64,000 bases of DNA from an uncultured candidate division Zixibacteria bacterium (GTDB taxonomy: Bacteria; Zixibacteria; MSB-5A5; GN15; FEB-12): the NCBI GenBank assembly GCA_963806185.1, contig CAWDXE010000007.1:288001-352000 (forward strand). The letters are read 5' to 3'. The notes below the pieces were generated by a model, which did no database searches, was not told where the DNA came from, and was given only the letters and a program-made list of their open reading frames with translations. Position 1 is the stretch's first letter, and the number at the start of each line of letters is the position of its first letter. Positions 1 to 64,000 of the stretch are shown one piece after another. A program made the position numbers and the translations under genes.

Positions 1-431
1 CGGCCTTTCTGGCCGGGTGTGTCAACACCTTGATCGGTCTGATTCTGGTGCTGGCGTACAATATGTTTTCGGTCCTTCTTGGGGGTCTGGAGTTCGAACT
101 CGAGCCCGTTCGCCACGAACCCACCCCCCCTGCGCCGACAGCACCGGTCGAGCGGCCGTCGCCATCGCCGTACTATGCCGCACCGGACGGTGTGATTCCT
201 CCTCCTCCGCCCCCTCCTCCCGTGCGATCGAGAACCGATGCTCCAGAGCCGACCGGCCATGACGACAAGCAGGTTGACACCGGTCGCATCACCCCGTATT
301 CGGAACCATTGACAAGCGAGGTCGGGGGGGATATGCTGTCCGAACCGGGTGAGCCTACTGAACCATTTGCCTCCGAACCCGCCGCTGATCGACCCGATGA
401 TTCTGATACCGAAGGAACACGGAATTCATGA
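1..431 (+). CDS. Partial (5'-truncated) membrane protein with a DUF3566-like TM segment and Pro/acidic-rich tail
   Basis: Open frame from the window edge (AFLAGCVNTLIGLILVLAYNMFSVLLGGLEFELE) then poly-Pro; stop overlaps the next ATG (ATGA). Confidence 0.55.
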   Translation, partial: AFLAGCVNTLIGLILVLAYNMFSVLLGGLEFELEPVRHEPTPPAPTAPVERPSPSPYYAAPDGVIPPPPPPPPVRSRTDAPEPTGHDDKQVDTGRITPYSEPLTSEVGGDMLSEPGEPTEPFASEPAADRPDDSDTEGTRNS

Positions 432-1888
432 CCTCGCCCGTACGAGTTTGCATTTCACCGTCTCCCACCGGTTACCTTGACGTCGGTATGGCGCGTATTG
501 CAATATTCAACTGGTTATTCGCCCGCCAAACGGGCGGGAAGTTCCTCATACGAATTGAGGATTCTGACGTCGAGCGATCCGATGCTTCCCATATTGAACC
601 GATTCTTAACGCTCTGAAGTGGTTGGGCCTGGATTGGGATGAAAATGTTGTTTACCAATCCCAACGTGCGGAAAACTACAAGAAGTGCGCCCAGGCGCTG
701 CTCGCAGGCGGCCACGCGTATCGGTGTTTCTGCACGACGGCCGAGTTGGAGGCCGAACGCGAGGCGGCGCGTGCGGCAAAGCTTCCTCCCAGGTACAGTC
801 GCATATGCCTGAGGTTATCTCACGATCAGATCAAGGCGAGGCTTGATGCCGGTGTACCCTTCGGCATTCGACTTCAGATTCCGGAAGGGGAGACCGCATT
901 TAACGACATCGTCTCGGGCGAAATGCGGAGCAAGAATGACGATATCGAAGATTTGTTGGCCGCCAATTCGGATGGTTCGGCGACCTGCAACTTCGCGTCA
1001 GTGATCGACGATCACGAGATGGGTGTGACTCATGTTATTCGCGGCAATGATCACCTTACGAATACGTTGAAGCAAATGCATCTCTATCAGGCTCTGGGTT
1101 GGGCAGTCCCTGAATTCGGCCATGTTCCGCCTATTCTGAATCCCGACAGTCAAGCGATCTCGAAACGTCTTGGTGACAAGGATATCGCGGCGTACAAGGA
1201 CGAGGGAATTCTGCCGAACGCGATGTTCAACTATCTGTGCTTGCTCGGTTGGTCGCCGAAAACCGAACGGGAGATTTATTCACCCAAGGAACTGGTCGGG
1301 ATTTTCGACCCGCACTACGTGAATCTCTCGACTGCCGTGTTCGACGATGAGAAGCTAATTGCGTTCAACAGGGCGCACATCCAGTTGGCCTCCGACCACG
1401 ACCTGGCGGTCCTGGTCGCTCCCATGTTGGTCGAGGCGGGGGTGACCTCAAAATACTGGCTTGAGACCAGGTGGGAGTACCTGCGGCAGGTGATCAGTTT
1501 ACTCAAAGAGCGGGTCCGACGCGTCTCTGATTTTGTGTCATTGGGTGGATATTTCTTCTCCTTTGAAGGAAATTACGACCCGGAGGCGGCTCGGGAGCAA
1601 TTCAATCCTGAGTCGGTTGATCTGTTGGCTGCCCTGGTCGAGCGGTTTGAAGCACTTCCCAGGTTTACGCATGAGACGACCGAAGGAGCATTGGAGCTGC
1701 TGGCCGAGGAGCGGGGTCTGAAGAAGGCACGACTTGTGCACCCGACGCGACTCGCGGTTTCGGGCCTGTCGGATGGCCCTGGCCTGTACGATCTTCTGGT
1801 CGTCCTCACCCGGCTGGTGGTCATCCAGCGCATGAAAAAAGCTATTGAATATATACGGCGAAACCACCAGATTGCGCCCCAGGGATAA
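428..1888 (+). CDS. gltX: Glutamate--tRNA ligase homologue with degenerate active-site motifs
   Basis: PSPTG, RIED, CFC zinc region, THVIRGxDH, SKR and C-terminal anticodon domain present; HIGH His, R5- and Y187-equivalent residues substituted. Confidence 0.85.
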   Translation: MTSPVRVCISPSPTGYLDVGMARIAIFNWLFARQTGGKFLIRIEDSDVERSDASHIEPILNALKWLGLDWDENVVYQSQRAENYKKCAQALLAGGHAYRCFCTTAELEAEREAARAAKLPPRYSRICLRLSHDQIKARLDAGVPFGIRLQIPEGETAFNDIVSGEMRSKNDDIEDLLAANSDGSATCNFASVIDDHEMGVTHVIRGNDHLTNTLKQMHLYQALGWAVPEFGHVPPILNPDSQAISKRLGDKDIAAYKDEGILPNAMFNYLCLLGWSPKTEREIYSPKELVGIFDPHYVNLSTAVFDDEKLIAFNRAHIQLASDHDLAVLVAPMLVEAGVTSKYWLETRWEYLRQVISLLKERVRRVSDFVSLGGYFFSFEGNYDPEAAREQFNPESVDLLAALVERFEALPRFTHETTEGALELLAEERGLKKARLVHPTRLAVSGLSDGPGLYDLLVVLTRLVVIQRMKKAIEYIRRNHQIAPQG

Positions 1889-1892
1889 GTCC

Positions 1893-2398
1893 ATGAGTAC
1901 TACATCCAAGCAGAAAATTGCCGACATCCTGAAACGAGCCATCAAAGGAGAAGACGACGGGTATCGCTTCTACGCCGCACTGGCGACTGAGGCCGTCAAC
2001 GATGCCGTCCGCCGCAAGCTCGAAGGACTGCGCGATGACGAGCTTCGTCACCGCGCGACCCTGTATGTATTGTACGACCAACACGTCGGCGGCGAAGTGG
2101 GTGAATTACCCCGGACGGGAATCGGCCCCCTGGCCAAGCTCTTCAATGAGAACCAGACGCTGGCCAAGAAGTCCGAAATGGAATATATCAACTTCGCCAT
2201 TGAGGCCGAACTGGCCTCGACGCAGGTACTACCAGGCCGAGCGAGATTTGATCGACGATCAGAAATTTCGCGACGATTTTCGATCACCTGGCGGACGAAG
2301 AACATCACCATTACGAAATACTCCAGGCCGAGCGCGAAGCGCTGGCCGGAAATTATAGTTGGTTTGGTTACGACGATACAGCGCCGATGGAAGACTGA
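1893..2398 (+). CDS. Ferritin-like / rubrerythrin-family di-iron protein with two +1 frameshifts (~2223, ~2272)
   Basis: E..FY/ELRH and AE..YY/EEHH motifs continue across three frames; repaired length 167 aa ending WFGYDDTAPMED. Confidence 0.75.
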
Positions 2399-2455
2399 CG
2401 TACGGTCGCTGTACCGGTGTCGAAATACTTGGCTACTAGGCAGGAGGATGCAGAA

Positions 2456-2653
2456 ATGCAGTGGATTTGTGATATCTGCGGTTACGTGCACGACGAAGAC
2501 GAACCGCCGGATAGCTGTCCGATGTGCGGCGCGCCGAAAAGCAAGTTCTCCGAGTGGGACGGCGAAGACGAAGACTTGCTCGACGAAGACTTTGACGAGG
2601 ACGACGATGAGGTCGGCGACGGCTACGATGAAAACAGCGATGAGAAGTACTGA
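2456..2653 (+). CDS. Rubredoxin-like small protein with acidic tail
   Basis: WICDICGY...CPMCGAPKSKF; AGGAGG RBS at 2442; Asp/Glu-rich C-terminus. Confidence 0.8.
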   Translation: MQWICDICGYVHDEDEPPDSCPMCGAPKSKFSEWDGEDEDLLDEDFDEDDDEVGDGYDENSDEKY

Positions 2654-3166
2654 TGAATAGTCATGTGCCGACGCCGGTAGAGAGCGGTCCCGCGCCGCTA
2701 AACAGTGGGAGATGAAGCTCCTGATTTTACGCTGCCGAGTCACAACGAAGGAGATCTGAATCTCGCCTGGTATCGGGGCAGAAAAAACGTTGCCCTGGCT
2801 TTCTACCCGGCGGATTGGACCCCCTTGTGCGCCAACCAGATTCCCGGCTACGAGGCGGTGCTTGACATGTTTGAGAAGTACAATTGCCAGATTCTCGCCG
2901 TGTCCTGCGACACGATTCCAAGTCATATCGCCTGGGCCAAATCCATGGGCGGAATATCCTTTCCACTGATGTCGGATTTTTACCCGCACGGCGCCGTTTC
3001 GACCAGATATGGTGTTCTCTCGCGTAAGGGTTATGCCAATCGGGTAGTGTTCCTCATCGACAAGCAGGGCATCATCAGGTACATCGAACATGTACCGCCC
3101 GGCGATCTTCCGGATAACCACAAGTTGTTTGCTGAGTTGGCGAGACTACAGAAAGCATCTGCTTAG
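2653..3166 (+). CDS. Peroxiredoxin (AhpE/AhpC-TSA family); probable +1 insertion at ~2703
   Basis: VGDEAPDFTL, FYPADWTPLC peroxidatic Cys motif; ATG 2653 couples to the previous stop if one base is removed. Confidence 0.85.
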
Positions 3167-3282
3167 AATTGTCCCACCGCCGACACCGGCGGGTGCCAGG
3201 GTGCTGGAACACCACCATTCGGGCACTTATCGTTGTCGGCGGTGTTGTATCTGCGAGAATCCGAAAACGAGTGTATTGAGCA

Positions 3283-4335
3283 GTGGACCAGAACGAGCTT
3301 TTTGACATTACCTTTATCGGCGCCGGCCCGGTGGCCTTATACGGCATGTACTATGCCGGTCTCCGCATGACCCGTTTCAAGGCCATTGACATGCTCGAAG
3401 AAGTCGGCGGCGGCCTCATGGCACTCTATCCCGAAAAGTATATCTACGATGTTGCCGGATTCCCCAAAGTGATGGCCAAGGATTTGACCCGCCTGCTCAA
3501 GGAACAGGCCAGCCAATACCCACATACGTTCTGCCTCGGCGAAAAGGTGACCGATCTCACACGGGGAGAGGATGGCATCATTGCGCTTACCACCAACAGA
3601 GCGGTTCACTACTCGCGCACGGTGATTATATGTGCCGGCATGGGCGCATACATTCCAAAGAAGATTGATGTTCCGAATCTCGAAGTACTGGAGGGGGCGG
3701 GGGTCTACTACTTCATTCGCCGCCTAAGTGATTTCCAGGGGAAGAACGTCCTGGTCGTCGGCGGGGGCGACTCGGCCTTCGATTACTCGATGATGCTCGA
3801 GTCGGTCGCCGCCAACATCACGCACATTCACCGCAATGACTTCTTTTCCGCTCATGAGGATTCGGTTCGCAAGGTTATGAACTCACGAGTGCGCATGAAA
3901 TTTCCCTTTTGGGAGGTGAAGCGTATTGTCGGCGAGGACTGGGTGCGGGAGGTTACGATTGTCCAGACACGCACCGGGGAAGAAGAAACCATGCCGGTCG
4001 AAGCAATCGTGTTCAACATCGGATTCCTCACCAATCTCGGGCCGATTCACGAATGGGGTTTGGAGCTCGACAAAAACGCCATAAAAGTGGACAGCCGGAT
4101 GCGTACCAATATTGAGGGCGTCTTCGCCGCCGGCGATATCGTGACCTACGATGGGAAGCTGAAATTGATTTCCACCGGTTGCGGTGAAGTTGCCATTGCG
4201 GTGAACAATGCCAAACACTTCGTCAATCCAAAGGCCAAAGTGGATCCGGGGCATTCGACCGAAAAACACGACATCGTCAAACGAAAAGTGGCACAACACG
4301 AGAAGGCCAAGCACGGCCCGACCGAAGCGGAATAA
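3283..4335 (+). CDS. TrxR-like ferredoxin--NADP+ reductase (YumC type)
   Basis: GAGP, LYPEKYIYDVAGFP, GGGDSA, GVFAAGDI...KLKLI; no CxxC. Confidence 0.85.
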   Translation: MDQNELFDITFIGAGPVALYGMYYAGLRMTRFKAIDMLEEVGGGLMALYPEKYIYDVAGFPKVMAKDLTRLLKEQASQYPHTFCLGEKVTDLTRGEDGIIALTTNRAVHYSRTVIICAGMGAYIPKKIDVPNLEVLEGAGVYYFIRRLSDFQGKNVLVVGGGDSAFDYSMMLESVAANITHIHRNDFFSAHEDSVRKVMNSRVRMKFPFWEVKRIVGEDWVREVTIVQTRTGEEETMPVEAIVFNIGFLTNLGPIHEWGLELDKNAIKVDSRMRTNIEGVFAAGDIVTYDGKLKLISTGCGEVAIAVNNAKHFVNPKAKVDPGHSTEKHDIVKRKVAQHEKAKHGPTEAE

Positions 4336-4337
4336 TA

Positions 4338-5417
4338 ATGTACTTTGCCCTGCCGACAGAATATCGGGTGGCCTCCAACGACGATCTCAAGGCGCGCATC
4401 GTTGAAGCGAAGAGGCGTTTGGGCAGGAAACTGATTATCCTGGCGCATCACTACCAACGCCTTGAGGTTGTCCAGTGCGGCGACCATATCGGCGATAGCT
4501 GGGGATTATCGAAAATTGCGGCTGAAAACCAGACTGCTGAAACCATTGTTTTCTGCGGGGTCCATTTCATGGCGGAGTCGGCTGATATCCTGGCGCGTGA
4601 AGGCCAGTCCGTTTATCTCCCCAACCCGCTGGCTGGATGCCCGATGGCGGACATGGCCGAAATAGCCGATGTGCTGCTGGCATGGAAATATCTGAAGCCG
4701 TTCGGGGCCGAGAAGAACATCATGCCGATTTCGTATATGAATACGGCGGCGGGACTCAAAGCGTTTACCGGCAAGCACGGCGGCTTGATCTGCACATCAT
4801 CTAACGCCGCCGCGGCGCTCAAGTGGGGTCTGGAACGGCGGGAGAAGGTTTTCTTCTTCCCCGACGAGAATCTGGGCTACAATACCGGCCTCAAATATGG
4901 TTTGAAGCCCGAACAAATGGTGCGGTGGGACTTCTCCCGCGAAGACGGTGGACTTACGGGCGAGCAGATAGAAAACGCGAGAGTCATTCTCTGGAAGGGC
5001 CATTGCCACGTCCACACCAATTTTACTGCCGAGCATGTCAGGGAAATGCGGACTCGCTATCCGGGGGTGAGGGTTGTTGTTCATCCGGAGTGTCCTCCCG
5101 CGGTTGTGCAGGCGGCCGACGCGGATGGGTCAACCAAATTTATCGTCGATTACTGCGCCAAGGCGCCCGCGGGATCGGTCATAGCGATTGGTACGGAGAT
5201 CAACCTGATCAATCGGATGGCCCATGAGCATCGCGACAAGACCATTCTCGAGCTGTCCGGACAGACCTGCCCGGTGTGCGCCAACATGTACCGGACGACC
5301 CTCAACGACCTGGCCTATACGCTTGAGAATTATCAGGATATGAAGCCGATCCGAGTCCCGGAGCCGACCCGCAGTGAGGCCCGATTGGCCCTTGAAAAGA
5401 TGCTCGAGATCAGTTAA
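4338..5417 (+). CDS. nadA: Quinolinate synthase
   Basis: LAHHYQ, FCGVHFMAE, AGCPMADM, CHVH, HPEC, GST, CxxM motifs. Confidence 0.95.
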   Translation: MYFALPTEYRVASNDDLKARIVEAKRRLGRKLIILAHHYQRLEVVQCGDHIGDSWGLSKIAAENQTAETIVFCGVHFMAESADILAREGQSVYLPNPLAGCPMADMAEIADVLLAWKYLKPFGAEKNIMPISYMNTAAGLKAFTGKHGGLICTSSNAAAALKWGLERREKVFFFPDENLGYNTGLKYGLKPEQMVRWDFSREDGGLTGEQIENARVILWKGHCHVHTNFTAEHVREMRTRYPGVRVVVHPECPPAVVQAADADGSTKFIVDYCAKAPAGSVIAIGTEINLINRMAHEHRDKTILELSGQTCPVCANMYRTTLNDLAYTLENYQDMKPIRVPEPTRSEARLALEKMLEIS

Positions 5418-5516
5418 TTTGTGGCCTTACTCAACCTTGACAGGCCAAACCACCATGGTATATTCGCCTCAAACGTAGAGATGAAAGATTCTTTTTAACG
5501 ATAAGGACTTAGCGTC

Positions 5517-6863
5517 ATGGTACAAGATGTTTTGGTGCCCCAGATGGGTGAATCGGTACTGGAGGGCACAATTCTCTCATGGAAAGTCAAAATCGGTGAA
5601 AAAGTGCAAATCAACCAGCCGCTGGTTGAATTGATGACGGATAAAGTAAATGTTGAAATCCCAGCCGAAATCTCCGGTGTGCTGACGGCTCAGTTTGCCA
5701 AAGAGGGTGACGTGGTGCCGGTCGGTACTCGTATCGCCACTATTGATGATGGCTCTGCCGCCGCCAAGGGAGCTCCTACGACCCAAAAATCGACCCCGGC
5801 AGAGGTTGCGGCTGCTTCAGCCCCGGCAGTCGCCGTGGCCGCGGCTCCGCGACGCGAAGTCAAAGGCACAGCCGAAGCGGGGCGTGGCAAGATGTCTCCT
5901 AAAGTAAAAATGCTCGTCCGTGAATATGGTCTTGACGCTTCTGCCATCGTGCCGACGGGCAAGGATGGCATTGTGACGGTCGACGACGTGATGCGGTCAG
6001 TCGAGGATCGTTCCACCTCCAAAGGCATACTGGCCGGCCCCATTCCATCGCCCGCCGCACCTGTCTTTGCAGCGCCGCAGTCGAGTGCGGTCGCTCCGGT
6101 CGCACCGAAGGCCCCTCTGGTGAAAGTGGAAATCCCGGTCTTTGCGCCGATGCCGGCGAATCTCAAGGAGACCCGCGTACCGCTCCAGGGAGCGCGCAAA
6201 CTGATCGCCGAGCACATGACCAAGTCAAAAGAGACCTCGGCTCATGTCACGACTTTTGAAGAAGTCGACCTCACCGATCTGGTGAACTACCGCAATGAAA
6301 TCAAAGGGTGGTTCAAAGAGACGTACGGCGCAAACATCACCTTTTTGCCGTTCGTCATGAAGGCCTGCACCGTAGCCCTTAAGGAATTCCCGAAGATCAA
6401 CGCGTCACTCACGGAAAAGGAAATCATCTACAAGAATTACTACAACGTCGGTGTGGCGGTCGCCCGTGAAGAAGGGCTGATCGTGCCCGTAATCAAGAAC
6501 GCCGACAAGAAGACGATTGTCGAATTGGCCGTCGAGATTCAACAACTCGGCGAGAAGGCGCGTACCAACCGGCTCATGCCGGACGACGTCGCCGACGGTA
6601 CCTTCACGCTCACCAATGCCGGCATGTTCGGCGCCACCGGGTCGACGCCGATCATTTCGCAGCCGCAGGTGGCGATTCTGGGCATTCATGCCATCGTCAA
6701 GAAACCGTGGGTGGTGAACAACCAGATCGTCATACGTGACATCTCGAATTTCGGCATGTCCTTCGATCACCGTCTGATCGACGGTCACACGGCAGTGCAG
6801 TTCCTGCACCGCGTACACGAATACCTGGCCGATGGACGTCGGCTCCTGATGAACCTGCGATGA
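5517..6863 (+). CDS. 2-oxoacid dehydrogenase E2 (dihydrolipoamide acyltransferase)
   Basis: Lipoyl domain with TDKV, E3-binding PTGKDG segment, catalytic DHRLIDG. Confidence 0.92.
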   Translation: MVQDVLVPQMGESVLEGTILSWKVKIGEKVQINQPLVELMTDKVNVEIPAEISGVLTAQFAKEGDVVPVGTRIATIDDGSAAAKGAPTTQKSTPAEVAAASAPAVAVAAAPRREVKGTAEAGRGKMSPKVKMLVREYGLDASAIVPTGKDGIVTVDDVMRSVEDRSTSKGILAGPIPSPAAPVFAAPQSSAVAPVAPKAPLVKVEIPVFAPMPANLKETRVPLQGARKLIAEHMTKSKETSAHVTTFEEVDLTDLVNYRNEIKGWFKETYGANITFLPFVMKACTVALKEFPKINASLTEKEIIYKNYYNVGVAVAREEGLIVPVIKNADKKTIVELAVEIQQLGEKARTNRLMPDDVADGTFTLTNAGMFGATGSTPIISQPQVAILGIHAIVKKPWVVNNQIVIRDISNFGMSFDHRLIDGHTAVQFLHRVHEYLADGRRLLMNLR

Positions 6864-7564
6864 ATGTGGCTACAATACCCAAAACGTACGGTTGGCATCT
6901 CGAACTCGGCAAGGTAGACTACGAGCGGACCCTTCGCTGGCAACGTGGCCTGGTCAAAATGCGGGAGGAAGGCATGGCCCGCGACACCATCATCACAGTG
7001 GAACACTACCCGGTGGTGACGGTAGGCAAAGACGGCCACAAAGAGAATTTCAAGGACCTCCCGCTCGAACCGGTATTTATCGAGCGCGGCGGCGACGTCA
7101 CCTACCATGGCCCGGGCCAATTGGTGGCGTATTTCATTTTCAATCTCACGCGTCGGGGCCGGGACTTGCACAAGTTCATGGCCGACATTCAGCAAGGCAT
7201 CATCGGTGCGCTGAAGGAATACGGCATCGACGCCCGGATGGGGGATGAGCACACCGGCGTCTGGGTACAGGAGAAGAAAATTGCCTCGATCGGTGTGGCC
7301 GTAAAACGGTGGATTTCGTTTCATGGCGCCGCGATCAATCTCAATGTCAATCTCGAGGAGTTTCGGAAGATCAATCCGTGCGGCTTGTCGCCGGAGGTAA
7401 TGACCTCGGCCGACCAATTGCTCAAAGAGGCGGTTGATATGCGCAAATTTACCAGGTCGCTCCTCGCTCATTATAGTCGGATTTTCGATACGGTATTTAC
7501 ACCGGTGGACTTGGAATCGCTGGATGAAGATCTGAAAAGCCAGGAAGGCGGCTTCACGATCTGA
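6860..7564 (+). CDS. lipB: Lipoyl(octanoyl) transferase
   Basis: EH..V.T.G, RGGDVTYHGPGQLVAY, KIASIG, HG.A.N, INPCG. Confidence 0.95.
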   Translation: MNVATIPKTYGWHLELGKVDYERTLRWQRGLVKMREEGMARDTIITVEHYPVVTVGKDGHKENFKDLPLEPVFIERGGDVTYHGPGQLVAYFIFNLTRRGRDLHKFMADIQQGIIGALKEYGIDARMGDEHTGVWVQEKKIASIGVAVKRWISFHGAAINLNVNLEEFRKINPCGLSPEVMTSADQLLKEAVDMRKFTRSLLAHYSRIFDTVFTPVDLESLDEDLKSQEGGFTI

Positions 7565-7602
7565 TCCGGTCAATCGAGGACGCGCGCAAAAGGAGGGACA
7601 CA

Positions 7603-8349
7603 ATGGAGCTTGCGGGCAAAGTGGCCTTTGTCTCGGGCGGCACCCGGGGAATCGGATTCTGCATCGCCGAACGACTCGCACAACAAGGCGCCAATATCGT
7701 CATCAACTACTTCCGCAGCCGTTCCGGCGCGCAGGAGGCCGTGGACAAGCTCAAGACCTATGGCGTCGACTGCTATGCCCATCGCGCCAACATGGGCAAC
7801 CACGACCAACTGCCGGCGATATTCGAAGGAATCAAGGAGCGCTTCGGCAAACTCGATATCCTGATCTCCAACGCCGCGCTCGGTCTCTATACCAGCATGC
7901 TCAATATCGACGACAAAGCGTGGGACCTCTCGATGCATACCAACGCCCGAGCCTTTCTGCACTGTATCCAGCTCGGCTCTCCTATCATGCCGGATCACAG
8001 TCGCATCGTGACGCTTTCGTCGCTCGGGTCGATCCGATATATCCCGGGTTACGCGGCCATCGGCGTATCCAAAGCAGCCATTGAGAACATCGTTCGCTAT
8101 GCTGCCATCGAACTGGCGCCGAGGCAAATCACGGTCAACTGTGTATCGGGCGGATTTATCGACACTACTGCTCTCACGGTTTTCCCCAATTATGAAGACA
8201 TGAAGAAGGAAGTGAGTGAACGCACACCCTTCAAACGCATTGGCAAACCGGAGGAAGTGGCCGACGTGGTCGCTTTCCTTGCCAGCCCCAAGGCGAGCTG
8301 GATCACCGGGCAAACGGTGATTGTCGACGGCGGTTATTCGTTAATGTAA
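7603..8349 (+). CDS. fabL: Enoyl-ACP reductase FabL-like SDR
   Basis: GGTRGIG, NAALG, SSLGSIRY..Y-x6-K (YAAIGVSK), VSGGFIDT..L..FPN as in Bacillus FabL. Confidence 0.8.
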   Translation: MELAGKVAFVSGGTRGIGFCIAERLAQQGANIVINYFRSRSGAQEAVDKLKTYGVDCYAHRANMGNHDQLPAIFEGIKERFGKLDILISNAALGLYTSMLNIDDKAWDLSMHTNARAFLHCIQLGSPIMPDHSRIVTLSSLGSIRYIPGYAAIGVSKAAIENIVRYAAIELAPRQITVNCVSGGFIDTTALTVFPNYEDMKKEVSERTPFKRIGKPEEVADVVAFLASPKASWITGQTVIVDGGYSLM

Positions 8350-8371
8350 TTATTACGCGAGGCGATGGACC

Positions 8372-8956
8372 ATGGACGATAGAATCATTCCGATATCAGC
8401 GGGCTATAAGCAAGACACTCAGAGAATAATAAGACTGTTCGCAGGTCAACTTGACGACCAGTATGTCCGCCTGAGAAAAGCGATCGAAGGATTGACAGTG
8501 CAACAGCTGGAATGGCAGCCCCACCCTGGCCTGAATACGATCGGCATGTTGCTCGCCCATCTGGCTGTAGTGGACGTCTGGTGGATCGTCATTGCCCCTC
8601 AGGGACAGGGCAGTTTCGACTCTGCGGAATCCATCTTCAAGGAGATTATCGGGATCGGCGGCGACGACGACGGCATGCCGATCAAGCCCGATGGCCGGCA
8701 CGCCGAGGCACTTGGCGGCCGTTCGGCGGCAGACTATTTCGCGATGCTCGATAAGGCGCGAGCGGCTGTCCATCAGGCGCTGCAGGGATGGAGTGACTCC
8801 GGGCTTGACGAGCTGTATACGTTGCGCGATCGCCGCATCTCCCGCTCATGGACCGTGTACCATGTGCTCGAGCATTACGCCGCACATTTTGGACAGATCC
8901 TTCTGCTCAAGCACCTCATGCGCGACGCCGGCGTGCTGGTCGAAGAGAAAAAGTAA
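8372..8956 (+). CDS. DinB/YfiT-family protein
   Basis: NTIGMLLAHL...WW; HVLEHYAAHFGQI His triad. Confidence 0.85.
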   Translation: MDDRIIPISAGYKQDTQRIIRLFAGQLDDQYVRLRKAIEGLTVQQLEWQPHPGLNTIGMLLAHLAVVDVWWIVIAPQGQGSFDSAESIFKEIIGIGGDDDGMPIKPDGRHAEALGGRSAADYFAMLDKARAAVHQALQGWSDSGLDELYTLRDRRISRSWTVYHVLEHYAAHFGQILLLKHLMRDAGVLVEEKK

Positions 8957-9003
8957 TCTCAGTTCGCACTTGCACAGACTGTCGTTCAGAAACAATTCGC
9001 AAG

Positions 9004-9040
9004 AAAGAGAGCCGCCGGGTTTTCACCCGACGGCTCTTTC
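9004..9040. terminator. Bidirectional hairpin between convergent genes
   Basis: AAAGAGAGCCGCCGGGT TTTC ACCCGACGGCTCTTTC. Confidence 0.6.
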
Positions 9041-9062
9041 CCAACCACTCGGCAATTTATCG

Positions 9063-9791
9063 TCAGGCTTCGAGGTAACTCGAGCCGATCGCCTTCAGTG
9101 CGGTCCGAAGCGTCGCCAAATGCTCCTTGTAGCTCGCCATATCCTTTTTGTCACAGGCGGCCTTGAGCTTTCCGATCGTCTCCTTGATCGCCTGGAGGTC
9201 CTTGAGCATCGCTGCCTTCTCGGTCTCGCATTCCTTCGGAATCGATGCTTCATCAAGCGCGGTCGCCTTGGTCACCAGCGTCTCGGTCGATCCGGCAATA
9301 CCCTCCATGTTGTTTTCGGGAAGATGCTTGTCATTGATGAGAAGAACGGTGACAAGCATCCCATCGACTTGCGGAAACTCGACGGGGAGGAGGCACTGAG
9401 CGGATGATTCAAACGCATTGTGCAGCTTCGGCAGGAGGTCGTATACCGTCGTAGAATCCTGCTTGGCGGCCGCCATCGCATATACGGTCACGAGGTCGCC
9501 GAATTCGGCGCGGTTTTTGTCAAACGCCGCCTTGCGTGCTTCGTGTTTGAACGCCGGCTTCATTTCTTTCACGGCGACAAAACGGGTCTCAAATTCCGGA
9601 GCGGCTTTGAACATCGCTTCAAAATTCTTGGCCGGGTAGGCCTCGTGCCACGCCGGCGCCATAATCTCGTGAAACGATCCAAAGGGCGAAACGCCCTTCT
9701 CGCCCTTGGCCTGGGCCTTGTCGGCCGGACACTGAGCTGCGGCTGCGCCGCAGGCAAGCAGAACGATCAGAATGATGGAAACTACTCTCAT
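9063..9791 (-). CDS. Secreted helical hypothetical protein
   Basis: Signal peptide MRVVSIILIVLLACGAAAA; FHEIMAPAWH and LHNAFE motifs. Confidence 0.7.
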   Translation of the reverse strand: MRVVSIILIVLLACGAAAAQCPADKAQAKGEKGVSPFGSFHEIMAPAWHEAYPAKNFEAMFKAAPEFETRFVAVKEMKPAFKHEARKAAFDKNRAEFGDLVTVYAMAAAKQDSTTVYDLLPKLHNAFESSAQCLLPVEFPQVDGMLVTVLLINDKHLPENNMEGIAGSTETLVTKATALDEASIPKECETEKAAMLKDLQAIKETIGKLKAACDKKDMASYKEHLATLRTALKAIGSSYLEA

Positions 9792-9816
9792 TGGTACTCC
9801 CGGATTGAACGTTATT

Positions 9817-10965
9817 TCAAATGACATTCGTTTCTTCAATCAGCTTCCCCGTCGCAAAGCGAGCGGGCGATAAATCGGTAATATCAATCGACGGCTTCTT
9901 CCCTGTGACTATTTCAGTGGTAATGATGCCCGCCGCCGGTGCGTGCATGAAACCATGACCCGAGAACCCGGTCACATGGAACATCCCCTTAACGGTCGGT
10001 TCCCACCCGATGATGGCGCGATGATCGGGGGTCGTTTCATACAACCCGGCCCATTGATTGGCGATTTCAGCCGTCTCCAGCGCGGGAATGCGATCGAGTG
10101 CCCGCTCGAGGATGGCGTCGGTATAATCAGGATCGATTGAAACGTCGAAGCCCGGCTCCACGTTTTTGTCGGCCCAGCCAAGGAGCATCCCTTTGGATTC
10201 TTTATGGCAATAGAGCCCTGATTTGACGTCGACGACCATCGGGAAGAAGGGCTGGACAAAATCCAGTTCTCCCGTAGTCACAATTTGGCGACGATATGGC
10301 TCCACTCGAACATCGGCGTGAACCATGTTGCCAATCAAGCGGGCGAAAGCGCCGGCGGCGTTGATGACCAGCGGAGTCGCAATGTCCCCTTTATTGGTTC
10401 GGACATTGGTGATGGCGCCACCGGCCACGTCTATCCCGGTAACTTCCGTTTCCACTGCTAATTCCACACCCATTGGCCGCACAGCGTGCTCGTATCCGGA
10501 AAGGAACTGGTGCGGGTCGCCGAGACCGTCATCGTGGCAGAAAGTGCCAAACTTGATGTCATCCAGGCGCACGTGCGGAGCGAACTGAGGAATTTCCGAC
10601 GGTTGCAGAATCTGGACATTCAGTCCGACCGACTTCTGCAGTTCATATGCTTTCTTGAAATCCACTGCATCTTTATCATCGGAAACGAGGAAGAGGTATC
10701 CCACCTGATCGAACATGGCCTCGTAACCGGTGTCCTCTTGGAAGCGTTCGAACATCCGCTCCGAAAGCATCGACATTTCGACATTTACTTTGGTATTAAA
10801 CTGTGCCCGGATTCCGCCGGCCGCTTTAGCAGTGGAAATCGCCCCCAAAAACGGCTCGCGTTCCAGCACCACGACTTGACCATATTTTGCCTTGGCCAGA
10901 TAGAAAGCGACCGCCAACCCGATAATTCCGCCGCCCACTATGACCGCATCCGCACGATTCCGCAT
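9817..10965 (-). CDS. FAD-dependent oxidoreductase (sarcosine oxidase beta / DAO family)
   Basis: GGGIIG, ST.KAAGGIR, WAGLYETTPDH, GFSGHGF. Confidence 0.9.
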   Translation of the reverse strand: MRNRADAVIVGGGIIGLAVAFYLAKAKYGQVVVLEREPFLGAISTAKAAGGIRAQFNTKVNVEMSMLSERMFERFQEDTGYEAMFDQVGYLFLVSDDKDAVDFKKAYELQKSVGLNVQILQPSEIPQFAPHVRLDDIKFGTFCHDDGLGDPHQFLSGYEHAVRPMGVELAVETEVTGIDVAGGAITNVRTNKGDIATPLVINAAGAFARLIGNMVHADVRVEPYRRQIVTTGELDFVQPFFPMVVDVKSGLYCHKESKGMLLGWADKNVEPGFDVSIDPDYTDAILERALDRIPALETAEIANQWAGLYETTPDHRAIIGWEPTVKGMFHVTGFSGHGFMHAPAAGIITTEIVTGKKPSIDITDLSPARFATGKLIEETNVI

Positions 10966-11589
10966 CGTAGCCCTCAAGTTTGGGCAGGCCAAGCCCGCCG
11001 CAACGTGAACTTTTTCACTAAGGTATGGATTTGCGTCGCCAAGTCAAGCCTTTCCCGGAATCACGACTTGCAGAATCGTATTTCTCCCCGCCTTCTCACC
11101 CGGACTCAGTCCTAACTAACTATTTTGCATAATGTTATACGATCCTTCCGCTTCTCAGATCATACCTATGTGACCGATATTTGAGGGGCTGGTCGCACTT
11201 CCTATGGTTCTTCAGGAACTCCGCCATTGCTGCTTGTTGTATTCCTTGGATATCATCGTACATATAATACTAGAGTAATCCCGTTTTGTCCTTTCGGCTG
11301 ACTGCAAGCGGCAGATGAACTGAATGGGATCTACAGTTCCTGTCCGGCCCTTCGCGGTTATTGTCCGGGATTTCTCATATCGGCTGCTCCAAAGTGGCCT
11401 GGATACTGGCGCTGATTTCTTCGTCAGCGACCGCGATTCCGAACGGCACTGGCGTGACAGTGATGACCGGGTCACATTGCACCGAAATCTTGATCACACA
11501 CGATCTTCAGTTCCTACAGAATGTGACGATACAATTCATGTCCGCACCTGGTGTGCGGGCTACGGTCATCGGAAAGGAAAAGACGCCCT

Positions 11590-12153
11590 ATGCCATCAAG
11601 CGCCGTCAGCCAGATCAGCACGATCATGAGCATTGTGCAGATCACCAAGCCGCAATCGGTTCTGGACGTCGGAATCGGTTTTGGAAAGTACGGCTTTCTC
11701 TGCAGGGAGTATCTTGAGCTGTGGGATGGTCGCAACAAGTACAACGACTGGCAACACCGCATTGACGGCATCGAGGCCCACGGCCAGTACATTACCGATC
11801 TTCAACGGAAGATTTACAGCAACATCTACGTCGGGGATGCTCGATCAGTGCTTCCCGGGCTTGATGTCCACTACGATCTTGTCCTGCTAATTGACGTGAT
11901 TGAACATCTGTCCATCGAAGAAGGGCATCGGCTGTTAGGCGCCTGCCAGGACAAAGCAACGGCTTGTCTGATTGCCACGCCGCACACGGTGACAGCGCAG
12001 GGCGACGCCTTCGACAACCCCTTTGAGCGCCATGTTTCAGCATGGACTGAAGCGGAATTCGAGCGATACCCCCGTCGGGCTTTTCTGCCCAACAAAGAAT
12101 CTCTGATCTGTTATCTGCGATTTGACGAGGTCGACGTGATCGCGCGGGTTTAG
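11590..12153 (+). CDS. Class I SAM-dependent methyltransferase
   Basis: VLDVGIGFG, YDLVLLIDVIEHL. Confidence 0.8.
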   Translation: MPSSAVSQISTIMSIVQITKPQSVLDVGIGFGKYGFLCREYLELWDGRNKYNDWQHRIDGIEAHGQYITDLQRKIYSNIYVGDARSVLPGLDVHYDLVLLIDVIEHLSIEEGHRLLGACQDKATACLIATPHTVTAQGDAFDNPFERHVSAWTEAEFERYPRRAFLPNKESLICYLRFDEVDVIARV

Positions 12154-12202
12154 CGCTCGACAATCCCCAATAACGACCGTATACTTCAGCCCGGAGTCCA
12201 TC

Positions 12203-12679
12203 ATGACCACAGCAGAGCCGGGCAAGCCAATGATTTTGCGCCGATTGTTCACGTTAGTCGGCGCGGGGCTTATTACCGCCGGCGCGTTTATTCCCTTTCT
12301 CTCGGTTCCAATCTTCAAAGATGACGCATTCATTGAACTCAGCCGATCCGGCGGCCTGATCGTTATTGCCTGCGTTATTTTATCATTGGGTTGTGTATTC
12401 TACCGGCGCTTTGCTCTGCTCTATCTCACCGGGGGTACCTCGCTCGTACTCGTCATTTTCACGATATACCAGGTGAATGCGCGGAAAACCGCCTACATAA
12501 CTGACTTCAACAGGGCGCTCGAGGGTTCGCCATTGAAGGGGATCGGCCTCTCCTTCGTAAGAGCGGTGGATATCACACATGGCGCCGCCCTGATGCTGGC
12601 CGGAGCCGTTATCCTGATCTGCGTGCCGCTCCTCGGCGGCCGCATCACCCTGCGGAAGAAATCCGCCGGACTCCAGTGA
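12203..12679 (+). CDS. Membrane hypothetical protein (~4 TM)
   Basis: Several hydrophobic segments in a 158-aa ORF. Confidence 0.65.
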   Translation: MTTAEPGKPMILRRLFTLVGAGLITAGAFIPFLSVPIFKDDAFIELSRSGGLIVIACVILSLGCVFYRRFALLYLTGGTSLVLVIFTIYQVNARKTAYITDFNRALEGSPLKGIGLSFVRAVDITHGAALMLAGAVILICVPLLGGRITLRKKSAGLQ

Positions 12680-12782
12680 TCTTTATTGTATGCCTGTAAG
12701 TCTTCGATTATGTTAACAGGCAACCGGGGGCTCGCGACAAAACGCGCTTGCGGAATTGACGAATGAGAAGATACTGAATAGT

Positions 12783-13268
12783 ATGGATGGTCCTTCAAGC
12801 GTTGAAATAATCCCGGCGCACACGCCGGATCGTATTCCGGCGGTTCGGGAACTCTTTCGCGAGTATGCCGATTGGCTCGACTACGATCTGTGCTTGCAGA
12901 GTTTCGATGAAGAACTCGCCGGTCTGCCTGGCGCTTACGCACCACCATCGGGACGACTTTACCTCGTTGTCGACAATCATCAGATTGCAGGCTGTGTTGC
13001 CTTGCGTCGACTCACCGACAAAATGGGCGAAATGAAGCGACTCTACTTGCGCCCCGATCACCGCGGCAGCGGTATCGGACGAAAAATGGCGCAGAGGGTA
13101 ATCGAGGACGCACGCTTGATTGGCTATCACACACTGCGACTCGACACCATCCCGCAGATGAAAGAGGCGATCAAGTTATATCGTTCACTCGGTTTCCGCG
13201 AGATCGCCCCGCCGCCTGGCGCGCCGATGGCCGGGGAAATCTACATGGAAATGTCGTTGCGGAAATAA
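12783..13268 (+). CDS. GNAT N-acetyltransferase
   Basis: EMKRLYLRP..RG.GIG, LDT...M..A..LY..LGF. Confidence 0.9.
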   Translation: MDGPSSVEIIPAHTPDRIPAVRELFREYADWLDYDLCLQSFDEELAGLPGAYAPPSGRLYLVVDNHQIAGCVALRRLTDKMGEMKRLYLRPDHRGSGIGRKMAQRVIEDARLIGYHTLRLDTIPQMKEAIKLYRSLGFREIAPPPGAPMAGEIYMEMSLRK

Positions 13269-13989
13269 CATCGCTGCAAGCGGCAGTATACAGTTCGCAC
13301 CCCGGGATGAATTGTCCGCTCCGCCTTTGTTCCCGGTTTCCATTGCATTTTTCGTGAATTCACCACCCGCACGCGTGTTCCCGTTCGCACTGGGAATGTT
13401 ATTGTGTGACTGGCATTTACCTGCCGTCTGACCGGTGCGGTACGAGCGTGGTTCGTCAAAAAATCGGTTCGACCGCGAACCCAAATTGCCTGAATTGCCG
13501 TTATACCTGTATATGTGTGGGATGGCAAAACGGTCAGGCATGTCGGCAATTGCTTGCCTGGCTGTGGGGGTGTAGGCGATAGCCTGCAGTCGACCGTTGC
13601 TCGCCGACACAGTCGCAAGTATATTGATCATACTTGTCCATCAGAGCTGTTCGATTGGGATTTGGAGTGTGACTTGGACTTTCGAATCCTGAGACCCGCG
13701 ATCACGACCGCTTGGTATCGAAGTTGACAGGATGTCAAGCGGTGCAGGCCGATCAGAATCCGCATTCCGCGTCACCCGAAAGATAAATGGAGCGCCCTAG
13801 GACCGATTCGCTATTTCACCAGCTGTGCGACAGCGACCTGCAGTCCCTGCTCAGGCGCTCCGAATGACCAGTTTTGTCACAGGGTCACATGTGGCTACGG
13901 CAAGGAACGAATTCGCCCGGGATCAAATGATCCAGAAACACCAGACCGTCTCAGCACGAAGACAGCCCTGCTGAGTGGAGGAGGCCGAC

Positions 13990-14298
13990 ATGAAGATTTC
14001 AGAAATCCAGGTCACCTTGCGCAACGAGGACAAACTCAAGGGATTTGTGAATGTCACCTTTGATGATTGTTTTGTCGTCCGGGGACTGAAGATCATACAG
14101 GGCACCAAAGGGTATTTTGTTTCTATGCCGAGCCGAAAGAGGGAGGATGGAACGCATCGCGATATTGCCCATCCCACCAATCCCGAAATGCGCAAACTGA
14201 TCGAGGACAGCGTCCTCAAAGCATACGCGGCCGCCTATGCCAGGGAAGGCAAAGGACATGGCGCGTTGACTGGTACTCCCATCTCCAACCAAAGTTAG
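13990..14298 (+). CDS. spoVG: SpoVG-family nucleic-acid-binding protein
   Basis: MKISEI...KLKGFVNVTFDDCFVVRGLKIIQG..GYFVSMPSRK..DG..RDIAHP; GGAGG RBS. Confidence 0.93.
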   Translation: MKISEIQVTLRNEDKLKGFVNVTFDDCFVVRGLKIIQGTKGYFVSMPSRKREDGTHRDIAHPTNPEMRKLIEDSVLKAYAAAYAREGKGHGALTGTPISNQS

Positions 14299-14306
14299 TG
14301 CAAGAC

Positions 14307-14336
14307 TTGTGGGCGTGGACCGATCCACGCCCACAA
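14307..14336. other. Perfect 13-bp inverted repeat after spoVG
   Basis: TTGTGGGCGTGGA-CCGA-TCCACGCCCACAA; no U-tract. Confidence 0.8.
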
Positions 14337-14493
14337 CATCGGCACCAATTGTTTTCCAAGACCCTCATGCAGGCTGGCCATACCCGGCACCCGTGAATAC
14401 CGCCAAACAAGATTCCCGGAACCCGGGAGGAGCCGAGGTTGTGTTTGGCCCGAGACTGCAATGACTTAGCCTCACGGCTCAGCCAGAATATTC

Positions 14494-14522
14494 TTAACTA
14501 TTGGTGCTCCGTCTGCCGATAA
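14494..14522 (+). promoter_or_regulatory. sigma28-like promoter of the multihaem operon
   Basis: TTAACTAT-N13-GCCGATAA (perfect FliA -10 box). Confidence 0.45.
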
Positions 14523-14617
14523 ATATCTAATCGACCTGAATGTTGAGAGAATGGGCCGGGCGGATCAAATCTCACCATCTACGCCCAATTCGCCGGGACC
14601 CCAAGGAAAGATTGTAG

Positions 14618-15586
14618 ATGCCGATGCCGACTTCACCAACTATATTGCCCGCCGACACTATGAAACCGGGCATCGAGACCTCGTCCTCTCTCCCAGGGCG
14701 GCCTCCGGGCGACCGGTCCGCCACTCGCTGGCGGATCTTCTGGGGTATCGTCTATTTCCTGGCTGCAGTTGCGATAGTCTGGTTCTTTGTGCACGGCCAC
14801 AGCTACTATTCAACTCCGCTGGCGGATCGGCCGCATCACCCTGATTATCGTCAGCTTCGACCGGCCGGGATGACCGGCCTGGGGTATGGCGTGGTCGGCT
14901 CGGTCATGATGATCGTTATGCTGGTGTACACGCTCCGCAAGCGCGTGCGAATGTTTGGACGACTGGGGAATCTGCGCCAATGGCTGAATTTTCATATGTT
15001 TCTGGGCGTCGTCGGGCCGTTACTAATCGTGCTGCACACCTCGTTCAAAGTACAGGGACTGGTGGCGATCAGTTTCTGGTCGATGGTATTGGTGGCGGTG
15101 AGCGGATTTTTCGGACGATTTCTTTACGTGCAAATTCCCCGGAATATCAACGGTGACGCACTGAGTCTCGCGGAACTGGAACAGGAAATGTCAGTGCTCA
15201 CCCGCCGCCTCCGAGGCGAATTTGGTATTCCCGAGGACGGCCTGGAGCGTATCGATAAGATCGCCGTGGCCGCGTCAACCGATCATGGCCTCGGCGCCCT
15301 GATGCGTTTGATCGTGGGCCGGGGAGTGTCGAAGATCCGCGTTCACGGTCGGGTGAAAGCCGCGCTTCTGGGCGTGTGGACCGGCACCGACCTCGAACTT
15401 CGTGCCTTGAGCAGCCTGGTACATCGTAAGGCTACCATTCAACTTCGCACACGAACCCTGGGACAAGTGCAGCAGCTCTTCCACTATTGGCACGTCTTTC
15501 ACAAGCCATTTGCGATCATCATGTATATCGTCATGCTGGTACATATCGGAGTGGCCGTCTGGACGGGGTACACGTGGATCTTTTGA
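14618..15586 (+). CDS. Inner-membrane protein, predicted di-haem cytochrome b (ferric-reductase-like TM domain)
   Basis: About 5 TM segments; two H-x13-H pairs (WLNFH...LH and VFH...VH). Confidence 0.7.
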   Translation: MPMPTSPTILPADTMKPGIETSSSLPGRPPGDRSATRWRIFWGIVYFLAAVAIVWFFVHGHSYYSTPLADRPHHPDYRQLRPAGMTGLGYGVVGSVMMIVMLVYTLRKRVRMFGRLGNLRQWLNFHMFLGVVGPLLIVLHTSFKVQGLVAISFWSMVLVAVSGFFGRFLYVQIPRNINGDALSLAELEQEMSVLTRRLRGEFGIPEDGLERIDKIAVAASTDHGLGALMRLIVGRGVSKIRVHGRVKAALLGVWTGTDLELRALSSLVHRKATIQLRTRTLGQVQQLFHYWHVFHKPFAIIMYIVMLVHIGVAVWTGYTWIF

Positions 15587-15588
15587 GA

Positions 15589-17271
15589 ATGACCCGACAT
15601 TGCCGAGGCATTCTGATCGTCGGTTTGGTGATAGCTGTGGCGGTCAGCGGAGCGATGGCTCAGCTGTCGCCGGGCGATCTCAGCGAGGGTCACGCGTCAC
15701 TGGAAGGCGTGAAGAATTGCACCAAATGTCACGACAGTGACCAGAACCTGGTCGCCGACAAATGTCTCGCCTGTCATACCGCGCTAAAGGCCCGTGTCGA
15801 TTCGGGAAGGGGGCTTCATGCCCGCCCCGAACAGGCGGAATGTCAGCATTGCCATGTCGAACACCAGGGGAAAGACTTCGCCCTGGTCTACTGGAAAGAC
15901 GGCGAGCACAATTTTGATCATGCCCGGACCGGCTACGTTCTGGAAGGCGGCCATCGGAAACTCGCCTGTCGGGATTGCCATAAGAGTCAATTTATGAAGG
16001 CAACCGATCAACTGGCCCAGCAAGCGGTCAACCTCCAGCGCACCTATCTGGGGCTGGACCGCGACTGCCGAAACTGCCACGCCGATGAACATCGGGGCCA
16101 GTTTACGCAGGCCTGTACCGAGTGTCACACCCAATTGGCGTGGAAACCAGCGTCCGGATTTGCCCACGACAAGAGTGCTTTCGCACTGGCGGGGAAGCAC
16201 CGAGACGTCGCCTGTGAGAAGTGCCACACCCTTATGCTTGAACAAGGCGGGGGGGAGGATTCGCTATTCTTGCAGTTTACCCGAATCGCCCACAATCAAT
16301 GCAGCGACTGTCACAAAGATCCCCACCAAACGCGCCTGGGGGCCGACTGTGCGCGCTGTCATACGGCCGATAGCTGGAGACAGGTCGCAGCGACCGATTT
16401 CGATCATAGCAGGACCCGGTTCCCGCTGACCGGCAAACATGCGGCAGTGCAGTGCGAGAAGTGTCATGCGGCGGGCCAGCGCGCTGCCGCGCTCAAATTC
16501 GACAATTGCCGCGATTGCCACACCGACTATCACAAAGGGGCGTTTGTCAATCGAGCCGCCAAAGGCGCCTGCGAGGAATGTCACACGGTATCCGGTTTCA
16601 GGCCGGCCGCCTTCACTCTGGCCCAGCACGATTCTACCGACTTTGCGCTGGCCGGTGCTCATCTTGCCATTCCGTGTCTGGCGTGCCACAAGACGGAACG
16701 GGGCGAACCCGCTCGCTTTGTATTCAAATCAATGGTATGCAGCACCTGTCACGCCGACGTGCACCAGGGTTCGCTCATTAACGTTATGGCGGATTCCGGC
16801 TGCACTGCCTGTCATTCGGTGGAGCGGTGGACGTCCGTCATCTACGACCACGCGGCCAAAACGCAATTTGCCCTTGAAGGAAAGCATGCCGCCGTCGCCT
16901 GTAACAAATGTCATAAGCCGTCAGATGTCGCTCAGAGCGCCATCGTCTTTGGCAAGCTCTCCACTCAATGCGGGAGTTGTCATCAGGATCCGCATCGCGG
17001 TCAATTCGCCTCAACTGATGACGAGAGGGCCGCGCACCAGGCTGTCACCGGATGCGATCGTTGCCATTCGGTCAACTCGTGGCAGCCGGAGCGGTTCAAT
17101 CATGCCACGGCTAGATTTGTGCTCGACGGCGCCCACAGCCGCGTGGCCTGTACCGGCTGCCACAAGTCAATCTTCGAAAACGGAAATGTATATACGGAAT
17201 ATATAGGCACGGCCACCACATGTGCCGCCTGTCACGGGAGCAAGACCCCATCCCCGCGAGGTGACTTATGA
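15589..17271 (+). CDS. Multihaem cytochrome c, 20 CxxCH motifs
   Basis: Signal peptide, then 20 CxxCH (counted by hand) with FDH..T.F.L.G.H tri-haem repeats. Confidence 0.93.
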   Translation: MTRHCRGILIVGLVIAVAVSGAMAQLSPGDLSEGHASLEGVKNCTKCHDSDQNLVADKCLACHTALKARVDSGRGLHARPEQAECQHCHVEHQGKDFALVYWKDGEHNFDHARTGYVLEGGHRKLACRDCHKSQFMKATDQLAQQAVNLQRTYLGLDRDCRNCHADEHRGQFTQACTECHTQLAWKPASGFAHDKSAFALAGKHRDVACEKCHTLMLEQGGGEDSLFLQFTRIAHNQCSDCHKDPHQTRLGADCARCHTADSWRQVAATDFDHSRTRFPLTGKHAAVQCEKCHAAGQRAAALKFDNCRDCHTDYHKGAFVNRAAKGACEECHTVSGFRPAAFTLAQHDSTDFALAGAHLAIPCLACHKTERGEPARFVFKSMVCSTCHADVHQGSLINVMADSGCTACHSVERWTSVIYDHAAKTQFALEGKHAAVACNKCHKPSDVAQSAIVFGKLSTQCGSCHQDPHRGQFASTDDERAAHQAVTGCDRCHSVNSWQPERFNHATARFVLDGAHSRVACTGCHKSIFENGNVYTEYIGTATTCAACHGSKTPSPRGDL

Positions 17272-19592
17272 TAGCGCGCATCCTGCCCTTCATCGCTTTG
17301 CTCATACTCGTCATCACGGTTGCGGCCCAGCGTGCTGACACGAATCCTCACGGCAAGCTGGCCTTCGACTGCGAGACCTGTCATACGACCGGTTCCTGGC
17401 AGCAATTGAAATCGCCCCTGCCGTTCTCGCACGACAAAACGGGATTTCCCCTCAAAGGGGCGCATCGACAGGCCAACTGCAACGGGTGTCACCGCAATCT
17501 TGTCTTCTCTCAAGTGAGTGTCGCCTGCGCCGACTGCCATCAGGACGTCCACGCCGGCCGACTGGGGACGGATTGCCAAAGCTGCCACATGCTTGACTCC
17601 TGGAGCAATCGAAAGGACCAGATTGCCACCCATGCCGATCGTGGCTTTCCGCTGACCGGCGTGCATGCCATTTCCGACTGTGCTGCCTGTCATACCACCG
17701 AGACATACGATGATTTTAAGGCTGTTGCGATAACCTGTCGCGGCTGTCACGAGCAGGCGTATCTGACAGCCGATAATCCCGATCACAAACTCGCCGGCTT
17801 CGCCGGCGACTGCGAACAGTGTCACCACGCCGCCGCCGGCTCGTGGCAGCGAACGACGTATCAGCATACGTCGGTTTTTCCATTAACCAACGGCCATCAG
17901 AAGGCAGAGTGCGTGGCCTGTCACGCCACCCAATTTGCAGCGACGTCGGGCGACTGCTACTCCTGCCACCAGCCTGATTACACTCAAGCGCAGGATCCAA
18001 ATCACCAGCAGGGCGGCTTTCCGACTAACTGCACGATGTGCCACACGACTGTTGCCTGGACACCCGCTAGTTTTGATCACGCCACCAGCAGTTTCCCGCT
18101 GACCGGGGCCCATATCGGCGTTCAATGTGTCTCCTGCCACTCGTCTGGGTATGTCGGTACGCCGACTGACTGCTATTCCTGTCACCAGAATGACTTTGCC
18201 TCGACCGATTCACCGAATCATGTGCAGTCGCAGTTCCCGCATACGTGCACCTCGTGCCACACCACCACCTCCTGGTCGCCCTCAACATTCGATCATAATG
18301 GGACCGGATTCACTCTCACCGGCGCGCATACGTCAGTATCCTGCGTTTCGTGTCACAGCTCCGGGTATGCCGGCACGCCGACCGCCTGTTATTCCTGCCA
18401 CCAGTCTGATTATGCGGGGACGACCGATCCGAATCATGCGCTGGCCGGCTTTTCAACCACGTGCACGCAGTGCCACACCACGGCCTCCTGGGGGAGTGCT
18501 AGCTATGACCATGCCGGGACAGGCTTCCCGCTGACCGGGGCGCATGTCACTGTCCAGTGTTCTTCGTGCCATGCATCGGTCTACGCCGGAACTTCGACCG
18601 ACTGCAATTCATGTCACAACGCCGACTATGTCGCAACCACCAATCCTAATCATGCGCAGTTGGGGTTTCCCACCACGTGTGTAACGTGCCATACTACGGC
18701 GGCATGGTCGCCGGCTTCCTTTGACCACACCAGCACCGGTTTCACTCTGACCGGCAAGCACACTACAGCCGCATGCCTCGATTGTCATTCCAGCGGCTAT
18801 GCAGGTACGCCGGCCGATTGTTATTCGTGTCACCAAAGTGATTTCACGGGCGCGACTGATCCGAATCACACCCTTGCCGGTTTTGCCGTGACCTGCGGCG
18901 ATTGCCATACCACCGCCGGGTGGTCACCGTCGAGTTTCAACCACTCGACCACCGGCTTTACGTTGACCGGTGCACACGTCGGCGCTACGTGTATCGCCTG
19001 CCATAGCACGGCCTATGCGGGCACGTCATCTGACTGCTACGCCTGCCATCAGTCGGATTACACCTCGGCGGCCGATCCCAATCACGTGCTGGGCAATTAT
19101 CCTCATACCTGTACCTCGTGCCATACCACCACAGCCTGGGTACCGGCCAGCTTTGATCACAATACAACCAGTTTCCCGTTAACGGGCGCACACCTGTCGG
19201 CGGCCTGCCTGGCTTGTCATAGCTCCGGCTACACGGGTACTCCGACCGCTTGCTATGCCTGCCATCAGTCCGATTATGCCGGTACAACCGATCCGGTCCA
19301 CACGGCGGCGAACTTCCCGACAACCTGCCAATCGTGCCACACTACCTCGGCCTGGCAGCCCTCTACCTGGGACCACGATGCACAATATTTCCCGATCTAT
19401 TCCGGCAAGCACAGCGGAGTATGGAACCAGTGTTCGGACTGCCACGTGAGCGCTGCCAACTACGCGGTGTTTGAGTGCATCAATTGTCACGAACACAACA
19501 GAACAGATACCGATGGTCATCATACCGAGGTCAGCGGTTACCAGTACCTCAGTACCGCCTGCTATACCTGTCATCCGCGAGGTACTCACTGA
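17268..19592 (+). CDS. Multihaem cytochrome c, 31 CxxCH motifs
   Basis: Signal peptide, then 31 CxxCH (counted by hand); Thr/Ser-rich 72-aa repeats. Confidence 0.95.
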   Translation: MIARILPFIALLILVITVAAQRADTNPHGKLAFDCETCHTTGSWQQLKSPLPFSHDKTGFPLKGAHRQANCNGCHRNLVFSQVSVACADCHQDVHAGRLGTDCQSCHMLDSWSNRKDQIATHADRGFPLTGVHAISDCAACHTTETYDDFKAVAITCRGCHEQAYLTADNPDHKLAGFAGDCEQCHHAAAGSWQRTTYQHTSVFPLTNGHQKAECVACHATQFAATSGDCYSCHQPDYTQAQDPNHQQGGFPTNCTMCHTTVAWTPASFDHATSSFPLTGAHIGVQCVSCHSSGYVGTPTDCYSCHQNDFASTDSPNHVQSQFPHTCTSCHTTTSWSPSTFDHNGTGFTLTGAHTSVSCVSCHSSGYAGTPTACYSCHQSDYAGTTDPNHALAGFSTTCTQCHTTASWGSASYDHAGTGFPLTGAHVTVQCSSCHASVYAGTSTDCNSCHNADYVATTNPNHAQLGFPTTCVTCHTTAAWSPASFDHTSTGFTLTGKHTTAACLDCHSSGYAGTPADCYSCHQSDFTGATDPNHTLAGFAVTCGDCHTTAGWSPSSFNHSTTGFTLTGAHVGATCIACHSTAYAGTSSDCYACHQSDYTSAADPNHVLGNYPHTCTSCHTTTAWVPASFDHNTTSFPLTGAHLSAACLACHSSGYTGTPTACYACHQSDYAGTTDPVHTAANFPTTCQSCHTTSAWQPSTWDHDAQYFPIYSGKHSGVWNQCSDCHVSAANYAVFECINCHEHNRTDTDGHHTEVSGYQYLSTACYTCHPRGTH
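18030..19325 (+). repeat. Six tandem 216-bp (72-aa, three-haem) intragenic repeats
   Basis: First Cys codon of each unit recurs with 216-bp period from 18030 to 19326. Confidence 0.9.
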
Positions 19593-21199
19593 TGACCACG
19601 CGTATCCTCATGGCAATCATGTGCGTTGTCTGCGCGACGATCTCTGCCTATGGCCAGACACCGGTGGCTGTGTCCTACCTCTCGGCTGACCACGTCTACC
19701 TGAGCGGTGGACGAGCGGAGGGGCTGCAGCTTGGCCAGCAGGTCATCGTTCTTCGAGAAGGAAAAGTAGTGGCAACGCTCGAAGTAGTGTACCTCGCCGA
19801 TCACTCTGCTTCCTGTACAATTGTCGAATCAAAGGGTGCGATCCAGACTGGAGATTTGGTCGACATTCCAATTCCGGCTTCTGGTGATTCAGCCGCTACG
19901 AGCACTACCGCGACCGACTCAACTGCCGTTGTTCCGCCCAAAGTCGAGTCTACACCTGCGCCAGTTTCCGCACGTACGACTCCCCGGCCCGATATCTGGG
20001 GTAGTCTCGCGATCGGCGCGCTTGGCTGGCGCGACAAGGACTCCGACGATCGCGATTACACCCAATCGAATGTCCGACTGAATCTGCGTACCCGGCATCT
20101 GATGAACGACCGGTTGACGTTGTCCTTGCGGTCACGAGGGCGGTACGACGAGCGGAATCGAACATACCGTTCCGCTGCCGATTCACGCGTCTGGCTGAAT
20201 CGACTGTATGAAATGTCGGCGGCGTACCAATCGGAGGATAAGCATTGGCGTGCGAGTTTCGGTCGTATGCCGATTCGCAGCGTCGCCGCTTTAGGAGTGC
20301 TGGACGGCCTTGTTGTCGAACGCGACCTCAGCGGCTCTTTCTCGCTCGGCGCGTTTGGCGGCCTGCAGCCGCAGTGGCAGTACAGCGAAGGACGGGCATC
20401 CCTCAGCCGCTTTGGCATCATGAGTGAGTTCCGACAGACTTTCGGTGAGGTGTCATGGAAGTCGTCCGCCGCCCTTTTGCGTGAGTATCACAGTGGCGAG
20501 ATTAACCGCGACGCCCTCATGCTGCAGAGCTATGCCGGTAGTCGCGACCGATGGCAAGCCTCTTTGCTGGCTGAATTCGACTACAATTCCGGATGGCGAA
20601 AAGTACGCAGCGGCTCAACCTTCACGCTGTCCTCCGTATACGCCTACCTGCGCTATCGGGTGATCGAGGGACTCTCCATCAACACCAACTACGGCAGTCG
20701 TCAAACCGTCTGGCTATGGGACTATCGGGATATCGCCGATACCTTGCTCGACGAGCGCACGCGTCGCTGGTCGCGAGTCGGCATCGACCTTTCCCCCTCG
20801 ACTCGATGGGCGCTTGGCGGCACCGTTGGCGCCTACTTTCAGGATGCACGGAGTCGTCGCCAGCTATCCAGTACGGTCTACGGCCGCCTCAATCGGCTGT
20901 GGGACCCGCGATCTACCTTCTGGTCGCAGTACACGATGAGCGAGGGAATCGGCGAAAGGGCGCATACCTATTCCGTTCGAATTACCCAGGGTTTCCGCCG
21001 CCTCGATCAGTTTAGTGTGGCATTTGGTGAGAATTCATATAAGGTTACAGACGCGGACCGACGGAGCAGTTGGTGGGCAGAGGGCGAATTGCAGAACGAA
21101 CTGGTCGACCGGGTAATGCTCCGCCTTCGCTATCGACATGCCGCAGGCGATGATTTGCGCGGCAGTCAATTTGAGACGGAATTGGGATATCGTTTCTAA
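19592..21199 (+). CDS. Outer-membrane beta-barrel (porin-like) protein with a small N-terminal beta domain
   Basis: Signal peptide, Pro/Thr linker, alternating beta pattern, C-terminal ELGYRF beta-signal; ATG overlaps previous stop. Confidence 0.75.
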   Translation: MTTRILMAIMCVVCATISAYGQTPVAVSYLSADHVYLSGGRAEGLQLGQQVIVLREGKVVATLEVVYLADHSASCTIVESKGAIQTGDLVDIPIPASGDSAATSTTATDSTAVVPPKVESTPAPVSARTTPRPDIWGSLAIGALGWRDKDSDDRDYTQSNVRLNLRTRHLMNDRLTLSLRSRGRYDERNRTYRSAADSRVWLNRLYEMSAAYQSEDKHWRASFGRMPIRSVAALGVLDGLVVERDLSGSFSLGAFGGLQPQWQYSEGRASLSRFGIMSEFRQTFGEVSWKSSAALLREYHSGEINRDALMLQSYAGSRDRWQASLLAEFDYNSGWRKVRSGSTFTLSSVYAYLRYRVIEGLSINTNYGSRQTVWLWDYRDIADTLLDERTRRWSRVGIDLSPSTRWALGGTVGAYFQDARSRRQLSSTVYGRLNRLWDPRSTFWSQYTMSEGIGERAHTYSVRITQGFRRLDQFSVAFGENSYKVTDADRRSSWWAEGELQNELVDRVMLRLRYRHAAGDDLRGSQFETELGYRF

Positions 21200-21219
21200 C
21201 TGTTCGAGCGTATAAACCG

Positions 21220-22566
21220 GTGATGGATTCCTACCTGATTTGGATTGCCGCGGGTGCACTGGTACTCATCGTTTTCGTCCCTTACTTCATCAGCTTTCGG
21301 AAGGAGCGTAAGGCGGCTGAGTTGCGCAAGAAAGAAGCAGCTCACCTCGGCCTCGATCAAGCGCGGGCACAGTTTCCCTTTATCGACAGTGGCATGTGTA
21401 TTGGCTGCGGTTCCTGCGTAAGCGCCTGCCCAGAGGGTGATGTACTGGGAGTTGTGTTCGGCACCGCTGCGGTCATAAATGGTGAGCGGTGTGTCGGCCA
21501 CGGCTACTGTGAGACAGCCTGCCCGGTCGGTGCTATTCACGTCGGGCTTGGTGATCTCTCCTCGCGGCCCGATGTCCCCCTGCTTACCGAGAATCAGGAG
21601 ACAACCGTTCGCGGGCTCTACATTTCAGGGGAACTGAGCGGACTCTCACTCATTCGCAATGCCATCGCCCAGGGTGCGACCGCCGTCGATCATATTGCCA
21701 GGTCCGGCAAGCAGCAACTTTCGGACGTATTTGACGTGGTGATTGTCGGCGCCGGTCCGGCGGGAATGAGCGCCGCCTTGACCGCCAGAAAACACAATCT
21801 CTCATACCTCGTACTTGAGGAACTGGGGATAGGTGGAACAATTCTCCACTATCCGAGAGCCAAACTGGTCATGACACAACCGGTCGAGATACCGCTTTAT
21901 GGCTGGCTCAAGCAGGAAGAGTACAGTAAAGAAGTCCTGATGACGACATGGCAGGAAATAGCCGCCCGGTTTTCGCTGAAAATTCACACCGGTGAGCGTG
22001 TCGAACAAGTCCAGAAGCAGGGTGATGTCTTTACGGTCCTGACAAGTCTCGACGCGTATCGCGCGCGTAACGTCGTCCTTGCGATGGGGCGCCGGGGAAC
22101 TCCCCGACGACTTGATGTCCCGGGCGAAGACCTCCCCAAGGTCCTGTATTCACTCATTGACGCACAGAGTTACCGCAACTCCCACGTCCTGGTAGTCGGC
22201 GGTGGCGACAGCGCGGTCGAAGCAGCCGTCGGTCTGGCCCGTCAGCCCGGCAATACAGTGACCATTTCATACCGCAAGACGAGCTTCTTCCGCGTGAAAA
22301 AGAAGAACGAGGATCGTATCAACCAGCTCATCGCCCAGCGGAAGGTCAGGCCGATTTTTGAGTCCCAGGTCCGCGATATCTCGCCGGGATCGGTTCTCCT
22401 CGCCACGCCCCAGGGAGAGTATCCGGTTCCCAACGACGCGATTTTCGTCTTCATCGGGGGAATTCCGCCATTTGATATGTTGAAGGCGATGGGTATCGAA
22501 TTCGGTGGCAAGCCGAAGACTATGCGTGACGAATTAAAGCCCCGTAATGCCGCTCTGGCGCGATAA
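21220..22566 (+). CDS. Membrane-anchored 4Fe-4S ferredoxin fused to a TrxR/FNR-like FAD/NAD(P)H oxidoreductase
   Basis: N-terminal TM; CIGCGSCVSACP and CVGHGYCETACP; GAGPAG; GGGDSAVE; YRK. Confidence 0.85.
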   Translation: MMDSYLIWIAAGALVLIVFVPYFISFRKERKAAELRKKEAAHLGLDQARAQFPFIDSGMCIGCGSCVSACPEGDVLGVVFGTAAVINGERCVGHGYCETACPVGAIHVGLGDLSSRPDVPLLTENQETTVRGLYISGELSGLSLIRNAIAQGATAVDHIARSGKQQLSDVFDVVIVGAGPAGMSAALTARKHNLSYLVLEELGIGGTILHYPRAKLVMTQPVEIPLYGWLKQEEYSKEVLMTTWQEIAARFSLKIHTGERVEQVQKQGDVFTVLTSLDAYRARNVVLAMGRRGTPRRLDVPGEDLPKVLYSLIDAQSYRNSHVLVVGGGDSAVEAAVGLARQPGNTVTISYRKTSFFRVKKKNEDRINQLIAQRKVRPIFESQVRDISPGSVLLATPQGEYPVPNDAIFVFIGGIPPFDMLKAMGIEFGGKPKTMRDELKPRNAALAR

Positions 22567-22584
22567 CTCTTTCTGATTTCCGCT

Positions 22585-23337
22585 CTACAGCGGATGATTC
22601 ATCCAGACATTGGGCTCGACATACACGCCACGGTCGCGATCTCGATCAATAGTGATCGGATTTAGAGCACCAGCGACCACGTAGTCTCCCGATTCGGGGA
22701 ATTTTATTTTTGTCCAGGATTCCCACTGGGCAATCGTTCCGGATATTTCCATCGAACGGTGACACGGCTTGACGATTCGGGCGCCGTCCAGTTCGTGTAT
22801 CCTGATCCACGGATCGAACGCCGAATTATCTTCACGGCGCCAGGTAACGTACCGGTCGATCGGGGTCAGGGGATAGAGTGGTTTCAGGTTCGGCCGGACG
22901 GGCGCGATGAGTTGCTTCAACCGATTGGTACGGCCGATCTCCTTCATATAATGTAGCATTTGTCGGCTGAGTCCCTGGCCGCGAAGGTCCGGCTTAATCA
23001 CGATTTGCAGGGCGCAGAGCGTCCGAGGCTGCAGGTTGGACCGTGCGTCGTCGACTCCCTGCTCCAGCGCCCAATCCCATCCTTCTTCCGGCAACGATCC
23101 GAGATCGTCGGCCCAATGCAAAGGAAGGCAATTGGCGGCAGCCACAATCTCACCTGAACCGGGATCCAGCATCTGAAATTGGTACTCCAGAAAGGCTTCA
23201 AAGAGCACCTTGAACAATCGATTGGCTATCGGATCTTCGTTCATGAAGGGCGGCCACAGGGGGCTCGTAAACTTATTGATCGGAAGCAACTCGGGTCGCT
23301 CCGCGCTCGTGACAATCGGTCCGTAATTTGTAGCCAT
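22585..23337 (-). CDS. GNAT-like hypothetical protein
   Basis: LCALQIVI.PDLRGQGLS; APVRP.LK..YPL; FDPWIR.H. Confidence 0.75.
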   Translation of the reverse strand: MATNYGPIVTSAERPELLPINKFTSPLWPPFMNEDPIANRLFKVLFEAFLEYQFQMLDPGSGEIVAAANCLPLHWADDLGSLPEEGWDWALEQGVDDARSNLQPRTLCALQIVIKPDLRGQGLSRQMLHYMKEIGRTNRLKQLIAPVRPNLKPLYPLTPIDRYVTWRREDNSAFDPWIRIHELDGARIVKPCHRSMEISGTIAQWESWTKIKFPESGDYVVAGALNPITIDRDRDRGVYVEPNVWMNHPL

Positions 23338-23412
23338 AGGCGGACAAGAAATATGAGGCAACTCGATCTGTCAATGTGATTTGCGACTTTCTCACCTTGT
23401 GATACGATTCCT

Positions 23413-23437
23413 GGAACTTTGTCCCGAATGACTCGTT
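23413..23437 (+). promoter_or_regulatory. ECF-sigma-type promoter of the RND operon
   Basis: GGAAC-N16-CGTT. Confidence 0.5.
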
Positions 23438-23524
23438 ACACACAGAACTAAACATAGACCAAAATCAACCGCGTTAGGTGTACAGATCAAGAATGCCAGT
23501 AATCGACCTGTTTCCGGGGGTGGC

Positions 23525-25135
23525 ATGAACGCCCTGCAGCAGAGCTACGCAACCTTATGCCGACCCGGCCTTATGGCCGCCTTGTTGGCCATCGGTATTG
23601 CCGTGTCAGCCCGGGCTGACACACTTAACTTTCCCACCAATCTGGATAGCGCTCTCTCGGTAACTTTGACCGGATTCGCCGGAACGCCGATATCGCTGTC
23701 TGAATCACAGGCCAAGGCCATGCAGCAGGCCACAGCGGTTCGCGAGGCCGAAGCCGCGCTTCGGGCTGCCGAGGGTGCGCGACGCCGCGAGCGGGGATCT
23801 TTTGACCCGGAGCTATTTGCCGATATTCGCAAATCTCGAGCCGACGAACCGGCTGCGTCTGCGTTCGCTGGAGCCAACGTCGTCAATTCCGATCAGACTG
23901 TAACGTCGACCGGGGTCCAATGGCAGCTTCCATTCGGTACTCGATTCGAGGCGGCTCTCAATGCCACCCGCCTCAAAACGAATTCGACCTTCAGCACGCT
24001 CAATCCTCAATACAGTGCTAACGGTTCTCTAACACTTGTTCAGCCACTCCTGCGGGGATTTGGGACTGCGGCTCAGGCGGAACTCAGCGCTACCGGTCGC
24101 GAGCGCGAAGCCGCTCAGACTCGCTACGATCTGGCTGTCGTATCAACGGCCGTAGACGTAGAGAATGCCTACTGGGATCTCTTTGCCGCCGAGCGGGATC
24201 TTGCGGTCCAAATGCTTGTGCGTGAACAGGCGCAGGTGCTTCTGGATGAAGCCCGCATTCGGGCGGCGGCCGGGTTGGTGGGTCCTAACGAGGAAGCAAC
24301 GGCTCAGGTTTTTCTGGCCGAACAGGATCAGGCTGTCCTTGATAGGGAAGAAGCCCTGGACCGTGCGTCAAATTCCTTCGCCTCCCTCATTGGCAGTCGC
24401 CCCAGCCAGGGCCAAATTCCCCGGTTTCGTCCGTCCGACAGCCCACCGCTTGAGGTTCCCAGATTCGGCGACGTTGAATCGCTGGTCAAAGCCGCCATGG
24501 CACGAAGTCATTACGTGCGCTCCGCGGAACTGGCTCTCGACGCGAGCCGCGTCCGGTACAAGGGGGCCAAATGGAACGCACTCCCCCAACTCGATCTCAT
24601 CGGCGCGATTGGTGGAAGCGGCCTGGCTGGTGAGGCCCAGCAAGTGATTTTCGGAACCGACACGTTGACTTCTGCCTTCGGTGGGAGTTCGGGCGATGCG
24701 GTGAGCGACGTGTTCAAACGATCGTATCCGAGCTGGACGGTTGGCGTACGCTTCTCCTTGCCGATTTTTCTCCGCCATGGTCGCGGCGAACGCGACCGCT
24801 TGCGCGGAGAGACCGATCAAGCCGAACAACAGCTGATCGCCGTCAAACGATCTGTCGAAGAGCAAGTGTACAATCGATATCAGGAGCTTGATCACGCTCG
24901 CCGCCGACTTGAGGCGGCCAGGACAGGTGTGACCGCTTCGCAGGAACAAGTGCGCATTGGGGGTCTCGAATACTCTGCCGGCCGAACCACGGCGTTCGAG
25001 CTGGTTCGCCTGGGCGCCGATCTGGCCAGCGCCCAGCAACGCTATTCTCAGGCGCTGGTTCGCGCCGCCAAGGCTTCAGCGGAATTGCGCCGTCTTCTGG
25101 CCGGCAGTCTCGATCAGGAAACAAGAAAACTCTGA
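23525..25135 (+). CDS. TolC-family outer-membrane efflux protein
   Basis: Signal peptide; two OEP repeats (QPLLRGFG, AYWDL, LPQLDL, Y.AG..T.FEL). Confidence 0.9.
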   Translation: MNALQQSYATLCRPGLMAALLAIGIAVSARADTLNFPTNLDSALSVTLTGFAGTPISLSESQAKAMQQATAVREAEAALRAAEGARRRERGSFDPELFADIRKSRADEPAASAFAGANVVNSDQTVTSTGVQWQLPFGTRFEAALNATRLKTNSTFSTLNPQYSANGSLTLVQPLLRGFGTAAQAELSATGREREAAQTRYDLAVVSTAVDVENAYWDLFAAERDLAVQMLVREQAQVLLDEARIRAAAGLVGPNEEATAQVFLAEQDQAVLDREEALDRASNSFASLIGSRPSQGQIPRFRPSDSPPLEVPRFGDVESLVKAAMARSHYVRSAELALDASRVRYKGAKWNALPQLDLIGAIGGSGLAGEAQQVIFGTDTLTSAFGGSSGDAVSDVFKRSYPSWTVGVRFSLPIFLRHGRGERDRLRGETDQAEQQLIAVKRSVEEQVYNRYQELDHARRRLEAARTGVTASQEQVRIGGLEYSAGRTTAFELVRLGADLASAQQRYSQALVRAAKASAELRRLLAGSLDQETRKL

Positions 25136-25145
25136 GGTTATAGAG

Positions 25146-26258
25146 ATGATGCAGACTAAATCACTTGGCCGTTGGCCCCTATTGCTTTTGGCGTCGGCCG
25201 CCGCCTTCACGGTGACGAATTGTTCCACTGATCAGGCATCCGCGGACGGCGGTGGAATGAAATTCCCACCAATGCCCGTTGAGGTGGCCGAAGTCGCCAA
25301 ATCCGGTATGGTCGATCGCTTCGAAGCGGTCGGCAATATTGACGCCGTCGATCGCATTACGGTCGTCTCCGAGGTCGATGCCATCGTTAAGTCACTGCCC
25401 TTTCATGAGGGTGTGGCGGTGAGTGCGGGTGATGTCATCGCGCAGCTTGACGACGAGCAACTCCAGGCGCAAAAAGTCAGCGCCGAAGCAGTACTCAGCC
25501 AGCGCAAACTCAACTATGAACGGATCAAGTCCATTGTCGAGCAGAAGGCCGGTGCACCGCAGGCGTTGGATGATGCTCAGGCGGCCTATAGAGTCGCCGA
25601 GGCCGATCTGGCTGTGGTTGAAGCGCGGCTGAAAAAGACGCGCATCACCGCGCCGTTCAGCGGCGTGCTCGGTACGCGACGCGTCTCGCCGGGAGCGTTC
25701 CTTCGCGCCGGCAGTGAAATCACCGATCTGTCACGACTCAGCGAACTCAAGGTGACCTTTGCGGCGCCGGAGCGGTATCTCACTTCGTTGCGTCGGGGTG
25801 CCAATGTGGTGGTGACCACACCGGCTCTTCCGGATACGAAACTCGAGGGGACCATTGCTGTCGTCGAGCCGGTCGTCGATTCCATTACGCGAAGCGTCAG
25901 GCTGACCGCCCATGTGGACAATCCGGAACAGATGCTTCGCCCCGGCATGTCGGCCAACGTGTCAGCCGTGTTGGATGAACGAACCGACGCGTTGGTTGTG
26001 CCCGATGAAGCGGTTTTTGTCGAAGGAGATCAGTCACTGGTCTTCGTCGTCAAGGATGACTCTACGGTCGCTCGCACGCCCATCCGTACGGGTACGCGGA
26101 CGGCGCAACTCGTGGAAGTAGTCAGCGGACTCTCCGTGGGACAGAAGGTCGTGCGCGCGGGACACCAGAAACTGTTTGAGGGGGCGAAAGTCATGCCGAT
26201 GTCGGCTGAACAGATGCAGGGGCAAGCTCAACCGTCGGCGCCCATGGGAGCCCGGTAA
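25146..26258 (+). CDS. RND periplasmic adaptor (MFP)
   Basis: Lipoyl/hairpin pattern, ITAPFSG, LRPGMSA. Confidence 0.92.
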   Translation: MMQTKSLGRWPLLLLASAAAFTVTNCSTDQASADGGGMKFPPMPVEVAEVAKSGMVDRFEAVGNIDAVDRITVVSEVDAIVKSLPFHEGVAVSAGDVIAQLDDEQLQAQKVSAEAVLSQRKLNYERIKSIVEQKAGAPQALDDAQAAYRVAEADLAVVEARLKKTRITAPFSGVLGTRRVSPGAFLRAGSEITDLSRLSELKVTFAAPERYLTSLRRGANVVVTTPALPDTKLEGTIAVVEPVVDSITRSVRLTAHVDNPEQMLRPGMSANVSAVLDERTDALVVPDEAVFVEGDQSLVFVVKDDSTVARTPIRTGTRTAQLVEVVSGLSVGQKVVRAGHQKLFEGAKVMPMSAEQMQGQAQPSAPMGAR

Positions 26259-29200
26259 TGAAAATAAGTGAACTCTCCATCCGACGTCCTGTCTTTGCCA
26301 CCGTACTCTCGCTGGCCATCGTCCTGTTCGGACTGGTTGCGTTTCTTCGCCTCCCCGTTCGCGAGTACCCGGATATTGATTCGCCGATCGTCTCCATCAC
26401 CACTTTGTATCGTGGCGCCAGTCCGAGTGTCGTTGAAAACGAAGTCACGGACATTCTCGAAGAGCAATTGTCCACTGTCGAAGGCATAAAGTCCATCAGC
26501 TCCTCGAGCCTTGAGCAGGGCTCGGTAGTGACAGTCGAATTTGAGCTCGGTCGAAATGTCGATGAGGCGGCCAATGACGTGCGCGATCGCGTCTCGCGAA
26601 TTCGCGGATCACTGCCACAGGAAGTTGACGAACCGATTGTGGAAAAGGTCGACGTCAACGCCCAGCCGATCATCTGGCTTTCGCTCCTGAGCGATCGTCA
26701 CAGTATTCTCGAATTGTCCGATGTCGCCGATCGCATCATGAAGGAGCGCATTCAGCGTTTGCCGGGCGTCGGCTCGGTCTTCATCGGCGGCGAGCGGCGT
26801 TATTCGATGCGCGTCTGGCTCGACCCTCACCGGATGGCCGCCCGCGGCGTCACCGCCAGCGACGTCGAGAATGCGATCCGCCAGGAAAACGTTGAAATAC
26901 CCGGGGGACGTGTTGAGGGACAGGGGCGTGAATTCTCCGTGCGAACGCGAGGTGATCTGGCCACGCCCGAAGAGTTCGCTGCTCATGATCGTTAAGCAGG
27001 AGAACGGTGACCTGGTGAAACTTGGTGACGTCGCCGACGTTTCGCTGGGCGCGGAGGATGATCGTACGGCGGTGCGCTACAACGGCACGACATCAGTTGG
27101 CCTCGGTATCGTTAAGCAGTCGCGGGCGAGCACACTCGACGTCGCCCATGCGGTGACCGCCGCTCTGCCGGAACTTCAGAAGATTCTCCCTGACGGCATG
27201 AAGATTCAGATGGCGTTCAATTCGGCGGAGTTTATTGAATCATCAATCAATGAAGTGAGTGAGACCCTCATCATTGCGCTTTTCCTCGTGGTCTTTGTCA
27301 TCCTGGCCTTCCTCAAGAGTTTTCGGGCGACGATCATTCCGACCTTTGCTATTCCCGTATCGATCGTCGGCGCCTTTGCCGTCGCCTACTTCCTCGGCTT
27401 CACGGTCAATATCCTTACGCTATTGGCTTTGGTGCTGGCGATTGGACTTGTCGTAGATGACGCCATTGTCGTGCTTGAGAATATCTTCCGCCACATGGAG
27501 ATGGGGAAGTCACGTCGTCAGGCGGCGCTCGATGGTTCAAAGGAAATCGGCTTCGCCGTACTGGCGACCACCATTTCGTTGGTGGCCGTGTTCGTGCCGC
27601 TCGCCTTCCTGACCGGCAACGTCGGCCGCCTTTTCAACGAATTCGGAGTGATGGTGGCCACCGCCGTGTTGATCTCCGGTTTTGTGGCGCTCACTCTCAC
27701 GCCTATGCTCTGCGCCAAGATGCTTCGCCCTCTCCACGGAGGCAGCAAGAGCTGGGCTTCCCGATCCTTCGATAATTTCTTCGAATGGCTTGACAGGACC
27801 TATGAGAAGGTCCTCCGCGCCGCTTTGCGTCATCGCGCCATTTCTCTCTCCGTCGCCGTAGTCATCATGACGGCGATCGGCGGATTTCTGTACATTCTGC
27901 CCAGCGAGTTGGTGCCGACCGAGGATCGATCGGTAGCCTTCGGTTTTGTCATTGCTCCCGAAGGTGCGACGCTCGAATACACTGACCGGTACATGCGGCA
28001 GATCGAGAGCATTCTTATGAAAGTGCCGGAGCGAGAAGGGCGTCTTTTCAGCCACCGGTCTCGGCTTCGGCGGTCCCGGGCGCGTGACCAACGGCTTTGT
28101 CGTGCTCCTGCTCAAACCACAGAGCGAACGCAGTCGTTCTCAGCAGGAAATCGTGCAGACGCTTTTCCCGCAGTTGCTCGGCATTCCCGGGGTACTTGCC
28201 TTTCTCATTAACCCGCCCGCGCTGGGCGATTTCGGCGGAAGCCCGGTTGAATATGTGTTGCAGGGTGACACCTACGAAGAACTTCAGGCGGCCGTCGGTA
28301 CGATGATGGGCGAAGCGTCCAAGCTGGGCTATGCTCATCAACATGGATACCGATCTTCGTCTGAATAAACCGCAACTGGAAGTCACCATTGATCGCGAAC
28401 GGGCTGCGCAACTCGGCGTCTCGGTCCGTGAAATCGGCTCGACTCTCGAAACCATGCTCGGTGGGCGCGCGGTTACTAATTTCAAGCGGGCCGGCAAGCA
28501 GTACGACGTTATCGCCCAGCTCAAGCCGTCTGAGCGGGCCACGCCGGATATTATCAGTGAAACCTACGTCCGTGGAAAGTCGGGGTTGGTCCAGTTGGCC
28601 AACGTCGTCAACGTAAAAGAAAACGTCGCGCCCAAAGAGCTCAACCACTACAATCGCGTGCGCTCCGCCACGATTACTGCGTCGACTGTCCCCGGAGTCA
28701 GTTTGGGACAGGCCCTCAGCGCGTCTCGATCAAATCGCGGCCACCAAACTCCCGCCGAGCATTAAGACCGATCTGAAGGGTCAGTCACGCGAATTCCGAG
28801 ACTCCAGCTCAAGTTTGTACTTCCTGTTCCTGTTCGCGCTGGTCTTTATCTACCTGGTCCTGGCGGCCCAGTTTGAGAGCTTCATCCATCCGATGACGAT
28901 TCTGCTGGCGGTACCGCTGGCGGTCGCCGGTGCACTCGCCTCGTTGTTCATATTCAAGCAAACGATGAATATCTACTCGCAGATCGGGCTGATCATGCTC
29001 ATCGGGTTGGTGACCAAAAACTCGATTCTGATCGTGGAATTTGCCAACCAGCTTCGTGAACAAGGGCAGGAACTTGCCGAGGCGGTCATTTCCGCTTCGC
29101 GGATTCGTTTGCGACCGATTCTCATGACATCCTTCGCCACCATCTTCGGCATCCTGCCGATTGCCATCGGTTTCGGCGCCGGCGCCGAATCGCGGCGCCC

Positions 29201-29408
29201 GCTGGGCATTGCGGTGGTAGGAGGCATGGTGTTCTCCACGTTCCTTACGCTCGTACTGGTGCCGGTCGTCTATACGCTGTTGTCGAGAAAGAAGGTTAGG
29301 GCCGTGGAAACTGCAACCCATCCGGCGGTCCACAAGCCGGAACTGATTCAGCAGAATCGCCCGCCTGATCCGGCGCCCAATGCCGGGTATTTCGCCGCGC
29401 CGGAATGA
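26258..29408 (+). CDS. RND efflux permease (AcrB/MdtB family) with four +1 frameshifts (~26984, ~28040, ~28333, ~28724)
   Basis: IRRPVFA, GLVVDDAIVVLEN, GLVTKNSIL, RLRPILMT across five consecutive fragments; repaired length about 1048 aa. Confidence 0.85.
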
Positions 29409-29437
29409 AGGAATAGTCCCATCTTGCTCAAATAAGA

Positions 29438-29467
29438 ACGGGCGCTCTTTCGAGCGCCCGTCTTTTT
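29438..29467 (+). terminator. Rho-independent terminator
   Basis: ACGGGCGCTC-TTTC-GAGCGCCCGT then T-run. Confidence 0.85.
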
Positions 29468-29658
29468 GAGGATCTCTGTGAGGGTGAGATCCTTCGCGGT
29501 CCCCCGCCCCCCAGTGGAAACCTGGAGTGAAGACCGCTGCGCTGACAGTGAAGCGCGTCTTGGGACTTCATGAGCGCACCATCAATTTCGCAATGAATTG
29601 CCGATTACGCAATCGGTTTATTGTCATCCGTTGTATTGACAGAGTCTGTCTCTCCGGC

Positions 29659-29693
29659 AAAAGAATCGCCCCATCGCGCGAGGCGATGGGGCG
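29659..29693 (-). terminator. Terminator hairpin for the minus-strand lipoprotein gene
   Basis: CGCCCCATCGC-GCGAG-GCGATGGGGCG preceded by AAAAGAAT on +. Confidence 0.65.
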
Positions 29694-29727
29694 TGGTTCG
29701 CTCTACCTTGAGTAAGGCAGCCTCTCC

Positions 29728-30768
29728 TTATTCAGTTTCTTCCCAGGCGAGCGATCCATCTTGCTGCGGTTCAAGCAGAGTCTTCACGACCCCCCGCTTC
29801 TGCAGGAATAGTCCATCCGTGGCCGTGCCGACGATCAAGCCGTGGCTCGACGACTCCAGCGTGGTCACATCCGAGCCTACAAACGGCTCGACCACTTTGA
29901 CCTGACTGTCGAAGTAGGTCACGAGCCCCTGGTCGGTGCCGACCGACACGATCCATCCGGAGGCATCGATGGCCGTGACGAAATCCGACGGAAGGCCGTC
30001 GGCCGTTGTCACCGGCTGCCAGCTGCCGCCATCGTGAATCCAGAGACCGTTGGACGTCCCCAGGTACAGGTGGTTGTGGCCGAAAGCCAGCGCGGTCACA
30101 TTGTCGAACAGCGAACTGTCGCGCGCCAGGAAGCGTGGCGAGAATTCTTCGCCGTCCCAGCGGTATAGCCCATCTCCATCAGTGCCAACCCACAGACCAT
30201 CATTGTCCGCAACCATGGCGGTGATGACTTCGTCGTTCATCAGCCGTACGCAGCCGAGCATGGTTCGGGCATACAATCCGTCATCAGTACCGATCATGAG
30301 ATTGGAGCCATACGGATACAGGGCGGTGATGGTTCCGCTGAAGGAATCATCGATGATGACAAGCCCCGAGTCATCGTATCGGTACAGTTTGTCGGCCCCG
30401 GCGTAGAGCTGGCCGTCAAACATGGCCAACGCATTGACCGGGCCGCCAAAGTCGATCGCGTGGCGGGAATTGTCCTTCAGATTGAAGACGATCAATCCGC
30501 GATCATTGGCGATGAACGCGAGGGAATCGACAATTTCGACATCGAGCACGGTGGCGACATCGGTCGGCATCACTTCGGCCACTTTCGGCTCGAGTGCGAC
30601 CGACGGTTTCGGCTCACTTTTCTGCTGCGAAACCGCCAGTACGACGGAATCAATGTTCGGGGATTTTTGCGACAGGTTTTCTTCCTTTTCTCCTGTGCAG
30701 CCCCAGGCGGCCAATCCGGCTATGAGCGCGGCGGCGCCGATCAGCGTGATTTGGTTTCTGGTAATCAT
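29728..30768 (-). CDS. Lipoprotein with beta-propeller (Reg_prop-like) repeats
   Basis: Lipobox AWGC; repeated LWVGT.G.GL units; DGLPSDFVTAI. Confidence 0.8.
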   Translation of the reverse strand: MITRNQITLIGAAALIAGLAAWGCTGEKEENLSQKSPNIDSVVLAVSQQKSEPKPSVALEPKVAEVMPTDVATVLDVEIVDSLAFIANDRGLIVFNLKDNSRHAIDFGGPVNALAMFDGQLYAGADKLYRYDDSGLVIIDDSFSGTITALYPYGSNLMIGTDDGLYARTMLGCVRLMNDEVITAMVADNDGLWVGTDGDGLYRWDGEEFSPRFLARDSSLFDNVTALAFGHNHLYLGTSNGLWIHDGGSWQPVTTADGLPSDFVTAIDASGWIVSVGTDQGLVTYFDSQVKVVEPFVGSDVTTLESSSHGLIVGTATDGLFLQKRGVVKTLLEPQQDGSLAWEETE

Positions 30769-30814
30769 GACGTCCTCCTTTGAGTGTCTGGTTTGGTTCG
30801 TTCGAGGAGGTGTA

Positions 30815-30832
30815 AGTCAAGCGCGATGCCGA
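30815..30832 (-). promoter_or_regulatory. Candidate sigma54 (-24/-12) promoter
   Basis: Minus strand TCGGCATCGCGCTTGACT (GG-N10-GA variant). Confidence 0.45.
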
Positions 30833-30896
30833 ATCCGCAATACAATAAACGACAACGACTTAACTTGGGAATGAGGTCCCGAGGCCATACCATTTC

Positions 30897-30912
30897 GTGT
30901 CAAGATTGACAC
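30897..30912. promoter_or_regulatory. Palindromic operator/enhancer
   Basis: GTGTCAA-GA-TTGACAC perfect 7-bp arms. Confidence 0.55.
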
Positions 30913-31028
30913 ATACCTTCAATCAACAAGAGATTACATTGCCGGGCAACGACTTGCTTGTGGGTATATTGACACGAATGTGTAAAAAGCTTGTATCAGG
31001 ACAACCATCCACCTATGTATAAGGTGAT

Positions 31029-32342
31029 ATGAGTTCCATAACCGGTCGTCACTACATCGCGATTCTCAGCACCCTGTTGATTTTCACAAGCGGTCGGAGT
31101 GCTCAATCAGGTGAGATCCGGGCGAAGGTACTGCAGGTGCGCGATGGCGAGGTTGGTTTGAATGTTGGGACCGAAGATCTGGTCTTCCCCGGCGCAAAGT
31201 TCGTGCTGATGCGCGGCAAGGATACGGTAGCTTGCGGCACGATTGATGCCCGGCACCGCACGATGTCCGTTGGCGTGATAGACTCCCTGTGGATCAAGGC
31301 GGACATTCAGATCTGCAGCGCTCTTGTCCAGAAGGCTGATATTGACTCAGGGGCGACGATTTCCTTTCGGACGTCGCTTGCCGACCCGGAACCACTAATC
31401 AATTCATCGTATCAGCGTATGCCGCAGAGTCTCATTACCAAGTCGTTCGGTGATGCAAATGCGCCGATCATCTTCAGGCCGCGTGACAGTAGTTGGGCGA
31501 TCGGCGCTATTGCCGTCTACGCAGGCGATAGCAGCGCCGGGGGGGGTGATGCGGATGTGTCAGTCAGCCTAATGGCTCCATCGACGGTCAGTGACGATAT
31601 CATTGAACGGATTCCTGCCCCGTTCATTGTCGCCCTGATTCCCAATCTCAGCAGCAAGTACTGTGGACGAGGTGAGCTCACCAAGTCACTCTATCAACGA
31701 TTTGATCCTTCACGAAGTCAGCTCTACGCGCCAGGTATGCAAATCGCAGCAGCCAATTCTTTCCTGTCTCCTGACTCTTCACACCGAGCTTTCCCGTACG
31801 ATCTCGATCTGGCCCGGCGGCGTTTTCGCTCTCTGTCACCGCGACCGAAAGAGGTCGTGATGCTGCTTCGCGAGCCGGTGCTGCAGCCGCTCGCTCTCTA
31901 TCTGGCCGACCTTCTGGCGCGCGAACAGTGTCGCGTCCGAATCGAAGCAAATCCCGCACATTGGGACTTTGCCCTGTGTCTACTGGCATGTCGGAGTAAT
32001 GGCCGGACGGGTAATGAGATCATAAAGGGTGTCATCGGAGAATTGTCTCGAGATACATCAACGTCGGGTGCGGCCGATATCGTACGAGACTTGGCGGCGA
32101 AAAGCGTCGTGCCGAACTACGACTACGGCCAGGTTTCCCTCAGTGACGTAGACGAATTCGGATCACAACTGAGTCGGTTACTCATGGTGGACTATGGCTG
32201 TTTCCCTCTGTTTCGTCCTACCGTTGTGTTGCGGACCAAGCCGACCGTGCGAGGCCTGCGCTTTGGACTCGATCAGGAACTGGATTTCCGAGAGACATTC
32301 AAAATTGTATTCCCTCACGATTCGCTCGGGAGCACCCCGTGA
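31029..32342 (+). CDS. Secreted hypothetical protein, weak resemblance to substrate-binding proteins in its C-terminal half
   Basis: Signal peptide; FPYDLDLAR-like motif; overlaps kinase start. Confidence 0.6.
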   Translation: MSSITGRHYIAILSTLLIFTSGRSAQSGEIRAKVLQVRDGEVGLNVGTEDLVFPGAKFVLMRGKDTVACGTIDARHRTMSVGVIDSLWIKADIQICSALVQKADIDSGATISFRTSLADPEPLINSSYQRMPQSLITKSFGDANAPIIFRPRDSSWAIGAIAVYAGDSSAGGGDADVSVSLMAPSTVSDDIIERIPAPFIVALIPNLSSKYCGRGELTKSLYQRFDPSRSQLYAPGMQIAAANSFLSPDSSHRAFPYDLDLARRRFRSLSPRPKEVVMLLREPVLQPLALYLADLLAREQCRVRIEANPAHWDFALCLLACRSNGRTGNEIIKGVIGELSRDTSTSGAADIVRDLAAKSVVPNYDYGQVSLSDVDEFGSQLSRLLMVDYGCFPLFRPTVVLRTKPTVRGLRFGLDQELDFRETFKIVFPHDSLGSTP

Positions 32343-33967
32343 CCTTCTCCGCCAAGATTCGCTGGTACCTCCTCGGAGTCGCTCTGCTGCCGCCGCTCAT
32401 CGTGTTATCCGTCCTGGTGATTCATGTCAATTCACAGATCGAAGCCGCCGAAATGAGACGAGCAGTCGAGAAGGTGCAGACATACGAGCAATATCGTACG
32501 GCTTATCTCGCCGCCCTCCGAACTACTATCGACCGCGCCGTTAGCTCTCCCGATTTCCAGGCGGCCCTCCGGGTTGTCACCGATGGGAGAACGACGGGCG
32601 GGCCGGTCGCTCCCCTTGACGGCCTTGATTTCCTCGAAGTACTCGACCAGAGCGGATCGGTCGTCGCCTCCATGACCCGCCCCGGGATGATAGGGGAGAA
32701 GCTTCCTGGTTTTCCGCTCATCGATTCGCTGGCCGGTCTCACCACGCTCGAATATGACCGTGAGGGAGCCCATCCGTCGTTTGCGCTGGTCCTTCCCGTC
32801 GGCGCCAATTCATTGGTGTACGCCGGTCGCTACCTGTCGAACGGGTTTCTCGGAACTCTTCCCGGTATCATGCACGCCGAACCGGCAGTGTTCGTCGCCG
32901 CCGATGACAGCGTACCTGACGACGTGCAAGCTCTCTCTGCTGGGAAGCCGAGGCGTGAGTCATCGGCCTTCCTCGCCTTGCTTGAGGGCGGCCAATCGAC
33001 CGGTTTCTATCTGGTGGCCTCGCTGCCCATCGGGGAAGAGCGCCCCGCCTTTCTCGCGGTGATTCGCACCACTTCCTGGGTGACTGTCTTCTCGACCCTC
33101 ATCGCTCTCGGACTCGGATTTTATCTATCGTGGCAGACCAGGCGCGAAATCAGGAATCTGATTGAGGCAACAACCCGGGTGGCAAATGGTGATCTGTCGA
33201 CGGCGGTAATGTCATTCGAAGAAGGCGAATTCGCCGCGCTGGCTGATTCCTTCAGCCGGATGGTGACCCAACTTAAGGAATCGCAGGGACGACTGGCTGC
33301 CACGCAGACGATCGCGGCCTGGCAGACGATGGGACGCAAGATCGCGCACGAAGTCAAGAATCCCCTCACGCCGATCGCCATCTGTGCCGACGATCTGCGC
33401 CGATCGTATCAGGAAGGGTTACCCGGCTTCGAAAAAACACTCGAAGCAAATACCCGGACTATTAAGAATGAGGTCGCCCGACTGACTCACTTGCTGGACG
33501 AATTCTCCCGCTTTGCCCGCATGGCCCCGCCCCACAAGGTCGAGGTGGAGTTGTCGCGCTTTCTCGCCGAACTCCGGGAATTGTACGCGCCTCAGATGGA
33601 GACTGGTCAGATCGTAATCGTCGATTCCACCACCCGGCGGTTTCATCAGTTTGATCCGCACCAAATCAAGCAAGTCCTGATCAATTGCATAAAGAACAGC
33701 CTTGAGGCGAACGCCAAGTCGCATGTCACTATCACGTTCTCCGACGCCGCTGAATGTATCGAGTGCAAAGTGGAAGACACCGGTCCCGGCTTCTCACCCG
33801 ACCAACTGGCGCAGCGGTTCGAGCCGTATCTGTCGTCCAAGCGTGACGGCAGCGGTCTGGGGCTGGTCATCTGTCAGCGCATCATCATTGATCACGGCGG
33901 TACAATTGACATGTACAACCTGCCCGAGAGAGGAGCGGGAGTGCAGTTCACTCTCCCGAAATGCTGA
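32339..33967 (+). CDS. Sensor histidine kinase (NtrY-like; HAMP, HisKA, HATPase)
   Basis: 2 TM; AWQTMGRKIAHEVKNPLTPI; DTGPG; GSGLGL. Confidence 0.93.
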   Translation: MTFSAKIRWYLLGVALLPPLIVLSVLVIHVNSQIEAAEMRRAVEKVQTYEQYRTAYLAALRTTIDRAVSSPDFQAALRVVTDGRTTGGPVAPLDGLDFLEVLDQSGSVVASMTRPGMIGEKLPGFPLIDSLAGLTTLEYDREGAHPSFALVLPVGANSLVYAGRYLSNGFLGTLPGIMHAEPAVFVAADDSVPDDVQALSAGKPRRESSAFLALLEGGQSTGFYLVASLPIGEERPAFLAVIRTTSWVTVFSTLIALGLGFYLSWQTRREIRNLIEATTRVANGDLSTAVMSFEEGEFAALADSFSRMVTQLKESQGRLAATQTIAAWQTMGRKIAHEVKNPLTPIAICADDLRRSYQEGLPGFEKTLEANTRTIKNEVARLTHLLDEFSRFARMAPPHKVEVELSRFLAELRELYAPQMETGQIVIVDSTTRRFHQFDPHQIKQVLINCIKNSLEANAKSHVTITFSDAAECIECKVEDTGPGFSPDQLAQRFEPYLSSKRDGSGLGLVICQRIIIDHGGTIDMYNLPERGAGVQFTLPKC

Positions 33968-35286
33968 TGGCTCGTATTTTGATTATAGATGACGAGGACG
34001 GCATCCGATCGTCACTGCGATCCGCGCTCGATAAGCGGGGTCACGACGTCGTGACCGCTGCCACCTACCGCGAAGGATTCTCGTTCTCGTCCGCTAACTT
34101 CGACCTTGTTTTGCTCGATGTCTTTCTGCCCGACGGCAACGGCGTCGACCTTCTTGCGGCCATTCTCGCGCGCCATCCGAAACAACTGGTGGTGATGATT
34201 TCCGGTCACGCCGACGTAGACACGGCGGTCAAGGCAATTCGCCTTGGTGCGTACGATTTCATTGAGAAGCCGCTCTCGCTTGACCGGATATTGATTACCG
34301 TAGACAATGCGGCCAAGGCCGGTCGTCTTGTGACTGAACGCGATCGCCTGGCTAATCTCGTCTACGGCGATCTGGTCGGAGACAGTTCGGGCATACGCAA
34401 GGTGAAGGAATCAATCGAGCGATCCGCCCCCAAAACGAACAGGTTTCTTATTCTCGGGGAGAATGGGACGGGCAAAGAGCTGGTGGCCCATTTGATCCAC
34501 CGCCGAAGCAAGAATGCCGAAGGCCCGTTTATTGCCGTGAACTGTGCCGCCCTGCCGTCGGAGCTGGTCGAGTCTGAGTTGTTCGGTCACACTCAGGGGG
34601 CCTTTACCGGCGCCACCCAGGCCCGAAAGGGGCGATTTCTCGAAGCCCACACCGGCACGATCTTCCTTGATGAGATCAGTGAAATGTCGACAGAAGTGCA
34701 GGCTAAGATCCTGCGCGTGCTTGAAACCCGGGAGGTATCTCCCGTTGGCTCTGACAAGACGTTGTCTGTCGATTGCATCGTCATTGCCGCCTCCAATCGC
34801 AATCTCGATGAGTTGGTGGCCGAGGGCCGGTTTCGCGAGGATCTCTATTATCGTCTGAATGTCGTCGCCATTGTCCTGCCGCCCCTGCGCGAACGCCGGG
34901 ATGACATCCCGACACTCGCCGATCACTTCCTGCAGAAGTTTGCCCGCGAGAGCGGCGGCGAGACGAAACGCCTCGCGCCCGAGGCCCTGACCCTCGTCTC
35001 CAATTTGCACTTTGCGGGGAATATCCGGGAACTGAAAAACCTCATGGAGCGGGCGCATATCTACTGCGATGGACTGATCGTCAGTGCCGATTCCATTCGC
35101 CCACTTCTGCCGCTCACCACCGCCGGAAAGATCCGTCGGCTCAAGGAAGTCGTCGATGAATTCGAACTGCAGTACATCAACTCGGCCCTCGATCGGAACA
35201 ACGGCAACATGGCCGAAACCGCACGTCAGCTGGGACTGGAACGATCTCATCTATACAAGAAGCTGCGCCGACAGGACCCGGAGTAG
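33967..35286 (+). CDS. sigma54-dependent response regulator (NtrX/NtrC-like)
   Basis: Receiver domain; [23 protein letters not shown]; Fis-type HTH. Confidence 0.95.
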   Translation: MARILIIDDEDGIRSSLRSALDKRGHDVVTAATYREGFSFSSANFDLVLLDVFLPDGNGVDLLAAILARHPKQLVVMISGHADVDTAVKAIRLGAYDFIEKPLSLDRILITVDNAAKAGRLVTERDRLANLVYGDLVGDSSGIRKVKESIERSAPKTNRFLILGENGTGKELVAHLIHRRSKNAEGPFIAVNCAALPSELVESELFGHTQGAFTGATQARKGRFLEAHTGTIFLDEISEMSTEVQAKILRVLETREVSPVGSDKTLSVDCIVIAASNRNLDELVAEGRFREDLYYRLNVVAIVLPPLRERRDDIPTLADHFLQKFARESGGETKRLAPEALTLVSNLHFAGNIRELKNLMERAHIYCDGLIVSADSIRPLLPLTTAGKIRRLKEVVDEFELQYINSALDRNNGNMAETARQLGLERSHLYKKLRRQDPE

Positions 35287-35349
35287 ACCGTTTAAAATGG
35301 AAACGGCAGGTTGCCGCCCAACCTGCCAGTTTCCAGCTAACCAGTGCCC

Positions 35350-38001
35350 TTACGACACTGGAATCCAGTAGGCGATCTTCAACGCCACAATGTCTGATCC
35401 CTCGCCGGTGAAGCCGTCGAAAAACGTCGATGGCCTCGCCAGCCGGCCGATATCTTCCTGCTTCTCCAGATTTCTCTGCCATACAAAGTACGCCGTGCTC
35501 CCCGGCAGGAACTCCCATCGCAGGACCACACTGCTGCGGAAAGAACGGAAGCCAAAATCCCCATAGAATCCCTGATCGGGACCGATGGAAAACGAATTTC
35601 CGTTATCGGTCACGCTGTACGACCCATCGGCATTCTTCGAGATCGTCGTCCCGGCGGCCTCACCGTACTGCACGAGCTCGTGGCCGTTAGGAGCATATAG
35701 CTCGCCGAAGTCGTGATACCTGCCGCTGGCCGCGAATGGCTCCGTGTAAGCTTCGAGACTCAAGTCAGGGGAGAAGAAGTAGTTGGCACGAATCTGGAAC
35801 CGGAAAGTGCTGCGCTCAATACGCGAGAATACGTAGCGTGAACCGTACGTGCGCTCTCCGCCCCCGCCGTCACCGATGGTCGCGACATACTGGCGCGGCT
35901 GATCCTCGTGCTGCCAACTCGGTTCAAAGGACAACTGCGTACGCGTCCCCAGACGGGCCGACACGTACGGCTGAACCCGGTACAACCAGCCCTGCAATTG
36001 GTCGACTCCATAATTTGCGGAACAGCCGAATCGAAAAGTCGACGTATACGGATTATCGAAGCCGCCCTCAATCGAGACGCCGGCCTCGTTTTGCATCGAC
36101 GGCCCGCCCCGGGTCTTGTTGTCATCCTGCCCGGTTATCTGATGATTGATATTGCCGTATACTACGTAGTAGTTCTGTAATGTCGCCTCGAGGTGCAGAT
36201 TGACCTCGCTGAATTGTCGCACCAGACCGTAGTTGTAACTCTGATCCCACGACAATTCGGTGTAGTAGTCCCGGTACCACGAGTCGGGTTTGTTTTCCCG
36301 ATAGGCGATGTGTCCCCACTCCTGGATCCAGTCAGTCGAACCCTCAATGCCGGCGTCATTAATTTCAAAGCCCGGAGACGCCGTGCCAAAGCCGCCCCCC
36401 CACAACCAGTGTTCACCGCCACGCTTGCCCCCGCGGATCTCCGCCGTCATGCCATTGAGCGAAGTCCTCATTGAGTCGAACAACACGTAGTTTGCGTCCG
36501 GCCTCTGGTAATAGCGGGCGCTGGACTGCTGCGTTCGGGCAATGGCATGTGCATCACCCGCGATGTGACTTCCGCCTACATACCCGATCATGTCGTACTT
36601 TCCCCCTTGGAAACGTATATTCCAATCGGCCATACCGGCATACGACTGCCGCCGGTAAATGTCTCTCAACCCTTGCTCATCACCCAGATCTCGTTGCAGG
36701 CCAGTAACGAGAAGCCCGATTGTCGACGCATTCCTGCCGAGTTCCTTCTGCACTCTCGCGGCCTGATAGCCGGTAAGCGGTTCGATCTGAATGTCCGTCG
36801 TCTTTTGTGCCGCCGTGTCATAGACGCGGGCGTACTCGCGGCCGGTGACCGCCGTCATGGCGCCAATCGTCAGTCCATTCTCCAGACGACCGGTTACTTT
36901 GGCCGCGCCCAAAATGGTCGTAGCGTTGGGGCGGTCTATGAAATCCCCCGAGACAAATCGTCGCGGTGCGGTGCCAATGCGGCGCGAATAGAAAAACGTC
37001 GGTCCCGCCGGTTGAAGGATCTGGCTTCCCTCGGTGAAGAACGGACGCCGTTCGTCAAAAAACGTCTCGTAGGCTGAGAGATTAACCTCCGCCGGGTCGA
37101 GCTCGACCTGACCGAAGTCGGGATTGAAAGTCGCATCCAACGTCAGGTTCGGCCCCATTCCCATCTTGAGATCGGCCCCAAGCCGGCCCGTGTAGTCCCG
37201 ACCGTCCGAAAACGGATTCCCATGGTAGTTGCCATCGGTCACGGATGCTTCGCCGGCCGAGTACGGAAGTAGTTCAAGACGGCGGGACGGGGCGATCCCC
37301 TCAAGCCCCGTTAACTCGCCAAAACGCGATGCCCAACCCGTCTCGTTTTTGGGGACGTATATCCAGAACACGTCTTCATTTCTCTCGGGAATCCAGCGAT
37401 TGAAATTGATCCCCCAGACCTGAACCGTCTCGTGTGAGAAGCGGAGTTGCGAAAACGGTATCTCCATCTCGGCGATCCAGCAGTCAGCCTGTCTGGACGT
37501 GTGGCCGTGCCAAACCGGATCGAACGAGTAATCGCGGACATTCTCGTTGTCTTCGGGATTGTACCGATCGAACCTGACCCCCGCCGTGTTGATACCGAAG
37601 CCGTACCCGGTGCGACGGTCGTGGTAACTGTCTATCGTCACGATGAACTGCTCGGCCGGTCCCTGATTGTCGCGCCGGTCGAGGTGCATTCGAAGCAGTT
37701 TCGGATCGGCACAATACATTCGTGCCGCGACATACAACGAATGATCATCATAGGCAACCGCGACTTCGGTCTTCTCTTGCGGCGTGCCCCCTTCGACCGG
37801 ATTCTTCTGTAGGAAGTCCGACCTGAACTCAGCGTGCTTCCAGACGGGGTCGTCGAGGCTGCCGTCGATCACTGGTGACACGCCTTTCGTAGCCCTGATT
37901 TGTTTGGTTGTTCCAGTCTGAGACCTCACGGTAACGGTCAGAGCGACTAGCGTGAGACAGGTGGCTACGACGCACCTGAGAAGAACTGAACGGGTCATCA
38001 A
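35350..38001 (-). CDS. CBM9-like domain + DUF5916 outer-membrane protein
   Basis: IDGSLDDPVW; W.AEMEIPFSQLRF; NPDFGQVE.D; F.ERRPFF.EG. Confidence 0.85.
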   Translation of the reverse strand: MMTRSVLLRCVVATCLTLVALTVTVRSQTGTTKQIRATKGVSPVIDGSLDDPVWKHAEFRSDFLQKNPVEGGTPQEKTEVAVAYDDHSLYVAARMYCADPKLLRMHLDRRDNQGPAEQFIVTIDSYHDRRTGYGFGINTAGVRFDRYNPEDNENVRDYSFDPVWHGHTSRQADCWIAEMEIPFSQLRFSHETVQVWGINFNRWIPERNEDVFWIYVPKNETGWASRFGELTGLEGIAPSRRLELLPYSAGEASVTDGNYHGNPFSDGRDYTGRLGADLKMGMGPNLTLDATFNPDFGQVELDPAEVNLSAYETFFDERRPFFTEGSQILQPAGPTFFYSRRIGTAPRRFVSGDFIDRPNATTILGAAKVTGRLENGLTIGAMTAVTGREYARVYDTAAQKTTDIQIEPLTGYQAARVQKELGRNASTIGLLVTGLQRDLGDEQGLRDIYRRQSYAGMADWNIRFQGGKYDMIGYVGGSHIAGDAHAIARTQQSSARYYQRPDANYVLFDSMRTSLNGMTAEIRGGKRGGEHWLWGGGFGTASPGFEINDAGIEGSTDWIQEWGHIAYRENKPDSWYRDYYTELSWDQSYNYGLVRQFSEVNLHLEATLQNYYVVYGNINHQITGQDDNKTRGGPSMQNEAGVSIEGGFDNPYTSTFRFGCSANYGVDQLQGWLYRVQPYVSARLGTRTQLSFEPSWQHEDQPRQYVATIGDGGGGERTYGSRYVFSRIERSTFRFQIRANYFFSPDLSLEAYTEPFAASGRYHDFGELYAPNGHELVQYGEAAGTTISKNADGSYSVTDNGNSFSIGPDQGFYGDFGFRSFRSSVVLRWEFLPGSTAYFVWQRNLEKQEDIGRLARPSTFFDGFTGEGSDIVALKIAYWIPVS

Positions 38002-38123
38002 ATCCTCCGACCGGTTTTACGGCTGGCCTGCTGGCCCGGGCAGACTTTGCCGGCCCCCTGCGCCTTGCGGCAAGGCCAGGGACGTGATGTGTTGATCAGG
38101 ACTCCGTGAGGCTCAGACGAATA

Positions 38124-38149
38124 TACGTTAGCGCTTACCAAAAGGTTTC
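38124..38149 (-). promoter_or_regulatory. ECF-sigma-type promoter of the DUF5916 gene
   Basis: Minus strand GAAAC-N17-CGTA. Confidence 0.5.
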
Positions 38150-38486
38150 GTCCGGCGTTCACGATTGAATCACGTGAACGGATTCCAAGTTCAATTGACC
38201 GCTGTTCTTTGATGATAAAGGTCGCCATCGCCGCCGTCCATTATGAAGCAAAACCTTAGATAGCGAGCCTATCATGTTGTTGGCCAAATGAATTGCACTA
38301 CAGCTCACCCGCCCCGACTGGGAGGCTGAATGTGAGCCCGGGACGATCGAACGAACTTGCGACATGGAACGACTGTATCTATATTCGACCTGGAGTTTGA
38401 CCCTGAACATTCACGCTGAAAGTAAAACCAAGAAGAGATGACCGGGAGACTCAACGTGCCCGGCAAATTCACGGAGGATTCTGCAA

Positions 38487-39062
38487 ATGCGAAAACTCAC
38501 ACTCTTGCTCGCCGCTCTGACTCTTATGCTGGCGGCTGTTGTGGTAGCCGAAGAGCCCAAGAAGCCCGAAGCCCCGGCCGGTATGGAAGGCATGCCGCAA
38601 ATGGGAGCGACTGAGGAGGTCAAGAAGCTGGCGGTTGATATGGTAGGCGACTGGGACGTGACCATGAAGATGCGCATGGGACCAACCGAGCCCTGGATGG
38701 AAAGCAAGGGCACCTGCAAGTGGGAAGCCATTCTGGACGGAAGCGTGCTGCAACAGACGTATGAGAGTCCGGTCATGGGTATGCCTTTCAAAGGCATTGG
38801 CTGGCTGGCGTACAACCGTGAGACCAAGATGTGGACCAACGCCTGGGCGGACAACTTTGGCGGCACCGTCTCGTTTTACCTCGGCAAGACCGTCGGCGAA
38901 AAGATTGTCTTTGAAGGTAAGGAAACGATGATGGGGAAGGAGTACTTCACCCGCATGACCACCACGACGGTCAAGCCCGGGACGATCGAGTGGAACTCGG
39001 AGACTTCTGAAGACGGCAAGACCTATTGGATCTCGATGGAAGCTACTTACACCAAAAAATAA
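38487..39062 (+). CDS. Secreted DUF1579-like protein
   Basis: Signal peptide; MVGDWDV; GMPFKGIG..AYN; W.D. Confidence 0.75.
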   Translation: MRKLTLLLAALTLMLAAVVVAEEPKKPEAPAGMEGMPQMGATEEVKKLAVDMVGDWDVTMKMRMGPTEPWMESKGTCKWEAILDGSVLQQTYESPVMGMPFKGIGWLAYNRETKMWTNAWADNFGGTVSFYLGKTVGEKIVFEGKETMMGKEYFTRMTTTTVKPGTIEWNSETSEDGKTYWISMEATYTKK

Positions 39063-39089
39063 TCCCCACAAAACGAGTGGTGATTGCAG

Positions 39090-39118
39090 CGCGGAAGAGG
39101 AATCTTCCGCGTTTTTTT
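39090..39118 (+). terminator. Rho-independent terminator
   Basis: CGCGGAAGA-GGAA-TCTTCCGCG-T7. Confidence 0.85.
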
Positions 39119-39284
39119 GTCCCAACTCGCGATCCTGCTTGTGGCGTCGACTGTCCGATTTTTGCGCACGCTTTCTCCTAACTTCCTGTGGGTTTCCGTC
39201 GATATATGGGACGAATACCGCACCACCGGTATTCCCTGGTTGATACAACCGGGAGGAAGGTGACACGGACCACAGGGAGAGAAT

Positions 39285-40655
39285 ATGCCGAATATTCTTG
39301 TAGTCGACGACAAGGACTCCATGCGCAACATGTTGGCGGAAACCCTGGCCGAGGAAGGTCATCGGGTTGACGCGGTCGACGACGGTCAGAAGGCGCTCGA
39401 CCTGGTGCGCAATAAATCGTACGACCTGGTATTGACCGATCTGAAAATGCCCAACGTAGACGGTCTCGAAGTGCTCTCTGCGGTCAAGGAAATCGATTCC
39501 GAAACATCCGTAATCGTGATGACCGCCTTTGGTACGATCGAAGACGCCGTTGCCGCCATGAAAAAGGGCGCCTTCGATTTCATCACCAAACCGTTCGATA
39601 CCGAACACCTCTGCGTGCTGGTGAACCGGGCGCTGGAAAATCGGCGGATGGTGGCCGAAAATTCGTTGCTGCGAGAACAGCTCATGGCCGACCAGGGAAT
39701 CGCCAATATCATCGGCAAGAACGACAAGATGATCGAACTCTGCGGTCTCATTCAGAAGGTCGCCAAGTCCGATGCGTCGGTGCTGTTGCAGGGCGAATCG
39801 GGAACCGGGAAGGAGCTCTTCGCTCGGGCGATTCACTCTCTGTCCAATCGGAAAGACAAACCGTATATCGCCATCAACTGCGCCGCTATCCCCGGCGAAC
39901 TGCTGGAGAATGAACTCTTCGGTTCCGAGAAAGGTGCCTTTACCGGGGCCCATGCCCGTAAGATGGGCAAATTCGAAATCGCCTCGACCGGCACCGTATT
40001 TCTCGACGAAATCGGCGACATGGATATTCAACTGCAGGCCAAACTCCTGCGAGTGCTGCAGCAGAAGAATTTTGAACGACTGGGCGGGACCAAGACGGTG
40101 GATGTCGACGTCCGCATCATCGCTGCCACCAACATGGATCTAAAGCAGCTCATTACCGAAAAGAGATTTCGCGAAGACCTTTACTATCGTCTCTCCGTGT
40201 TCCCGCTGGTCATTCCGCCGCTGCGCGAACGACGCGACGACATTCCGGCCATCGCTGAGTATTTCATTGAGAAATATTGTCGCGAGCTGAAGAAGCCGAC
40301 CAAATCGCTCACGCGCGAAGCTTTGGACCTGCTGGAGAAGTATCATTGGCCGGGAAACGTGCGCGAACTTGAGAATACAATCGAGCGCGCCGTCATCCTG
40401 GCCGATCAGAAGAAGATCTCGCCGGAGCAACTGGCCGTTCGACTTCAACGCACCGAGGATATCCAGCTCCGCGACGGTGCCGGCCTGAAAGACATTGGCG
40501 CCCACGCCCAGATGCAGGCCGAACGCTCGACTATTCTGCGCGTGCTCAAGCAGGTGCGCGGCAATAAACGCAAATGCGCACAAGTACTTAAGATAGACTA
40601 CACGACGCTTTTCGATAAGATCAAGAAGTACGATATCGAGAAGGACCTGGTGTAG
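39285..40655 (+). CDS. sigma54-dependent response regulator (AtoC/NtrC family), no adjacent kinase
   Basis: Receiver; [27 protein letters not shown]. Confidence 0.95.
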
Positions 40656-40679
40656 TCACCCACACGGTAAATTACGGTA

Positions 40680-40711
40680 AAAGCCGTCCCCTTTCAGGGG
40701 CGGTTTTTTTT
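40680..40711 (+). terminator. Rho-independent terminator
   Basis: AAAGCCGTCCCCT-TTC-AGGGGCGG followed by a T-run. Confidence 0.85.
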
Positions 40712-40876
40712 GGCTCAAATTAGAGTTGACCAAACACTCTAGTTTGTGTTATCGTCTAGTAGTAGAACGTCCGTTCGAAGATTATTGCTCGATATATATG
40801 GTCCGGGGCCCCTCCTCGCCACTGGCGGAAAAGCAGACATCACTTCTTGGGCATGGAGCCCGGTAGGAGTCACACA

Positions 40877-43711
40877 ATGAAAGCGGTAGGAATCACTCTG
40901 GCGCTGGTGCTGCTGGCCGGTACGGCATGGGCGCAGCAGGATCCGAAGGACGCAGGCATAGCGGATACACTGCGGTTTAGCGGGGGCGAGTTGATTGTCG
41001 GCAGATCCCTGCCGGTCGATATCGTGATTGTCACCGATACGCCCATAATTTCAATCGGCCTGGCTGCGGAGTTTGAGACTCTCGATAGCGGCTTTGCCCG
41101 GTTGGATTCCGTAGTTTTCGTGAACCACCTCTTCGATCCCACCATTTTGGACCAGCGGTACGTGCGGCGCGAGGGGATAGACGGTGTCTCTCCGGATTCA
41201 GTCCCGATCGGGCTCGTAAAATTACTTGGTGATGCGAGCTTGCCTCAGGTTCATGAAGCCGTTATGCGCATGTACCTCACCGGAATCACGCCGGGCAGGA
41301 TGGTCATTGATACCGCCCAGGGTATGTTGGGTTACTCCTTCAAATTCCATAGCGCCGTACCAAATGTGGGATGGGCGCCGATTCTCGTCCCGGACACCTT
41401 GAACGTTACCGTTGAACAACCGAGGCCGGAGCTAACCTTGCCCGCTGACCAGGTGATTGCACCGGCAGGGGTGGAATATGTTCTCGACGTGCCCGTATCG
41501 TCAGCCATCGATTCCAACGTTGAAGTCCTCGACTGGTTGATGTTCGAAGTTGACGACGATGCCCGCCAGGTTGCATCTGAGCCCGAATTTACTCCTGGGA
41601 ACCCCGGCCGGTTCTCCTGGACGCCGAACGTTAGCGACATCGGGATTTGGCGTATCATATTCCGAGCCTGCGATGTCAGCTCCAATTGTGTCAGTGGGGG
41701 AATCACGATGTCGGTAGTGGCGAGCGGTCTGTCGTTACCTGCCTTCGCTCGCTCCGAGACCATCTGGCCGACCATGCACCTATCGCTGATACGTGGGGAT
41801 TTTACCAATGACGGATCGGATGAGATTGTCACGACAAACGGCCCGAGCACCGGTGACGTAATGTCGCTCATCGGGATCGATAACGGCCAGTTCAGTCGTA
41901 TCTCCGGATATGATGACGGCTACTACAAGCGGGGACTTGTGGTCGGTTATTTTGACGATGACGCGGATCTCGACGTACGGATGTTTTCGACGATCCTGCG
42001 ACATATCCGATTGTTGAAAGGAGATGGGAGAGGAAATCTCATTCCAGGTGAGACTTCGTCCATTGGGGACGTGCAGTACGCATGCTCGGCAGAACTTACA
42101 TCTGACCAATACCTGGACTACGTTGCTGTCGGAAGGCTAGGGTTCACCATAATGGTTGGGCAAGTGGGACATCTGCTCGCACCGGGGCAGACGTACGCCA
42201 CTCCGGATTCCGCCCGATCCGTAAATGCCGCCGATGTCAACGCAGACGGTTTCGCTGATTTACTGATTGGACACAAGAGCGGTCTGACCGTCTATCTCGG
42301 TGACGGAGCCGGACATTTCACTGAAGGTGCCACATATTCGCAATCTTTCGCTGCGGCGGATATCGACGTAACCAACCAGGGTTCGGATTTTAATAGCGAC
42401 GATGTCTTTGACCTTTGCGTGGCAGCACCGTCGGTAGGCGAAGAATTTTCGGATATCATGTTGTATCTCGGGAATGGAGACGGCACCTTTAATCAACACC
42501 TCGTGAAGCGCGTACGCGGACAGACGCTGGCGACAGTCATCGGCGACTACAATAATGACCAACGATTGGATATAGCCTACATTAACGGGTCGCAGAAATT
42601 CATAGGGATTCTTTTCGGCGACGGACAAGGCGGCTTTATCGGCGAGCAACGTCTGCCGGCATTGCCCTACACCAGCCGAAGGCTGGAAGCAACGGACTAC
42701 GGGCGCGACGGTGATCTGGACTTTGTCGTCAGCGCTGTCACGTCCGGTCTCAATGGCATATTGTATCTGTTTGAAAACGAAGGCGATCCGACAAACACAT
42801 CACCGCAACGACTCGAGTGCCGAGCACTTGACAATTCGTCAGTCGAAATCATTGCGCCGAGCGGTCAGGTGATTACTGAGTTGCGCAGGACAATTGCGTC
42901 TGGCACGGTCGCTCAACGAAATATCGACGACGATGCCCTCATTGATCAAGTATTCACTGCCAGTGCAATAGAGCCTGGTCCGTATACGATATCGGTGGAT
43001 CCGAAAAAAGGAAGTCAAGCGAATCAACCCTTCTCAATCGACTTCTCAGTCGACGGCAAACAGTATCGCCTTGCCCACGACCAGCCTAATCGGCTGGGCG
43101 GGTATCAATTTACTGTCTATCCTGACGGTTCGTCACCTGTGACACCCGCATCCGGCGCTCTGTGTTCGCTGCCCAACCCCCAGTTGACCTGGACGTCATC
43201 CGGTGACGAGATCCTCGAAATTGCGAGTGACTTGGCATTCACCGACATCATCGAGACGGCCAACATCACCGAGGGAAGATACACACCAGTGCATGCTGTC
43301 GCGGGAGCGGACACGAGTACCTACTATTGGCGGGTGAAAAACGTCCAAAGCACTTGGGTCTCGGATATCCGGGTATTCTCCGTGCTGCCGACACCCACAG
43401 CCGTCGACCCGGAAGCCAACGACGGTTTGCCGATCGCATACAACCTATTTCAGAACTACCCCAACCCGTTCAACCCGACTACGACAATAGCTTTCGCCCT
43501 TCCGCAGGCTGAGCGCGTTGTTATCACCATCTATGACATCACAGGTCGGCAAGTCAGGCGCCTCATTGACCAGCTGTTCTCTGCAGGCGAGCACTCAGTC
43601 ACCTGGGACGGCGCAGATAACCGTCATCGCTCCGTAAGCTCCGGGGTCTATCTGTACCGAATTGAAGCCGGCAGCTATCTCGCTCAGAAGAAGATGACAT
43701 TGGTGAGATAG
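40877..43711 (+). CDS. Secreted FG-GAP repeat protein with C-terminal FlgD-Ig / T9SS-A-like sorting domain
   Basis: Signal peptide; DxNxDG repeats; LFQNYPNPFNPTTTI...WDG...SSGVYLY. Confidence 0.85.
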   Translation: MKAVGITLALVLLAGTAWAQQDPKDAGIADTLRFSGGELIVGRSLPVDIVIVTDTPIISIGLAAEFETLDSGFARLDSVVFVNHLFDPTILDQRYVRREGIDGVSPDSVPIGLVKLLGDASLPQVHEAVMRMYLTGITPGRMVIDTAQGMLGYSFKFHSAVPNVGWAPILVPDTLNVTVEQPRPELTLPADQVIAPAGVEYVLDVPVSSAIDSNVEVLDWLMFEVDDDARQVASEPEFTPGNPGRFSWTPNVSDIGIWRIIFRACDVSSNCVSGGITMSVVASGLSLPAFARSETIWPTMHLSLIRGDFTNDGSDEIVTTNGPSTGDVMSLIGIDNGQFSRISGYDDGYYKRGLVVGYFDDDADLDVRMFSTILRHIRLLKGDGRGNLIPGETSSIGDVQYACSAELTSDQYLDYVAVGRLGFTIMVGQVGHLLAPGQTYATPDSARSVNAADVNADGFADLLIGHKSGLTVYLGDGAGHFTEGATYSQSFAAADIDVTNQGSDFNSDDVFDLCVAAPSVGEEFSDIMLYLGNGDGTFNQHLVKRVRGQTLATVIGDYNNDQRLDIAYINGSQKFIGILFGDGQGGFIGEQRLPALPYTSRRLEATDYGRDGDLDFVVSAVTSGLNGILYLFENEGDPTNTSPQRLECRALDNSSVEIIAPSGQVITELRRTIASGTVAQRNIDDDALIDQVFTASAIEPGPYTISVDPKKGSQANQPFSIDFSVDGKQYRLAHDQPNRLGGYQFTVYPDGSSPVTPASGALCSLPNPQLTWTSSGDEILEIASDLAFTDIIETANITEGRYTPVHAVAGADTSTYYWRVKNVQSTWVSDIRVFSVLPTPTAVDPEANDGLPIAYNLFQNYPNPFNPTTTIAFALPQAERVVITIYDITGRQVRRLIDQLFSAGEHSVTWDGADNRHRSVSSGVYLYRIEAGSYLAQKKMTLVR

Positions 43712-43735
43712 CGTTGCTCGTGCACTAGTACAGAT

Positions 43736-43765
43736 GGGGGCGGGGTGTTAGGCACGCCCCCTTTT
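43736..43765 (+). terminator. Terminator hairpin
   Basis: GGGGGCG...CGCCCCC-TTTT. Confidence 0.6.
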
Positions 43766-44005
43766 CGTTTAGCAGTCCGTAGGGCATCCGAGAAGCATCC
43801 GTGCCAATTGCGCACAGCGTCGTGACTGTGATGATCCCCAGAATCTTGTTGACTTATCCACATTTTGCCCTACCTTTTACCGCAATATGGTGTTATTGGC
43901 ACGCCCCACTATTTCTGACGAGCCGGGCACCCCAGACGTACTCACCGCGACGGCCAATTGGCCGATATCGTACATGGTGTGTGGAGTGGAGAAGGTTTGG
44001 TGAGC

Positions 44006-44524
44006 ATGGGCACCTCGCTGATCAATAGAAACGTCTTGATGCTCAATCAGAACTACGAGCCGCTGACGGTCTGCTCGGCCCGACGGGCCATTGTTCTCCT
44101 TTTTCAGGGTAAAGCTGAGATGATTGAGACGGCCGACGGACTGAAAGTAAACTCCGTCAGTCAGAGCTACAGCCTGCCCTCGGTCGTTCGCCTCTGGCAC
44201 TATAAGCGCGTCCCGTACAAGCGGATACTGCTCACGCGAAAAAACGTGATTCTCCGCGACGGTCACCGCTGCCAGTACTGTGGTTCAGCCAAGGGCCCGA
44301 TGACGGTTGACCACATCATCCCCCGGACAAAGAAGGGGGCCGATAGCTGGGATAATATGGTTTGTGCCTGCGTCAACTGTAACAACAGGAAGGGCGACCG
44401 CACACCCGAGCAGGCCGGCATCACATTGTTGAAGAAGCCGACTCGGCCCAGCCACATCACGTTTATTCAGCGGTATATCGGCGTATCTGACGTCCGCTGG
44501 CGACAGTACCTCTTCATGGATTGA
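44006..44524 (+). CDS. HNH endonuclease (McrA-like family)
   Basis: LNQNYEPL; RD..RCQYCG; TVDHIIP; CVNCNNRKG. Confidence 0.9.
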   Translation: MGTSLINRNVLMLNQNYEPLTVCSARRAIVLLFQGKAEMIETADGLKVNSVSQSYSLPSVVRLWHYKRVPYKRILLTRKNVILRDGHRCQYCGSAKGPMTVDHIIPRTKKGADSWDNMVCACVNCNNRKGDRTPEQAGITLLKKPTRPSHITFIQRYIGVSDVRWRQYLFMD

Positions 44525-44694
44525 CTCCCGGACAACTCAATCACGGGCCTACTGCAGGTCTTCGGATGAGCCAACCGAAGGCCGTTTTTGTCTCGGTGAT
44601 TTCCCATCTGAGAAACCTCGCGCCGGGGGCATTTTTTGTTGCTTTATAGAGGGGGCAGGGGTAAATTCCCGCCCATTCGGAGCTTACGTAAGAC

Positions 44695-45720
44695 ATGAGT
44701 GATACCGCACCACAGACCGTTCCAACCGACGCGCCCGCCAGGAAGAAGGAGACCATCCTGTCCGGCATGCAGCCGACCGGAGCACTCCATATCGGCAATC
44801 TCGAGGGCGCGTTGCGGAATTGGGTCAAACTCCAGGACGAGTACTGGATGTACTGCTGTATCGTCGACTGGCACGCGCTCACGGCCGATTTCGATGATAC
44901 CGCCGGTCTCAAGGATATGGTCTTCCAGATGGCCGTCGATTGGTTATCGGCCGGTCTCGATCCCGAGAAATGCGCGATCTTTGTTCAGTCGGAAGTGAAA
45001 GAACACGCCGAGCTGCATTTGATCTTCTCGATGTTGATCACGGTTCCCACGCTGACTCGCCTGCCTACCTACCAGGAAAAGAAGGATAAGCTCGACTCGT
45101 ATGGATTCCTGGGATATCCGGTTCTGCAGGCGGCGGACATTTGCCTATACAACGCCAACAAAGTGCCGGTGGGCAAGGACCAGGAAAAGCACGTCTGGCT
45201 CGCCGCTGACCTGGCCGGGCGGTTCAATTCGATATACAAGAAAGTGTTCGTTATCCCTGAGGCGTTATTCACACCCATACCCGTTGTGCCCGGTTCGGAC
45301 AATCGCAAGATGTCCAAATCGTACGGCAACCATATACCGATTGATGCCACGGAAAAACAAACGGATAAAGTGATTTCCGGCTACTTCACCGATCCTCAAA
45401 AAGTGCGCCTGGGGGATGCCGGCCGGCCGGAAATATGTCCCGTGTTCATGCTCCACAAGGTATACACGCCGGACTTCGAGCAGATTATAGCAGCTCCGTG
45501 CCGCACCGGTGAACTGGGGTGCGTCGACTGCAAAAAACGTCTGGCAGGAAATCTGAATGAAGCGTTGCGACCCATTCGCGATCGTCGCGCCGAACTGGTG
45601 AAACATCCGGACATTATCTGGGATGTGCTCAAAACCGGGGGGGACCGGGCACGCCAGCGCGCTCAGAACGTTATGGAGAAGGTCCGCAGCGCCATGAAAA
45701 TGAACTATCGCAAGGTCTGA
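44695..45720 (+). CDS. trpS: Tryptophan--tRNA ligase
   Basis: SGMQPTG.LHIGN, YPVLQAADI, VPVGKDQ, KMSKS. Confidence 0.96.
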   Translation: MSDTAPQTVPTDAPARKKETILSGMQPTGALHIGNLEGALRNWVKLQDEYWMYCCIVDWHALTADFDDTAGLKDMVFQMAVDWLSAGLDPEKCAIFVQSEVKEHAELHLIFSMLITVPTLTRLPTYQEKKDKLDSYGFLGYPVLQAADICLYNANKVPVGKDQEKHVWLAADLAGRFNSIYKKVFVIPEALFTPIPVVPGSDNRKMSKSYGNHIPIDATEKQTDKVISGYFTDPQKVRLGDAGRPEICPVFMLHKVYTPDFEQIIAAPCRTGELGCVDCKKRLAGNLNEALRPIRDRRAELVKHPDIIWDVLKTGGDRARQRAQNVMEKVRSAMKMNYRKV

Positions 45721-45723
45721 AGA

Positions 45724-46533
45724 ATGGAAACCGTAGACTCGTCAGTTGAAACATATTCCGGATCGTATTCGGTGGATCTCGACGTATTCAGCGGTCCGCT
45801 CGACCTGCTGCTCTACCTGATCAAGAAGGAAGAGGTCGACATCTACGACATTCCCATTGCCCGCATCACCAGTCAGTACTTGCGGTACATCGAGATGATG
45901 GCCACGCTCAATCTGGAAGTAGCGGGCGAGTTCATACTGATGGCGGCGACGCTTATTCGCATCAAGACCCGCCTGCTGCTGCCTCGGGATGAGTCGGAGG
46001 AAGACGAACCAGATCCGCGCGAAGAGTTGATAATGGCGCTCATCGAATACAAAAAGTACAAGGAAGCCGGCGACATCCTTCGTGAGCGCGCTCTGCTCGA
46101 AGAACAGAATTACGTGCCGCCGTCACCGGTGGGGACGATCGAAGGACGCGTGGATCTCAGCCCGGCGACTACCTTGTACGATCTGGTGGTCGCCTTCCGC
46201 ACGGTTTTGGCGGCCAGGCGCGACACCACTTTCCATCAGGTCAACCCGGAAGAAGTGTCGATCGAGGATCGCATGAAGGTGATCCTGGCTTCACTGGGCG
46301 AACGGGAGTGCGCCAGCTTTCACGAATTGTTTGCCGACGTGCCCAGACGGGTGATTGCCGTAGTCACCTTCATCGCCATACTCGAATTGGCCCGCACGCG
46401 GCGGATTACCATTTTCCAGTCAGTTCCCTTTGCCGAGTTACGTGTCTACCGCGGTGAATCGTATTACGATCGCGCTCGCGCGATCGATTTGATCCAAACG
46501 ACGACGACTGAACAAACAGGTGACAACATATGA
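45724..46533 (+). CDS. scpA: Segregation/condensation protein A
   Basis: FSGPLDLLLYLI; EFILMAATL..IK; TFIAILEL. Confidence 0.95.
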   Translation: METVDSSVETYSGSYSVDLDVFSGPLDLLLYLIKKEEVDIYDIPIARITSQYLRYIEMMATLNLEVAGEFILMAATLIRIKTRLLLPRDESEEDEPDPREELIMALIEYKKYKEAGDILRERALLEEQNYVPPSPVGTIEGRVDLSPATTLYDLVVAFRTVLAARRDTTFHQVNPEEVSIEDRMKVILASLGERECASFHELFADVPRRVIAVVTFIAILELARTRRITIFQSVPFAELRVYRGESYYDRARAIDLIQTTTTEQTGDNI

Positions 46534-47348
46534 TGCAACTGGAAGATCTCAGACCGGTGGTCGAGGGACTCATCATCGCCTCACCCGAGCCGCTCCCGGG
46601 AAGTCGCATAACCCAGGTGCTCGCCGAAGTGACCCAGGCACAGGTTGCTCGGGTGGTCGCTGATCTCAACACCAAGTACGCTGAAACCGGCAGTTCCTTC
46701 CGCATTCGCGAACTTGCCGGCGGATACCAGTACTACATTCTGCCCAACTTCGTCGGCTACGTCGAAGACCTGTTCACTCGTCGCCGCAAGATGCGCCTTA
46801 CTCAGGCGGCGCTTGAGACCCTGGCGGTCATCGCCTACAAGCAGCCGGCCACCAAAACGGACATTGAACATATCCGCGGCGTTGCCTCCGACGGTGTCAT
46901 TCACACCCTGATGGAAAAGAACATGATCACCGTGAAGGGGCGAGCCAAGAGTGTCGGCAAGCCGCTGCAGTACGGTACGACTGACGAGTTCCTCAAATTC
47001 TTCGGGCTGAACAATCTCGACGATCTCCCGCGCATGTCGGAAATTGAAGAGATGATCGTCGCCGCCACTCCCCGACAGCAAACACAGCTTCCCCTCGGAA
47101 TGCTTGCCGCCGCCGCTCCCGCCGAACTCAAGTTGAACATTGCGGACGGTACCTTCACACCGCGCGAAGACGCTCCGGGTGAATTGGAACTTGAGGATGA
47201 ACCGACGGCGGTGCTTTCGGGCACGTCCAACCGGCTGGTGCTCCGCGCCGGCCCCGAGGAGATTCCGGAAGAGAGTTTCGACGATGAACTGAACGAGGAA
47301 TCGGCGGGCGAATCTACGGCCCTGAATCGAATAGAGCAGGGAAGCTAG
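46530..47348 (+). CDS. scpB: Segregation/condensation protein B
   Basis: AALETLAVIAYKQP..IRGV; YGTT.EFL..FGL. Confidence 0.95.
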   Translation: MMQLEDLRPVVEGLIIASPEPLPGSRITQVLAEVTQAQVARVVADLNTKYAETGSSFRIRELAGGYQYYILPNFVGYVEDLFTRRRKMRLTQAALETLAVIAYKQPATKTDIEHIRGVASDGVIHTLMEKNMITVKGRAKSVGKPLQYGTTDEFLKFFGLNNLDDLPRMSEIEEMIVAATPRQQTQLPLGMLAAAAPAELKLNIADGTFTPREDAPGELELEDEPTAVLSGTSNRLVLRAGPEEIPEESFDDELNEESAGESTALNRIEQGS

Positions 47349-47393
47349 CTTGACGCTAAGAGTAATCGCCGAGGCAGATCAGGGTGAGTACCA

Positions 47394-48131
47394 ATGATCC
47401 GCATCAATAAATACCTGTCTATATGCGGTGTGACCTCACGTCGTGGCGCCGAGACGCTCATCGAGGAAGGGCGCATTGCCGTCAATGGCGCCAAGATCAC
47501 CACCCTCGGCGTGATCATTGACGAATCCTCGGACAAGGTGACGGTCGACGGCGTCGAGGCTGTCCCGGTTACGACTCTCGAGTACATCATCATGAACAAG
47601 CCGCGCAACGTCATGACCACGCTGCGGGATCCGTTTGGTCGGCGCACGATCGTGCACTACCTGAAAAAACTTCCCCAACGTGTGTATCCGGTCGGCCGAC
47701 TTGATTTTGACACCGAGGGAGTGCTCCTGCTCACCAACGACGGCGATCTGGCCTATCGACTCGCCCATCCCAAGTATCAGGTGCAGAAAGTGTACGAAGC
47801 CAAGGTTGAGGGGCAGTTTAATCCAGCGAACGCCGAACGTATCGAGAAGGGCGTCCGGCTCAAAGACGGTGCCATAGGACGCGGATCGGCCATTGTGCTC
47901 GGTTTTGCGTCGCGTTTCACTCGCATCCGTCTCACGCTGACGGAAGGCCGCAAGCATGAGGTCAAGCAGCTCTGCTCCGGCGTGGGACACCCCGTAGTCG
48001 AGCTTCGCCGGGTCGAATTCGCCGGCATTACCGCTCGCAATCTCACGGCCGGTAACTGGCGCCGTCTGACGCGCGCTGAGGTAGGCAAACTTCGAGCTCT
48101 GGTCGGACTTGGGGCTGATATCTCCGGCTAA
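47394..48131 (+). CDS. rluB: rRNA pseudouridine synthase (RluB/RsuA family)
   Basis: S4 domain; PVGRLDFDTEGVLLLTNDG; follows scpAB. Confidence 0.85.
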   Translation: MIRINKYLSICGVTSRRGAETLIEEGRIAVNGAKITTLGVIIDESSDKVTVDGVEAVPVTTLEYIIMNKPRNVMTTLRDPFGRRTIVHYLKKLPQRVYPVGRLDFDTEGVLLLTNDGDLAYRLAHPKYQVQKVYEAKVEGQFNPANAERIEKGVRLKDGAIGRGSAIVLGFASRFTRIRLTLTEGRKHEVKQLCSGVGHPVVELRRVEFAGITARNLTAGNWRRLTRAEVGKLRALVGLGADISG

Positions 48132-48194
48132 CAAAAAAGCCGCCCGGCTGGTCACCCGACGGCTCACTGGAAATTCTCATCTGGAACTAAGCCG

Positions 48195-49157
48195 TTATCC
48201 CAACTCCTGCCGGAATTTTTTGGTCATGGCAGGAAGTACTTCAAAGAGATCGGCCACAATTCCGTACGTCGCAATATTGAAGATCGGTGCATCCTTGTCT
48301 CTGTTAACAGCGACGATCGTCTTCGATGTCTGCATCCCGACCAGGTGCTGAATTGCTCCGGAGATCCCCACGGCTACATACAGTTTGGGATTGACTGTCC
48401 GGCCGGTCTGGCCCACCTGATAGGTATACGGTACCCAGCCGGCGTCCACAACGGCGCGCGAGGCGCCAAACGCCGCCTTCATTGCGTCGGCCAATTCCTT
48501 CACGACCGGTACATGCTCGGGTCCCTTAATGCCCCGGCCTACGGCGACAATCACGTCGGCCTCGGCCAGATTCTGAGTTCCGCCGGAATCAGATTTGGAA
48601 TCGGTAACCTTGGTCCTGCCGCTCAGCAGCGACGGGTCGACCGTGACTGTCTCGACTTGCCCTGAGCCGTCTGTCGATTCCGCGTAGATCTTTGGACGAA
48701 CTGTCACAAAGTATGGCGCGCTGCTCGGATTGGCACTGACGCGCGCAATCACCGATCCCCCATAGCTGGGTCGCGTCACCCCAATGCCCGAACCGTCGGC
48801 GACCAGAGCAGTGACATCGGACGTCATCGTGCCGCCGTTGAGTGCAGCCAGACGACTTGCCAGCGCCTTGCCGTAGAACGTCGCTGGCGCCAGCACCAGC
48901 CCCGGTTTGTGGTCGACAATCAACTTCGTGATTATTTTCGCGTACACTTCATCGTTGAAGTGCGCCAGCGATGCATCTGATACGGCCAGAACCTTGCCGC
49001 CGCCACGTTTTGCCAGTACCGCGGCAATACCCGAAACATCGGCTCCCAGAACGACCGTGACGATGTCGGTACCAACCGACTTCGCGGCGCTTATCACCTC
49101 GAGAGAAGCGGAAAGCAGCTTCCCCTCTTTCTGCAACGCTATGACAAAAATCTTCAT
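48195..49157 (-). CDS. etfA: Electron transfer flavoprotein alpha subunit
   Basis: GRG, GASRAVVDAGW, QVGQTG, GISGAIQHLVGM, NRDKDAPIF. Confidence 0.95.
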   Translation of the reverse strand: MKIFVIALQKEGKLLSASLEVISAAKSVGTDIVTVVLGADVSGIAAVLAKRGGGKVLAVSDASLAHFNDEVYAKIITKLIVDHKPGLVLAPATFYGKALASRLAALNGGTMTSDVTALVADGSGIGVTRPSYGGSVIARVSANPSSAPYFVTVRPKIYAESTDGSGQVETVTVDPSLLSGRTKVTDSKSDSGGTQNLAEADVIVAVGRGIKGPEHVPVVKELADAMKAAFGASRAVVDAGWVPYTYQVGQTGRTVNPKLYVAVGISGAIQHLVGMQTSKTIVAVNRDKDAPIFNIATYGIVADLFEVLPAMTKKFRQELG

Positions 49158-49236
49158 GGACAAATCCTCGTAGTGATCCCGATCAACATGCGCGGAATAT
49201 ATGCCGGATCAGTAGCCGGGGCAACCGCTTTTGGCG

Positions 49237-50262
49237 TCACTCCGACACCCGAAGGACACCCGAAAGTAGAATGGGAGCGGGTTCTACTTTCAGCGTTCCA
49301 AGCAGGTAATCAGCAAAAACGCTATCGATATCCTTTACCGTATGCACCGCAAACAGAAGCGGTCGCAGCTCCGACGCTCCAGGGAATCCCTTGACGTACC
49401 AGCCGAGATACCGCCGAGTCATCACGGCCCCCCGCTCCTCACCGAATTGCTCAGCCATCAATTGAGCATGCAATCGCGCCATTTCTATTTTTTCGACAAT
49501 CGACGGTTCACCTACGATTTCGCCATTTTCCAGGTAACGATTCATCTGGGTGAAGATGAATGGGTTTCCCAGCGCCGCGCGCCCGATCATGACCCCGTCG
49601 CAGCCGGTATCGGCCAGCATGCGTTCGGCATCCTGCGGCGTCAGCACGTCGCCATTGCCGATCACCGTCAGGCCGGGGGCCGAAGCCTTGAGCTCCTTGA
49701 TGGTCTCCCAATTGGCTTCGCCGCTGAAGCCCTTGGCGCGCGATCGTGCATGAAGCGTCAGCGCCTGGGCGCCGACTTTCTGGGCAATCTGGCCTACCTC
49801 CCGATAAACCGGGCAAGTGTCATCCCAACCGATTCTCATTTTGATTGAGACCGGAATGTCTCCGGCTCCCTGAACAACCGAGGCCACGATGTCCTCGGTC
49901 AGTTTCAAATCCTTGAGCACAGCCGAGCCACCATTCTTGTTGACCACCTTTTTGACCGGGCAGCCGAAATTGAGGTCAATCACGTCAGGTCTAAAGCGTT
50001 CGGCCGTGATCCGAGCCGCCCGGCCCATTACTTCTGGGTTCGAGCCAAATAATTGAATGCCAAGAGGTTGCTCGTCGGGCTTAAAGTTCATCATTTCAAA
50101 GGTCTTATCTTGTTCGCGAATGATGGCTTCCGACGACACCATTTCCGTGTAGGTCATGGCGGCTCCGCCCTTGGCGGCCAAAACGCGGAAAGGCCGGTTG
50201 GAGACCCCCGCCAGCGGAGCCAGCAGGACTTTTCCACGTAACTTCAAGTTTCCTATTCTCAT
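49237..50262 (-). CDS. dusB: tRNA-dihydrouridine synthase B
   Basis: LAPLAGV, IDLNFGCP, HAR, GNGDV, GVMIGR. Confidence 0.93.
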   Translation of the reverse strand: MRIGNLKLRGKVLLAPLAGVSNRPFRVLAAKGGAAMTYTEMVSSEAIIREQDKTFEMMNFKPDEQPLGIQLFGSNPEVMGRAARITAERFRPDVIDLNFGCPVKKVVNKNGGSAVLKDLKLTEDIVASVVQGAGDIPVSIKMRIGWDDTCPVYREVGQIAQKVGAQALTLHARSRAKGFSGEANWETIKELKASAPGLTVIGNGDVLTPQDAERMLADTGCDGVMIGRAALGNPFIFTQMNRYLENGEIVGEPSIVEKIEMARLHAQLMAEQFGEERGAVMTRRYLGWYVKGFPGASELRPLLFAVHTVKDIDSVFADYLLGTLKVEPAPILLSGVLRVSE

Positions 50263-50270
50263 GCCGACAA
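50244..50270 (+). promoter_or_regulatory. sigma28-like promoter of the FHA-kinase operon, overlapping the dusB start codon
   Basis: TCAAGTTT-N11-GCCGACAA versus consensus TAAAGTTT-N11-GCCGATAA. Confidence 0.55.
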
Positions 50271-50389
50271 TATACCAAAACCGCCTCGATTAGCCAAATG
50301 AGGCCGTTCGCTATTTTGCCGGCCAATCGACGGTGGCGTGGTCCGTTTGCTATGAAGTTCTGTGATGCAAATACGTGAAAGGAATCGCC

Positions 50390-51085
50390 ATGCCCGAGAT
50401 CATCGTCAAATTCGAAGACAAGGTCATCGAAAGAATCGTGACCGAGAAGAAGCGAATCTCCATCGGCCGGACCAACGAGAATGACGTCGTGCTTGAAAAC
50501 CGCGGAGTCTCGCGCAAGCACGCCATGATCGAATTCAATAACAGTGCCGCCGTCATCATCGACAACGAATCCCTCAACGGTACCTTTGTCAATAACCGGA
50601 AGGTGACCGAAGAAATCCTTCGCAACGAGGACGTGATCACCATCGGCAAGTACTCACTGATCTACCATACGGAAGCGACGCAGCGGGTCGACGATCTGGC
50701 CAACATGGACGGGACGATGGTGCTCAACACCAAACGCCAGAAGGAACTGGTGGAGAATGACAAGATGGAGCGTCAATTGGTCGCCAAGTACGGCGGCTCG
50801 GTGCTCATCGGCGAAGAAAACACCGACTTTGCAGAGTACAAGCTCGACCGCGAAGTGACGACGATCGGCAAGGCCAAATTCGTGCACGTCAGAGCCAAAG
50901 GCTTCTTCCTCTCGGGCATTCAGGCGAAAATTGTCAATGACGCTGCCGGCTACTCGGTCGTGAATCTCGGTCGTTCGGGCAAGACCAAGGTAAACGGCGA
51001 AGCGGTCAGCCGGGCCGTCCTGAAAAACGGTGACATCCTCTGTGTCGGCAACAGCACGTTCAAATTCGTAGAGGGCAAAGCATAA
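50390..51085 (+). CDS. Tandem FHA-domain protein
   Basis: FHA1 IGR...VSRKHA...SLNGTFVN; FHA2 degenerate. Confidence 0.88.
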   Translation: MPEIIVKFEDKVIERIVTEKKRISIGRTNENDVVLENRGVSRKHAMIEFNNSAAVIIDNESLNGTFVNNRKVTEEILRNEDVITIGKYSLIYHTEATQRVDDLANMDGTMVLNTKRQKELVENDKMERQLVAKYGGSVLIGEENTDFAEYKLDREVTTIGKAKFVHVRAKGFFLSGIQAKIVNDAAGYSVVNLGRSGKTKVNGEAVSRAVLKNGDILCVGNSTFKFVEGKA

Positions 51086-51813
51086 TGCGATTGGCACTAT
51101 TATCGGATATTCATGCCAATCTGGAAGCACTTCAGGGCGTGCTCCGGGATTGCGAGTCCCAGCAGCTCGACAAAATCTGCTGTCTCGGCGACGTGGTCGG
51201 CTATGGCTGTGATCCCGCCGAATGCCTGGCGCTAGTGCAGCAGAGCTGCTCGATCGTGCTCATGGGCAATCATGAGTTTGCCGTACTGGGCAAGCTTTCT
51301 CATGAGACCATGAATCAGGTGGCGCGCCATTCCCTGGCCGTCACCAAAACTCAACTGGTCGATCGTCACCTGGCGTATCTTGACAGCCTTCCGTTCACGG
51401 CCGTGCTTGACGACGTCCTGCTGGTGCATGCCTCTCCTCACGAACCGGAGCGCTGGCACTACATCCTGTCGCTCCCCGCGGCTGTCTGCGGTTTTGAAGC
51501 GTTTACCGAGCGGATGGCGTTTTTCGGACACACGCATTTGCCGACGATTTTCTCGGCTTCGTCCGACGGCGAGCATCATGCCCGCACCGGCCATTCTTTC
51601 GATCCCGATGAAGATTCCAGATACCTTGTCAACGTCGGCTCCGTCGGGCAGCCGCGCGATGATGATCCCCGAGCCTGCTATGTGGTGTACGACACCGAAG
51701 CGGCCGAAATTAGTTATCGTCGGGTGGAATACGATTTCCGCCTGACCCAGCAAAAAATGGCCAAGGCCGATATCCCCCAGGTGCTCATTGATCGGCTGAA
51801 GGTCGGCCGGTAG
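51085..51813 (+). CDS. Calcineurin-like metallophosphoesterase
   Basis: DIHAN, GDVVGYG, GNHE, FGHTH, GSVGQPRD. Confidence 0.92.
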   Translation: MRLALLSDIHANLEALQGVLRDCESQQLDKICCLGDVVGYGCDPAECLALVQQSCSIVLMGNHEFAVLGKLSHETMNQVARHSLAVTKTQLVDRHLAYLDSLPFTAVLDDVLLVHASPHEPERWHYILSLPAAVCGFEAFTERMAFFGHTHLPTIFSASSDGEHHARTGHSFDPDEDSRYLVNVGSVGQPRDDDPRACYVVYDTEAAEISYRRVEYDFRLTQQKMAKADIPQVLIDRLKVGR

Positions 51814-51823
51814 GAGATTCGTC

Positions 51824-54295
51824 ATGAGAAAGTACGCCGCAAATATCATTTACTTGTTGCTGTCCATCTTCGTGGTGGTGCTCTACATGAACGATTTCGG
51901 GCCGGTACACCGCGCCCAGCGATCGATGAACGATTGGCTTTGCAAGGTGACGGCGTCCGAAGACCAGTCGCCGAACGTGGCGATCGTATCCATAGATGCC
52001 CGCGCCCAGAAGCAGTTCGGCGCCTGGCCCTGGAACTACGACCGCGTCGCCGACCTGGTCGCGGCTACCGCGGGAGCGGAGGCCAAAGCGATCGTTCTTG
52101 ATTTCCCGTTGAATGAGAACTCCGCTCAGGACTCGGCCGGCAATACGCGTATTTTGGCCGGGCAACTTTCCTGGGCCAAGCAGTCCGTCCTCCAGTATGA
52201 CGTGGCCCTGGCCACGTATCGCACTACCAAAACGTCCAATCCGAAGTTCCTCTTCACCAACTCGATCGGTGTCGACAATCCGCTGGGCGAATTGGGCGAT
52301 CACAGCAGTCTGCAATGCCGGAGGATCTTCCTTCCCGCCGAGAAACTGCTTGATGCCGGGTCAAAACTGGGATTCGATTACGACGCTCCTGATGACGACG
52401 GCACGCTGCGGGGACATTCGCTCTTCATGCATTATGAAGGGTATTACTATCCGTCTATGGCGTTGGCTGCGGCGGCACAGTTCCTGAATATCCCGCAGGA
52501 CCAGATCAAAATCAGGGATGGTGAGTTCATTCAACTTGGTTCGCAGCGAACCATTCCAATAGACCATAACGGCCAGTACTTCATTCGCTTCTCCGACGGG
52601 AATCCGTTCGTGACCTATTCAGCGGCCGACGTTCTATCCAACGGCTTTGAGTTCTCCCATCTGAAGGGAAAAGTAGTGCTCATCGGCCCGGATGCCGGTG
52701 ACGAACAGGAGATTTTCAGAACCTCGACCTACCCAACGGTCCCTGCGATTCAGGTTAAGGCCACAGTCATAGACAATATCATTAATGGTCGCATGATTCA
52801 GATTCGCGACAATGTGTCGAGCGCCCAGATGCTGATTATGTTCTTGCTGGGCGGAATTGCCGCCTTTGTGCTGCCCAAGGTTTCATCGACATTTCGCCAG
52901 GTCGTTCTCCTGGGCGGTCTGGTGGTACTTGCGAACGTCGCCTTCTTGATGCTCAGCTCCATGAATACACTGACCGATTTTGCCTTCATCGGACTCGAAT
53001 TGATCCTCTTTATGATAGCGTCGCCGTTTATAGACGCCCAGATGGTCACGGGCGAAATCGCGGCCCCCAAGGCCGACAAGCATCGGACTCCCAAGCTCAG
53101 CCGCGAGGATATGAATCGACCGATCCCCGTGCGCGAACTGAAATCACGTCCTACTGATGCCGAATATGAGCGCACCGCTGTGCTCGGCCCGGACAATTCT
53201 GTTCAGGGACCGTCGGATAAAACATCCGCCAATCAACCGTACGATCATCAGACGCTCTCAGCTGACGTCGACCTGTCCTCCGACCAAGGCGGCGGAAGCG
53301 ACTCCGGTCGTGTAAAAGGTTCTGCTCAGCCGAATCCGGATTGGGAAGACCCCTCTGCCATTAATCTGCCTGATGATGAACAGGAGAGCGCTCCGCGGCC
53401 AAGCGGCCCTTCGCCGCTTTCCGACAGCGACCGCCTCGGCGGCATGCCATTGACTGAAATCAAGAGCCTCGGCCGCTACCAGATCATCGGCACCCTCGGC
53501 AAAGGCGCCATGGGGCTCGTCTATAAGGGAATCGACCCGGCCATCAACCGCCCCGTTGCTCTCAAGACCATTCGCCTGGACTTTGTCAACGATCCCACGG
53601 AGATGGAAGAACTGCGCGAACGCCTGCACCGCGAAGCACAGGCGGCCGGCAAGCTGTCCCATCCGAATATCGTGACGATCTACGACGTCGGTTCCGAAGG
53701 CTTCCTGCAGTACATTGCCATGGAATACCTCGAAGGTCAGACGCTCGAGGATATGATCAAGAAGAAAACCAAGTTCAATTACAAGATCATCGCCCAGATC
53801 ATCACCCAGATCTGCATGGCGCTCGACTATGCTCACGAACGAGGCATCGTGCATCGTGACATTAAGCCGGCCAATATCATGGTGCTGAAGGATTACAGCG
53901 TCAAGGTAATGGATTACGGCATTGCTCGCATCGACTCCAACTCGATGACCAAGACCGGCGTCGCCATGGGGACGCCGAACTACATCTCGCCGGAACAACT
54001 CCGCGGTCTCACCATCGATCGTCGCGCCGATCTCTTCTCACTCGGCGTAGTAATGTACGAGATGCTGATCGGCCGCAGACCCTTCCGCGGCGAGAATATC
54101 ACATCGCTGATTTATTCGATTCTGAACAATGATCCGGAAAAGCCGTCGAATATTAATCCGCAGATTCCGCTCCTTTTTGATCACGTGATCATGAAGGCTC
54201 TGCGCAAGGACCCCAGCGAGCGGTACCAGCGGGCTTCAGAGGTGACCAACGAACTGGCAGAATTTGTCACGTCGTTTGCGCCCAAGCCTCGCTGA
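51824..54295 (+). CDS. CHASE2-domain membrane Ser/Thr protein kinase
   Basis: CHASE2 (IVSID...FGAWPW, DDDGTLR), 3 TM, kinase GKGAMG, VALK, HRDIKPAN, DYG. Confidence 0.92.
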   Translation: MRKYAANIIYLLLSIFVVVLYMNDFGPVHRAQRSMNDWLCKVTASEDQSPNVAIVSIDARAQKQFGAWPWNYDRVADLVAATAGAEAKAIVLDFPLNENSAQDSAGNTRILAGQLSWAKQSVLQYDVALATYRTTKTSNPKFLFTNSIGVDNPLGELGDHSSLQCRRIFLPAEKLLDAGSKLGFDYDAPDDDGTLRGHSLFMHYEGYYYPSMALAAAAQFLNIPQDQIKIRDGEFIQLGSQRTIPIDHNGQYFIRFSDGNPFVTYSAADVLSNGFEFSHLKGKVVLIGPDAGDEQEIFRTSTYPTVPAIQVKATVIDNIINGRMIQIRDNVSSAQMLIMFLLGGIAAFVLPKVSSTFRQVVLLGGLVVLANVAFLMLSSMNTLTDFAFIGLELILFMIASPFIDAQMVTGEIAAPKADKHRTPKLSREDMNRPIPVRELKSRPTDAEYERTAVLGPDNSVQGPSDKTSANQPYDHQTLSADVDLSSDQGGGSDSGRVKGSAQPNPDWEDPSAINLPDDEQESAPRPSGPSPLSDSDRLGGMPLTEIKSLGRYQIIGTLGKGAMGLVYKGIDPAINRPVALKTIRLDFVNDPTEMEELRERLHREAQAAGKLSHPNIVTIYDVGSEGFLQYIAMEYLEGQTLEDMIKKKTKFNYKIIAQIITQICMALDYAHERGIVHRDIKPANIMVLKDYSVKVMDYGIARIDSNSMTKTGVAMGTPNYISPEQLRGLTIDRRADLFSLGVVMYEMLIGRRPFRGENITSLIYSILNNDPEKPSNINPQIPLLFDHVIMKALRKDPSERYQRASEVTNELAEFVTSFAPKPR

Positions 54296-54308
54296 AGTCA
54301 TGAAAAGG

Positions 54309-54340
54309 AAAAACGCCCTGCACCTGCAGGGCGTTTTTTT
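54309..54340. terminator. Bidirectional terminator
   Basis: AAAAACGCCCTGCA-CC-TGCAGGGCGTTTTTTT. Confidence 0.9.
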
Positions 54341-54360
54341 GTTCCGGACAATAATGCCTT

Positions 54361-56400
54361 CTACCAGATGCTGATCTTCTGATCGGCTTGACGCATCATT
54401 TTGGAATCGGCGGTGCAGCCAAAGGCCTGCTCGAACTCCGCCGAATTCGAGAGCGGGCCCAGCACGCGGAATTCGTCCGGTGAATGCGGGTCGGTCTGCA
54501 CCTGTACCTTGATCGTCTGCGGACGGAACTGGCCGCGCCAGGCCGCGGCATAGGCAAGGAAGAAGCGCTGTTCCGGTGTGAAACCGTCGATCTTCGGCTG
54601 CGGCTTACCGGCCAGTTGTTTCTCGAGCGCATAGTACGCCACCTTCACGCCGCCCAGGTCGCCAATGTTCTCACCAAGCGTGAGCTGACCATTGACGTGC
54701 AGTGAGTCCACCGCGATATACTCGTTGAACTGCTCAACCAGCTTCTGCGTGAGACTGTCAAATACTTTGCGGTCGACCTCGGTCCACCAGCTCGACAAGT
54801 TACCGTCGGCGTCGTACTGACTACCTTCGTCGTCGAAGCCGTGGGATATCTCGTGACCGATCACCGCGCCCATGGCGCCATAGTTGGACGCATCGTCCGC
54901 GTCGGGGTCGAACATCGGCGGCTGCAGTATGGCAGCGGGGAAGACGATCTCGTTCATCAGCGGATTGTAGTACGCGTTGATCGTCTGCGGCGTCATACCC
55001 CATTCGGTCCGATCCACCGGCTGGCCGATCTTGTTGAGCTGGCGATGAAATTCAAAATTGCGCGCCCGGCGAATATTATCGTAATACGACTCCCGACCGA
55101 CCGTCAGCGCGGAGTAATCGCGCCACTTGTCCGGATAGCCGATCTTGTAGTTGAACTTCGCCAGTTTGGCAAGCGCTTTCTGCTTGGTCTCCGGACCGAG
55201 AAAAGGAGCCTGATTGATGCGGTCCTTCATAGCCGCGAGCAGGTTCTTCACCATCTCCTCGGCTTTCTGTTTGGCGCGTGGGGGGAAGGCTTTTTCGACA
55301 TACGTCTGTCCCAGTACTTCACCCAGCGCGAAGTCGGTGGCAGCCTGAACGCGTTTCCAGCGATCACGAATCTGCTGACTGCCGCGAAGCGTCTTGGCGT
55401 AGAAGTCGAAATCCTCATTCACAAAGTCAGTACTGAGCGTCGCCGCCGCGCCGTGAATCAAATGCCAGCGGAAATAGGCCTGCCAGTTGTCGGCCGATAC
55501 CTCGCCCAGCATCTTGTTCATTTCGGCAAAAAACTTCGGGTGGGCGAAGGAGAACGATGCCAGTTGCGGCTCATTGATCGCCGTCAGATAATTGGTCCAA
55601 CTGAAGTTCGGCGTCTGGGTGTCGGCTTCCTTCACCGTGATATAATTGTACCAGGTATTCGGATCACGCTGTTCGACCGCCGTGAGCGAAGCGTTCGCGA
55701 GGCGGGTTTCCATCTGTAAGACCGCGTCGGCATCGGCCTTGGCCTTTTCGTCAGGTTCACCCACCAGCGTAAACATGTTGGCCATGTGAACGACATACTT
55801 GTCGCGAAGCTGCTTGGACTCGTCGTCCGTGCGGGTGTAATAGTCGCGATCCGGCAATCCTAACCCGCTCTGCGTCGCATAGAGGATGATCTGAGTGGAA
55901 TTCTTCATGTCCTGATCCGCGCCGACGTCAAAAACAAACGGCATGCCCTTCGCGTGAGATTCGCCGATGAATTTCACGACGTCGGCTTCGGATTTCAACG
56001 CCGCGATGCGGGCCAGTTCCGGTTCGAGCGGTTTGTAACGGTCGGCCTCGATTTTCACCGTGTCCATGGCCACGCTATAGAAGTCGCCGATTTTCTGACG
56101 CGGCGTACCTGGTTTGGCGGTCTTGTCGGCCGCGGCTTCATCAAGAATGGCGTGCAGGGTGTTCAGGTTCTTTTCGTACATCACGTACGACAATCCCCAG
56201 CCATTGTACTGGGGCGGAATCGGATTGCCGGCCAGCCACGGGCCATTGACATACTGCCAGAAATTGTCGCACGGGCTGACTTTGGCGTCGTACACTGACG
56301 GGTCCACGATCTTGTCGTTTTGCGCGAGAGCGGCTGTGGCGGCCACCAGTGAGGCGGCGACAATAACTGCGCTCGCAAGGCGAATGAACTGCTGTCTCAT
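54361..56400 (-). CDS. M13 metalloendopeptidase (PepO/neprilysin-like)
   Basis: INAYY, HEISH, GENIGD, DPHSP; signal peptide. Confidence 0.95.
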   Translation of the reverse strand: MRQQFIRLASAVIVAASLVAATAALAQNDKIVDPSVYDAKVSPCDNFWQYVNGPWLAGNPIPPQYNGWGLSYVMYEKNLNTLHAILDEAAADKTAKPGTPRQKIGDFYSVAMDTVKIEADRYKPLEPELARIAALKSEADVVKFIGESHAKGMPFVFDVGADQDMKNSTQIILYATQSGLGLPDRDYYTRTDDESKQLRDKYVVHMANMFTLVGEPDEKAKADADAVLQMETRLANASLTAVEQRDPNTWYNYITVKEADTQTPNFSWTNYLTAINEPQLASFSFAHPKFFAEMNKMLGEVSADNWQAYFRWHLIHGAAATLSTDFVNEDFDFYAKTLRGSQQIRDRWKRVQAATDFALGEVLGQTYVEKAFPPRAKQKAEEMVKNLLAAMKDRINQAPFLGPETKQKALAKLAKFNYKIGYPDKWRDYSALTVGRESYYDNIRRARNFEFHRQLNKIGQPVDRTEWGMTPQTINAYYNPLMNEIVFPAAILQPPMFDPDADDASNYGAMGAVIGHEISHGFDDEGSQYDADGNLSSWWTEVDRKVFDSLTQKLVEQFNEYIAVDSLHVNGQLTLGENIGDLGGVKVAYYALEKQLAGKPQPKIDGFTPEQRFFLAYAAAWRGQFRPQTIKVQVQTDPHSPDEFRVLGPLSNSAEFEQAFGCTADSKMMRQADQKISIW

Positions 56401-56554
56401 GCTCTGTGTCCTCTATCCCTTTTCTCTATCGATTCTATCGACCGACGGTGAATCCGCCCGTCGATTGTAACCATAAGTCTATAATACGAACGAGAGATAG
56501 GAATTGTTCGAGAGAAAGTCAACCGATCGGCCGATGGTTCTGACGGCCCCATGA

Positions 56555-57073
56555 TTAGTGCGCACTGCCGATTTCGGCCAGTAGCCTGTCGAGATCAAGC
56601 GGCAAGTTGACCAGATCGTATGATCCGTCCGGGTTTTTCGGCCATTGGTCTTTCGGACGGTCGCAATAGAGTTCGATACCGTTATAGTCGGGGTCGTGAA
56701 TATAGATCGCTTCGCTGGCCCCGTGATCGGCGGCGCCGTCAATCGGCCACCGATTATCGACCAGCCGTTTCAGCGCGGTTGCGAGCGCCGTTCGAGAGGG
56801 ATAGAGGAAAGCCACGTGAAATAATCCGGTGCTCGTTTTGGGCGGGGGAGAGCCGCCCAGGCTCTGCCAGGTGTTGAGTCCGACATGATGATGGTACCCT
56901 CCGGCCGACAGGAATGCTGCCTGATTGCCCATGCGGGCTACCACTTCAAAGCCGAGCACGCGGGTGTAGAAATCGATCGCTCTCGGCAAGTCGGCAACTT
57001 TCAGATGAATGTGCCCAACGCGCGCTTGCGGATCGATCGGGTCGGGTTTCCTGTCGTTTTGCGACTCGCTCAT
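56555..57073 (-). CDS. VOC/glyoxalase-family protein (CatE-like)
   Basis: GHIHLKV, GGYHHHVGLNTW, TGLFH, DH..SEAIY..DPD.NGIELY. Confidence 0.9.
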   Translation of the reverse strand: MSESQNDRKPDPIDPQARVGHIHLKVADLPRAIDFYTRVLGFEVVARMGNQAAFLSAGGYHHHVGLNTWQSLGGSPPPKTSTGLFHVAFLYPSRTALATALKRLVDNRWPIDGAADHGASEAIYIHDPDYNGIELYCDRPKDQWPKNPDGSYDLVNLPLDLDRLLAEIGSAH

Positions 57074-57121
57074 GCCGCAATATATGGACACCTCTGGTCG
57101 ATTGTAAAGCGGGCTGCCGGT

Positions 57122-57808
57122 CTAATCTCCGGTAGGCGTTGGGCGGAACTCCGCGACCAGACTCGACTGGTCCACCTCGCTCAGCCGACATTGGACGCCG
57201 GCCTGCTGCGCCAGACGCTGGAATTCTTCACCCGTCGCGGTGCGAGCCGTGAAGCCGTCGGTGCAGGCGATGATGCCGTTGCCAGTTTTTTGATAGTCGA
57301 TCGGCCCGACCAGTCCGGCAGCCGACTGAGCTTCGAACCAGGCGAGACGATCGTTCCAGAACGCGGGGGAGTAGGTCGAAAAATAGACTGCGCCGTCTGG
57401 TGTGACAACCCGAAGGCATTCATTGAGCATGGTCAGCGGTTCGATCTTGAACGCAGAAATGCCGTTTTGCAGGCAGAAGAGGCGGTCAAATGAATTGGGA
57501 CGGAACGCGAGCCGGCCGGCATCCATGCACACTAATTCAAAAGGGCGATCTGGCCCGTATTCGGCACAGCCGAATTGCAGGCTGACTTCTGAGGTATCGA
57601 TTCCAACTGCTAACTCGCAGGCGGAAGAAAGAGATGCCAGAATCCTGCCGTAACCGCAACCCAGTTCGAGAATGGTGTCCGTGGGTTGAATCACCGAACG
57701 GGCGTAATCGATTTCCGCCTGCAGATACTGGCGTACCCGGGGCGGGGCAAGTTCGTAGCAGCGCTTGAGTCGCTCGCCTGCCAGACCTGCTTTGTAGTAA
57801 CCGGACAT
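57122..57808 (-). CDS. Class I SAM-dependent methyltransferase
   Basis: ILELGCGYGR, GID, MDA..L. Confidence 0.85.
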   Translation of the reverse strand: MSGYYKAGLAGERLKRCYELAPPRVRQYLQAEIDYARSVIQPTDTILELGCGYGRILASLSSACELAVGIDTSEVSLQFGCAEYGPDRPFELVCMDAGRLAFRPNSFDRLFCLQNGISAFKIEPLTMLNECLRVVTPDGAVYFSTYSPAFWNDRLAWFEAQSAAGLVGPIDYQKTGNGIIACTDGFTARTATGEEFQRLAQQAGVQCRLSEVDQSSLVAEFRPTPTGD

Positions 57809-57832
57809 GGACGCACTTCCGCAAGATCGTTG

Positions 57833-58393
57833 TTATTCCGGTGAATCGTATTCTTCTTCGCTATCGGGGGAGTAAACGCGAACCAGCGTCATATGCTCAG
57901 TGGCATCAGCATAACAGCCGACCAGCTGCACCGTGTCCTGAGATATGCTTTCAACCTCGTACGAAAACTTCATGTCTCCGTCGACTCGCAAATAGTAGAC
58001 GGGTTCACCGGGGTTGCAGCGCGATTCATCCAGCGCCAGCTCATAGGTGGCCTCCACCGGGACTGAGGTCGTCGTGTCGTCGACCCAATGCTCAGACTCA
58101 AGTGTCCCGTTGGGATTAAATGTCCAATAGGTCTCCAGTGGATTGCCGTTCGCGTCGACGCGGGAGTCGAGCCAGGTGCCGACCAGCCCTCCCTCGACAT
58201 AATCCGGTTGGGGTGGTTCTGGAGGGGGCTGACGGTCATCCGGGCCGCCGACGTAGAGGAATACGCAGGAGGTTGTGAGCAATCCGCTCACGATAGCCAC
58301 AATCCAAAGCGCTCTAATGATGAACAACGAAAACTGTCGCGGCGAATGGCGTAGCATCCTGAGTAATGACGAGAAACGAGACGGCAATATCAA
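57833..58393 (-). CDS. Hypothetical lipoprotein with lipocalin-like LVGTW motif (start uncertain)
   Basis: TTSC lipobox; LVGTW...TFNPNGT. Confidence 0.55.
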   Translation of the reverse strand: MILPSRFSSLLRMLRHSPRQFSLFIIRALWIVAIVSGLLTTSCVFLYVGGPDDRQPPPEPPQPDYVEGGLVGTWLDSRVDANGNPLETYWTFNPNGTLESEHWVDDTTTSVPVEATYELALDESRCNPGEPVYYLRVDGDMKFSYEVESISQDTVQLVGCYADATEHMTLVRVYSPDSEEEYDSPE

Positions 58394-58426
58394 GAAATAA
58401 CCGCTATGGCGTAGTCCGGAAATGCG

Positions 58427-58861
58427 TCAGAGCCGGCCGAATAACCGGACAATTCCCCGATGAAACGAGTGCAGGCCGGTCACGCGCCCTGCGTACATGA
58501 GTATGCACTTGCCGCTGACTGTCTGGAGCCCCTTGGCCTGTGCCTTAGCTGCCGCCGTCGAAAAATCCTTCCCCTGTTGAAACCACAAATGGGTAAGGCC
58601 GGCTTTCGCAGCATCGTCAACGACACTTTCAGCCACTGCCGGAGCGACGGCGATGATCGCCGTCTTCACCCCTTTCGGGATCGCCAGAAGGCTGGCAAAA
58701 CAGGGGTCGCCGTCGAATGTCTGGCGGGTCGGATGGACAGGGTAGACGGCCAGCCCACGCTCTTTGAGCGTCTTGTAGATCGCGCCGCCGAATGCCTTGT
58801 CCGATACGCCGACGACGGCGAAGGCATGTTGGGCGGATATCTCCGCGATGGTTGCATTCAT
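58427..58861 (-). CDS. CoA-binding protein (YccU-like)
   Basis: AVVGVS, VYPVHP, LWFQQG, CILM. Confidence 0.88.
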   Translation of the reverse strand: MNATIAEISAQHAFAVVGVSDKAFGGAIYKTLKERGLAVYPVHPTRQTFDGDPCFASLLAIPKGVKTAIIAVAPAVAESVVDDAAKAGLTHLWFQQGKDFSTAAAKAQAKGLQTVSGKCILMYAGRVTGLHSFHRGIVRLFGRL

Positions 58862-58914
58862 ACCAATCGTAACCTCAATTGATTTGCAGGGTCCGCAATG
58901 GACCCATCCGCATG

Positions 58915-59349
58915 CTATTCCTTTGCTGCCTGTAATCGACACCAGGCATAGAGCGCGTCGTAGACATCGAACTGGTGTTGTAGGTTTTCCTCGTCGCCAG
59001 GAAAGCGAAGGCTGAATCCTACGGCTATGGCTTCCAGGCCGGTTGCTACCGGATCGGTGGCCAAATCTTCGTCGATGTCGGCGGCGTGAACAATGCGCGC
59101 TAGTCGCAGTAATGCCTTGTCTTTCAGTTCATACGCGTGGATGATCGATTCAAAGGAACAGCGGCCATCGACGTGTCCCAATTTCACGCCGGGGATGTCG
59201 AATGGAATGGCGTTTTCGGCCTCGGCTCTTGTCTTCACATGCGCAGCTGCGACAAAGAGAAACTCGGCCTCGCTGTCAATGAATCTTGCAATTAACCAGG
59301 GGCAGGCGATCCGATCGACATGAACATGGGAACGAGTGATCCATTTCAT
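58915..59349 (-). CDS. Chromate-resistance ChrB/ChrF-like protein
   Basis: MKWITR..VDRIACPWLI.RFID; PFD; CSF; IVH.AD. Confidence 0.85.
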   Translation of the reverse strand: MKWITRSHVHVDRIACPWLIARFIDSEAEFLFVAAAHVKTRAEAENAIPFDIPGVKLGHVDGRCSFESIIHAYELKDKALLRLARIVHAADIDEDLATDPVATGLEAIAVGFSLRFPGDEENLQHQFDVYDALYAWCRLQAAKE

Positions 59350-59876
59350 TCCGATTCTTCCTTCGGCTTAGTTCTGTGGTCAAGATACTCACTTTCGAGC
59401 ATTCCATACCAGAGCAAATCGTGAAATTTCCCTGAGATCAGCATGGCCTCGCGCATTGAACCCTCGTAGACGAAGCCCAGCCACTTGATCATACGCTCGG
59501 AGCGTTCGTTGCCCCGGATCACGACCGCCACCACTCGGTGAAGGTGCAGTTCGCGAAAGGCATAGTCAAGCATCGTGCGTGACACGCTGGTACCGATACC
59601 CTTTCCCCAGACGCTGACCTCGCCAATGACCATGGCTATTTCGCATTTCCGGCTCTGCTCGTCGATTGACTCGACTGCGGCGTAGCCGACTGGGCTATCG
59701 AGATACATGATGACCTTAACCCAGACCTTGGGTTTGGCTTTGACCCGTTCGAACCATGACTCGACTTCAGGGCGAGTCTTGAGCCGGTCGGAGAGGTAGC
59801 AATTGACAGTCGGATCGGATCGCCAGGTAGCGACGGGATCAAGGTCGTCGGTGATCATATCGCGAAGGGTGAGCAT
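59346..59876 (-). CDS. RimJ/RimL-type GNAT acetyltransferase
   Basis: WGKGIG, YAF..L.LHRV, N..S, GF..EG..R. Confidence 0.88.
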   Translation of the reverse strand: MLTLRDMITDDLDPVATWRSDPTVNCYLSDRLKTRPEVESWFERVKAKPKVWVKVIMYLDSPVGYAAVESIDEQSRKCEIAMVIGEVSVWGKGIGTSVSRTMLDYAFRELHLHRVVAVVIRGNERSERMIKWLGFVYEGSMREAMLISGKFHDLLWYGMLESEYLDHRTKPKEESE

Positions 59877-59920
59877 AGATTATCGTGCCGATTACGGTCA
59901 CGCCATGGATCGGCATGTCG

Positions 59921-60835
59921 CTACCGATTCGCCTCAATCCTGTGTTGTTCAAAAATCCGTCTAAGCTCTTCGCTGTATTTCTCTTCTGGGCGCAACTTTC
60001 CCGACATCAGGAGTGAAGATTGAATCAACCAGACTGCCGTCATTAGGTAAATTGTACTTTTAGATTCGTCAATAGATCGAATTGGTGCCATTACCGGGAC
60101 ACCATCGTACTGCTCTATGGCCTGCTCGGAATTGCGACCATGAGTTGATTCGGATGCGTGACGATAGTAAATCACGTACTCGGACGGTCTCCTAAGGCAT
60201 TTCGATAATTCGAAGAAGTCCTTCGGCCCTTGGTCAATTTGGTACCAGTATCTGATACCTCGAGGTTTCTCAAATTGCGCTGTGATATCGCGGAACTTTG
60301 GTTTTCTGAGCACACGCTCATAAGCCTCAAGCTGCGCAGCCAAGTCCTTAGTCCCTGATTCGAAGTTGAAAGTGGGACCGAAAAATCGATCTGATTTAAC
60401 TTGTTCGCGAAAAAGCCGCCCGCGGTCAGTTGACTCATCAATTGTCTCGACAAACCGCTTTCGTTCGAGCAAGCTACCAACCATCCACGCTGTAGATCGC
60501 AATTCGAACTTCTCTTGGAGCATGAATTCTATCGATAGTGTGGATTCATGCAGACTACGGAAAAGCGGAGCAGTTGCAGCGAAACATCCTTGAGAAGCCA
60601 AGGCTTCAATTCCATCCGCTATTTGTATAGAATGGTAGTAGAGGTGAATTAGTGACGAAGGAGTCCCATCCACTCCGCTGAGCGACTTCTCGCAACGAAC
60701 TAACAAGTGCGTGGAGCAGTTAACAATGTCTTGAAGATACGGGCCGTATTTGTCTAAGAGTGCCGTGCTACTGATTATGGAGAGATCGCGGTCTAGGATT
60801 GAGGGAAGTGCGTGGTAGATCAGACTCTTTTTCAT
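59921..60835 (-). CDS. DUF5677-like hypothetical protein
   Basis: RSLHE and YRHASESTHG motifs; visibly more AT-rich than neighbours. Confidence 0.6.
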   Translation of the reverse strand: MKKSLIYHALPSILDRDLSIISSTALLDKYGPYLQDIVNCSTHLLVRCEKSLSGVDGTPSSLIHLYYHSIQIADGIEALASQGCFAATAPLFRSLHESTLSIEFMLQEKFELRSTAWMVGSLLERKRFVETIDESTDRGRLFREQVKSDRFFGPTFNFESGTKDLAAQLEAYERVLRKPKFRDITAQFEKPRGIRYWYQIDQGPKDFFELSKCLRRPSEYVIYYRHASESTHGRNSEQAIEQYDGVPVMAPIRSIDESKSTIYLMTAVWLIQSSLLMSGKLRPEEKYSEELRRIFEQHRIEANR

Positions 60836-60870
60836 TGCATTCCCGAGCGGATATTACCCCATGATAAAAA

Positions 60871-60944
60871 TACCCCCGGCAGGATTCGAACCTGCTACCC
60901 TCTGCTTAGAAGGCAGATGCTCTATCCGAATGAGCTACGGGGGC
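60871..60944 (-). tRNA. tRNA-Arg(TCT), CCA not encoded
   Basis: Acceptor GCCCCCG/CGGGGGT, anticodon loop CT-TCT-AA in TCTGC/GCAGA stem, GGTTCGAATCC T-arm. Confidence 0.97.
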
Positions 60945-61069
60945 ATCCTCGGACTCGTGATCACCCACAAGATATTCCCGCCCCACCGCAGGGGCAATAG
61001 AAAAGGGCGCACTGATGGCGTGGGATCTCGAACTCTTGAATTGACGCCATCCAATGGTATATTCCACCC

Positions 61070-62107
61070 ATGACCGCAATCTTCATGGCGCTCATGGCGG
61101 CACTGCTCTTCGCGACCGCCACGCCGCTCAGTAAACTGCTGCTTGGGAACCTGTCGGCCTTCCAACTGGCCGGCCTGCTCTACCTTGGGGCGGCTCTCGG
61201 AGTTGGCCCGATGATCCTGCGGCGCGACCAACGTCTATCACTCTTCAGGATGAACCGCCGGAATCAGCGTCGGCTCATTGGCGCCGTGCTGCTCGGCGGC
61301 ATTGCGGGACCGGTCCTGCTCTTGTTCGGACTGGAACTTGCCTCGGCGGCATCCGTGTCACTCTGGTTGAACCTGGAGATGGTATTCACCGCACTTCTGG
61401 GTTGGCTGATCTTTCACGACCATGTTGGGCAGTATGGTTGGATTGGCATCGCAGGTACTGTCGCAGCGGGCGTTCTGCTTTCCATCGAACAGGGAACGAG
61501 CGGCGTTCTGGCTGGGTCACTCGTGGCTCTGGCTTGTCTCTGCTGGGGATTCGATAACCATTTTACCGCTCTTATCGACGGCATCAGCCCGGCCTACAGC
61601 ACGTTTGTGAAGGGGATCGTGGCAGGCACCGCAAATCTCGTGATTGGTGTTTTCGCCCAACCGCTGGTCGCGGGACCGAAGGACATAATCGGCGGATTGG
61701 TTCTGGGCAGTCTGGCGTATGGAATCAGCATCGCCTTGTACATCGGCGCCGCACAGAAACTCGGGGCGACGCGCGGCCAGTCACTATTCGCCACGGCGCC
61801 GTTTCTCGGCGTTGCGCTGTCTGTCATAATCCTGGGAGAGAGCCTGTCAGCTTTCCAGTTGGCGGCGAGTGCGATCCTGGTCGGCGCCCTGATTGTCATT
61901 TTTCGTGATAGACACGCCCATGAGCACGTTCATGAACCGTTGCAGCACGAACATTCTCATCGTCACGATGATCTGCATCATGACCATGAGCATGATGTTC
62001 CGATCACCGCCGGACTACAACACCGGCATTCTCATCAACACGCGGTCGTTCGGCATTCCCACCCACACTGGCCCGATCTCCATCACAGGCATTCGCACGG
62101 CATGTAA
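61070..62107 (+). CDS. EamA/DMT transporter with His-rich C-terminal tail
   Basis: About 10 TM in two EamA repeats; tail ending HPHWPDLHHRHSH. Confidence 0.9.
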   Translation: MTAIFMALMAALLFATATPLSKLLLGNLSAFQLAGLLYLGAALGVGPMILRRDQRLSLFRMNRRNQRRLIGAVLLGGIAGPVLLLFGLELASAASVSLWLNLEMVFTALLGWLIFHDHVGQYGWIGIAGTVAAGVLLSIEQGTSGVLAGSLVALACLCWGFDNHFTALIDGISPAYSTFVKGIVAGTANLVIGVFAQPLVAGPKDIIGGLVLGSLAYGISIALYIGAAQKLGATRGQSLFATAPFLGVALSVIILGESLSAFQLAASAILVGALIVIFRDRHAHEHVHEPLQHEHSHRHDDLHHDHEHDVPITAGLQHRHSHQHAVVRHSHPHWPDLHHRHSHGM

Positions 62108-62119
62108 TTACCGGCAATA

Positions 62120-62150
62120 GAAAAGGGACCTCCCTGTGGGGTCCCTTTTC
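62120..62150. terminator. Bidirectional terminator
   Basis: GAAAAGGGACCTC...GGGGTCCCTTTTC. Confidence 0.75.
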
Positions 62151-62179
62151 GCAGAGTGCCCGGATGTGCGAGCATTTCC

Positions 62180-63378
62180 TTATTTTCCTTTAATCGTTCC
62201 CTTCATGTGCCCGGCACCCAACTTTGACGGTGACTCGGAATGCTTCACCTTCATTCCGGGCGGGGCATCCTTCGGCGTCCGACCGTCATCATGACAATCA
62301 GCACACACCGGATCCGACTCAAACTTCCGTCCGGGATGGCACGATTCGCAATCCATATCTTTATGAGTTTCGTCAAGCTGCAGCCCGGTCACGGCATGCT
62401 GGAAGTTGTCCGGCGTCCAGCCCCGATGGCAATTGGCGCACATCTTGTTCAGTTTGGCGATCCGCTTGCCGGTCGGATGGCAGGTCCAGCAATCGAGCTG
62501 GTTATGATACGGATTGAGCGGCCAGCCGGTACTGCTGTGAGTGAAACCGGGCCGTTCTTTCGTGTCGTGGCACTTCCTGCATTCATCCTTGCCATGGCAG
62601 TCATTGCAGATGGCATGCACCTCTACTTGCGTTTTGGGCGGGGTCGTCCCCTTGAGGTCGTGGCAATGGCCGCAGTTTTCTGCTTTGTGGCAATCGACAC
62701 AGCGGAAGCCGAACAGATCGATATGCTCTTTATGCTGGAACGTTACCACCGGCCCCTGCTTGTACGGCGTCGTATAGACCCTCTTGCCCGGGACATTGAT
62801 CACCGGGTGGGACTTGCCCATGATGTCGGTCGGGTCGTGCGTGGTGTCGTCGAGCTTCCCTCCCGGCGTCGGGACGTGGCAGAGGACGCACTTAGTATCG
62901 TGGCTCCACTCCCGGTGGCAGGCCAGACACTGGCGATGATACGCGCCTTTGAGGTTCGGCTTGCGCAAGTCGGTCGATTCGGTCGACACGGAGTGGCAAT
63001 CTTTGCATGGCGGGATCTCGCCCCGGGGGACTGTAGTGGTGGCAGGTGGCACAGTCCTTGCCCATTTGAGCCATCCCGGCGTGCAGCTTGTGATTGAAAG
63101 TGCACCGGCTGATACAGATCGGCCAGATCGTCCAGCAGCATCGAATCGGGTGCATCTCCCAGAGCGTGTTGCGTGGCCCGATGTACCATCTGCGTGCGTG
63201 GGCACGACTTCAAGCAGGGTTCTCTGACAGTCGGTACGTCGCAGGTATGGCACTCCTTGCAGTTGATCGACGGCATGGCCGATTTAGCGCCGGCGGTCTG
63301 AGCGGACGCGATGGTCGCGGTCATCATGATCGCCAGCAGCAATATCGACGCTACCAATATGATCGGTCGGACTTTCAT
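62180..63378 (-). CDS. Multihaem cytochrome c (c3-like), 13 CxxCH after repairing two +1 frameshifts (~63098, ~63024)
   Basis: Signal peptide; VHFNHKLH...CATCHH; KGAYHRQCLACH; repaired length about 398 aa. Confidence 0.85.
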
Positions 63379-64000
63379 GTCACTTGTCCCTCTGTATATG
63401 CAGCGGCGCGGCCATAACCGGCGGGTGCTGCTTCAATTCGCTCTTCCTGTACCGATATCACGGGGAAGGTCTTCACGAAGAACCGGTAGACCAGCACCAG
63501 CACGGCCACCAGCCCGAGCGTGACCGTGATTTCGAAGATTGACGGGAAATAGGTCTTCTCTGAATAAAGCGGGCGATAGGCCACGAGGAAGACGTTGATC
63601 CGGTTGAGCGCCACGCCCATGATAATGACCAGCGTCGCCGAGATGAACAACCCCTTGATCGATTTCCGAACCTTCGGTATCGACAGCATCACCAAGGGGA
63701 GAACGACGCCAAAGAGCATTTCGATTATCCACATCATTGACTGGAATGAGCCTTCAAAGACATATGGCCAGGCGTTGCGAATGGTGATATCCACCAATTT
63801 CGCGACCAGATACGCCCCGAGCAGGATGGGGGTGTAGCTGGCCAGTGACGAAAGGACCTTTGTCTCCGGTTTCAATTTGAATGACCGCGAAGCAAGGATC
63901 GACTCGAAGATGACCATCGGGAAGCCGACCGCGATCGCGGAGAGCAGGAACAACAGCGGCGACATCGGCGTGTACCAGAGCGGGTGCATCTTGGTCGGTG
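63375..64000 (-). CDS. NrfD/HybB-family membrane subunit (5'-truncated by window)
   Basis: HPLWYTP..PLLFLLSAIA.G; NRINV; Y.PS..E. Confidence 0.85.
   Translation of the reverse strand, partial: PTKMHPLWYTPMSPLLFLLSAIAVGFPMVIFESILASRSFKLKPETKVLSSLASYTPILLGAYLVAKLVDITIRNAWPYVFEGSFQSMMWIIEMLFGVVLPLVMLSIPKVRKSIKGLFISATLVIIMGVALNRINVFLVAYRPLYSEKTYFPSIFEITVTLGLVAVLVLVYRFFVKTFPVISVQEERIEAAPAGYGRAAAYTEGQVT

Follow-up and report, generated by a model that had tools for sequence, protein, structure and literature searches.

Porin-cytochrome conduits of the PCC3 type were predicted by He, Barco, Emerson and Roden (2017; PMC5566968), whose sections on PCC3 describe four-gene clusters and model them as quinone-linked. 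The inner-membrane protein is defined there as having ~300 residues, five helices, SGxxG on helix 4 and WX3HX13H on helices 3 and 5. The clusters further encode a barrel (22 predicted strands in Leptothrix), a periplasmic cytochrome of ~21 haems with few residues per haem, and a second, repeat-rich cytochrome enriched in T/S/A/G and placed outside the cell in the model. PCC3 clusters occur in Fe(II) oxidisers and have been described as mostly proteobacterial (PMC5566968; Hoover et al., PMC9900912). MtrCAB-like systems are described as drawing on the quinone pool via CymA-type proteins (PMC5566968).

The DNA analyzed here, a 64,000-nucleotide stretch of a Zixibacteria contig (the window), has a block at 14618..22566 with five plus-strand open reading frames located where an earlier inspection of the letters (the sequence-only reading) had put them. 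The junctions are, in gene order, a 2-bp gap, a 4-bp ATGA overlap, a 1-bp TGATG overlap and a 20-bp gap, which bears out the description of the genes as co-oriented and tightly coupled. Their features are listed in Table 1, in which ATG at 21223 is a likelier start for FOX than 21220 and the start of the IMP gene is possibly an ATG further downstream. The GC content of the block (0.56-0.59) agrees with that of the same genome's contigs (0.555-0.57), and the cluster is single copy in the source genome, which is 82% complete. The labels “cytochrome b”, “exported” and “porin” for its products are predictions.

Table 1. Genes of the block and domains of the FOX protein, with positions in the window.
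Feature	Position	Strand	Details
IMP (inner-membrane protein)	14618..15586	+	322 aa, five helices
Cytochrome c A	15589..17271	+	560 aa, 20 CxxCH
Cytochrome c B	17268..19592	+	774 aa, 31 CxxCH
Outer-membrane protein, predicted barrel	19592..21199	+	535 aa, C-terminal YRF
FOX (membrane-anchored Fe-S flavoprotein)	21220..22566	+	448 aa
FOX transmembrane anchor	21235..21291	+	residues 6-24
FOX two-cluster ferredoxin domain	21376..21543	+	C60-C63-C66/C101 and C91-H94-C97/C70
FOX permuted segment	21547..21711	+	residues 110-164, “T..PG.FA.GD” FAD-binding strand and helix
FOX FAD- and NAD(P)H-binding domains	21727..22509	+	GAGPAG 177-182; GGGDSA 327-332; SYRK

Four of the five genes agree with the published description of PCC3, as the sequence-only reading had proposed. 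IMP has the length of the type protein and, by hydropathy, five hydrophobic segments. W122-H126-H140, S162-G166 and W291-H295-H309 were invariant in all 63 aligned sequences, and exactly two WX3HX13H motifs together with SGxxG occurred in 61 of 62 homologues (the remaining one has three motifs). Based on the four invariant His, IMP is predicted to be a dihaem cytochrome b, in which H126 and H295 would ligate a cytoplasmic-side haem and H140 and H309 a periplasmic-side haem; the orientation was judged from positive-inside counts. In the predicted structure (pLDDT 86) a helical insert of ~120 aa, cytoplasmic by prediction, separates helices 4 and 5; a conserved stretch, FHYWHVFHKPF, lies close to the cytoplasmic haem. 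Neither Pfam nor NCBIfam contained a family that matched IMP above cut-off, PF01794 gave no match at E<=0.05, and a Foldseek search with the model gave none at E<=0.001. The four-helix core aligned with E. coli superoxide oxidase (5oc0; Z 8.0, rmsd 3.2, 132 residues aligned) at a level within helical-bundle noise. This quinone-reactive dihaem cytochrome b was the only match of known haem function over the core, and no NOX structure was among the structural matches listed. The IMP profile matched that of the group A5 IMPs (hhalign probability 100, E 8e-43). One member of A5 clusters at 90% with Gallionellaceae proteins, which points indirectly to homology with the type PCC3 IMPs, and the listed peptides of Slit_1446 from Sideroxydans ES-1 resemble A5 IMPs by eye.

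The count of 51 CxxCH motifs in the two cytochromes was reproduced (20 + 31); in 2000 shuffles per protein the means were 0.23 (A) and 0.43 (B), with a maximum of 3. Cytochrome A has a signal peptide-like N-terminus, 24 further His and 28 residues per haem, and shares 28-33% identity (E 1e-58 to 1e-69) with the 21- and 24-haem cytochromes of Gallionellaceae-type clusters. Exactly 20 motifs were present in 55 of 67 uncut homologous reading frames. Cytochrome A is likely a wire of fixed length, and because its length is constant it would span the periplasm. Cytochrome B also begins with a signal peptide-like N-terminus, lacks a lipobox, and is built from 72-aa three-haem repeats (seven units, mean identity 57%), with 43% T/S/A/G and a net charge of -33. 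Its homologues have 10-70 motifs (48 loci), and it is also found with the barrel as a stand-alone two-gene unit. Both observations point indirectly to an exposed location, and cytochrome B is likely the barrel's partner at the surface.

That the gene ending at 21199 encodes a beta-barrel was supported by an AlphaFold2 model (mean pLDDT 89) and by structural matches, both predictive. In the model, a signal peptide, a small beta domain (residues 25-91) and a low-confidence linker precede a barrel in which 22 strands were counted (residues 134-534), and a TonB-receptor plug is absent. Its best matches (Foldseek, VIA-align) were 22-strand TonB-receptor barrels and ushers; the best VIA-align score was with 5t3r_D (Z 21.1, rmsd 4.1, 377 aligned), and MtrB (6r2q_B) scored Z 16.6 (rmsd 5.2, 353 aligned). 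At 535 aa it is shorter than the Slit_0867 porin of ES-1 (744 aa), and it matched a cut Gallionellaceae-type barrel (locus L145) weakly, at 18.7 bits.

The cluster and its relatives differ from PCC3 as published in having a constant fifth gene, which encodes the NAD(P)H-type Fe-S flavoprotein FOX. Its N-terminal helix, ferredoxin domain and Pyr_redox_3/2 domains confirm the membrane-anchored Fe-S/FAD oxidoreductase recognized earlier. A basic stretch comes right after the anchor, so the body of the protein is probably cytoplasmic. Of 37 sequences, 32 have His and 5 have Ile as second ligand of one cluster, which is therefore likely a 3Cys-His [4Fe-4S] or a [3Fe-4S] cluster. The “T..PG.FA.GD” element, C-terminal as a rule, precedes the GxGxxG motif in FOX. 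At E<=0.5, 24 PDB sequences matched a profile of this permuted segment (best E 0.002); every one is a FAD pyridine-nucleotide oxidoreductase, aligned just after its NAD(P) domain. A single-sequence search matched 7jyp 300-340. The nearest solved relatives of residues 170-430 were Bdr/YpdA (E 9e-30 for Bdr), thioredoxin reductase (TrxR) and TrxR-type ferredoxin-NADP reductase (7a7b, 7a76, 3lzw, 3ab1). Judged from its sequence, FOX is a circularly permuted thioredoxin-reductase fold, and it likely binds NADPH, a preference suggested by established TrxR-family motifs; R352 of SYRK is invariant and positions 358 and 360 are always basic. No redox-active CxxC was present beyond residue 115 in any of 37 FOX sequences. 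Three assignments of FOX were rejected: YpdA/Bdr (TIGR04018; 178.7 bits versus a cut-off of 339.9, the match ending at model position 264 of 316 and the remainder sitting N-terminal in FOX), thioredoxin reductase (TIGR01292; 103.6 versus 343.45 bits, with no CxxC), and a NOX-type (FNR) dehydrogenase, based on the Pyr_redox domains and TrxR fold.

Strain ES-1 has two PCC3 clusters, Slit_0867-0870 and Slit_1446-1449. Slit_0866 (430 aa) adjoins the porin gene Slit_0867, and five of its listed peptides match FOX-family sequences, which suggests that a FOX homologue flanks a type PCC3 cluster. The flavoenzyme, from which the sequence-only reading drew a possible direct NAD(P)H coupling of the conduit, is not peculiar to the locus in the window. 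Slit_0866 is not mentioned in the descriptions of PCC3 in He et al. (2017) and Hoover et al. No FOX gene lies beside the second cluster, where Slit_1445 is an HD hydrolase and Slit_1450 an aldolase, so that an IMP gene need not have FOX close by; the strain also has a FOX look-alike, Slit_0525, at an unlinked position.

A neighborhood survey and a natural fusion both indicate that FOX is co-conserved with IMP. An IMP-anchored survey found 101 loci, of which 80 were kept. FOX was present at 55 of these, including all 42 with at least 9.5 kb downstream, and 24 of the 25 without it run out of sequence within 5.5 kb. Loci with FOX came from Zixibacteria, Calditrichota, Ignavibacteria, Acidobacteriota, Bacteroidota and others. 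FOX is retained though gene order differs among loci; in 35 of the 55 it is last, behind the barrel and not adjoining IMP. Among 251 genomes of the window's phylum, 71 had a full IMP, 74 a full FOX, 70 both and 176 neither. Because kin are not independent, the counts of loci and genomes given here overstate the support. The sole genome with IMP only has a FOX fragment beside IMP at a contig end. Sixty IMP-FOX pairs share a contig, all on the same strand and within 8.8 kb, with FOX directly before IMP in 13. In a FOX-anchored survey, IMP was found at 29 of 30 metagenome loci with at least 3 kb upstream, and 2 of 23 loci with at least 2 kb on either side (L107, L130) had no cluster gene near FOX. 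At locus L020 IMP is on its own and FOX adjoins the barrel on a different contig. Two genomes (G138 and G194; one contig, 95-96% complete) have the barrel and cytochrome B without cytochrome A, and no IMP or FOX match anywhere; IMP and FOX are therefore absent jointly. The correlation of IMP and FOX distances (0.60, 24 loci) was no better than for other cluster pairs (0.52-0.65).

In-frame FOX-IMP single chains, with mutual identities of 46-49%, occurred at 3 of the 80 loci; at L161 the fused gene is followed by genes for a 26-haem cytochrome, a barrel and a 19-haem cytochrome. A search seeded with the fusion's IMP portion retrieved 718 proteins of 404-1287 aa at E<=1e-20. FOX is ahead of IMP in all 120 matches listed, and the 110 of these that are full length have 13-27 residues between the two parts and both His motifs. 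A phylum was named for four of the 120, Planctomycetota each time. The fusion links two termini that are both predicted to be cytoplasmic. Two proteobacterial plasmids carry distant homologues of IMP, flanked by a 7-haem cytochrome and by an unrelated FAD/NAD(P)/2Fe-2S protein of the FNR type, and one of these loci lies directly behind gnd and zwf; we regard this arrangement as convergence.

FOX is likely the cytoplasmic input subunit of a PCC3-type cluster, so that the five proteins would form a single NAD(P)H-to-surface wire. Such a wire is likely because FOX accompanies IMP in many bacterial phyla and because one lineage has the two as a single chain. Fixed to the inner membrane by its anchor and reaching into the cytoplasm, FOX would pass hydride from NADPH to FAD, a step read from its domains. 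Single electrons may then move through its two Fe-S clusters, the disulfide site of TrxR being absent, to the cytoplasmic b-haem of IMP and on to the second b-haem across the membrane, a partnership suggested by the fusion and co-inheritance. The 20-haem cytochrome would bridge the periplasm, and the 31-haem cytochrome, either in the 22-strand barrel or exported via it, would pass electrons outside. We consider this outward, NOX-like and not energy-conserving path to be reasonably probable. Outward flow is the most likely direction; as in NADPH oxidases, the membrane potential favors the exit of electrons from the cytoplasm, so that the wire would draw on proton-motive force and not build it up. 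If true, this is a reductant exporter or redox valve, not a respiratory chain, and the NAD(P)H input is a link absent from the published PCC3 model. As a first guess the acceptor is insoluble or chelated Fe(III) or humic quinones. More tentatively, PCC3 in general might be an NADPH oxidase-like machine spanning the whole envelope with 30-90 haems and exporting low-potential reductant outward, without quinones and aided by the membrane potential, in place of a quinone-linked respiratory conduit. Its flavoprotein, of the permuted TrxR fold, and its dihaem cytochrome b would be two proteins in the window and a single polypeptide in Planctomycetota, and it would serve anaerobic, aerobic and Fe(II)-oxidising bacteria.

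A different arrangement, in which IMP is quinone-reactive, FOX is a docked NAD(P)H dehydrogenase that loads or drains the quinone pool there, and the wire trades electrons with quinol and is respiratory, would accord with the published PCC3 model, with the weak match to 5oc0, and with the second ES-1 cluster having no adjacent FOX. FHYWHVFHKPF could line a quinone site, and the source genome carries haem-copper oxidase genes, so a quinone-based chain is likely present. A quinol-fed wire needs no FOX, yet 70 of 71 genomes pair it with IMP, the two are fused in a large family, and they are jointly absent from G138 and G194. Two membrane-spanning haems with a cytoplasmic flavoenzyme are, moreover, the layout of NOX and ferric reductases, and we consider the quinone-linked arrangement unlikely.

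Exchange with the outside might also not occur, the cytochromes being periplasmic or barrel-tethered, as an electron store or a supply of reductant for envelope enzymes, and the barrel serving to anchor or secrete. The ordinary signal peptide-like N-termini and missing lipobox of both cytochromes fit this, as does the absence of peptides from Slit_1448, the “extracellular” cytochrome, in the ES-1 proteomic data for every condition; 51 haems could act as a capacitor, an idea from the literature. We regard it as quite improbable, since cytochrome B and the barrel move as a unit, the barrel has no TonB-type plug, and the haem number of B ranges from 10 to 70 against a constant 20 in A, as expected if periplasm width confines A alone. 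Very improbable, in our estimate, is an inward wire in which Fe(II), minerals or partner cells supply electrons that reduce NAD(P)+ directly. PCC3 is known from Fe(II) oxidisers, and two late comparisons put Slit_0866 on magnetite above its Fe(II)-citrate level (+2.35 and +2.55 log2, from 4 unique peptides and with many empty samples). Inward flow works against the membrane potential, and Fe(II) donors are far more positive than the NADP+/NADPH couple (about -0.32 V). FOX, with one FAD domain, does not appear to be built for bifurcation with two flavins, and both ES-1 clusters were down-regulated on Fe(II).

Among flavoenzymes, Bdr and TrxR-type FNR lack CxxC as FOX does; FOX differs from these and from TrxR in its circular permutation, fused ferredoxin and membrane anchor. 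The proposed path NAD(P)H > FAD > two b-haems > outside acceptor is common to NOX/ferric reductases, of which MsrQ-Fre is a split example. The likeness to a split NOX/ferric reductase drawn in the sequence-only reading covers, in the membrane part, the four His (H126, H140, H295, H309) in two HX13H helices, and fails for the flavoenzyme, which is not FNR-type; FNR-type partners occurred only with distant IMP homologues. A precomputed PF01794 match was present on 13 of the 120 fusion proteins listed and not on the window's IMP. The dehydrogenase here is of a permuted TrxR fold with a ferredoxin, on a separate, self-anchored subunit, and the output would be a 51-haem chain across the outer membrane. 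The resemblance of IMP to the NOX/ferric-reductase domain, with its paired HX13H helices, had already been published (He et al. 2017; PMC5566968). MtrCAB, MtoAB and the Geobacter conduits likewise combine a barrel with periplasmic and outer multihaem cytochromes, those of the window being far longer; the decahaem MtrA/DmsE family (TIGR03508) was rejected for the window's cytochromes (44.4 and 42.8 bits versus 192.2; 20 and 31 haems). In section 16 of He et al. (2017; PMC5566968), PCC4 and porin-less clusters are described with a related IMP, multihaem cytochromes and Fe-S or other redox neighbors, and 10 of the 15 clusters in Supplementary Table 6 include a redox protein (412-805 aa) that is not named. 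That paper models a quinone link for these clusters, in an account that does not name NAD(P)H as donor (PMC5566968). Comparable loci found here have FNR-type or Pyr_redox/FHA/2Fe-2S proteins, and PCC4 and the porin-less clusters differ from the cluster in the window by their short cytochromes and other flavoproteins.

Our analysis of the window agreed with the sequence-only reading on the layout of the cluster at 14618..22566 (+), in that five ORFs with the same junctions were found and the two cytochromes contained 20 and 31 CxxCH motifs. Shuffled versions of the cytochrome sequences had 3 motifs at most, on which basis chance ORFs were rejected. Upstream of the block is spoVG, and the gene downstream, GNAT-like, is on the opposite strand; the block is single-copy and has the GC of its genome. 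A recent foreign island was rejected because of this even GC and because 30 of 94 genomes of the family carry the cluster. A promoter/terminator scan revealed no promoter-like site upstream of the cluster, with counts near shuffle levels. All five genes are intact, unlike an AcrB-type RND transporter gene and two haem-copper oxidase matches that are split between ORFs, probably by indel errors of assembly. In the window's genome, 29 ORFs contain two or more CxxCH motifs; other cytochrome genes noted in it are given in the table.

The fifth gene encodes an Fe-S flavoprotein (FOX) composed of a membrane helix with a basic stretch after it, a two-cluster ferredoxin, and FAD/NAD(P) domains whose nearest relatives are Bdr/YpdA and thioredoxin reductase. 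Among 37 sequences, one ferredoxin ligand was His in 32 and Ile in the other 5. Residues 110–164 precede the GxGxxG motif and match the segment after the NAD(P) domain in 24/24 PDB hits, each match being weak (best E 0.002), and the C-terminal end of FOX comes directly after its NAD(P) domain. Judged from its sequence, FOX is circularly permuted. A profile of the permuted segment had a TrxR gene as its best non-self match among the genome's own ORFs (E 0.04), which is suggestive at most. FOX also has GGGDSA and then SYRK with conserved basic residues, motifs of NADPH-type binding, which points to NADPH as its likely cofactor. That FOX is an ordinary thioredoxin reductase, adjacent by chance, was rejected because CxxC outside the ferredoxin was absent in all 37 sequences and because FOX is co-inherited with, and in places fused to, the inner-membrane protein (IMP). 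The permuted module was also observed in larger proteins at two other loci (see table).

IMP has five hydrophobic segments (structure model pLDDT 86), and W122, H126, H140, S162, G163, G166, W291, H295, and H309 were invariant in 63 aligned homologues. Charge counts place its N-terminus, loop 107–122, and 120-residue insert in the cytoplasm, a topology in which the two sides of the membrane would each have one His pair. The IMP profile had no match to PDB sequences at E ≤ 1, the structure had none in Foldseek at E ≤ 0.001, and the VIA-align list consisted mostly of generic helical hairpins.

Cytochrome A (20 motifs) has 24 spare His, and among the 67 uncut ORFs of its homologues, 55 likewise had 20 motifs. 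Cytochrome B has its 31 motifs in 72-residue three-haem repeats, with 37 spare His, 43% T/S/A/G, and a net charge of −33; it had no match to PDB sequences at E ≤ 0.01, and the largest B-type ORF per locus had 10 to 70 motifs (48 loci). The haems of both proteins may be bis-His-ligated, as spare His are available and Met is scarce. The fourth gene had been read as a beta-barrel, and our structure model is in accord, as it predicts a 22-strand barrel preceded by a small beta domain at the N-terminus. The predicted shape is closest to TonB-receptor barrels, ushers, and MtrB, but the window's protein has no plug, and a TonB-dependent receptor was rejected since the model is without a plug domain. 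The barrel profile had one match to PDB sequences (E 0.47).

The pairing of FOX with IMP proposed by the sequence-only reading was supported by their co-conservation, which extended to 70 of the 71 IMP-containing genomes of the phylum and to all 42 IMP loci with at least 9.5 kb downstream. For the latter survey (one genome per species), 101 relatives were found and the best 80 kept, with record titles naming Calditrichota, Ignavibacteria, Thermoanaerobaculia, Zixibacteria, Krumholzibacteria, Marinimicrobia, Latescibacterota, WOR-3, and others. FOX was present in 55 of the 80; 24 of the 25 FOX-less loci end within 5.5 kb, and in the remaining one (L020) FOX adjoins the barrel on another contig. 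The gene order of the window was the commonest (35/55), with FOX elsewhere found after cytochrome A, after IMP, or before IMP. Across 251 genomes of this uncultured phylum, counting full-length matches only (we dropped 4 IMP rows that were weak or partial and 3 FOX rows that were partial), IMP was found in 71, FOX in 74, both in 70, and neither in 176, a cluster frequency of about 28%. In the sole IMP-only genome a FOX fragment adjoins IMP at a contig end; the four FOX-only genomes are all in 170–720 contigs, and one has an IMP fragment. From the FOX side (best 80 of 565 metagenome matches, many on short contigs), IMP was present in 29 of 30 loci with at least 3 kb upstream, and 2 of 23 loci with 2 kb on both sides had no cluster gene. 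An Atlas look-up returned unnamed clusters only, in Acidobacteriota, Gemmatimonadota, and Myxococcota.

FOX and IMP were also observed as a single chain in three loci (L110, L139, and L161). With the IMP half of one fusion as query, 718 proteins were found at E ≤ 1e-20, and among the 120 matches listed all had FOX then IMP, 110 were full length with both His motifs, and the median pairwise identity was 57%; the four listed rows that name a phylum all name Planctomycetota. The window's FOX is 46–48% and its IMP 27–30% identical to the fusion halves. The family may represent one fusion event, but the fusion has been retained, and it links two ends that are predicted to be cytoplasmic. A search with profile A1 found no longer IMP homologues, a miss of sensitivity because the fusion family surfaced when a fusion member was the query.

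Barrel matches were more widespread (80/251 phylum genomes); of the additional ones we inspected six, together with one IMP place. In G138, G194, G245, and a second copy in G105, cytochrome B and the barrel were present and IMP, cytochrome A, and FOX were absent from the stretch; G138 and G194 are single-contig genomes with no IMP or FOX matches. These units indicate that the cluster consists of two modules, an outer one of cytochrome B and the barrel and an inner one of FOX, IMP, and cytochrome A. Similar pairs at other loci are included in the table.

Coordinates of features noted in the window, its genome (G000; C, contig), and homologous loci (L)
Feature	Location	Description
AcrB-type RND transporter gene	window 26258-29408 (+)	split into four overlapping ORFs, different frames
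Haem-copper oxidase matches	G000:C4:408405-409583, C1:783706-785044	similarly split
Separate cytochrome-rich block	G000:C1:7524-21262	headed by 1065-aa cytochrome with 42 CxxCH
11-motif cytochrome	window 62180-63253 (-)	close to window's end
Permuted flavoprotein module	L084:6932-9286, L091:7345-9372	N-terminal in proteins of 675-784 aa that have 4Fe-4S domains at the C-terminus; in L084 it includes membrane helices and sits among glycosyltransferase genes
Cytochrome B homologues	L099:2933-8321, L022:12570-17747	73 and 70 CxxCH motifs
27-48-haem cytochrome B homologue + barrel	L092:8968-13599, L093:8964-13448, L094:7917-13389, L095:5502-9270	no inner module nearby
FOX without IMP, barrel, or multihaem gene nearby	L107:9986-11296	full length; 10 kb up, 8 kb down
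FOX without IMP, barrel, or multihaem gene nearby	L130:2331-3662	full length; 2.4 kb up, 10 kb down
FNR-type flavoprotein + short IMP homologue + 7-haem cytochrome	L082:1227-9873	Bradyrhizobium plasmid; between pentose-phosphate genes, behind gnd and zwf
FNR-type flavoprotein + short IMP homologue + 7-haem cytochrome	L083:3974-10693	Alteromonas plasmid; ahead of [NiFe]-hydrogenase genes
PCC4-like loci	L089:4385-16538, L090:3500-11547	~1230-aa 10-haem/LVIVD, trihaem, cNMP-binding/4Fe-4S, distant IMP, 10-haem cytochrome; L089 with additional Pyr_redox-FHA-2Fe-2S protein

The window's cluster is of the PCC3 type, real and widespread. In eleven of the best 80 FOX loci, FOX and a more distant IMP are arranged head-to-head; wherever sequence is available, 18–24-haem and larger cytochromes come next. 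This IMP group aligns with the window's IMP family (alignment probability 100), and one member clusters with Gallionellaceae proteins. By eye, five listed peptides of Slit_0866, the gene flanking the first PCC3 cluster of Sideroxydans ES-1, match FOX sequences of the head-to-head group, and one is exact in 7 of 80 FOX loci; the window's genome, with 18,356 ORFs, had no copy of it. Sideroxydans ES-1 probably carries all five genes. A complete five-gene cluster with ccsA is on the Emticicia oligotrophica plasmid pEMTOL02. More distant IMP homologues are partnered with other NAD(P)H flavoproteins (see table).

We consider an outward wire fed by NAD(P)H to be reasonably probable. It builds on features observed directly (genes, motifs, co-inheritance, fusion, and modular loss) and on predicted folds and topology; IMP would bind haem b, FOX would dock to IMP, and the cytochromes would carry electrons outward from their putative locations. 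Outward transfer would be favoured by redox span and membrane potential alike, because NADPH is near −0.32 V and the cytoplasm is negative, and it would spend proton-motive force. Inward flow from Fe(II) opposes both and seems very unlikely. Counted against the outward wire are the orphan FOX genes, the second ES-1 PCC3 cluster, which has no FOX-like neighbour, and a between-gene distance correlation that was uninformative, as it did not single out the IMP–FOX pair. The only function-bearing structural match of IMP, at noise level, is also counted against it, being the quinone-reactive cytochrome b561. A quinone-active IMP to which FOX is docked is unlikely in our judgement. PF02621, of the futalosine menaquinone pathway, had no match in the 82%-complete genome, a result that concerns that pathway alone and has no bearing on quinones generally. 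Less probable still is that both cytochromes are purely periplasmic and serve as an electron store; cytochrome B and the barrel do occur as a unit.

If true, an NAD(P)H-fed wire would be a second conduit design beside the quinone-linked kind, and PCC3 clusters counted as candidate iron oxidases in genome surveys would have to be read differently. The wire is testable now, because cultured strains hold all five genes and the natural fusion offers a single-chain enzyme for assay, and a five-gene NADPH-to-electrode cassette would be of interest for bioelectrochemistry. In the parts of the literature available to us, PCC3 is described as four genes of unverified function (bioRxiv 10.1101/2025.02.27.639646), and the PCC3 clusters of Sideroxydans were not induced by Fe(II) (PMC8788666), which the NAD(P)H-fed reading would fit. 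The words "ferredoxin" and "FAD" do not occur in the main text of He et al. 2017 (PMC5566968), whose Supplementary Tables 3/4 and Figure 6 may show the flavoprotein gene, nor do "Slit_0866" and "oxidoreductase" in the main text of PMC12016527. A full-text search, covering titles and abstract starts with subscription journals largely missing, found no description of a flavoprotein as part of PCC3. In the portions of the literature compared (including PMC9900912, PMC7399161, PMC8478452, and PMC6344600), the electron source of Gram-negative extracellular electron-transfer conduits is the quinone pool. Relative to the PCC3 accounts as seen in these sources, the new elements are a fifth subunit and, supported by it, a reading that is NOX-like and independent of quinones.
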